Below, piece after piece: positions 1-64,000 of a DNA stretch of 64,000 nt. How positions within the stretch are numbered: the first letter of the stretch is position 1; the number at the start of each line of letters is the position of its first letter. The stretch is from Escherichia coli (GTDB lineage: Bacteria > Pseudomonadota > Gammaproteobacteria > Enterobacterales > Enterobacteriaceae), in the NCBI RefSeq assembly GCF_024502345.1, contig NZ_JALDNN010000001.1; one strand, 5' to 3'. Below the pieces are notes generated by a model. That model was not told the DNA's origin. It did no database searches and saw only the letters and a list, made by a program, of their open reading frames with translations. The translations under genes and the position numbers were made by a program.

Positions 1-764
1 GGATGCGGCAAAATACCCATCGGGATGCCATAAATCATTTCGAGGGTTTCGCCGCGCATAATTTCCGCAGGCGTTCCCTGAGCAATCATTTCACCACCGC
101 GCAGGGCGACCAGATAATCACAGTAGCGTGCCGCCATATTGATATCGTGCAGCACGGCAATGACCGTCAGGCCACGTTCCTGACTTAAACGGTGCACCAG
201 CGCCAGCACATCAACCTGGTGGGCGATATCCAGCGCCGAAGTCGGTTCGTCGAGCAACAGACAACGGCTATCCTGCGCCACCAGCATGGCGATCCACGCC
301 CGCTGACGTTCGCCGCCAGAGAGACTATCGACCAGCCGATGCGCCAGCGGTTTTAAGCCAACCAGCGAGATAGCTTCCTCGACCTTTTCGCGATCTGCCG
401 CACCAAAGCGCCCCAGCGCGCCATGCCACGGGTAACGACCAATCGCCACCAGTTCACGCACGGTCATCCCTTCTGCCGGAGGAAGCTGCTGCGGCAAATA
501 AGCCACTTTGCGGGCAAACGCTTTGCTGCTCCAGCTTTCCAGCGGCTGGGCATCAAGAAGAATCTCCCCTTCTGACGGAGGCTGATGACGGCCAAGCATT
601 TTGAGCAGAGTGGATTTACCAGAACCGTTGTGACCAATCAGACCGGTCACTTTCCCGGTAGGAAAGGTTAACGACAGCGGATGCAAAAGCGTGCGCCCGG
701 GCACACGAAAGGAGATATTACGCAGTGCAAAAGTGGTATCGGAATGATTCGTGTATTCCTGCAT
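1..764 (-). CDS. fhuC: Ferrichrome ABC transporter ATPase FhuC (3' end cut by window edge)
   Basis: Minus-strand translation from ATG at 762-764 gives Walker A (GHNGSGKST), ABC signature (LSGGERQRA) and Walker B (LLLDEPTSALD); position next to fhuA matches K-12 synteny. Confidence 0.9.
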   Translation of the reverse strand, partial: MQEYTNHSDTTFALRNISFRVPGRTLLHPLSLTFPTGKVTGLIGHNGSGKSTLLKMLGRHQPPSEGEILLDAQPLESWSSKAFARKVAYLPQQLPPAEGMTVRELVAIGRYPWHGALGRFGAADREKVEEAISLVGLKPLAHRLVDSLSGGERQRAWIAMLVAQDSRCLLLDEPTSALDIAHQVDVLALVHRLSQERGLTVIAVLHDINMAARYCDYLVALRGGEMIAQGTPAEIMRGETLEMIYGIPMGILPH

Positions 765-814
765 AACAGCCAACTTGTGAAATGGGCACGGAAATCCGTG
801 CCCCAAAAGAGAAA

Positions 815-3004
815 TTAGAAACGGAAGGTTGCGGTTGCAACGACCTGACGTTCTGCGCCCCAGAAGCAGCCATAAGTCTGGAAGCAACTGGCAACATACT
901 CACGATCGAGCAAATTGTTGACGTTCACAGCAAGGCTGGATCCCGCCATACCAAAGCGTGCCAGATCATATTTTACAACAGCATCCATTACAGCTGCGCT
1001 ACCCACTTTAAAAGTGTTTGCCGGATCACCATAGCTGGAACCAATAAAACGACCACCTGTTCCCAATGTTAAACCAGAAAGCGGCCCTTCATTGAAGGTA
1101 TAATCCCCCCAGAGAGATGCCATATGCTCCGGTACTTGTTCTGGAGTTTTACCTTTGAGATTGGTGTCTTTGGTGTATTCCGCATCGGTGTAGGTATAAG
1201 AAGCCGTCAAGTTAATATTGGCATTTAACGCCGCTTTTGCTTCAAGTTCCACACCACGAGCGCGAATCTCACCTGCTGGGACTTGCGCTAATGGGTTTGT
1301 TGGGTCTGCTGTCAGGTTATTTGTTTTCGTCAATTGATAGACTGCGCCCGTAACAACGACCGGCATATCATTCGGAACATATTTTACGCCAGCTTCATAC
1401 TGTTCACCTTTCGATGGCTTATAGGAAATGCGCGGGTTGCTCCACAGATCGAAAGCACTCGGTTCAAAGGACTGGCTATAGCTAAAGTAAGGTGAAATAC
1501 CATTATCGAATAAGTAATTTACACCACCGCGCCAGGTGAACTGATGATCATTGCGCTCAATATAACCTTCAGTCGGCGTATAAGAGTTTTCACGAACAGT
1601 GGTCGCTTGCTTAGACCAATCGTAGCGTCCCCCCAGAGTGAATACCCATTTATTCCATTCCGCCTGATCCTGAACATAAATACCTGTTTGTTTGCTTTCA
1701 TTCATCTGGTATGGCTCTGCGCTACCAAATGCAAAGTATTCAGGGTGATATTTGTTATAAAGATCGATGGATGGTGCGGATCCAAAGCTGGCATTGATAT
1801 CATTACGCATCCGCATGAAGTCTACCCCTGTCAGCAAAGTATGCTCGACGTCACCTGTAGCAAACTTACTTTCAAGTTGGGTATCAACGCTAAAGTTTTG
1901 TAGACGCTCATTATCCACCACTGTCCCGCGGTTTAGGGTATGACCATCACCAGCAATCCCTGTGCCATAAACACTTTTCTGTGAGGTTTTCATTTCACTG
2001 AAACGCAGATTCTGACGCACGGTGAAGGTGTCATTAAAACCATGTTCAAAACTATATCCCACCATTTTCTGGTTACGGGAGTATGTATTATTCGATGCAC
2101 CTTCATTGAAGTCAGTCGGTAGACGCTTACCATTAGGCAATGGCTCAACGGTCCCCTCTTTCGGCAACCAACCGTAATAACCCGTTTCTGGTTCATTCTG
2201 GAAATAGGACAGGAAAGTAAAATTGGTTTTGTCGTCTGGACGCCATGAGAATGATGGAGCAATGGTATAACGCTGAGATTCAGAGTTTTTCTGCTGTTCG
2301 TTTGTTGAGCGAGCGAGGCCCGTCAAACGGTAAGAGAACTCACCGTTATCATCCAGTGCATCACTGAAATCGAATCCGGTCTGAAACAGATTATCCGTCC
2401 CCATTTTAAACTGAATTTCTTTCAGGGGTTCAGTGGTCGGACGTTTACTCACCATAGAAATAATCCCACCAGGATTACTTTTTCCATAGAGAACAGACGT
2501 CGGCCCACGCATCAGTTCAACCCTCTCGAGCATGTAAGGATCAATCACAGCATCGTTATAAAAGTTGCCCTGAAGTTTTAGTCCATCAAGGTAATTATTT
2601 TGATTCAGACCAACAGATGAGAAACCACGAATGATAACAAAATCATATGTATTAGAAGCACCACGACTGCTAACCGTAACGCCAGGTGTATAACCTAATG
2701 CTTCTTTTACAGACTGAAATTGATGCATCTGCATCTCTTCATTTGTCACAACCGAAATAGACTGCGGCGTTTTTTCAATTGGTGTATCCGTTTTAGTCGC
2801 AGTAGCAGAGTGCTTCGCCGCAATAGTTGCAGCAGGCCCCCATGCGCTTTCTTGCGGCGCAGGTGCAGCGGTAACGGTGATAGTGTCTTCTTTCGGTTCA
2901 ACCGCTGCCTGTGCATAAACAGACATGCCGCTAACCGCTGTGGCTACTACAACTGCGATTTTACGCAGTGAGTGTTTTGGCTGAGCAGTTTTGGAACGCG
3001 CCAT
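815..3004 (-). CDS. fhuA: TonB-dependent ferrichrome outer membrane receptor FhuA
   Basis: 729-aa ORF with signal peptide (MARSKTAQPKHSLRKIAVVVATAVSGMSVYAQA), TonB-dependent receptor plug and barrel, C-terminal aromatic ending ATFRF; K-12 synteny. Confidence 0.9.
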   Translation of the reverse strand: MARSKTAQPKHSLRKIAVVVATAVSGMSVYAQAAVEPKEDTITVTAAPAPQESAWGPAATIAAKHSATATKTDTPIEKTPQSISVVTNEEMQMHQFQSVKEALGYTPGVTVSSRGASNTYDFVIIRGFSSVGLNQNNYLDGLKLQGNFYNDAVIDPYMLERVELMRGPTSVLYGKSNPGGIISMVSKRPTTEPLKEIQFKMGTDNLFQTGFDFSDALDDNGEFSYRLTGLARSTNEQQKNSESQRYTIAPSFSWRPDDKTNFTFLSYFQNEPETGYYGWLPKEGTVEPLPNGKRLPTDFNEGASNNTYSRNQKMVGYSFEHGFNDTFTVRQNLRFSEMKTSQKSVYGTGIAGDGHTLNRGTVVDNERLQNFSVDTQLESKFATGDVEHTLLTGVDFMRMRNDINASFGSAPSIDLYNKYHPEYFAFGSAEPYQMNESKQTGIYVQDQAEWNKWVFTLGGRYDWSKQATTVRENSYTPTEGYIERNDHQFTWRGGVNYLFDNGISPYFSYSQSFEPSAFDLWSNPRISYKPSKGEQYEAGVKYVPNDMPVVVTGAVYQLTKTNNLTADPTNPLAQVPAGEIRARGVELEAKAALNANINLTASYTYTDAEYTKDTNLKGKTPEQVPEHMASLWGDYTFNEGPLSGLTLGTGGRFIGSSYGDPANTFKVGSAAVMDAVVKYDLARFGMAGSSLAVNVNNLLDREYVASCFQTYGCFWGAERQVVATATFRF

Positions 3005-3042
3005 TGGTATATCTCTGATGTAAAGTGAATGATAACGTAAAC

Positions 3043-3076
3043 GAGAATGATTATTATAAAGATAAGATAATATTCG
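3043..3076 (-). promoter_or_regulatory. Putative Fur box(es) in the fhuA promoter region
   Basis: AT-rich GAGAATGATTATTATAAAGATAAGATAATATTC upstream of fhuA resembles the Fur consensus GATAATGATAATCATTATC (partial match, judged by eye). Confidence 0.4.
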
Positions 3077-3181
3077 AAACGCTGGCGGGTTCGCAAGCGG
3101 TACGCAATCTGAGCGTTCCTGAAGGGTTAATAAACAACCAGATGAAAAGAAAGGGTTAATATCTTAGATGGGATGTTATTT

Positions 3182-3208
3182 TACCGGATGGCAACTCGCC
3201 ATCCGGTA
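3182..3208 (-). terminator. Stem-loop downstream of mrcB (likely intrinsic terminator)
   Basis: Inverted repeat TACCGGATGGC ... GCCATCCGGTA just after the mrcB stop. Confidence 0.5.
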
Positions 3209-3223
3209 TTTCACGCTTAGATG

Positions 3224-5758
3224 TTAATTACTACCAAACATATCCTTGATCCAACCGGCTACACCGTCTCTGTCTTTCTGCTCTTGCTGAGCAGGTTGCT
3301 GTTGCGGCTGTTGCTGCGGCTGAGAAGACTGATCAAACGGATTGCCTGACGGCTGCTGCTGCATCTCACTCTGCTGGCACAGCGATTGCGGATCGCTGGT
3401 CCAGACCGGCAAGACACGCATGCCACCGCTGCAAACAAAGTTGCCGTCGTAGTCCACGCCCATATCTGCAATATCTTCTGGCGGAACAAGATTCAGCGGC
3501 GTTGGCGTCTGGTTAGCCAGATAACGCTGATAAATCGACATTGCCCCGCTGGCTCCATACAGTTTGGTCGGCTGGTTGTTATCACGGCCTACCCAGGTGA
3601 TGGTCACCGTGCTGCCGTCAATGCCTGCAAACCAGGTATCTACGTTATTGTTGGTAGTCCCTGTTTTCCCTGCCAGATGCAGGTTCGGGTATTTCGCCCC
3701 AAGCTGACGACCCGTACCACGTTGTACCACCTGCTGCATGGTCCATAGTGTCAGATACGCCGCCTGCGCCGGAACAGCGCGTTCTGCCTGCGGGAAGCTC
3801 TGATACAGCACCTTGCCATCTTCCGCGATTACCGAACGCAGTGCAGAAAGCGGTGCACGGTTACCACCGCTGGCGATGGTCTGGAACGCCTGCGCCACTT
3901 CGATTGGCGTTAAGTTCAACGCCCCCAGCAGCATCGCCGGAACCGGATGCAGCTGATCTTTCGGTACGCCCAGTTTGATCCAGGTATCCGTAACTGCAGG
4001 CAGCCCCAGCGCCATCCCCAGATTTACCGTCGGCACGTTCATCGAACGGGTCAACGCATCCACCAGCATCACTCTGCCGCTTTCGCTATAACGACGGTCA
4101 TCGTTCTGCGGTGACCAGACCTGGCCATTCGGCTGACGCAGCGCGATTGGCGCATCGGCAATCCACGTGTTCAGGCGATAGATTTTCGGCTGGCTTAAAG
4201 CCGTCAGATAAGTCGCTGGTTTTGCAAGGGAACCAATCGAACGACGCGCCTGCATCGCACGGTTGTAGCCCGCAAACTGCGGCTCAGAACCTCCGACCAT
4301 CGCACGAACTTCACCACTAAAGCGGTCGACGACCACAATCGCAGTTTCAAGATCGCTCAACTTACGCTGTTTCTTCAGTGCCGGAATGCCTTCCACGGCG
4401 GCTTTTTCTGCCGCGTCCTGGGCCACCGAGTCAAAGGTAGTGAAGATCTTCACGCCGGAGAGATCTTTTACCTTATCGCCCAGTTTTGCCTGCAGCTCCT
4501 GACGCACCAGTTGCATAAAGGCTGGCTGAGGAGAGATCACCCCACCGCGCGGCTGAACCCCCAGCGGACGGGCACTCAACATGTCATAGAGTTCTTGATC
4601 AATAATCTGTTGCTGTTGCAGCAGACGCAGCACCAGATTACGTCGCTCCAGCGCCAGTTTTGGGTTACGCCACGGGTTGTAGATGGACGCCCCTTTCACC
4701 ATACCGACTAACAGCGCCTGCTGGTCGAGGCTTAGCTCTTCTACCGGGCGACCAAAGTAATACAAGCTTGCCAGCGGGAAGCCGCGGATTTCGTTGTCGC
4801 CGCTCTGACCGAGATACACCTCGTTCATATACAGCTCAAGAATACGGTCTTTGCTGTAACGCGCGTCCATGATCAGCGCCATGTAAGCTTCGTTCGCTTT
4901 ACGCCAGTAAGAACGCTCGCTGGAGAGGAACAGGTTTTTCACCAGCTGTTGCGTCAGCGTACTCGCACCCTGTACCGTGCGACCTGCGGTCAGGTTTGCC
5001 AGCACCGCACGTCCGATGGAGTAGAGGCTGATGCCGTCATGCTCGTAAAAATGACGGTCTTCTGTCGCCAGCAAAGTATCCACCAGCAAATCCGGGAAAC
5101 CACTGCGCGGCACAAACAGACGCTGCTCACCGTTTGGCGAAGAGATCATGGTGATCAGACGCGGATCAAGACGGAAAAAGCCGAACTGACGGTTGTTCTC
5201 CATATTGACGATCGTCGCCAGATGATCACCATCAAAGGTCAGACGCGCACGCACCTGCCCTTCTTTACTGTCCGGGAAATCAAACGGACGGCGGATCATC
5301 TCAATGCTGTTGGCCTGCACGGTAAATTCGCCAGGACGGGTCATTTTCGACACCTGGCGATACTGGGTCGCCTCCAGCAGCTTCACCATCTCGTTCTTGC
5401 TGATGGTCATGTCTGGCTCAAGGTTGACCATTCGGCCATAAACTGCCGCAGGCAGTTGCCAGACCTTGCCATCAATACGGCTACGAATTTTTTGATCGAG
5501 ATAAACGCCGTAAATGGCGATCAGCACGGCAAAAACGATAGCCAGTTTTAACAGCAGCCATAGCCAGCCGCGTTTGCCACGAGGCTTACGCCCTTTGCCT
5601 TTGCCCTTACCTTTGCGCGGCATCGGTTCTTCATCCTCATAGTCATCATAATCGTCGTAATCATCGTCATCTTCGTAACGACGACGGCTTACCTTTTGTT
5701 TGACCGGACGCGTCGGTTTCCCTTTGCGTCCAATTGGCTCGCGGTCATTCCCGGCCAT
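3224..5758 (-). CDS. mrcB: Penicillin-binding protein 1B (bifunctional glycosyltransferase/transpeptidase)
   Basis: Translation matches PBP1b: acidic [16 protein letters not shown]-terminal region, transmembrane helix, transglycosylase and transpeptidase regions ([13 protein letters not shown]). Start taken at MAGNDREP, inside the longer listed ORF. Confidence 0.9.
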
Positions 5759-5854
5759 GCTTTTTCTCCGCAATATTCAGGCGCAAAAGCCCGATTTTCT
5801 GTTCTTCTGTTGCAAGACAGAAGAAGATATCTCTCAAAATTTGTGCTCGATCGG

Positions 5855-5945
5855 TCCCCTCTCCCTTGAGGGAGAGGGTTAGGGTGAGGGTGAACGTGCG
5901 CGCTGATGCCCTCACCCCGGCCCTCTCCCACAGGGAGAGGGAGAA
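5855..5945. repeat. Intergenic palindromic repeat cluster (REP/BoxC-like) between mrcB and hrpB
   Basis: Nested inverted repeats CCCTCTCCCTTGAGGGAGAGGG, GGGTGAGGG...CCCTCACCC and CCCTCTCCCACAGGGAGAGGG; non-coding. Confidence 0.6.
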
Positions 5946-5953
5946 AACCAACC

Positions 5954-8428
5954 TTACGAATACTTTTTCGTCCGTCGCGTCGGTGCCGTGTTTGCCGGGT
6001 CGTCCGGCCAGACGTGTTTGGGATAACGCCCTTTCATCTCCTTTTGCACCTCACGATACGCCCCTTTCCAGAAGGCCCCCAAATCACGCGTGATTTGCAG
6101 CGGCCTTTGGGCAGGGGAAAGCAACTCCAGCACCAGCGGCACGCGCCCCTGGGCGATCGTCGGATTGGTGGCCTCACCAAACATCTCCTGCATTCTCACC
6201 GCCAGCGCGGGCGGGTTATCTTCATGATAACGAATGGCGATCCGGCTTCCCGTCGGCACAGTGTAATGCGCAGGCAATTCACTATCCAGACGTTGCTGCA
6301 TTCCCCAATCAAGTAATCCGCGTAGTGCCTGATAAATGTCGAGTGATTTCAGGCCGCGTAGTGAATGCACGCCGGTCATATGTGGCAGCAGCCACGTTTC
6401 CAGCGTCGCCAACAAACTTTCATTATCAACCGCAGGCCAGTCATATTCCGGCAACCACTTTGCGGCGCATAACAAACGCAAGCGTAGCTGTTCCGCTTCC
6501 GCCGTCCAGTTGAGCATGCTTAAACCTTTATCACGAATGCCATTAAGCATCGCCTGATGCAACTCGTCTTCCGAGGGTTTCGCCAGCGGCTGCACTTTCA
6601 CCGTCAGCAGACCGATTTGCAGCCGACGCCAGGCTTTCAGCGTACCTTGCGCGTCATCCCACTCCACAGTGTCAGACTGCTGTACCAGCTGCGGGCAGCG
6701 TTGTACTAACTCATCAATATCGACCGGCAGCGCCAGTAAAATCCGCGCATCCGGCGAGGCGCTGCCCTGCAATAATAACGGTGCGATCAACCATTCGTGG
6801 CGGCTTAGCGCGTCGTCGGCATCGAGCATCGCTCCCATGCCGTTTGCCAGTTGATAGCGTCCATTTTGCCCACGGCGATGAGCAATGCGATCGGCAAACG
6901 CCCCGGCAAGTAGCGGCGCGATAAGCGAACTGTCTGCCTCACCGCCGCGTACGTTTAAGCGTTTTAACAGTTGCTGACTACGTTGCTGCCAGGCTGGTTG
7001 ATTGCGCGAAAACGCCACGCCCAGGTCACTATTGCCCATCCGTGGCGGCTCTTCGAGAATGGCGGCAATTTTTGCCGCGGTAGCAGCTTCGTCGTCGTTC
7101 TTCGCGCTAACCAGCATTGCCGCTAAACGCGGATCGTTACCCAGCGCTGCCATTTTTTGCCCTTGCGCACTAAGCCGTTCACCCTCCAGTGCCCCCAGCA
7201 TTTGTAACAGACGTTTCGCGGCCAGTAGATTCACTACTGGCGGTTGATCCAGCCAGCTCATCTGCGCCGGATCGCTGCATCCCCATTGCAGTAATTCCAT
7301 CAGCAAACCGGAAAGATCGCTTTGTAAGATCTCCGGTTCACTTTGCGCCGCGGCGCGTTCTGCTTGTTCTTTGGCGATTAAATGCAGGCTGATACCCGGC
7401 TCCAGACGCCCGGCGCGCCCGGCACGCTGCGTCATGGATGCCTGGCTAACGCGTTGAGTAATCAGTCGCGTAAGCCCCGTGCGCGGATCAAAACGCGCCA
7501 CACGCTCCTGGGCACAATCCACCACCAGACGAATACCTTCAATGGTTAAACTGGTTTCAGCAATATTGGTCGCCAGCACCACTTTGCGCATCCCTTGCGG
7601 TGCCGGGAGGATCGCTTTTCGCTGATCGTTCAGCGACAACGCGCCATACAGCGGGCAGAGCAACACATCACTGCCGATGCGCGAAGCCAGTTGTTCCTGC
7701 ACACGCTGAATTTCTCCGACGCCAGGTAAAAATAACAGTAATGATCCGCTTTCCTGACGCAGCATTTCGGCGGTGGCTACCGCAACGGCTTCGTCAAAAC
7801 GCTGATGCGCGGGCAGCGGTAAATAATGGCGTTCAACCGGAAACGAGCGCCCTTCTGAGATGACGACGGGCGCTTCTGGCAGCATTTGCTGCAAGCGGTC
7901 GTTATCCAGCGTAGCCGACATAATCAGCAGTTTAAGGTCATCACGCAGACCTTGTTGCACATCGAGTAACAGCGCCAACGCCAAATCCGCCTGCAAGCTG
8001 CGCTCATGAAATTCATCGAGGATCACCAATCCAACACCGCTCAGTTCCGGGTCACGCTGGATCATGCGCGTCAGCACGCCTTCGGTAACCACTTCCAGGC
8101 GGGTATTCGGCCCGACGCAGTTTTGCGCACGCATCCGGTAGCCAACGGTATCGCCTGGCTTTTCGTTAAGCAGCTCCGCCAGTCGTTGCGCGACGTTACG
8201 CGCCGCCAGACGACGCGGCTCCAGCAGGATAATTTTCCCGTTAATGCCGGGATGCGCCAGCAGTTGCAGCGGCAGCCAGGTTGATTTCCCGGCCCCGGTC
8301 GGCGCACTTAATAATACCTGCGGCGCACAATCGAGAGCGGTAAGTAATTCAGGTAAGACGGCAGCAACGGGCAACGACGACACAAAACGCTCCAGAGGGT
8401 TAACATTCTTCGCGCCACATTGTAGCAT
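5954..8428 (-). CDS. hrpB: ATP-dependent RNA helicase HrpB (DEAH-box)
   Basis: Walker A GAGKST, DEFH motif (ILDEFHERS), helicase C-terminal motifs; K-12 synteny. True start may be a few codons inside the listed ORF. Confidence 0.9.
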   Translation of the reverse strand: MLQCGAKNVNPLERFVSSLPVAAVLPELLTALDCAPQVLLSAPTGAGKSTWLPLQLLAHPGINGKIILLEPRRLAARNVAQRLAELLNEKPGDTVGYRMRAQNCVGPNTRLEVVTEGVLTRMIQRDPELSGVGLVILDEFHERSLQADLALALLLDVQQGLRDDLKLLIMSATLDNDRLQQMLPEAPVVISEGRSFPVERHYLPLPAHQRFDEAVAVATAEMLRQESGSLLLFLPGVGEIQRVQEQLASRIGSDVLLCPLYGALSLNDQRKAILPAPQGMRKVVLATNIAETSLTIEGIRLVVDCAQERVARFDPRTGLTRLITQRVSQASMTQRAGRAGRLEPGISLHLIAKEQAERAAAQSEPEILQSDLSGLLMELLQWGCSDPAQMSWLDQPPVVNLLAAKRLLQMLGALEGERLSAQGQKMAALGNDPRLAAMLVSAKNDDEAATAAKIAAILEEPPRMGNSDLGVAFSRNQPAWQQRSQQLLKRLNVRGGEADSSLIAPLLAGAFADRIAHRRGQNGRYQLANGMGAMLDADDALSRHEWLIAPLLLQGSASPDARILLALPVDIDELVQRCPQLVQQSDTVEWDDAQGTLKAWRRLQIGLLTVKVQPLAKPSEDELHQAMLNGIRDKGLSMLNWTAEAEQLRLRLLCAAKWLPEYDWPAVDNESLLATLETWLLPHMTGVHSLRGLKSLDIYQALRGLLDWGMQQRLDSELPAHYTVPTGSRIAIRYHEDNPPALAVRMQEMFGEATNPTIAQGRVPLVLELLSPAQRPLQITRDLGAFWKGAYREVQKEMKGRYPKHVWPDDPANTAPTRRTKKYS

Positions 8429-8456
8429 CGCGGTAATTCATAACCGAGTGCCTCAC

Positions 8457-9706
<1,250 letters not shown>

Positions 9707-9883
9707 TAAAGTAAGTAACTGGTTAATTTACATTCTGGTCGCGTGCGCAAATACGCTTTTCCTCACACAGTTGTCAAGTGTTACGTTTAGATAATTGCTA
9801 TCCGGAAAAGCATCTGCTATTTATAGCGGCCTCATTTTTCCCCCGAACATGGGGATCGATAGTGCGTGTTAAGGAGAAGCAAC

Positions 9884-10339
9884 ATGCAAGAAGGGCAAAA
9901 CCGTAAAACATCGTCCCTGAGTATTCTCGCCATCGCTGGGGTGGAACCATATCAGGAGAAGCCGGGCGAAGAGTATATGAATGAAGCCCAGCTGGCGCAC
10001 TTCCGTCGTATTCTGGAAGCATGGCGTAATCAACTCAGGGATGAAGTCGATCGCACCGTTACACATATGCAGGATGAAGCAGCCAACTTCCCGGACCCGG
10101 TAGACCGTGCAGCCCAGGAAGAAGAGTTCAGCCTCGAACTGCGTAACCGCGATCGCGAGCGTAAGCTGATCAAAAAGATCGAGAAGACGCTGAAAAAAGT
10201 GGAAGACGAAGATTTCGGCTACTGCGAATCCTGCGGTGTTGAAATTGGTATTCGCCGTCTGGAAGCGCGCCCGACAGCCGATCTGTGCATCGACTGCAAA
10301 ACGCTGGCTGAAATTCGCGAAAAACAGATGGCTGGCTAA
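9884..10339 (+). CDS. dksA: RNA polymerase-binding transcription factor DksA
   Basis: C4 zinc finger ([26 protein letters not shown]), coiled-coil region; start at MQEGQNRKT inside the listed ORF. Confidence 0.95.
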
Positions 10340-10367
10340 TTACAGCCGTTCCATCACGTTTACCACA

Positions 10368-10396
10368 GGCGGGAAATGCTCCCGCCTTATTTTTTG
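10368..10396 (+). terminator. Rho-independent terminator after dksA, immediately upstream of gluQ
   Basis: GGCGGGA-AATGC-TCCCGCC stem-loop followed by TTATTTTTT. Confidence 0.7.
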
Positions 10397-10405
10397 TTCA
10401 AAGAG

Positions 10406-11302
10406 ATGACAGACACACAGTATATTGGCCGCTTCGCCCCCTCTCCTTCCGGCGAGCTTCATTTTGGCTCTCTGATCGCCGCGCTCGGCAGCTATTTGCA
10501 GGCTCGCGCCCGGCAAGGTCGCTGGCTGGTACGCATAGAAGATATCGACCCGCCTCGTGAAGTTCCCGGTGCCGCAGAAACTATCCTGCGCCAGCTGGAA
10601 CATTACGGTCTGCACTGGGACGGCGATGTTCTCTGGCAATCGCAACGTCACGACGCCTATCGTGAAGCACTCGCCTGGTTACATGAACAAGGACTAAGTT
10701 ATTACTGCACCTGTACGCGTGCGCGTATTCAAAGCATTGGCGGTATTTACGACGGTCATTGCCGGGTGTTGCATCATGGACCAGACAATGCCGCAGTGCG
10801 TATCCGCCAGCAGCATCCGGTCACGCAATTTACTGACCAGCTGCGCGGCATTATTCACGCCGACGAAAAACTGGTACGGGAAGATTTTATCATTCATCGC
10901 CGTGATGGGTTGTTCGCCTACAACCTGGCTGTTGTGGTTGATGATCATTTCCAGGGCGTTACAGAAATAGTGCGTGGGGCTGATCTGATTGAACCAACAG
11001 TAAGGCAAATCTCGCTGTACCAGCTTTTTGGCTGGAAAGTGCCAGATTACATTCATCTGCCGCTGGCGCTTAATCCACAAGGCGCTAAACTTTCCAAGCA
11101 GAATCATGCGCCTGCGTTGCCGAAAGGCGATCCACGCCCGGTACTAATCGCGGCACTTCAATTTCTGGGGCAGCAGGCAGAAGCACACTGGCAGGATTTC
11201 AGCGTCGAGCAAATCCTTCAGTCAGCCGTCAAAAACTGGACGCTGACCGCCGTGCCCGAGTCGGCAATTGTAAATTCAACATTCTCAAATGCGTCATGCT
11301 GA
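10406..11302 (+). CDS. gluQ: Glutamyl-Q tRNA(Asp) synthetase (GluRS paralog)
   Basis: Class I aaRS HIGH-like motif ([10 protein letters not shown]) and glutamyl-tRNA synthetase catalytic-domain similarity; start at [10 protein letters not shown]. Confidence 0.85.
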
Positions 11303-11361
11303 GCTATGATTAGCCGCTATTTTTTTGTCCTGAATGATGTTTGACACTACCGAGGTGTACT

Positions 11362-12759
11362 ATTTTTACCCGAGTCGCTAATTTTTGCCGCAAGGTGCTA
11401 AGCCGCGAGGAAAGCGAGGCTGAACAGGCAGTCGCCCGTCCACAGGTGACGGTGATCCCGCGTGAGCAGCATGCTATTTCCCGCAAAGATATCAGTGAAA
11501 ATGCCCTGAAGGTAATGTACAGGCTCAACAAAGCGGGATACGAAGCCTGGCTGGTTGGCGGCGGCGTGCGCGACCTGTTACTTGGCAAAAAGCCGAAAGA
11601 TTTTGACGTAACCACTAACGCCACGCCTGAGCAGGTGCGCAAACTGTTCCGTAACTGCCGCCTGGTGGGTCGCCGTTTCCGTCTGGCTCATGTAATGTTT
11701 GGCCCGGAGATTATCGAAGTTGCGACCTTCCGTGGACACCACGAAGGTAACGTCAGCGACCGCACGACCTCCCAACGCGGGCAAAACGGCATGTTGCTGC
11801 GCGACAACATTTTCGGCTCCATCGAAGAAGACGCCCAGCGCCGCGATTTCACTATCAACAGCCTCTATTACAGCGTAGCGGATTTTACCGTCCGTGATTA
11901 CGTTGGCGGTATGAAGGATCTGAAGGACGGCGTTATCCGTCTGATTGGTAACCCGGAAACGCGCTACCGTGAAGATCCGGTACGTATGCTGCGCGCGGTA
12001 CGTTTTGCCGCCAAATTGGGTATGCGCATCAGCCCGGAAACCGCAGAACCGATCCCTCGCCTCGCTACCCTGTTGAACGATATCCCACCGGCACGCCTGT
12101 TTGAAGAATCGCTTAAACTGCTACAAGCGGGCTACGGTTACGATACCTATAAGCTGTTGTGTGAATATCATCTGTTCCAGCCGCTGTTCCCGACCATTAC
12201 CCGCTACTTCACGGAAAATGGCGACAGCCCGATGGAGCGGATCATTGAACAGGTGCTGAAGAATACCGATACGCGTATCCATAACGATATGCGCGTGAAC
12301 CCGGCGTTCCTGTTTGCCGCCATGTTCTGGTACCCACTGCTGGAGACGGCACAGAAGATTGCCCAGGAAAGCGGCCTGACCTATCACGACGCTTTCGCGC
12401 TGGCGATGAACGACGTGCTGGACGAAGCCTGCCGTTCACTGGCAATCCCGAAACGTCTGACGACGTTAACCCGCGATATCTGGCAGTTGCAGTTGCGTAT
12501 GTCCCGTCGTCAGGGTAAACGCGCATGGAAACTGCTGGAGCATCCTAAGTTCCGTGCGGCTTATGACCTGTTGGCCTTGCGAGCTGAAGTTGAACGTAAC
12601 GCTGAACTGCAGCGTCTGGTGAAATGGTGGGGTGAGTTCCAGGTTTCCGCGCCACCAGATCAAAAAGGGATGCTTAACGAGTTGGATGAAGAGCCGTCAC
12701 CGCGTCGCCGTACTCGTCGTCCACGCAAACGCGCACCGCGTCGTGAGGGTACCGCATGA
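11362..12759 (+). CDS. pcnB: Poly(A) polymerase I
   Basis: Nucleotidyltransferase motif ([10 protein letters not shown]...DFD), basic C-terminal tail; start assigned to the ATT codon at 11362 (recalled non-AUG start of K-12 pcnB); an in-frame TTG lies at 11341. Confidence 0.85.
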
Positions 12760-13238
12760 CAGTTGCGTATATTGCCATAGGCAGCAATCTGGCCTCTCCG
12801 CTGGAGCAGGTCAATGCTGCCCTGAAAGCATTAGGCGATATCCCTGAAAGCCACATTCTTACCGTTTCTTCGTTTTACCGCACCCCACCGCTGGGGCCGC
12901 AAGATCAACCCGATTACTTAAACGCAGCCGTGGCGCTGGAAACAACACTTGCGCCTGAAGAATTACTTAATCACACACAGCAAATAGAGTTGCAGCAAGG
13001 TCGCGTTCGTAAAGCAGAACGCTGGGGACCGCGCATACTCGATCTTGATATCATGTTGTTTGGTAATGAAACCATTAATACCGAACGACTCACCGTCCCG
13101 CATTACGATATGAAGAATCGCGGCTTTATGCTGTGGCCGCTGTTTGAGATTGCCCCGGAACTCGTGTTTCCTGATGGGGAGACATTACGTGAAATACTCA
13201 CTTCGCTAGCAGTACTACAACCTGCCATCTGGTATTAG
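12756..13238 (+). CDS. folK: 6-hydroxymethyl-7,8-dihydropterin pyrophosphokinase
   Basis: HPPK-like sequence; ATG overlaps the pcnB stop (ATGA), as in K-12. Confidence 0.9.
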
Positions 13239-13519
13239 CTGTATTATTTTATTTTCTTATCTTACTCCTCACTTCCCCTCTTACAGATTAAATATACTTA
13301 ATTTACATTTTAGTTTTTTTTAATTAATTCATGAAATAGCACTTCATGCAAATAGATTAGGCATTTTTTGTTTAAAAAACCTAGAATAACAACAATTCAA
13401 TACACCACGTAAATATATTCACACAAGTGATACCTCTCCCCCTATTACATCCTTCCCCGACTTTAAGTAATATCCGCTCGCAATATTAATTTCGTATAAT
13501 TTTTGTAAGGATGCATGTA

Positions 13520-14116
13520 ATGAAAAAAGCACTTCTCGCAGCCGCTTTAGTAATGGCTTCTGGTTCCGCCTTGGCTGTAGATGGTGGTCATATCGACTTT
13601 AACGGTATGGTACAGTCCGGTACCTGTAAAGTGGGTGTGGTAGATACCGGTATGCACAGCGTTACCACTGATGGCGTGGTTACCCTGGATACTGCGAATG
13701 TTACTGATACTTTTACTGAAGTAAGTGCAACTGCTGTTGGTTTACTGCCGAAAGAGTTCATGATTTCTGTTGAGTGTGATCCAGGTGCTCCGAAGAATGC
13801 TGAGTTGACTATGGGTTCTGCAAGCTACGCGAACACCAGCGGTACCCTGAATAACAATATGAACATCACTGTTAACGGTATTGCACCGGCTCAGAACGTG
13901 AACATTGCAGTTCATAACATGAAAAACAAAGCTGGCGCTGCTGAAATTAAGCAGGTCCATATGAACAACTCTTCTGAAGTTCAGGAACTGACATTAGACG
14001 CAGAAGGTAAAGGTCAGTACGTGTTTAACGCATCTTACGTTAAAGCACCGAACAGCCCGGCTGTTACTGCTGGTCATGTAACCACTAACGCACTGTACAC
14101 CATTGCTTATAAATAA
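13520..14116 (+). CDS. yadN: Fimbrial major subunit (chaperone-usher pilin)
   Basis: Signal peptide, conserved Cys pair, C-terminal pilin strand (TIAYK); first gene of the yad operon. Confidence 0.8.
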   Translation: MKKALLAAALVMASGSALAVDGGHIDFNGMVQSGTCKVGVVDTGMHSVTTDGVVTLDTANVTDTFTEVSATAVGLLPKEFMISVECDPGAPKNAELTMGSASYANTSGTLNNNMNITVNGIAPAQNVNIAVHNMKNKAGAAEIKQVHMNNSSEVQELTLDAEGKGQYVFNASYVKAPNSPAVTAGHVTTNALYTIAYK

Positions 14117-14196
14117 TTAATGGTGTGTTGAGCATAAGGTTTGCCGCCAGGCAGACCTTATTTTCGCTAATTTAATCTTTCTACAGACAGCAAGGA

Positions 14197-14928
14197 GTGC
14201 TTATGTTTCCCTTGGTTAAAAAAACGGTTAGTGCATTATTTGTAAGTACTCTGTTAGCCAGTGCGCCTGCATTCGCTGACATTATTATTTCCGGAACTCG
14301 TATCATTTATAACGCTGATAAAAAAGATGTTAACGTTCGTCTGGAAAATAAAGGGAATCGCCCCTTACTGATTCAGAACTGGTTGGATACTGGCGACGAC
14401 AATGCCGATCCCAGCCAGATCAAAGTGCCATTTACCTCTACGCCGCCTGTTTCACGCGTTGAGCCAAAACGCGGTCAAACCGTAAAAGTGATGTACACCG
14501 GTGCAACAGCCCTGCCTAAAGACCGGGAAAGTGTCTACTGGTTTAACGTGCTGGAAGTGCCGCCTAAGCCGAAAGATGCTGAGTCTGACAAAAACTTATT
14601 ACAATTGGCTTTCCGCACACGCATCAAACTCTTTTATCGCCCGAGCGGTTTACAGGGAGAACCGGCTGAAGCACCGGCGAAAATCACCTGGAAATTAAAC
14701 AACGCTCAGTTACAGGCAAATAACCCAACGCCATATTACGTGTCCTTTAATGAGGTCAAGCTGGAAAGTGGCGGCAAAACCTACAACGTCAATTCCAGCA
14801 TGGTCGCGCCGTTCAGCCAGGCAAGCTTTCGCGTAACCGGTCTACCAGGAAGCGTTTCATCCGGGAAAGTGATCTTTAAAGCGATCAACGACTTTGGCGG
14901 CAACATCGATGGTTCCGCAACATTGTAA
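14197..14928 (+). CDS. yadV: Periplasmic fimbrial chaperone (PapD-like)
   Basis: PapD-family features: signal peptide and conserved segments (RIIYNAD, VYWFNVLEVPP). Confidence 0.85.
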   Translation: MLMFPLVKKTVSALFVSTLLASAPAFADIIISGTRIIYNADKKDVNVRLENKGNRPLLIQNWLDTGDDNADPSQIKVPFTSTPPVSRVEPKRGQTVKVMYTGATALPKDRESVYWFNVLEVPPKPKDAESDKNLLQLAFRTRIKLFYRPSGLQGEPAEAPAKITWKLNNAQLQANNPTPYYVSFNEVKLESGGKTYNVNSSMVAPFSQASFRVTGLPGSVSSGKVIFKAINDFGGNIDGSATL

Positions 14929-14969
14929 AAAATAAACGGATTCTTTTTAACATCGCCAGGAATGCAACC

Positions 14970-17570
14970 TTGTACCAGTTTACTCATCAAATAAGCCGTA
15001 TCCCGAAAAAAACGCTACTTGCGGCCTGTTGTGCCCTGTTTTATAGCAGCAACGGTGCTGCGGCAGACACGGTGGAATATGACAGTTCCTTCTTAATGGG
15101 AACTGGCGCATCAACGATTGATGTTAAACGTTATGCTCAAGGCAACCCGACACCCCCGGGCCTCTATAATGTCCGCGTGTTTGTAAACGGTCAGGCGACG
15201 TCCAGCTTAGAAATTCCGTTTGTGGATATTGGCGAAGCCAGCGCAGCGGCCTGTATTACCCACAAAAACCTGGCGCAACTCCACATAAAGCAACCTGAAC
15301 AGCCTGTCACTTTACTCGCCAGAGAAGGTGAAGAAGAGGATTGTCTGGATTTGGCAAAGTCATACGAAAAGGCGGATGTGCGCTTTGACGGCAGTGACCA
15401 GTTTCTCGATCTGACTATTCCTCAGGCCTATGTTCTGAAAAACTACGGTGGTTATGTCGACCCCTCACTGTGGGAGTCAGGGATTAACGCTGCCACACTG
15501 GCATATACCCTGAACGCCTATCATACAAGTTCAAATAACGACAATAGTGACAGCGCCTATGGCGCATTTAACTCAGGTATCAATTTAGGAGCCTGGCACT
15601 TCCGTGCGCGCGGTAACTATAACTGGACAACAGATAACGGCAGCGATTTCGATTTCCAGGATCGTTACTTACAGCGTGACATTCCGGCAATCCGTTCACA
15701 GATAATTATGGGTGATGCCTATACCACCGGTGAAACATTTGACTCTGTCAACGTCCGCGGCGTTCGCCTGTACAGCGATAGCCGTATGCTGCCTTCGGCG
15801 CTGGCCAGTTACGCTCCGACCATCCGCGGTGTAGCAAACTCCAACGCCAAAGTCACCGTGACGCAAAGCGGTTATAAAATCTATGAAACCACCGTACCAC
15901 CCGGTGAATTTGTTATAGACGACATTAGCCCCTCCGGCTTTGGTAGCGAACTGGTCGTGACCATTGAAGAAGCGGATGGTTCCAAACGCACCTTTACGCA
16001 ACCCTTCTCGTCGGTTGTACAAATGCAACGTCCTGGTGTGGGCCGTTGGGATTTCAGCGCGGGTAAAGTCATTGATGACAGTCTGCGATCCGAACCCAAT
16101 ATGGGACAAGCCTCTTATTACTATGGTCTGAATAACCTCTTCACGGGTTATACCGGTATTCAGTTCACCGATAATAACTATCTTGCCGGGCTGTTAGGTG
16201 TGGGTATCAACACCAGCATCGGTGCCTTTGCGGTAGACGTTACCCATTCCCGTGCTGAAATTCCGGATGATAAAACCTACCAGGGGCAAAGTTATCGCGT
16301 GACCTGGAACAAATTATTCCAGGATACCGGGACATCATTTAACCTCGCGGCGTACCGCTATTCCACCCAAGATTACCTGGGCCTGCATGATGCGTTAGTC
16401 CTCATTGACGACGCCAAACATTTGTCTGCCGATGAAGACAAAAACACCATGCAGACGTACTCACGTATGAAAAACCAGTTTACCGTCAGCATCAACCAGC
16501 CGCTGAAAACGACTTACGAAGATTACGGTTCACTGTTTATTTCTGGTAGCTGGACGGATTACTGGGCGGCGAACAATAGCCGCACTGAATATAATGTTGG
16601 TTACAGTAAAAGCGTTTCGTGGGGCAGTTTCAGCGTCAACCTGCAACGTAGCTGGAATGAAGACGGCGAGAAAGATGACGCGATGTACGTCAGCGTTAGC
16701 GTACCTATTGAGAATATTTTAGGTGGCAAACGTAAGTCTTCTGGTTTCCGCAATTTAAATACTCAGCTCAATACCGATTTCGATGGTTCACATCAGTTGA
16801 ATGTTAACAGTTCCGGTAACACTGAAAACAATCTGGTGAACTACAGTGTCAACGCAGGTTATAGCCTCGATAAAAACTCCGGCGATTTAGCCTCTGTTGG
16901 TGGTTATCTCAACTATGAATCAGGGTTAGGCGGTATTTCCGCTTCGGCCTCGGCCACTTCGGATAACAGCCAACAGTACTCCATCTCCACCGATGGAGGC
17001 TTTGTATTACACAGTGGTGGTTTAACGTTCACTAACAACAGTTTCAGCAGTAACGACACGCTGGTGTTAATCAACGCCCCAGGTGCTAAAGGCGCACGAA
17101 TCAATAACAGTAATAACGAAATCGATCGCTGGGGATATGCCGTGACGTCCTCTGTCAGCCCCTACCGTGAAAACCGGGTAGGTCTGAACATTGAAACACT
17201 GGAAAACGATGTTGAACTGAAAAGTACCAGCGCCACCACCGTACCACGTAGCGGCTCCGTTGTTTTGACCCGGTTCGAAACTGACGAGGGGCGTTCTGTC
17301 GTGCTGAATATTACTGCCGCCAATGGCAAATCTATTCCGTTTGCTGCGGAGGTTTACCAGGATGACGTGATGATCGGCAGCATGGGCCAGGGTGGTCAGG
17401 CATTTGTGCGCGGTATTAACGACAGCGGGGAATTAATCGTGCGTTGGTATGAAAACAACCAAACCATTGACTGTAAGTTGCACTACCAGTTCCCGGCCCA
17501 GCCACAAACGCTGGGAAGTACCAACACCTTATTACTTAATAATCTTACCTGTCAGGTAGCAAATCACTAA
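14970..17570 (+). CDS. htrE: Fimbrial outer membrane usher
   Basis: 866-aa usher-like protein with signal peptide; sits between chaperone and minor pilins. Confidence 0.85.
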   Translation: MYQFTHQISRIPKKTLLAACCALFYSSNGAAADTVEYDSSFLMGTGASTIDVKRYAQGNPTPPGLYNVRVFVNGQATSSLEIPFVDIGEASAAACITHKNLAQLHIKQPEQPVTLLAREGEEEDCLDLAKSYEKADVRFDGSDQFLDLTIPQAYVLKNYGGYVDPSLWESGINAATLAYTLNAYHTSSNNDNSDSAYGAFNSGINLGAWHFRARGNYNWTTDNGSDFDFQDRYLQRDIPAIRSQIIMGDAYTTGETFDSVNVRGVRLYSDSRMLPSALASYAPTIRGVANSNAKVTVTQSGYKIYETTVPPGEFVIDDISPSGFGSELVVTIEEADGSKRTFTQPFSSVVQMQRPGVGRWDFSAGKVIDDSLRSEPNMGQASYYYGLNNLFTGYTGIQFTDNNYLAGLLGVGINTSIGAFAVDVTHSRAEIPDDKTYQGQSYRVTWNKLFQDTGTSFNLAAYRYSTQDYLGLHDALVLIDDAKHLSADEDKNTMQTYSRMKNQFTVSINQPLKTTYEDYGSLFISGSWTDYWAANNSRTEYNVGYSKSVSWGSFSVNLQRSWNEDGEKDDAMYVSVSVPIENILGGKRKSSGFRNLNTQLNTDFDGSHQLNVNSSGNTENNLVNYSVNAGYSLDKNSGDLASVGGYLNYESGLGGISASASATSDNSQQYSISTDGGFVLHSGGLTFTNNSFSSNDTLVLINAPGAKGARINNSNNEIDRWGYAVTSSVSPYRENRVGLNIETLENDVELKSTSATTVPRSGSVVLTRFETDEGRSVVLNITAANGKSIPFAAEVYQDDVMIGSMGQGGQAFVRGINDSGELIVRWYENNQTIDCKLHYQFPAQPQTLGSTNTLLLNNLTCQVANH

Positions 17571-17571
17571 T

Positions 17572-18132
17572 ATGGAAAATTCTATGAAAAGGATACTACT
17601 AACATCCGCGTTAATAGGCCTGGGTTTACCGGCGGTTGGCTCTGCAACAGATCTTAATGTCGATTTTACGGCCACCGTATTAGCCACCACCTGCACGATA
17701 ACTATCGTACAAGATGGTGGCCCAGTAGTGACGGGTAGTAACGGTGAATATAGCCTGACAATTCCCGATGTTGGCCTGGATAAAGTTATAACTGGAGATG
17801 TTGCAGCTCAAGCCAACTTTAAATTACTGGCTTCCGATTGCAGCAATGGTTACTCAAAGATTTTTACCACACTTACAGGTGCATCTGTTTCAGGTAAGTT
17901 GATTGTCAATGAAGCAAGCTCTGGCGCTACTGGTGTGGGTATGGGGATTAAGCGTAGAGATACCGCAGACTCAACTTTCTTTACACCCAATAATACTGAC
18001 AAATTTGAATGGACCACCGATGAGAAAGCTAACGGTGTGCCTCTAACCGTAGCACTGCGCGAAACAACGGCGGGAGCAGGACGCACCGGTGCGTTTCAGG
18101 CAAAAGCCACCTTTAACTTCACCTACGAATAA
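17572..18132 (+). CDS. yadM: Fimbrial minor subunit
   Basis: Pilin-like: signal peptide, Cys pair, C-terminal beta strand (FNFTYE). Confidence 0.75.
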   Translation: MENSMKRILLTSALIGLGLPAVGSATDLNVDFTATVLATTCTITIVQDGGPVVTGSNGEYSLTIPDVGLDKVITGDVAAQANFKLLASDCSNGYSKIFTTLTGASVSGKLIVNEASSGATGVGMGIKRRDTADSTFFTPNNTDKFEWTTDEKANGVPLTVALRETTAGAGRTGAFQAKATFNFTYE

Positions 18133-18146
18133 CAGGGACAGCCACC

Positions 18147-18758
18147 ATGAAATTAAAAGTCATCGCTACACTGATTGCCACTGTTGCCGTGGGTGCCAGC
18201 GTTAGCAACAATCTCGCTTATGCGGGTACGACATCCGCCTCTTTAACCGTAAACAGTAACCTGACTATGGGTACCTGTAGTGCGAAGATACTGGATACCA
18301 GTGATACCGTGACCGATACCGTTGCCTTTAACAATGTTTATATTTCTGAACTGGCAGCCAAAAGCAAGGTACAACCATTTAAAATCCGTTTCAGCGATTG
18401 CGCCGGTCTTCCAGGAAAAAGTGCTCAACTCGTATTGGCACCCAAAGGTATCGGTTGCGCTGGCGGCATGTCTAACACTGCCGGCTTTGCAAATAAACTT
18501 AACTCCACCACCGAAGGTGGTTCAAGCGGAGCAGCTGTCGAAGTATGGACGACTACGACCCCCGGGGGAAGTGGCAGTAAGCAATTCAGTTGCATTCAGC
18601 GAAACGTCGTCAATGTCGATCTTTCTAATGCCAGCACAACACAGCCTTATGATTTCGATTTAAGCGCGCGGATGATTCTCGCTGAAGGGAGAACGGTTAA
18701 TGATGCATTACCGGGTAGTTTCCTCTCTCCTACGACTTTCACAATCACTTATCAGTAA
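18147..18758 (+). CDS. yadL: Fimbrial minor subunit
   Basis: Pilin-like: signal peptide, C-terminal TFTITYQ. Confidence 0.75.
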   Translation: MKLKVIATLIATVAVGASVSNNLAYAGTTSASLTVNSNLTMGTCSAKILDTSDTVTDTVAFNNVYISELAAKSKVQPFKIRFSDCAGLPGKSAQLVLAPKGIGCAGGMSNTAGFANKLNSTTEGGSSGAAVEVWTTTTPGGSGSKQFSCIQRNVVNVDLSNASTTQPYDFDLSARMILAEGRTVNDALPGSFLSPTTFTITYQ

Positions 18759-18778
18759 TAGCGGATAAGGATATTAGA

Positions 18779-19369
18779 ATGCTATGCAGGCATCATAAAT
18801 TTGTACGCTTTTTGGGGCTGGTAACAGCCCTCGTTACGCCTTTTGCCTATGCTGGCCAGGATGTGAATCTCACCGCGCAGATTGTGGCCAGTACCTGTCA
18901 GGTTGAAGTCAGTAATAATGGCGTTGTCGATCTCGGCACAGTGACGCTGGACTATTTTGCTGACAATGTGACCCCGACAACGGATTATGCGGGTGGCAAA
19001 ACGTTTAATGTTAATGTGGTCTCTTGCGATAACATTCAAACGACACAGTCGCAAATGAAATTAGATTTTCAGCCGCAGGCGGGATCGCTTGCGCAGGTGA
19101 ATAATCAAATTTTTAGTAATGAATATGAACAGCAGGCTACCGGGGCGAAAAACGTCGGCATTGTGATATTTTCGGCCCAGCCGAATCAGCAGACATTTAA
19201 CGTGCGAGGAACGGATGGTTCCTCAACAGCAATTTATTCGGTCGCGCCTGGCAACGCTGCTCCCTCAACCTGGACCTTTTATTCCCGTATGCAACGGGTG
19301 AATAATGCCCTTCCTCCTGAATCGGGAATGGTGAGAAGCCAGGTTATTGTTAATGTATCTTATGAATAA
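18779..19369 (+). CDS. yadK: Fimbrial minor subunit
   Basis: Pilin-like: signal peptide, C-terminal VIVNVSYE. Confidence 0.75.
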   Translation: MLCRHHKFVRFLGLVTALVTPFAYAGQDVNLTAQIVASTCQVEVSNNGVVDLGTVTLDYFADNVTPTTDYAGGKTFNVNVVSCDNIQTTQSQMKLDFQPQAGSLAQVNNQIFSNEYEQQATGAKNVGIVIFSAQPNQQTFNVRGTDGSSTAIYSVAPGNAAPSTWTFYSRMQRVNNALPPESGMVRSQVIVNVSYE

Positions 19370-19380
19370 TAAGGATAATT

Positions 19381-20493
19381 ATGCAAAGGAAAGGCAATAA
19401 ACTGTTAATTCAGTTATGCAGTGCGATACTGCTATTTTTTACCACATCCTGGTATGCATTGGCGACTGAATGTTATATAGAGAGCAATGCTGCAGGGGCT
19501 TATGATATTGTTATAAACCCAACTCCCTTCAGTATACAGTCAGCGATGGTCACAGTCCCGGAGGAAATATCTTTCGCGGCCTCGGATGTTCATATTGACC
19601 TTCGAGGGGATAAGATTGGCTGTAAATCCTTAGGTAGTAACACAAGCGCGGTACATTTTCTTAATACTGCTGATGCCAGTAACATATCTACCTACACTGA
19701 CAGTCACGGTAATGGTTTATTGAAAACAACCGTTACGGGTATTGTTTATTCAGTAGAATTACAATGTAGAAATTGTGGAGCCGCGGAGGATCTTAGTTTG
19801 ATGCTTCCAGCACAAAGCGGTGGAGATAATCATACAAGCAACTCTGATACAAAGTGGGCCTATGAGTATAGTGACGATAGCTGGTATTTACGATTTCGTT
19901 TTTTCTGGACCCCGGAATATAAACCCCAAAATGGGGTTTCAGAAGGATTTGCGATACCAGGTAAAATAGCCTCCTGGTATATAGGCAATGAGAATCAACC
20001 ATGGATAAATTTTTTCGTTGATACAAGCTCCCTGCATTTTTACGTGGAGGAACCCACCTGTCAAACAGTTGCCCTGGCACAAGATCAGGGTAATGTCAGC
20101 GGCAACCAGGTAACGCTTGGGAACAACTATGTTTCGGAAGTGAAAAATGGGCTTACGCGGGAAATTCCTTTTGCCATCCGCGCTGAATACTGTTATGCCA
20201 GTAAGATTACGGTTAAGTTGAAAGCGGCAAATAAGCCCAGCGACGCCACTCTGGTAGGTAAAACAACGGGCTCTGCTTCAGGCGTGGCTGTAAAAGTGCA
20301 TTCAACTTACGAAGACAGCAAAGTATTGTTAAAAGCAGATGGTAGCAACACGGTTGACTACAACTTCGCAATCTGGTCAAACAACCTGCTGAATTTGCCC
20401 TTTACGGCACAGTTGGTACCGGATGGCAGTGGTAATGCAGTCGGTGTTGGAACATTTTCAGGAAACGCGACCTTCTCCTTTACCTACGAATAA
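19381..20493 (+). CDS. yadC: Fimbrial tip adhesin (two-domain adhesin-pilin)
   Basis: 370 aa with signal peptide and C-terminal pilin domain ending FSFTYE; last gene of the yad operon. Confidence 0.75.
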   Translation: MQRKGNKLLIQLCSAILLFFTTSWYALATECYIESNAAGAYDIVINPTPFSIQSAMVTVPEEISFAASDVHIDLRGDKIGCKSLGSNTSAVHFLNTADASNISTYTDSHGNGLLKTTVTGIVYSVELQCRNCGAAEDLSLMLPAQSGGDNHTSNSDTKWAYEYSDDSWYLRFRFFWTPEYKPQNGVSEGFAIPGKIASWYIGNENQPWINFFVDTSSLHFYVEEPTCQTVALAQDQGNVSGNQVTLGNNYVSEVKNGLTREIPFAIRAEYCYASKITVKLKAANKPSDATLVGKTTGSASGVAVKVHSTYEDSKVLLKADGSNTVDYNFAIWSNNLLNLPFTAQLVPDGSGNAVGVGTFSGNATFSFTYE

Positions 20494-20627
20494 GTAAAAC
20501 GTCATTCCCTCCTCATCGCACCAGAGTTCTGCTCTGGTGCGAACGTTTTCCCCCACGAAAAGCCATTGCCCCCTTGTTTTCGGCTGTTAGAATGCGATCA
20601 ATCTGACTTTAGCCATCAGGATACGTT

Positions 20628-21422
20628 ATGAAACCGACCACTATTGCTTCACTACAGAAATATAAGCAGGAAAAAAAACGCTTCGCCACCATCACCGCCT
20701 ATGACTACAGCTTCGCCAAACTGTTTGCTGATGAAGGGCTGAATGTGATGCTGGTGGGCGACTCGCTGGGCATGACGGTTCAGGGGCACGACTCCACCCT
20801 GCCAGTTACCGTTGCTGATATCGCCTACCACACTGCCGCCGTACGTCGCGGCGCACCAAACTGCCTGTTGTTGGCTGACCTGCCGTTTATGGCGTATGCC
20901 ACGCCGGAACAAGCCTTTGAAAACGCCGCAACGGTTATGCGTGCCGGTGCTAACATGGTCAAAATTGAAGGCGGTGAGTGGCTGGTCGAAACCGTAAAAA
21001 TGTTGACCGAACGTGCCGTTCCTGTATGTGGTCACTTAGGTTTAACCCCACAGTCAGTGAATATTTTCGGTGGCTACAAAGTTCAGGGGCGCGGCGATGA
21101 AGCGAGCGATCGACTGCTTAGCGATGCATTAGCCTTAGAAGCCGCTGGTGCACAGTTGCTGGTGCTGGAGTGCGTGCCGGTTGAACTGGCAAAACGTATT
21201 ACCGAAGCACTGGCGATCCCGGTGATTGGCATTGGCGCAGGTAACGTCACCGACGGACAAATTCTTGTGATGCATGACGCCTTTGGTATTACAGGCGGTC
21301 ACATCCCTAAATTTGCCAAAAATTTCCTCGCAGAAACGGGCGACATCCGCGCGGCGGTGCGGCAGTATATGGCTGAAGTGGAGTCCGGCGTTTACCCGGG
21401 CGAAGAACACAGTTTCCATTAA
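20628..21422 (+). CDS. panB: 3-methyl-2-oxobutanoate hydroxymethyltransferase
   Basis: 264-aa PanB-like translation; K-12 synteny with panC. Confidence 0.9.
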
Positions 21423-21433
21423 GGAGTAACGTT

Positions 21434-22285
21434 GTGTTAATTATCGAAACCCTGCCGATACTGCGTCAGCAAATTCGCCGCCTGCGTATGGAAGGCAAGC
21501 GCGTGGCGCTGGTGCCTACTATGGGCAACCTGCATGATGGCCACATGAAGCTGGTCGACGAAGCCAAAGCCCGCGCCGATGTGGTCGTCGTCAGTATTTT
21601 CGTTAACCCGATGCAGTTCGACCGCCCGGAGGACCTGGCTCGTTACCCACGGACCTTGCAGGAAGACTGCGAAAAGCTGAACAAGCGCAAAGTGGATCTG
21701 GTTTTCGCGCCCTCGGTAAAAGAGATCTACCCGAACGGTACTGAAACCCATACTTACGTTGACGTTCCCGGGCTTTCGACCATGCTGGAAGGCGCGAGCC
21801 GTCCGGGGCATTTTCGCGGCGTTTCGACTATCGTCAGCAAGCTGTTTAACCTGGTCCAGCCGGACATCGCCTGCTTCGGTGAAAAGGACTTTCAGCAACT
21901 GGCGCTGATCCGCAAAATGGTTGCCGATATGGGCTTCGATATTGAGATTGTTGGCGTCCCGATTATGCGCGCCAAAGATGGCCTTGCGCTCAGTTCCCGT
22001 AATGGTTATCTGACGGCAGAACAACGCAAAATTGCGCCCGGTCTGTACAAAGTTTTAAGTTCGATTGCCGACAAATTACAGGCTGGCGAGCGGGATCTCG
22101 ATGAAATTATTGCCATTGCAGGGCAAGAACTGAATGAAAAAGGCTTCCGCGCCGATGATATTCAGATTCGCGATGCCGACACGTTGCTGGAAGTCTCTGA
22201 AACCAGCAAACGAGCTGTAATTCTGGTAGCCGCCTGGCTTGGCGATGCCCGCCTGATCGACAACAAGATGGTCGAACTGGCGTAA
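21434..22285 (+). CDS. panC: Pantoate--beta-alanine ligase
   Basis: GTG start; HIGH-like motif (MGNLHDGH) of pantothenate synthetase. Confidence 0.9.
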
Positions 22286-22380
22286 TACTTAACTGGCGCT
22301 ACGGCTGATGGCGCCAGTTATTAATTTGCCCTACGTCATGGCGATGACGTCTGTAAGTGATTATTCATATCGCTGGCAAT

Positions 22381-22590
22381 TTAGTTAGAGTTAATTAGCT
22401 TATCAATCTCTGTAAGAGGTAAAGTTGTCACCTCTGCAACGTCTTCCCGAGACATCCCTTTACTTAGAAAACGCTGGGCGAATTCCTGTCTTACCTTCTG
22501 GAGTTCCTCTTGATATCCCTTCTGAAATCCCTTCTCTTCAAACCACTGCGCCAACGTCTGCCTGGTTTCTCTCCGTGTCTTTATTTCCAT
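22381..22590 (-). CDS. Stand-alone Rpn C-terminal tail-like small protein (partial tandem duplicate of the rpnC 3' end)
   Basis: 69-aa ORF (..TLAQWFEEKG..SKGMSREDVAEVTTLPLTEIDKLINSN) closely parallels the last ~55 aa of the adjacent rpnC product (..TLAQWFEERG..NKGMSREDVAEMANLPLAEIDKLIN); DNA at 22381-22480 and 22659-22760 is clearly related. Confidence 0.55.
   Translation of the reverse strand: MEIKTRRETRQTLAQWFEEKGFQKGYQEELQKVRQEFAQRFLSKGMSREDVAEVTTLPLTEIDKLINSN

Positions 22591-64000: not shown

Follow-up and report, generated by a model that had tools for sequence, protein, structure and literature searches.

The 64,000-nt Escherichia coli stretch analyzed here (the window) carries an intact fhuA gene that we assign to allele class E3. 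In all likelihood, codons 64 to 709 of this gene stem from an old allelic lineage set in ordinary surroundings, and the product would retain ferrichrome import while presenting a changed outer face. FhuA is the entry route for T1-, T5-, and phi80-like phages, colicin M, microcins J25 and Y (MccJ25 and MccY), albomycin, and rifamycin conjugates.

The window open reading frame (ORF) starts with ATG and, in the ORF list with translations, encodes a 729-aa product; K-12 FhuA comprises 747 aa, and the length difference noted in the first-pass annotation is thus real. The protein matched E. coli FhuA structures with an E value of 0 (PDB phmmer), contained the Pfam domains Plug and TonB_dep_Rec_b-barrel, and scored 1,409 bits over its full length against the NCBIfam FhuA equivalog NF007465 (cutoff, 803 bits). 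It is identical to RefSeq WP_000124381.1 of strain AL.H8. The gene order mrcB-fhuA-fhuCDB is present around it, and fhuA occurs as a single copy per genome at the native locus. A pseudogene or paralogue was ruled out by the intact ORF, the mainly synonymous changes within the class, the single copy per genome, and the native locus. An AlphaFold model of low confidence (mean pLDDT, 61; plug, <50) predicted a barrel of 22 strands and served to delimit strands and loops, the borders of the latter being approximate. The motif DTITV is the TonB box, with the role established for TonB-dependent transporters. No differences from K-12 were found from positions -263 to +189 of fhuA, a gene that is under Fur control in K-12. 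The fhuC product is 99.6% identical to that of K-12 (pS, 0.045). The features of the region are listed in Table 1.

TABLE 1 Coordinates of fhuA-related features in the window
Feature	Position	Strand	Basis or comparison
fhuC, 5' part, clipped at window edge, K-12-like	1..764	-	Translation MQEYTNHSDTTF...
fhuA CDS, intact; ferrichrome outer-membrane transporter, assigned to allele class E3	815..3004	-	ORF, phmmer, Pfam, NCBIfam
3' conserved segment, gene nt 2128-2190 including stop	815..877	-	Identical to K-12
Divergent intragenic block, gene nt 190-2127, codons 64-709	878..2815	-	Sliding identity, breakpoints
Loop L8 DPTNPLAQVPAGE, tip replaced	1268..1306	-	Alignment, residue mapping
Loop L7 SAFDLWSNPRISYKP, 29% identical to K-12, 2 aa longer	1415..1459	-	Alignment
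Loop L6 insertion TPTEGY, 5 aa more than K-12	1562..1579	-	Alignments
Loop L5 region, 38% identical to K-12 in loop proper	1697..1789	-	Alignment
Peptide quoted in first-pass annotation, VYGTGIAGDGHTLNRGTVVDNERLQNF, residues 345-371	1892-1972	-	Coordinates from translation
Loop L4, shortened (GIAGD/GHTLNRG), 17 aa fewer than K-12	1925..1960	-	Alignments, residue mapping
Loop L3 with Tyr244/Trp246 (mature numbering), 97% identical to K-12	2072..2197	-	Alignment, residue mapping
5' conserved segment, gene nt 1-189 (signal peptide, N terminus, TonB box)	2816..3004	-	0 differences from K-12
TonB box DTITV, residues 40-44	2873..2887	-	Same sequence in K-12
Promoter-like site TTGCGA-18-TATTAT	3096..3067	-	Within the intergenic region
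mrcB-fhuA intergenic region, fhuA promoter, Fur-box-like AT-rich repeats	3005..3223	-	Identical to K-12

Comparison with K-12 divides the gene sharply. Residues 1 to 63 and the final 21 residues match K-12 exactly, at the DNA level as well, and the genes flanking fhuA are 95 to 100% identical to their K-12 counterparts. The intervening 1.94-kb block shares approximately 70% nucleotide and 74.5% amino acid identity with K-12 (pS, 0.78; pN, 0.17). With pS above 0.75, a Jukes-Cantor dS cannot be calculated for the block; raw pS values and fourfold-site differences are given instead. The step from no difference over 189 nt to a difference of approximately 30% is far beyond chance, and the block edges at nt 190 and 2127 were found in all six of the E3 E. 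coli carriers examined, which have differing backgrounds. The GC content at third codon positions (GC3) is approximately 41% in the block versus 58 to 70% in the flanks, which is anomalous and foreign-looking.

The overall amino acid identity between the window protein and K-12 FhuA, including its PDB sequence, was 77%, far from near-identity, and all indels lie in L4 to L8, in agreement with the loop divergence that had been suspected from the sequence. The first-pass annotation also correctly described a divergent fhuA allele, with its strongest differences in L4 to L8; however, the difference extends through the plug and the strands, i.e., over the whole block. Likewise, its view that the plug and the barrel termini are conserved holds for residues 1 to 63 and the final 21 residues but not for the plug (82% identity) or for the strands (77% overall). 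The L4 stretch PANAYSKQCAALAPADK of K-12 is absent from the window protein, a deletion that takes out the Cys318-Cys329 disulfide and Tyr325 of K-12; relative to CFT073, L4 has 23 fewer residues. L5 lacks 8 aa (2 + 6) present in K-12. L8 is 29% identical to that of K-12, and its tip is changed from EGSFFSVEG to TNPLAQVPA, with Phe557/Phe558 replaced by Leu/Ala. L3, L10, and L11 are 91 to 97% identical to K-12, and the L11 disulfide is kept.

These features match a class described by Wang et al. in 2018 (bioRxiv 10.1101/320069), who grouped cluster E3 of E. coli with cluster S2 of Salmonella. In E3/S2 proteins, the insertions that E1, E2, and S1 carry in L4 (Indel 3) and L5 (Indel 4) are missing, and L6 (Indel 5) and L7 (Indel 6) have insertions seen in no other cluster (10.1101/320069). 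Our assignment of the window allele to E3/S2 follows from the described features of that cluster, and the class is already known, having been described in 2018 and annotated in RefSeq. The block was found in 562 of 5,426 complete E. coli genomes (10.4%; ≥95% identity to the block), and the carriers include lineages labeled ST38 and avian-pathogenic O78. An apparent class with 80 to 90% identity (77 genomes) disappeared with a block-only query and was an artifact caused by the conserved ends, which gave short matches. Within E. coli, E3 alleles show a diversity of 1.0 to 2.8%, of which at least 84% is at third codon positions. The window and AL.H8 do not differ from positions -156 to +2345; on the upstream (mrcB) side they differ by approximately 1.9% (26 of ~1,330 nt), and downstream there is one difference. 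This identity across fhuA, together with the divergence on the mrcB side, points to intraspecies transfer.

Outside E. coli, a close likeness is to the 729-aa FhuA of Salmonella enterica (records labeled Typhimurium, Infantis, Eboko, and Bullbay), which has the same length as the window protein, 95% amino acid identity (P0001; versus 74 to 77% for K-12 and CFT073), and loops that are 93% conserved. The two proteins are sisters in a neighbor-joining tree, and the phylogeny of FhuA conflicts with that of the species. The FhuA labeled Typhimurium shares a 90% cluster with the window protein, the S. Typhimurium link consisting of one labeled database record. The block protein resembles K-12 FhuA less than it resembles the FhuA proteins of Salmonella, Citrobacter, Lelliottia, Klebsiella aerogenes, and Cronobacter, and the window loop sequences recur across many genera. 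In contrast, the Salmonella gene has its own species-specific N terminus, a DNA identity to the window of 80.6%, and a GC3 of 56% versus 41%. In a scan of 100,044 GTDB species-representative genomes, no match above 81% nucleotide identity was found outside E. coli among the 80 loci listed, which did not include the S. enterica representative; the Salmonella DNA was obtained separately from contigs encoding the protein. A comparably low GC3 was seen in no sampled fhuA. Between the window and the Salmonella S2 allele, pN was 0.027, pS was 0.81, and the fourfold-site difference was 0.67, whereas pS for the flanking genes of E. coli and Salmonella was 0.54 to 0.63. E3 is near synonymous saturation relative to every sampled relative, yet its protein and loops are 93 to 95% conserved in the Salmonella comparison. 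The synonymous differences between E1 and S1 equal those of the flanking genes. The edges of the two-class block are nearly alike in E. coli (E1/E3) and Salmonella (S1/S2), at nt 174-190 to 2100-2127, and the gene ends around the blocks are species specific in both.

These data suggest that codons 64 to 709 would belong by descent to an old allelic lineage separate from that of K-12 (E1), with the gene ends, promoter, mrcB, and fhuCDB representing ordinary E. coli sequence. The block would behave like a cassette at the normal locus, spread among E. coli lineages by homologous recombination via the conserved ends and flanks, and the gene would be expressed as usual from its normal promoter. Wang et al. 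preferred recent exchange on the basis of protein trees (10.1101/320069), and a transfer of the inner portion of fhuA out of Salmonella or some other sequenced enterobacterial genus, at a time when the species already existed, would fit the contrast between the Salmonella and K-12 protein identities, the incongruent trees, the foreign-looking GC3, and the sharp block edges. However, the synonymous and fourfold-site differences from Salmonella S2 are at least as large as the divergence of the flanking genes, species representatives beyond E. coli reach at most 81% nucleotide identity, the low GC3 is unmatched among sampled fhuA genes, and the E3 alleles have already diverged from one another within E. 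coli, mostly at synonymous sites. Recent import from sampled donors is therefore disfavored, and we regard such an event as unlikely. An old lineage is preferred because of the synonymous saturation relative to Salmonella, the GC3 of 41%, and the lack of a species representative above 81%; nevertheless, so low a GC3 fits poorly with a very long residence in E. coli. This lineage is under purifying selection, as indicated by the mostly third-position variation within the class and the low pN relative to S2. Remodeling in situ of the loops of a K-12-like fhuA through positive selection by phages or colicins, the model implicit in the first-pass annotation, would explain why L4 to L8 hold the largest differences and every indel, and positive selection on fhuA has been reported, according to a passage of 10.1101/320069 citing it. 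The synonymous saturation nevertheless covers the entire block, plug and strands included, the edges are abrupt with no differences beyond them, and the same loops are conserved in Salmonella and many other genera. This scenario is exceedingly improbable, and the synonymous divergence and the block edges rule out a K-12-like gene with loops that have drifted in response to phages. Phage and bacteriocin selection on the loops is itself plausible, in line with the literature. Going beyond the old lineage, the fhuA dimorphism could conceivably be an ancient balanced receptor polymorphism and not the result of recent inter-genus exchange, although we lean somewhat against so broad a claim. Inheritance of E1 and S1 since the common ancestor is consistent with the data because their synonymous divergence equals that of the flanking genes. 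If the polymorphism is ancient, the surface classes would represent stable "receptor serotypes" over tens of millions of years, plausibly maintained by phages and microcins (J25/Y) that kill the classes reciprocally, and the E3 DNA would either have an unsampled low-GC donor as its source or have evolved while isolated from recombination.

A further question is whether the protein mainly has a changed phage and bacteriocin surface or a changed substrate (i.e., another hydroxamate siderophore). The ferrichrome contacts considered here lie in the plug apices, L3, beta7, beta9, and L11 and, except for Y244 and W246, are presumed contacts from the structures of 1998. Y244 and W246 are ferrichrome-binding sites (PMC10373560). 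Eight of the 10 presumed pocket residues (R81, G99, Y116, Y244, W246, Y313, F391, and F693) are kept; the two changes relative to K-12, Q100L and Y315T, are common to all members of the class and, together with the differences in the loops lining the vestibule, could indicate a different substrate. Against this stand the conserved pocket residues, L3, and L11, a score far above the FhuA equivalog cutoff, the location of the gene in an fhuACDB operon with K-12-like fhuCDB, and the competition between ferrichrome and MccY at S. Typhimurium FhuA, the MccY receptor (PMC9769762). A changed specificity is therefore very unlikely. TonB-dependent import of ferrichrome and albomycin is most likely retained, given the conservation of the TonB box, most pocket residues, L3, L10, and L11.

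The altered loops include those through which K-12 FhuA is recognized. T5 pb5, T1, phi80, and colicin M use L4 to L8 of K-12 FhuA (PMC9586334, PMC10373560); pb5 makes most of its hydrogen bonds with EL4, EL5, and EL8 (PMC9586334), T5, phi80, and T1 depend on L8 and L4 (PMC10373560), and L8 is the main T5 determinant (PMC9586334, PMC10373560). The K-12-type docking surfaces of L4, L5, L7, and L8 are absent from the window protein, whose outer face would instead present a truncated L4, a short L5, a long L6 and L7, and an L8 without its aromatic tip. Because of the changes in L4, L5, L7, and L8, poor or no binding is expected for T5 pb5, T1, phi80, colicin M, and MccJ25. MccJ25 is not taken up by S. 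Typhimurium FhuA (PMC3652737), and E. coli isolates with a "divergent fhuA" are MccJ25 resistant (PMC10926693). By analogy, agents adapted to the S. Typhimurium-type FhuA, such as phage ES18 and MccY, may use the window FhuA.

A different FhuA surface in approximately 10% of E. coli bears on the prediction of phage host ranges, on phage and microcin therapy, and on the design of siderophore-drug conjugates. As a discovery the allele adds little, being in RefSeq and belonging to a class known since 2018; its value is as a clean example of a nutrient receptor that alters its exposed face while keeping its transport core.

With K-12 FhuA (cluster E1; PDB 1BY3, 2FCP, and 8A8C), the window allele has the locus, promoter, signal peptide, TonB box, and fold in common. 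No structural difference from E3/S2 was found: both have a much-shortened L4, a shortened L5, an elongated L6 and L7, a sister relationship to a Salmonella cluster, a conserved fhuACDB locus, and an allele phylogeny incongruent with that of the strains (10.1101/320069). Our DNA-level results, with saturated synonymous sites between the E. coli and Salmonella versions, a GC3 of 41%, and matching block edges in the two species, disagree with the recent-exchange reading of Wang et al. The mosaics of OmpC, OmpF, LamB, and OmpA (bioRxiv 10.1101/2021.09.21.461324) resemble fhuA in their variation at loops and phage sites, conserved locus, and intragenic recombination. However, these porin and OmpA genes are patchworks of short hypervariable regions, whereas fhuA contains one contiguous 1.94-kb block.

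Gene order around the window fhuA is that of K-12 (hrpB-mrcB-fhuA-fhuCDB), with mrcB and hrpB upstream. The product matches the solved E. coli FhuA structures (E = 0), contains the Pfam Plug and TonB-dependent barrel domains, scores 1409 bits against the NCBI FhuA equivalog model (cut-off, 803), and is present in RefSeq as an exact match (WP_000124381.1). The ORF call confirmed the length in the first-pass annotation (729 aa, versus 747 aa for K-12 FhuA), and the peptide quoted there corresponds to residues 345 to 371. Overall amino acid identity to K-12 FhuA is 77% in the alignment, and a loop-by-loop alignment bore out the claim that the allele is divergent in its surface loops (see the table). 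The strand and loop borders are approximate, as they were taken from an AlphaFold model (mean pLDDT, 61) in which the barrel strands were resolved and the plug was poor. The Cys318-Cys329 disulfide and Tyr325 were lost with the L4 deletion, and Phe557 and Phe558 of L8 are replaced by Leu and Ala, respectively; the L11 disulfide is retained, and the TonB box does not differ from the K-12 sequence.

Features of the window and structural elements of its FhuA compared with K-12 FhuA
Feature	Window position	Strand	Identity to K-12	Length or context
fhuA ORF, 729 aa, ATG start	815-3004	-		ORF call
fhuC start	1-764	-		downstream of fhuA, same strand
FhuA signal peptide			100%	unchanged
FhuA plug			82%	unchanged
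FhuA strands			77%	no change of note
FhuA L3			97%	unchanged
FhuA L4			only short remnant	17 aa missing
FhuA L5			38%	8 aa shorter
FhuA L6			29%	5 aa longer
FhuA L7			29%	2 aa longer
FhuA L8			29%	unchanged
FhuA L9			62%	unchanged
FhuA L10			93%	unchanged
FhuA L11			91%	unchanged
Hcp (T6SS), Pyocin_S, and colicin/pyocin DNase fusion, 593 aa	51025..52806	-		pdhR-aroP segment
Three colicin/pyocin immunity ORFs	50738..51022, 50040..50330, 49342..49632			after DNase fusion
MFS_2 sugar transporter	54916..56322	+		aroP-ampE insert
GH43 glycosidase	56322..57272	+		aroP-ampE insert

In a sliding comparison with the K-12 locus, the neighboring genes are 95 to 100% identical, and one stretch within fhuA drops to 38 to 86% identity per 100 nt. 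Base by base, the window sequence equals that of K-12 between position -263 and the ATG, in gene nt 1 to 189, and in the last 63 nt, and dense differences extend across gene nt 190 to 2127 (window 878-2815). Within this block, amino acid identity to K-12 is 74.5%, with a pN of 0.17 and a saturated pS of 0.78; the pS of the flanking genes is 0.05 to 0.10. Given these edges and the block-wide pS, the plug and strands are therefore also part of the foreign block. The conservation of the plug and barrel termini proposed in the annotation thus holds only for residues 1 to 63 and the final 21 residues, whereas the rest of the plug and the strands lie in the divergent block. The loops are indeed the most different parts, but we rejected local loop evolution as the cause: the whole internal block has been replaced by another old allelic lineage.

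The window protein belongs to a 90%-identity cluster represented by a 729-aa Salmonella enterica FhuA (P0001; 95% identity), with members labeled Typhimurium, Infantis, Eboko, and Bullbay. This cluster also lists 265-aa FhuC proteins, which look like a clustering artifact, perhaps from fused or overlapping gene calls. The next relatives are from Citrobacter sp. Res13 (93%), Superficieibacter (92%), and Lelliottia nimipressuralis (91%), followed by Kluyvera, Scandinavium, Klebsiella aerogenes, Cronobacter, and Kosakonia (82 to 89%); K-12-type FhuA was absent from the best 120 matches. A neighbor-joining tree of the block placed the window allele as sister to the Salmonella protein inside a multigenus clade, and K-12 and CFT073 in a separate clade with Escherichia whittamii, Phytobacter, Leclercia, and several Citrobacter. 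Within the family at large, the K-12 type has no better claim to being "standard" than the window type.

Nearly all complete E. coli genomes carry fhuA (5,424 of 5,426), and 562 (10.4%) contain the block at an identity of at least 95% (at least 99% in 16), always chromosomal and in a single copy. Among the carriers are a STEC isolate and records labeled ST38, APEC O78:H4, and turkey strain 789. The two edges of divergence from K-12 are the same in all six carriers examined. Block divergence within the class is 1.0 to 2.8%, comparable with the flanks of the same strains (1.7 to 3.0%), and third codon positions account for at least 84% of the block differences. The window and strain AL.H8 (window 659-3160) are identical from -156 to +2345, i.e., through 155 nt past the fhuA stop; on the mrcB side, 26 of ~1,330 positions differ (~1.9%), and on the downstream side, one. 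This pattern suggests a recent recombination tract of ~2.5 kb that carried the whole fhuA by homologous exchange. The fhuA of CFT073 is a third class (752 aa; 86% nucleotide identity to K-12 in the block). In NZ_CP103673.1 (918893-922029), a window-type fhuA is broken by an IS3-family transposase, a natural inactivation of the allele. In another carrier, SCPM-O-B-8794, homology in the mrcB-fhuA intergenic region ends 137 bp upstream of fhuA (L007 1-3360), beyond which lies low-GC (43%) DNA with fimbrial usher-like (712 aa) and adhesin-like (346 aa) ORFs.

The E. coli and Salmonella versions of the window-type fhuA share 80.6% DNA identity, and the window allele differs from the Salmonella version with a pN of 0.027, a pS of 0.81, and 0.67 of fourfold-degenerate sites, which equals or exceeds what separates the flanking genes of the two species (pS, 0.54 to 0.63; fourfold, 0.45 to 0.49). 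Among the matches listed from 100,044 species representatives (80 returned loci, the Salmonella enterica representative not being one of them), none outside E. coli exceeded 81% nucleotide identity to the block. Within Salmonella, too, what separates the two classes is an intragenic block (nt 174 to 2100) with near-identical flanks. Saturation with Salmonella, the lack of a close representative, and the Salmonella block therefore make a recent transfer of this allele from a sampled genus unlikely. The K-12 class and its Salmonella counterpart (P0138, serovar Agona; 92.7% amino acid identity) diverge like the flanks (pS, 0.62; fourfold, 0.50), and the loops are 93% identical between the window class and Salmonella. 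On these comparisons, the FhuA classes look old and under strong purifying selection, loops included.

Base composition resists a simple "ancient resident" account: GC3 is 41% in the window allele, 53.5% in K-12 fhuA, 56% in the Salmonella allele, 48 to 67% in fhuA of 29 other taxa, and 58 to 70% in the flanking genes. Across the collected loci (L001-L094), fhuA GC is below that of its own flanking 3 kb in almost all of 30 taxa/alleles, typically by 3 to 10 points, and the window class is the extreme of this series. The block may derive from an unsampled relative of lower GC and have resided in E. coli long enough to gather 1 to 3% diversity, or it may have evolved under recombinational isolation.

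Expression of fhuA is under Fur control, and the window allele, whose promoter and Fur-box region matches K-12 exactly, is expected to be regulated like the K-12 gene. Eight of 10 ferrichrome-contact positions are kept (R81, G99, Y116, Y244, W246, Y313, F391, and F693), and two show class-specific changes (Q100L and Y315T). Eight of these positions (R81, G99, Q100, Y116, Y313, Y315, F391, and F693) we take to be contacts. The other two, Y244 and W246, have been named as such (PMC10373560). Deleting L3 or L11 abolishes ferrichrome use in K-12 (PMC10373560), and ferrichrome is reported to be a competitor of MccY for the FhuA of S. Typhimurium. Because the TonB box, pocket, L3, and L11 are conserved and fhuCDB is K-12-like, and in light of the competition report, the window FhuA is probably transport competent. 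Its ligand spectrum is predicted to be changed, since the docking surfaces used by T5, T1, phi80, colicin M, and MccJ25 are replaced. T5 pb5 makes 23 of 27 hydrogen bonds with EL4, EL5, and EL8, and no deletion has a larger effect than that of EL8 (PMC9586334); L4 is needed by T1, and L8 by phi80 and several new phages (PMC10373560); and phi80 and colicin M are blocked when Llp causes EL7 and EL8 to move. T5 fails to adsorb to S. Typhimurium (bioRxiv 10.1101/2022.09.22.509047), whose FhuA does not import MccJ25 (PMC3652737).

Elsewhere in the window, the yad chaperone-usher fimbrial operon (yadN to yadC; 13195-20615) is another highly divergent surface-structure locus, with 66 to 72% identity or no match to K-12. 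A ~4.8-kb segment between pdhR and aroP (48384-53173) is not in K-12; its last two immunity ORFs look like duplicated orphan immunity genes, because their Pfam scores are identical. A ~2.5-kb insert relative to K-12 lies between aroP and ampE (54790-57303).

Wang et al. (bioRxiv 10.1101/320069, 2018) described four FhuA clusters in Escherichia (E1 to E4) and two in Salmonella (S1 and S2), with fhuA trees that conflict with the fhuB and species trees, and explained the protein tree by exchange that postdated speciation; their group later extended the pattern to other porins. MccJ25 resistance has been linked to divergent fhuA in natural E. coli (PMC10926693). By loop alignment and tree, the window allele shows every feature described in 2018 for cluster E3/S2. 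The feature is real, and the observation thus correctly rediscovers an allele class that was already known.

Follow-up and report, generated by a model that had tools for sequence, protein, structure and literature searches.

A BoxC doublet in the hrpB-mrcB spacer of Escherichia coli: anatomy, strain variation and probable origin by insertion

INTRODUCTION

The dispersed BoxC repeats of Escherichia coli correspond to the PIT elements of the Maher laboratory and to the TMECO triplex motifs, of which 23 copies are recorded in K-12 (Holder 2015, PMC4666352). In that study, TMECO loci were more variable among strains than control loci, and the variation was read as instability and loss, with no association with mobile elements. 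The published picture of BoxC sites is one of passive 'unstable triplex' sequences that are lost only.

Three other kinds of sequence invite comparison. REP/BIME (PU) sequences and REPIN doublets resemble BoxC in that they are extragenic palindromes found after genes, form inverted doublets and long hairpins, and are present in some strains and absent from others; BoxC has no sequence relation to them. REP sequences have documented roles in mRNA stabilisation and in the binding of gyrase and IHF. We know of no documented role for BoxC and, unlike the case of REP, of no RAYT-type transposase linked to it. MITEs such as ERIC/IRU share with BoxC a non-coding sequence of about 100–190 bp, terminal inverted repeats, RNA that folds back on itself, filled and empty alleles, and both orientations at one site. 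They differ in that target-site duplication is inconsistent for BoxC, whose core is a G/C block motif and not a pair of IS-derived ends; to our knowledge, BoxC, unlike MITEs, also has no parent IS element. Finally, intrinsic terminators and the stem-loops at Rho-processed 3′ ends are similar to BoxC in their stable GC-rich stems and in having an RNA 3′ end a few nucleotides past the last G block.

Here we analyse a repeat between hrpB and mrcB in a 64,000-nt stretch of E. coli DNA, referred to as the window. The element, its family and its exact locus are already published, under four names (BoxC, PIT, TMECO and HPG1–HPG2), and no function has been shown for the element, so that the significance of the present observations is small. 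The additions are descriptive: empty sites in sister species, which point to gain and not to loss alone at hrpB-mrcB; a second, oppositely oriented copy; occupancy of the same gap by BoxC or REP across several genera; deletion junctions of the slippage type at internal direct repeats; and an RNA 3′ end, known from published data, at the base of the hairpin. Such facts bear on how BoxC elements spread and on whether transcript ends are shaped by them. The explanation that we consider probable is that the repeat is a selfish BoxC doublet derived by insertion, with any effect of its hairpin on the hrpB 3′ end being a by-product.

RESULTS AND DISCUSSION

Six G/C blocks are arranged as two units facing each other

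Between positions 5857 and 5941 lie six blocks of 9 nt each that conform to GGGWGAGGG/CCCTCWCCC (Table 1). This pattern matched eight times in the 64-kb window, compared with 0.56 ± 0.70 matches expected from shuffles, and six of the eight fall within 5857–5941; the remaining two make up a small hairpin at 54768–54790. The minus strand of the repeat region is predicted to fold into a single long hairpin (−75.8 kcal/mol, z = −7.66) and the plus strand to fold at −68.3 kcal/mol (z = −6.88), and none of 200 shuffles folded as well. The nested inverted repeats that a preliminary description had placed at 5855–5945 are therefore present as claimed, and the repeat is real and beyond chance.

The type A and type B units of the doublet face each other over a 16-nt spacer and are flanked by short conserved arms, the whole forming an imperfect palindrome of about 110 bp. 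This is slightly more than the extent noted earlier, the arms (5843–5856 and 5942–5948) lying outside the G/C blocks and being conserved in other copies. In the predicted fold, the left arm pairs with 5946–5953. Each BoxC unit also contains the sequence required for a quadruplex (G3N3 x4), and a regex scan detected only these two canonical motifs, one per unit, in the 64-kb window.

Table 1. Positions in the window of the hrpB-mrcB element, its parts and its neighbouring sites
Feature	Position	Strand	Remarks
Published mrcB promoter: −35 TTGAGA 5837..5832, −10 5814..5809 (TGCAAC here, TGTAAC in K-12)	5809-5837	-	
Left arm GTGCTCGATCGGTC	5843-5856	+	Aligns with sequence flanking the fepB, gcvP and alx doublets in K-12; lengthens the stem
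Term-seq 3′ end (K-12 164636(+))	5852	-	Adams 2021, supplementary files 1 and 3
BoxC/TMECO unit type A: CCCTCTCCC-TTGA-GGGAGAGGG-TTA-GGGTGAGGG-T	5857-5891	+	TMECO no. 2, Holder 2015 Table 1
GGGAGAGGG or complement	5857-5865, 5870-5878, 5921-5929, 5933-5941	-, +, -, +	Sequence read
Canonical G-quadruplex motif GGGAGAGGGTTAGGGTGAGGG, HPG1 class	5870-5890	+	Regex scan; HPGQ no. 6, Kaplan 2016
GGGTGAGGG or complement	5882-5890, 5909-5917	+, -	Sequence read
16-nt spacer GAACGTGCGCGCTGAT	5892-5907		Loop of the long hairpin
BoxC/TMECO unit type B: CCCTCTCCC-TGT-GGGAGAGGG-CCG-GGGTGAGGG-C	5908-5941	- (read on minus)	TMECO no. 1
Canonical G-quadruplex motif GGGAGAGGGCCGGGGTGAGGG, HPG2 class	5909-5929	-	Regex scan; HPGQ no. 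5, Kaplan 2016
Right arm AGAAAAC (family-conserved) + CAACC, up to the hrpB stop codon	5942-5953	+	
hrpB stop codon (TAA)	5954-5956	-	Upstream boundary of the insertion site

The repeat is almost certainly a BoxC copy

Window positions 5941–5908(−) and 5857–5891(+) equal, letter for letter, entries 1 and 2 in Table 1 of Holder 2015, which are TMECO no. 1 (type B, K-12 164547–164580 (+)) and TMECO no. 2 (type A, K-12 164631–164597 (−)), and the K-12 and window sequences are identical over the whole element. In the quadruplex literature, these two units appear as HPGQ 6 (HPG1) and HPGQ 5 (HPG2), placed between hrpB>>> and >>>mrcB (Kaplan 2016, PMC5100583). Both units show the BoxC three-block motif CCCTC(T/G)CCC - loop - GGG(G)AGAGGG - TTA or CCG - GGGTGAGGG, and the element is intergenic, lying between the stop codon of hrpB and the start codon of mrcB (5758). 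As is the rule for BoxC pairs, a type A unit is joined to an inverted type B unit, with the TTA loop on the plus unit and the CCG loop on the minus unit. Four K-12 doublet loci were fetched for comparison: those at fepB-entC, ygfF-gcvP and alx-sstT align with the window copy, arms included, and the pair at lldD-trmL, compared with the window copy by eye, has the opposite arrangement of units. Megablast queries made of flank plus element located a median of 2 to 7 sites in each genome, indicating that the motif is not unique but belongs to a dispersed BoxC-type repeat, as had been proposed. Taken with BoxC/PIT/TMECO/HPG1–HPG2, the repeat has the same sequence, three-block layout, inverted A + B pairing, intergenic position, multiple copies and variability among strains, and nothing essential differs; its identity as a BoxC copy can be regarded as nearly certain.

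The earlier label had been 'BoxC/REP-type'. The BoxC part of it stands, given the identity to TMECO 1 and 2. The REP part does not, because the REP consensus GCCKGATGNCGRCGYNNNNNRCGYCTTATCMGGCCTAC found no match at ≤3 mismatches anywhere in the 64-kb window, which rules out a REP-type label for this repeat. Rfam contained no family for the repeat; a permissive Rfam scan returned only sub-threshold microRNA-precursor and similar hairpin look-alikes, which we judged to be noise from the long GC hairpin.

The window copy is not the longest form of its family. The spacer at hrpB-mrcB is 11 nt shorter than in the fepB-entC, ygfF-gcvP and alx-sstT doublets of K-12, which also have longer arms starting with the motif GATGACAA; only the inner 12–14 nt of these arms are kept in the hrpB-mrcB copy. 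Since the other K-12 doublets have both a longer spacer and longer arms, the hrpB-mrcB copy represents a short version of a composite element.

The element separates hrpB from a conserved block upstream of mrcB

The two neighbouring genes had been described as ending convergently. They do not: hrpB (5954–8428(−)) and mrcB (3224–5758(−)) both lie on the minus strand, in tandem and in the order hrpB to mrcB as in K-12, and because of this order the element is 3′ of hrpB and 5′ of mrcB. Shimada 2014 assigned a sigma-70 'constitutive promoter', TTGAGA-17-TGTAAC, to the hrpB>mrcB spacer, and the edge of the element is located 20 bp upstream of the published −35 box. A consensus scan of 5600–6100 on both strands found neither a promoter nor a terminator; the published mrcB promoter was not called either. 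When orthologous spacers from 80 enterobacterial species were compared, no insertion was found outside the segment bounded by the stop codon of hrpB and a conserved block, which starts at TTGAGAGAT and reaches the mrcB ATG.

Inside the conserved block (5756–5838) a separate, smaller hairpin was seen at 5802–5829(−), with the arms UUCUUCUGU and ACAGAAGAA on either side of a loop. Its structure is kept across 66 distinct enterobacterial orthologous leaders, 97% of the pair cells being canonical, a share that does not exceed 69% once the partners are shifted by 1–3 columns. Four upper pairs covary (for example GC 35 / AU 18 / UA 5, and at another pair UA 29 / CG 28), and the hairpin has no Rfam match. 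The published mrcB −10 sequence (TGTAAC) sits in the variable loop of the hairpin, and the promoter assignment is therefore not conserved across genera. The hairpin could be an undescribed structured element of the mrcB leader.

Several open reading frames overlap the repeat, and the mechanical listing contains four, of 68 to 136 codons: 5689–5931(−), 5745–5951(−), 5734–6093(+) and 5906–6316(+). That any of them encodes a small protein is extremely improbable. A Pfam search with all four gave no match at E ≤ 1, RefSeq annotates no gene there, and the frames either consist of the repeat or cross it together with the antisense strands of hrpB and mrcB. Moreover, the DNA that they span is wholly or partly deleted in many strains (by 12 nt, 64 nt or about 100 nt) and absent in sister species. 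The earlier view of these frames as artefacts of the repeat is borne out.

Alleles within E. coli include internal deletions, an empty site and an inverted copy

Among the 5,425 E. coli genomes with a match to window positions 5700–6000, 3,535 covered at least 80% of that segment; in its window form, the hrpB-mrcB element is missing from about 35% of the 5,425 genomes. Allele states were taken from fetched representative strains, in which four states were seen. The window and K-12 carry the full doublet, with a spacer of 195 bp between the genes. In O145:H28 RM13514, 12 nt are deleted exactly between direct AGGGWGAGGG repeats whose start-to-start spacing is 12, and in OkiPb01703, the direct CCCTCTCCC repeats located at 5857 and 5921 exactly bound a deletion of 64 nt, which leaves a simple hairpin. 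UTI 2/0, SCU-109 and B19695 have an empty site, consisting of a 93-bp spacer with no element at all. The same kind of deletion, again between CCCTCTCCC repeats, was found at alx-sstT. Judging from the junctions, these deletions would be the expected product of replication slippage across the hairpin; Holder 2015 termed the same outcome the 'palindrome effect'.

E. coli E69 carries a different doublet at hrpB-mrcB, in the opposite orientation, of the 'A mm' type and with other loops and arms. Among complete RefSeq genomes, CP53 matches this E69-type allele at 97.6% over the full query, and SCPM-O-B-8794 carries a deletion derivative of it. An in-place inversion was considered as the origin of the opposite-orientation allele and is ruled out: not only the units but also the family-specific arms and loops have the reverse orientation, and the sequences of these arms and loops are different. 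The nearby flanking bases differ between filled and empty alleles as well, and for this reason whole-allele exchange by homologous recombination may explain part of the pattern.

A further variant was noticed at another BoxC locus. In the lldD-trmL spacer of E. coli Res13-Sevr-PER06-05-b-A, a 35-bp palindrome, GCTGTCTCTTGATCAGATCTCCTGATCAAGAGACAG, stands in place of the central part of the BoxC pair; we take its arms to resemble the inside end of Tn5/IS50. The palindrome may be a transposon footprint.

Comparison with other species points to insertion into a permissive gap

The hrpB-mrcB site is empty in E. albertii, E. whittamii and Escherichia sp. MOD1-EC7003, and on account of these three the ancestral Escherichia state was probably empty. 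Escherichia sp. E1V33 has a form of the window-type element with the 64-nt deletion. In Enterobacter, Lelliottia, Leclercia, Huaxiibacter and others, one to three BoxC units or doublets occupy the same spot, the densest spacer (in one genome) containing 16 blocks in 511 nt. A Lelliottia doublet at the orthologous site is nearly identical to that of the window, including the spacer between its units, and is inverted relative to the flanking genes. In Citrobacter and Salmonella, REP-like palindromes are found in the hrpB-mrcB gap in place of BoxC; at the loci sampled, these two genera had hardly any BoxC blocks. Overall, small palindromic elements seem to have settled repeatedly in a permissive gap.

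The REP-like sequences were inspected at four loci, from Citrobacter, Salmonella and Leclercia, where REP (PU)-like palindromes such as GCCGGATAA...CATCCGGC follow the hrpB stop codon; in the Leclercia gap, the REP-like palindrome adjoins a BoxC unit. In several genera, an additional hairpin followed by a T-run lies between BoxC and the mrcB block.

As in a MITE, the hrpB-mrcB element has terminal inverted repeats, no coding capacity and both filled and empty sites. At fepB-entC, comparison of filled and empty alleles cleanly delimits 186 bp that end in inverted repeats and have a TAA on either side. At the hrpB-mrcB and lldD-trmL copies nothing clear corresponds to this TAA, and a target-site duplication, seen at fepB only, is not consistent across loci. 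The comparison at ygfF-gcvP was not clean, as the strain with the empty site was without ygfF altogether. We consider it likely that the hrpB-mrcB element arose by insertion. A BoxC doublet would have entered the gap of ~13 nt that separates the stop codon of hrpB from the conserved block upstream of mrcB, where it would behave as a selfish, non-coding, MITE-like palindromic element and would afterwards decay by replication slippage between its own direct repeats. We know of no transposase for BoxC.

A wider proposal, which is tentative and in our opinion doubtful, is that BoxC doublets with their arms (about 110–190 bp) are the replicating unit of an unrecognised MITE- or REPIN-like element that is mobile in Enterobacteriaceae by means of an unknown enzyme. 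If this were true, colonisation would have recurred within one short stretch of a few nucleotides that separates a stop codon from the following promoter, and the hrpB-mrcB gap would have been filled independently, in both orientations and with 1–3 copies, in Escherichia, Enterobacter, Lelliottia, Leclercia and related genera.

A published RNA 3′ end lies at the base of the hairpin

The preliminary description had suggested a transcript-end or mRNA-stability structure. The Term-seq data of Adams 2021 (PMC7815308) contain a 3′ end at K-12 164636(+), supported by 987 reads, classified as 'orphan' and located 94 nt upstream of the mrcB start codon. After conversion of coordinates (window = 170488 − K-12 coordinate), this end falls 5 nt past the last G block and within the lowest helix of the predicted hairpin (Table 1). 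It is a weak end and was observed under a single one of the three growth conditions; to judge by where it stands in the files, this would be M63 medium. RNA reading through from hrpB would form a hairpin of about −76 kcal/mol, which probably serves to mark or protect a minor 3′ end of hrpB, either by blocking 3′→5′ exonucleases or by pausing polymerase. We consider the chances evenly balanced that the hairpin has a role in forming the mapped end, with the blocking of exonucleases as the presumed cause.

Whether the hairpin could instead be a selected transcription terminator or mRNA stabiliser, ending hrpB transcripts and insulating mrcB, has to be weighed against the same data. The great stability of the RNA hairpin and the K-12 3′ end at its base would fit such a role. 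So would the situation at lldD, where TMECO 17 is followed after 4 nt by a similar 3′ end within a Rho-termination region (Adams 2021), considering that Rho-terminated transcripts are trimmed back to stable stem-loops, as Adams 2021 relates from Dar & Sorek 2018. However, an intrinsic terminator has a GC-rich stem-loop directly before a U-tract, and no U-tract follows the hairpin, the stem being succeeded by GAUCGAGCACAAAUUUU; the scan of 5600–6100 likewise contained no terminator-like site on either strand, and typical terminators have stems several times shorter. PIT elements were without terminator or promoter activity in the reporter tests of Hoyne & Maher, as far as these are recounted in Holder 2015. 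Furthermore, the element is dispensable in the many E. coli genomes and the three sister species described above, and it occurs at this spot in either orientation and in variable copy number. Most of the other BoxC loci examined show no 3′ end at the positions searched: none was recorded at those of tauD/hemB, adk, zntA/tusA and frlR/yhfS or of the gcvP and alx doublets, and at ppiC the terminator belonging to the gene itself ends immediately ahead of TMECO 20 (Adams 2021). A selected terminator or stabiliser is, on this evidence, unlikely.

We favour the reading in which the hairpin of an inserted BoxC doublet can fall together with the end of a transcript, the simplest account being that exonucleases are blocked, and is not a general or selected terminator; its effect on the hrpB 3′ end would be a by-product of the insertion. 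The suggested transcript-end or mRNA-stability function is thus retained only weakly: the low-count Term-seq end at the hairpin base speaks for it, and the lack of a U-tract, the negative reporters and the absence of the element in many strains speak against it.

A much stronger 3′ end was noted in the fepB leader at K-12 624680(−), with 103,563 reads (Adams 2021). The distance to the fepB-entC doublet is 4 nt, and the end is on the upstream side of the doublet, unlike the pattern of simple hairpin protection.

Non-B DNA structures are possible but lack support in vivo

The blocks of the doublet could also act at the level of DNA. An intrastrand triplex, a switch between G-quadruplex and hairpin, or a cruciform might regulate the mrcB promoter or promote local instability. 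Each unit has the three-block layout of a triplex in addition to its G3N3 x4 motif, and the window contains only these two; in vitro, single-stranded oligonucleotides formed an intrastrand triplex as judged by CD and NMR (Holder 2015) and switched between quadruplex and hairpin as judged by CD (Kaplan 2016). The short distance to the published mrcB −35 box is consistent with an effect on the promoter, and the greater variability of TMECO loci than of control loci is consistent with instability. On the other hand, the duplex form gave no triplex signal, DMS footprinting in vivo detected no protection, and TMECO correlated neither with gene function nor with the distance to the nearest ORF (Holder 2015). 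The deletions are explained by slippage between direct repeats within the hairpin, for which a triplex is not required, and many strains dispense with the element. Ideas of this kind are possible but unsupported in vivo, and we consider a regulatory or destabilising role of non-B DNA at this locus very unlikely. The origin by insertion of a selfish BoxC doublet accounts for the locus in our preferred reading.

Plasmid and phage records, and a hairpin after aroP

A search of a plasmid collection with window positions 5840–5955 matched 96 records. Among the matches listed, those of full length are in records that are 0.4–4.9 Mb in size or carry hrpB, and look like chromosomal sequence filed as plasmids; one smaller matching record that was opened contained flagellar genes of chromosomal type. 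Other matches in plasmid records, at 90–95% identity, came from Klebsiella (34), Enterobacter (15) and Citrobacter (7). If real, these would qualify the published statement that BoxC is absent from plasmids. In a phage collection, matches occurred only in two 'UNVERIFIED' Campylobacter phage records, A18a (MG065686.1) and A11a. What matches is the lldD-trmL region of E. coli with its BoxC pair, and a phage-borne BoxC was rejected as almost certainly contamination or misassembly.

The small hairpin that accounts for the two remaining block matches in the window has the form CCCTCACCC-GTACA-GGGTGAGGG and is located just after the aroP stop codon. In 13 lower-ranked genomes that were sampled, homology ends at the last base of this hairpin (54790, or 54787 in one of them), and a query that includes the downstream GPH:cation symporter gene was at least 80% covered in 53 of 5,417 matching genomes. 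Since homology stops at the hairpin and few genomes cover the query, a strain-specific island begins there.

Follow-up and report, generated by a model that had tools for sequence, protein, structure and literature searches.

Gene content of the pcnB locus

The window, that is, the whole stretch of 64,000 nucleotides of Escherichia coli DNA analysed here (assembly GCF_024502345.1, contig NZ_JALDNN010000001.1), carries the gene order sfsA-dksA-gluQRS-pcnB-folK-yadN on the plus strand. The dksA-gluQRS-pcnB-folK neighbourhood is seen in the RefSeq annotation of an identical locus, and gluQRS and/or folK also lie beside pcnB in distant loci. The features that bear on the expression of pcnB are as follows, in window coordinates.

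11282–11310, plus strand: sigma-70-like promoter, TTCTCA-17 nt-TATGAT, in the gluQRS end/intergenic region (consensus scan)
11335–11337, plus strand: in-frame TGA that closes the pcnB frame on its upstream side (direct reading)
11341–11343, plus strand: TTG, the start in the mechanical open reading frame list (472 aa); not the physiological start
11351–11397, plus strand: near-invariant nucleotide block, −11 to +36 from the A of the ATT, including the synonymous sites of codons 2–9 and 12
11352–11357, plus strand: Shine-Dalgarno (SD) sequence GAGGTG, spaced 4 nt from the ATT; its 16S rRNA duplex is the strongest among five candidate starts tested
11362–11364, plus strand: ATT, the pcnB translation start codon (RefSeq CDS start, conservation, literature)
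11362–12759, plus strand: pcnB CDS, poly(A) polymerase I, 465 aa plus stop
11365–11400, plus strand: conserved N-terminal peptide of 12 residues, amino acids invariant or near-invariant in 79 species
11446–11448, plus strand: GTG, codon 29, at the beginning of the conserved catalytic core; ATG (Met) in ∼90% of other species
11515–11517, plus strand: first in-frame ATG, codon 52 (direct reading)
12756–13238, plus strand: folK, whose ATG overlaps the pcnB stop (ATGA, 12756–12759)

The product of pcnB, poly(A) polymerase I (PAP I), scores 996.4 bits against the NCBIfam equivalog NF008634 (cutoff 702), with residues 1–464 aligned, and 521.9 bits against TIGR01942 (cutoff 305.65). The crystal structures 3AQM, 3AQL and 3AQK are near-identical to it over residues 28–442 (E = 1e-283 to 1e-284), the crystallised constructs (3AQK/3AQL/3AQM) starting at residue 28 or 29. 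Compared to the K-12/PDB sequence, the protein encoded here has at least one substitution (D for E in GYGYxTYKLL). At the 3′ end of the gene, the overlap between the folK ATG and the pcnB stop suggests translational coupling of folK to pcnB. For two other genes of the locus, the starts in the mechanical open reading frame list (dksA, GTG 9866; gluQRS, ATG 10376) lie upstream of the RefSeq starts (window positions 9884 and 10406, respectively).

The reading frame and start codon of pcnB

Direct reading of the pcnB frame gives the codons TGA(11335) TGT TTG(11341) ACA CTA CCG AGG TGT ACT ATT(11362), followed by TTT ACC CGA GTC GCT AAT TTT TGC CGC AAG GTG CTA. A preliminary description of this DNA had stated that the conserved N-terminus of PcnB is preceded in frame only by ATT 11362 and TTG 11341, with no ATG, and this proved exact. 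Initiation at an ATG further upstream, which the same description had named as the observation that would overturn its reading, is impossible, because the TGA at 11335 shuts the frame nine codons before the ATT. Counted from the ATT, the earliest in-frame ATG is codon 52, at 11515.

In the three genomes inspected (E2865, W3110 and 2017-02-2CC), the RefSeq/PGAP annotation begins the pcnB CDS at the ATT. The RefSeq CDS start at position 2613 of locus L001 corresponds to window position 11362, and the annotated product is 465 aa. Predicted duplexes with the 16S rRNA 3′ end favor the same position, with −9.8 kcal/mol for ATT 11362 compared to −2.3 kcal/mol for TTG 11341. Values for the downstream candidates are −0.1 (GTG 11395), −4.5 (GTG 11446) and −4.0 kcal/mol (ATG 11515). 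The gene has sequence properties of the AUU-start class: the frame is closed upstream, there is no conserved canonical alternative, and an SD lies at functional spacing from the AUU.

Conservation of the start region within and beyond E. coli

Within E. coli, window positions 11250–11650 show 100% identity to strain E2865, among others, and find a match in 5424 of 5426 complete genomes. The 75-nt start region (11326–11400) is identical in 5415 of these 5424 genomes, K-12 derivatives included. When the ATT of the query was replaced with ATG, the altered sequence perfectly matched none of the 5424 E. coli genomes. One variant start region was inspected, and its sole change is a C to T substitution at −2.

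We extended the comparison to 80 species of Enterobacteriaceae, represented by one genome each and with 87–99% protein identity to the window; alignment-based counts are for 79 species. In all 80 species, ATT directly precedes the conserved 12-residue peptide, and GAGGTG at −10 to −5 from the ATT is invariant (79/79). The position of the E. coli TTG 11341 is TTG in 26 of the 80 species and otherwise AAA, CTG, CAC, ACT or other triplets, while in 43 of the 80 the stretch from the upstream in-frame stop to the ATT lacks ATG, GTG and TTG altogether. There are 14 conserved Ile columns in pcnB, and only that of the ATT start is single-codon across the 79 species, the other 13 being mixtures of ATT and ATC. 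Judged by this codon usage, the triplet resists synonymous drift, which is expected of a start codon but not of an ordinary codon for Ile. The start of folK, in the same loci, varies (ATG in 37, GTG in 27).

Two loci of this sample, from Salmonella enterica subsp. diarizonae and arizonae (L022 and L023; ∼1477–1500), have, where E. coli has the TTG, an in-frame ATG seven codons before the ATT. There is no obvious SD ahead of this ATG, and gene callers probably start pcnB there in these two subspecies.

More distant relatives were taken as cluster representatives from a whole-library search. Loci L083 (67% protein identity) and L084 (62%, from a 1.08-Mb genome) both retain GAGGTG-N4-ATT, and the NCBI record for L084 calls the pcnB start at the ATT. 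In L086 (55%), GAGG is followed by ATT ATT and then ITKVINLYHRLF. In L087 (54%), the homologous peptide RRVIELCKKVIG is encoded upstream of the called ATG, without a canonical start; for this reason, ATC is the likely start codon there, as read from the sequence. By comparison, L088 (60%) has a plain ATG start (MLTGFKTLVRK), and many further homologues have a similar basic, hydrophobic N-terminal peptide that begins at ATG, GTG or TTG. The recurrence of this peptide in distant homologues indicates that it is a real feature of the protein and that the identity of the start codon is lineage-specific.

Two of these distant loci have unusual gene structures. In L083 (801–2298; CP043324.1, a 5.0-Mb genome), pcnB is called in two pieces, of 316 and 150 aa, a sign that the assembly contains a frameshift or a sequencing error. 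The homologue in L085 (801–1060; 62% identity) has a Lys/Arg/Ser-rich N-terminal extension of ∼75 aa in place of the conserved peptide, and its start is called at GTG.

Alternative start sites

If pcnB began at TTG 11341, its product would be 472 aa long and would include MTLPRCT as additional residues. Apart from this TTG, no canonical start codon precedes the conserved N-terminus. Two Salmonella subspecies carry ATG in place of the TTG, and UUG is named as the pcnB initiation codon in the introduction of PMC3561954, a paper that is inconsistent on the point and gives AUU in its discussion. The site is not preceded by an SD, though, its predicted duplex being worth −2.3 kcal/mol compared to −9.8 kcal/mol for the ATT, and in many of the species that do not share the TTG it is occupied by a non-start codon (AAA, CAC, ACT). 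More than half of the species (43/80) have no canonical start ahead of the ATT whatsoever. The interval between TTG and ATT shows non-synonymous codon changes (ACT, GCT, AAT, AAC, CCT, ATT), there are indels in the leader, and RefSeq and the literature both put the start at the ATT. We therefore consider initiation at the TTG very improbable. The doubt that the preliminary description had cast on this listed start is borne out by the lack of an SD, by retention of the codon in only 26 of the 80 species, and by the use of the ATT in RefSeq.

It could also be argued that translation starts mainly at a downstream codon, GTG 11395, GTG 11446 or ATG 11515, and that 11351–11397 is a non-coding leader element. 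Codons 2–9 do not vary at the nucleotide level, a pattern also expected of a non-coding element, and being nearly invariant, these codons alone give no coding signal in the form of synonymous changes. Codon 29 is ATG in ∼90% of species, and the crystal constructs begin at residue 28/29. PMC2939334 adds the internal promoter pS1, two western bands and speculation on a short isoform. One argument against a downstream start is the variable linker that follows the conserved peptide (codons 14–28): it is open in 79 species, has no gaps in the first 45 alignment columns, and varies with third-position periodicity. Since the linker is open and varies at third positions, it must be translated from upstream. 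Outside the Enterobacteriaceae sample, the N-terminal peptide of L083 shows synonymous and conservative substitutions (GCA, AAC, AAA, CTC), homologues with canonical starts have an equivalent basic, hydrophobic N-terminal peptide, and the NCBIfam equivalog aligns from residue 1. The SDs of the downstream candidates are weak or lacking. A downstream main start is thus hardly credible. It is possible that a minor short isoform is made from pS1 alongside the AUU product, and ATG 11515 is a possible start for it.

Nucleotide-level conservation of the initiation region

Conservation around the ATT extends to positions that are free to vary without changing the protein. The near-invariant block (11351–11397) includes a fixed rare CGA codon and the synonymous sites of TTT ACC CGA GTC GCT AAT TTT TGC (79 species). 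Among 284 degenerate columns of pcnB in which the amino acid is conserved, only 13 are single-codon across the 79 species, and 7 of these 13 fall within codons 1–12 (Fisher P = 4.5e-8). Codons 1–9 form the window of lowest synonymous entropy in the gene, at 0.05 bits versus a median of 0.97. At the 5′ ends of gluQRS and folK, analyzed in the same loci, we saw no comparable synonymous suppression.

We looked for RNA structures and known motifs that might account for the invariance. RNAfold and RNAalifold predict a hairpin in which 11351–11357 pairs with 11367–11372, with the AUU in the loop (−4.5 kcal/mol). This SD hairpin is no better than those of shuffled sequences (z = 0.12), shows wobble-compatible changes only and no true covariation, and is weakened in L083 and absent from L086; we rejected it as the cause. 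A second hairpin, over codons 6–19, has several broken pairs and is likewise unsupported. An Rfam scan of 11150–11600 gave chance-level matches only (E above 7). A CsrA-type site over the SD was dropped on inspection by eye, there being no GGA core.

Most economically, the block is read as the result of strong stabilising selection across the entire initiation region, given that a weak start codon lets its context set the level of expression; PMC5499595, which says that context matters for rare start codons, offers a comparison. The block may instead mark an undescribed cis-regulatory layer, namely a protein or small-RNA binding site, or a context for tunable, IF3- or growth-rate-dependent initiation at AUU. 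We hold this to be unlikely. Such a reading would go beyond the simple explanation of a weak start codon. The extent of nucleotide-level conservation at the pcnB initiation region is the one mildly new element here.

A second, small cluster of single-codon columns was seen in the 79 species at codons 41–43 (CGC AAA GAT; 11482–11490). A connection with pS1, or with the region that precedes ATG 11515, is conceivable.

Published evidence and the proposed initiation mechanism

The AUU start of pcnB is already published and annotated in databases, and our observation is correct rather than new. Initiation at AUU is credited to Binns & Masters 2002 (Mol Microbiol 44:1287) in the papers that cite it, and the window has the same gene, codon and context, with no substantive difference from that E. 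coli case. PMC2939334, PMC3561954, bioRxiv 10.1101/063800, PMC5499595, PMC9764084 and PMC4447247 all describe the AUU start of pcnB and the limited translation of PAP I. In E. coli, confirmed AUU starts number only two, those of infC and pcnB (bioRxiv 10.1101/063800, PMC5499595, PMC4447247, PMC9410913). Initiation at AUU in reporter constructs amounts to ∼1–2% of that at AUG. The cell contains 30–50 molecules of PAP I, overexpression of which is toxic (PMC3561954). The preliminary description had pointed to an inefficient non-AUG start that limits poly(A) polymerase levels, in agreement with the AUU of the literature, the RefSeq annotation and our comparative data. A literature search for start-site ribosome profiling (retapamulin) mentioning pcnB returned only a Staphylococcus aureus paper.

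PMC2939334 names pB as the main sigma-70 promoter ahead of the pcnB ATT. The promoter at 11282–11310 is probably pB. In 69 of 79 species TATGAT occurs in the 100 nt before the ATT, in 65 of them with TTCTCA at 17-nt spacing, and the leader that follows this conserved promoter is variable, measuring 36–72 nt across species. The same paper places pS1, an internal sigma-S promoter, 3′ of the ATT, reports two bands in anti-PAP I western blots, and speculates that a shorter isoform of PAP I arises from an ATG. From the history given there, ATG 11515 is probably the start first proposed by Liu & Parkinson (1989).

The ribosome binding site of pcnB has been described as ‘poor’ (PMC3561954, PMC9764084). 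The GAGGUG seen here, by contrast, is a perfect 6-nt match to the anti-SD sequence, with strong predicted pairing (−9.8 kcal/mol).

We are highly confident that translation of pcnB starts at AUU 11362, and the combination of a good SD with a poor start codon likely caps PAP I. The anatomy of the region, its annotation, and the invariance of the ATT, SD and context are direct observations, while the standing of AUU as the established start and its limiting effect come from the literature, through papers that cite Binns & Masters 2002. In the mechanism we propose, the promoter at 11282–11310 would yield an mRNA with a short leader, on which GAGGUG (11352–11357), fully complementary and 4 nt upstream of the start codon, would allow normal 30S recruitment and place the ribosome on the AUU. 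Pairing between AUU and initiator tRNA would be imperfect, and IF3 would discriminate against such complexes. Few binding events would be productive, which would hold the PAP I content of a cell to a few tens of molecules. This limit is important, since PAP I in excess adds poly(A) to tRNAs and is lethal.

We infer a role for IF3 as the discriminating factor by analogy with infC. Like pcnB, infC, which encodes IF3, has a conserved non-canonical AUU start that limits expression. It differs in that the discriminating factor is its own product, IF3, and a feedback loop results (PMC9410913). For pcnB, dependence on IF3 would, on this analogy, tie PAP I to IF3 and the translational status of the cell, rather than constitute autoregulation. 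A further parallel is ebpA of Enterococcus faecalis (PMC4447247), in which a rare ATT start likewise attenuates a costly protein, although gene and organism are unrelated and the product is not an RNA-modifying enzyme but the tip protein of a pilus.

For genome scans, the lesson is that a mechanical start (TTG 11341) or one set by a gene caller (such as GTG 11395 in protein P0002) is wrong for pcnB. The synonymous invariance of the initiation region would matter only if an additional regulator of RNA polyadenylation capacity lies behind it. The AUU start of pcnB itself is a textbook-level curiosity, one that explains why cells contain only tens of molecules of PAP I, an enzyme that is toxic in excess.

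Follow-up and report, generated by a model that had tools for sequence, protein, structure and literature searches.

The yad locus and its genes

The DNA analysed here, referred to as the window, is a 64-kb stretch of the Escherichia coli genome with the gene order mrcB-hrpB-thpR-sfsA-dksA-gluQ-pcnB-folK, followed by seven fimbrial genes and by panB-panC. Attention was given to the region between folK, which ends with the stop codon TAG (13236-13238), and the first fimbrial gene, a likely yadN homologue. ATG at position 13520 is the most plausible start codon of this gene, since AAGGA (13507-13511) is located 8 nt upstream, a signal peptide (MKKALLAAALVMASGSALA) is encoded downstream, and this start is also the one annotated in RefSeq for a 99.8%-identical strain. 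With the folK stop ending at 13238 and the fimbrial ATG at 13520, positions 13239-13519 are thus the exact intergenic gap. The genes and the gap are:

12756-13238 (+): folK, the co-directional gene upstream of the leader, by open reading frame and annotation
13239-13519 (+): folK-yadN intergenic region of 281 bp, regulatory region and putative leader
13520-14116 (+): major subunit, YadN-like, 40% identical to YadN of K-12 MG1655 and 74% to the Escherichia whittamii homologue
14203-14928 (+): periplasmic chaperone, YadV/EcpD equivalog, 61% identical to YadV of MG1655
14970-17570 (+): outer-membrane usher, HtrE equivalog, 60% identical to HtrE of MG1655 and 69% to E. whittamii
17584-18132, 18147-18758 and 18779-19369 (+): three minor subunits in the YadM, YadL and YadK positions
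19381-20493 (+): tip adhesin in the YadC position, 370 aa, two-domain
20628-21422 (+): panB, the conserved flank on the right of the locus

In Pfam and NCBIfam the seven open reading frames matched fimbrial subunits, a PapD-type chaperone and an usher. The usher matched NF007337 (HtrE) over its full length with 1564 bits at a cut-off of 830, as well as the Pfam families Usher, PapC_N and PapC_C; the chaperone scored 419.6 bits with NF007398 (YadV/EcpD, cut-off 285) and matched PapD_N and PapD_C. In NCBIfam the major subunit matched StaA best, with a score of 158 bits, below the equivalog cut-off of 230. The position between folK and panB and the order major subunit, chaperone, usher and four further subunits agreed with K-12 and with the RefSeq annotation. 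All open reading frames had the lengths of non-pseudogene RefSeq models. The 281 bp are the AT-rich region upstream of an intact seven-gene chaperone-usher operon at the yad locus, which extends from folK to panB, and the statement of an earlier note on this DNA that the seven-gene operon is intact was confirmed. Strain A30 has an otherwise similar allele with a yadN-like gene annotated as pseudogene due to an internal stop, hence the operon is not intact in all carriers.

Allele type and distribution

The yad locus 2 of O157:H7 (Z0146-Z0152 / ECs0139-ECs0145) belongs to the same allele lineage as the window operon and shares its gene order and flanks. Over 601 bp covering folK, leader and yadN the two are 96.7% identical, and over all 281 bp of the leader 95%; the differences are about 10 substitutions clustered at 13425-13461, a few others, and the last folK codons. 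The yad fimbriae of O157:H7 have been visualised and are functional. The leader is 100% identical in strain 88-3493, and the 601 bp are 99.7% identical in an O169:H41 ETEC. Leader identity decreased to 89% in O145 and to about 71% in strain A29, and E. whittamii and Escherichia sp. E1V33 proved to share the leader lineage when species-representative genomes were scanned for its pattern. Among 5,426 complete E. coli genomes, 448 carried this leader type and 3,101 the K-12-type leader.

The K-12 operon yadN-yadV(ecpD)-htrE-yadMLKC occupies the same locus with the same seven-gene architecture, has usher and chaperone of the same NCBIfam equivalogs, and is also preceded by a low-GC leader. It is H-NS-silenced and cryptic, and differs in proteins of only 26-61% identity, with the lowest value for YadC, of which the C-terminal pilin domain is the only aligning part, and in a leader of 369 bp instead of 281 bp. 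Comparison of the window leader with the K-12 and CFT073 leaders revealed no meaningful homology; they are unalignable, and the CFT073 leader groups with K-12, away from the window leader. By sequence comparison, the operon is assigned to an O157:H7-type allele of Yad (a gamma-4 chaperone-usher system) at the ancestral folK-panB locus, and not to the K-12/ExPEC allele. Genomes have been scored Yad-positive at 80% or more identity and coverage to HtrE-EC958, and phylogroup E was thereby Yad-negative (PMC13245861). Phylogroup E carries the O157-type yad allele. The window usher probably falls short of this threshold, as judged from K-12 HtrE (60% identity), with which the comparison was made; the window operon would thus represent a divergent Yad sub-type. 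This is a useful correction: the allele is of the O157:H7 type, and its regulatory DNA has no alignable counterpart in the promoters of K-12 and ExPEC used in all H-NS work. Neither conclusions on Yad regulation nor surveys at 80% usher identity transfer automatically to phylogroup E-like strains.

Composition and elements of the leader

The leader consists of 110 T, 90 A, 57 C and 24 G, a GC content of 28.6-28.8% compared to 50.6% for the whole window, and values this low were present in 0.06% of the 281-bp tiles of the window. The earlier note had described about 280 bp of strongly AT-rich DNA with A/T tracts before yadN; these are precisely the 281-bp gap with 28.8% GC and the tracts T8 (13314-13321), T6 (13364), A6 (13374) and T5 (13500), to which three T4 tracts and eight A/T-only runs of 8-16 bp are added. 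TpA steps have a density of 0.129 in the leader and 0.048 in the window, a 2.7-fold difference. Each of the five leaders that were compared (window, K-12 with 26.9%, CFT073 with 26%, strain A29 and E. whittamii) had a GC content of 23-29%. Since the low GC content persists across two unalignable leader lineages, the composition itself seems to be maintained; the comparison suggests that AT-richness as such is kept while the leader sequence is not. The following elements were recognized:

13239-13285 (+): pyrimidine-rich stretch directly 3' of the folK stop, without hairpin terminator
13287-13332: densest A/T block with the T8 tract and the TTAATTAATT palindrome, three 8/10 matches to the H-NS motif TCGWTWAATT
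13358-13387 (+): sigma-70 consensus-like site TAGGCA-18-TAGAAT, 9/12 matches, the sole such site found
13364-13379: T6/A6 pair, a palindromic tract and the one place in the leader with a predicted peak of curvature (41.8 degrees, top 0.7% of positions)
13380-13457 (+): stretch rich in C and poor in G (26 C, 4 G), the C at regular spacing, rut-like
13410-13450 (+): blocks conserved in seven alleles, namely TAAATATATTCA (13410-13421), GTGATA (13428-13433) and TATTACAT (13443-13450)
13464-13489: conserved inverted-repeat element AGTAATATCCGCTCGCAATATTA of about 25 bp, arms TAATAT / ATATTA with a GC core, candidate regulator site
13492-13501 (+): TCGTATAATT, 9/10 match to the H-NS high-affinity motif
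13500-13522 (+): invariant TTTTTGTAAGGA..CATGTAATG with the Shine-Dalgarno sequence AAGGA (13507-13511) and the start codon (13520-13522)

An alignment of seven alleles identified the promoter-proximal part of about 120 bp as the best-conserved part of the leader. Within it, a patch at about 13425-13461, in which the window differs from O157, A30 and O145, is flanked and interrupted by the conserved blocks. The inverted repeat AGTAATATCCGCTCGCAATATTA, which precedes the start codon by about 30-55 bp, has kept its arms in the approximately 70%-identical allele of strain A29, with an altered spacer. The sigma-70-like site at 13358-13387 is weak and absent from distant alleles, and TCGTATAATT includes a perfect TATAAT (13495-13500) with a poor -35 element, conserved in the close family only. 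Promoter-like sites were not enriched over shuffled sequences in the consensus scan, with one weak site against 2.1 expected. The distal leader of A30, O145 and E1V33 has an extra 61 bp at about 13253 between direct repeats of TTATTTTCTT; the window and O157:H7 lack this segment. At permissive E-values, an Rfam scan of 12900-13800 returned a single chance match to a snoRNA with 17 bits at a gathering threshold of 55, and the predicted fold of the leader RNA was no better than that of shuffled sequences (z = +0.59). On both results a structured leader or riboswitch was rejected. Small open reading frames of 20-39 codons in the leader were rejected as genes, as they are not maintained between the window and O157.

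Probable silencing by H-NS

Repression by H-NS has been published for the yad operons of K-12, CFT073 and EC958. The K-12 yadN gene is listed in three genome-wide H-NS data sets, and over-production of SlyA raises yadN 2.4-fold (PMC5797941). The best direct evidence for H-NS control comes from Pyad of the ExPEC strains CFT073 and EC958, an AT-rich leader at the same locus: expression of Pyad-lux increased more than 100-fold in delta-hns and was complemented, ChIP-seq revealed binding of H-NS, and the promoter was induced by serum and in vivo (PMC13245861). The earlier note had described the AT-rich leader as typical of H-NS-silenced operons. Such silencing is well founded for the published alleles, but the window contains a divergent one. 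As the proteins are 26-61% identical and the leader is unalignable, we infer H-NS control of the window leader from its composition, not from homology. The argument gains strength from the low GC content kept by all five leader versions. H-NS has been mapped by ChIP-chip in O157 Sakai; a search of the literature yielded no H-NS results on the yad allele of the O157 type.

The leader had 4.4 times the density of sites resembling the H-NS motif (TCGATAAATT-like) that the window has overall, a value that equals the expectation from AT-richness alone. Its sites comprise one 9/10 match, which overlaps TATAAT (13492-13501), and three 8/10 matches. The earlier note had named a prediction of DNA curvature as a check. 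In a wedge-model calculation, the leader did not stand out by its mean curvature, located at the 66th percentile, and had one local peak at about 13372.

Our preferred reading, to which we assign a probability of about 0.7, takes the 281 bp as promoter and leader of an intact Yad operon of the O157:H7 type that is silenced by H-NS, with a secondary, putative layer of Rho-dependent termination. It starts from what is seen in the DNA, namely the composition and anatomy of the leader, the intact genes, the allele identity, and the kept AT-richness and proximal blocks. From these we infer the binding of H-NS to the window allele, the position of the promoter and the involvement of Rho. The leader most likely is a landing pad for H-NS, as it is in other versions of the operon. 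Its AT-rich and TpA-rich DNA would nucleate H-NS, together with StpA/Hha, and the protein would spread from the leader across the promoter into the moderately AT-rich operon, thus keeping transcription low. Expression of yad would rise once H-NS is displaced or counteracted, either by SlyA/LeuO-type antagonists or through signals from host and environment, among them ethanolamine, acid and serum.

In this form the leader of the window is an ordinary feature, already known in kind. Upstream DNA that is AT-rich and targeted by H-NS is to be expected of a chaperone-usher operon with conditional expression, and for Yad such a case has been published before. The fimbrial operons yeh, elf/ycb, sfm, mat/ecp and pef of Salmonella likewise combine AT-rich upstream DNA, low laboratory expression and hns/SlyA/LeuO derepression, but reside at different loci and have no sequence relationship to the window leader.

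Possible Rho-dependent termination in the leader

A terminator scan detected no hairpin terminator after folK. The sense strand of the leader is C-rich and G-poor (57 C, 24 G). Segments of 78 nt starting at about 13253-13255 (16 C, 2 G) and at 13380 surpassed all others of the 64 kb, on either strand, in their C/G ratio, and 13380-13457 ranked first. In this the leader resembles a rut site, a C-rich, G-poor, unstructured RNA of about 80 nt without intrinsic terminator. A loose rut criterion is unspecific, since 52% of the strand falls under it, and the extreme C/G ratio is the one feature that is conspicuous. The sense strand held more C than G in each of the five leader versions, with a weaker ratio of about 1.5 in K-12 and CFT073. 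The lack of an intrinsic terminator, the extreme bias of C over G and the lack of a predicted RNA structure suggest termination or attenuation by Rho. Within 13253-13457, Rho would probably end the transcripts that read through from pcnB-folK or that start in the distal leader. Filaments of H-NS promote Rho-dependent termination, and in the leader they would assist it.

The same observations allow a different emphasis, in which the leader is mainly a Rho-dependent terminator or insulator that ends the pcnB-folK transcript and attenuates transcripts bound for yadN, with AT-richness as a secondary property. The missing hairpin after folK, the top-ranked 13380-13457 stretch with its regularly spaced C, the excess of C over G in every leader version and the unstructured RNA all speak for this possibility. 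Yet it is a prediction from composition alone, C makes up a low share of the first stretch in absolute terms (about 20%), the patch richest in C belongs in part to the sub-allele of the window only, and the C/G ratio of the K-12 and CFT073 leaders is modest. As the main function of the leader we regard it as doubtful, though it is compatible with, and partly contained in, the preferred reading of an H-NS-silenced promoter and leader. An additional role of the leader as Rho/H-NS insulator downstream of folK, if true, would add a further case to a known cooperation.

Conditional expression of the O157-type operon

In EHEC, the O157:H7 yad operon is expressed from its native promoters and belongs to the highest-expressed fimbrial loci with ethanolamine (PMC11287998); it is also induced by acid (PMC7098969). 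As this 95%-identical operon is detectably expressed, the silencing of yad, if present, would have to be incomplete or dependent on conditions. The earlier note had proposed that the operon could be expressed under derepressing conditions. Native-promoter expression and the induction by ethanolamine and acid in EHEC mark the O157-type Yad as conditionally expressed and not simply cryptic.

Expression of a near-identical locus from its native promoters, high with ethanolamine and induced by acid, could also point to an ordinary regulated promoter without appreciable H-NS silencing. Specific regulators, e.g., of ethanolamine or acid pathways, would then act at the conserved proximal element, and AT-richness would be a by-product of promoter or UP-element-like sequence. 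The inverted repeat at 13464-13489 and other blocks have survived about 30% divergence, and the unremarkable mean curvature is in line with such a promoter. Against it, all yad alleles tested so far are strongly repressed by H-NS, and typical E. coli promoters have a GC content far higher than the 29% of these 281 bp, the most extreme value of the window. Furthermore, specific regulators usually coexist with H-NS silencing in the form of anti-silencing. An ordinary promoter is therefore unlikely in our view.

Origin of the locus and proposed exchange of cassettes

The earlier note had regarded the operon as horizontally derived, which simplifies too much. Yad has been classed among the core-associated loci, in synteny with Sta of Salmonella (PMC3559732). 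The GC content of the yad operon, 47%, is only modestly lower than the 50-56% of its neighbours, and allelic replacement at an ancient locus fits better than the recent insertion of an island. The Sta operon (staA-G) is, by the literature, the syntenic counterpart of Yad in the same usher clade (PMC3559732). The last 15 or so codons of folK (about 13190-13238) vary between the window, O157:H7, A29 and K-12, and the remainder of folK, an essential gene, is conserved. As the variation is confined to these codons, a boundary of the variable yad cassette lies inside the folK coding sequence. Judged from these alignments, the yad locus holds at least two old, diverged cassettes with one boundary in the last ~15 codons of folK.

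A more specific model combines the exchange of whole cassettes with a leader that is a composite silencer, in which a nucleation region for H-NS is coupled to a Rho-loading stretch (13253-13457) that shields the fimbrial genes from pcnB-folK read-through, and 13464-13489 is the operator for an allele-specific anti-silencer. We consider this combination speculative and rather improbable as a whole. In this model, the non-homologous leaders of the two cassettes independently keep 25-29% GC, approximately, and more C than G on the sense strand. If the model were true, an anti-silencer at 13464-13489 could explain why the O157-type operon responds to ethanolamine and acid and the K-12-type to low temperature and anaerobiosis.

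The cassette boundary within folK near its 3' end, a leader that differs between strains by indels and patches of mosaic sequence, and the mobile elements inserted in the leader of other strains might also be expected of neutral junction DNA that was left by allelic replacement, its AT-richness reflecting the donor composition or relaxed selection. Conservation is, however, clearly higher in the proximal 120 bp than in the distal leader, and this extends to E. whittamii and A29; the non-homologous leaders keep their low GC content. The operon also needs a promoter within the 281 bp unless it depends wholly on read-through from folK. We rate neutral junction DNA as very improbable.

A phase-variation switch, either a fimS-like invertible promoter or a pap-like Dam/Lrp methylation switch, was rejected: despite many short inverted repeats of A/T in the leader, these are A/T-only and imperfect, GATC sites are absent from the leader, neither a recombinase gene nor a regulator gene of the PapI/PapB type adjoins the operon, the orientation is the same in all seven aligned alleles, and Yad has been reported not to be phase-variable (PMC13245861).

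Mobile elements and further observations

The leaders of several strains are interrupted. In strains 118 and 132 a Mu-like prophage, recognizable by genes for Mu transposase and helix-turn-helix proteins, interrupts the middle of the leader at its position 182 (about 13420) and splits folK from the fimbrial operon. Strain H9Ecoli has an IS1A insertion from leader position 59 (about 13297) and has lost nearly the entire operon, the 3' end of the adhesin gene being the only remnant before panB. In the closest reference strain, FDAARGOS_944, a lambdoid prophage downstream of acnB carries a gene for an ipaH-type effector of type III secretion, which adjoins a truncated DUF3300 gene.

The leader is one of three AT-rich troughs within the 64 kb. 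The two others, with about 29% GC, are at 48148-51216 and 52279-53421 between pdhR and aroP, in an accessory island of type VI secretion with tssD/hcp and three tandem genes annotated as 'bacteriocin immunity protein'. Motif hits in this trough region at 49102, 49799 and 50497 have a repeat period of about 698 bp. The second-strongest C-rich and G-poor stretch of the window is located at 22718-22806 (+), antisense to rpnC, with about 36 C and 8-9 G per 78 nt.
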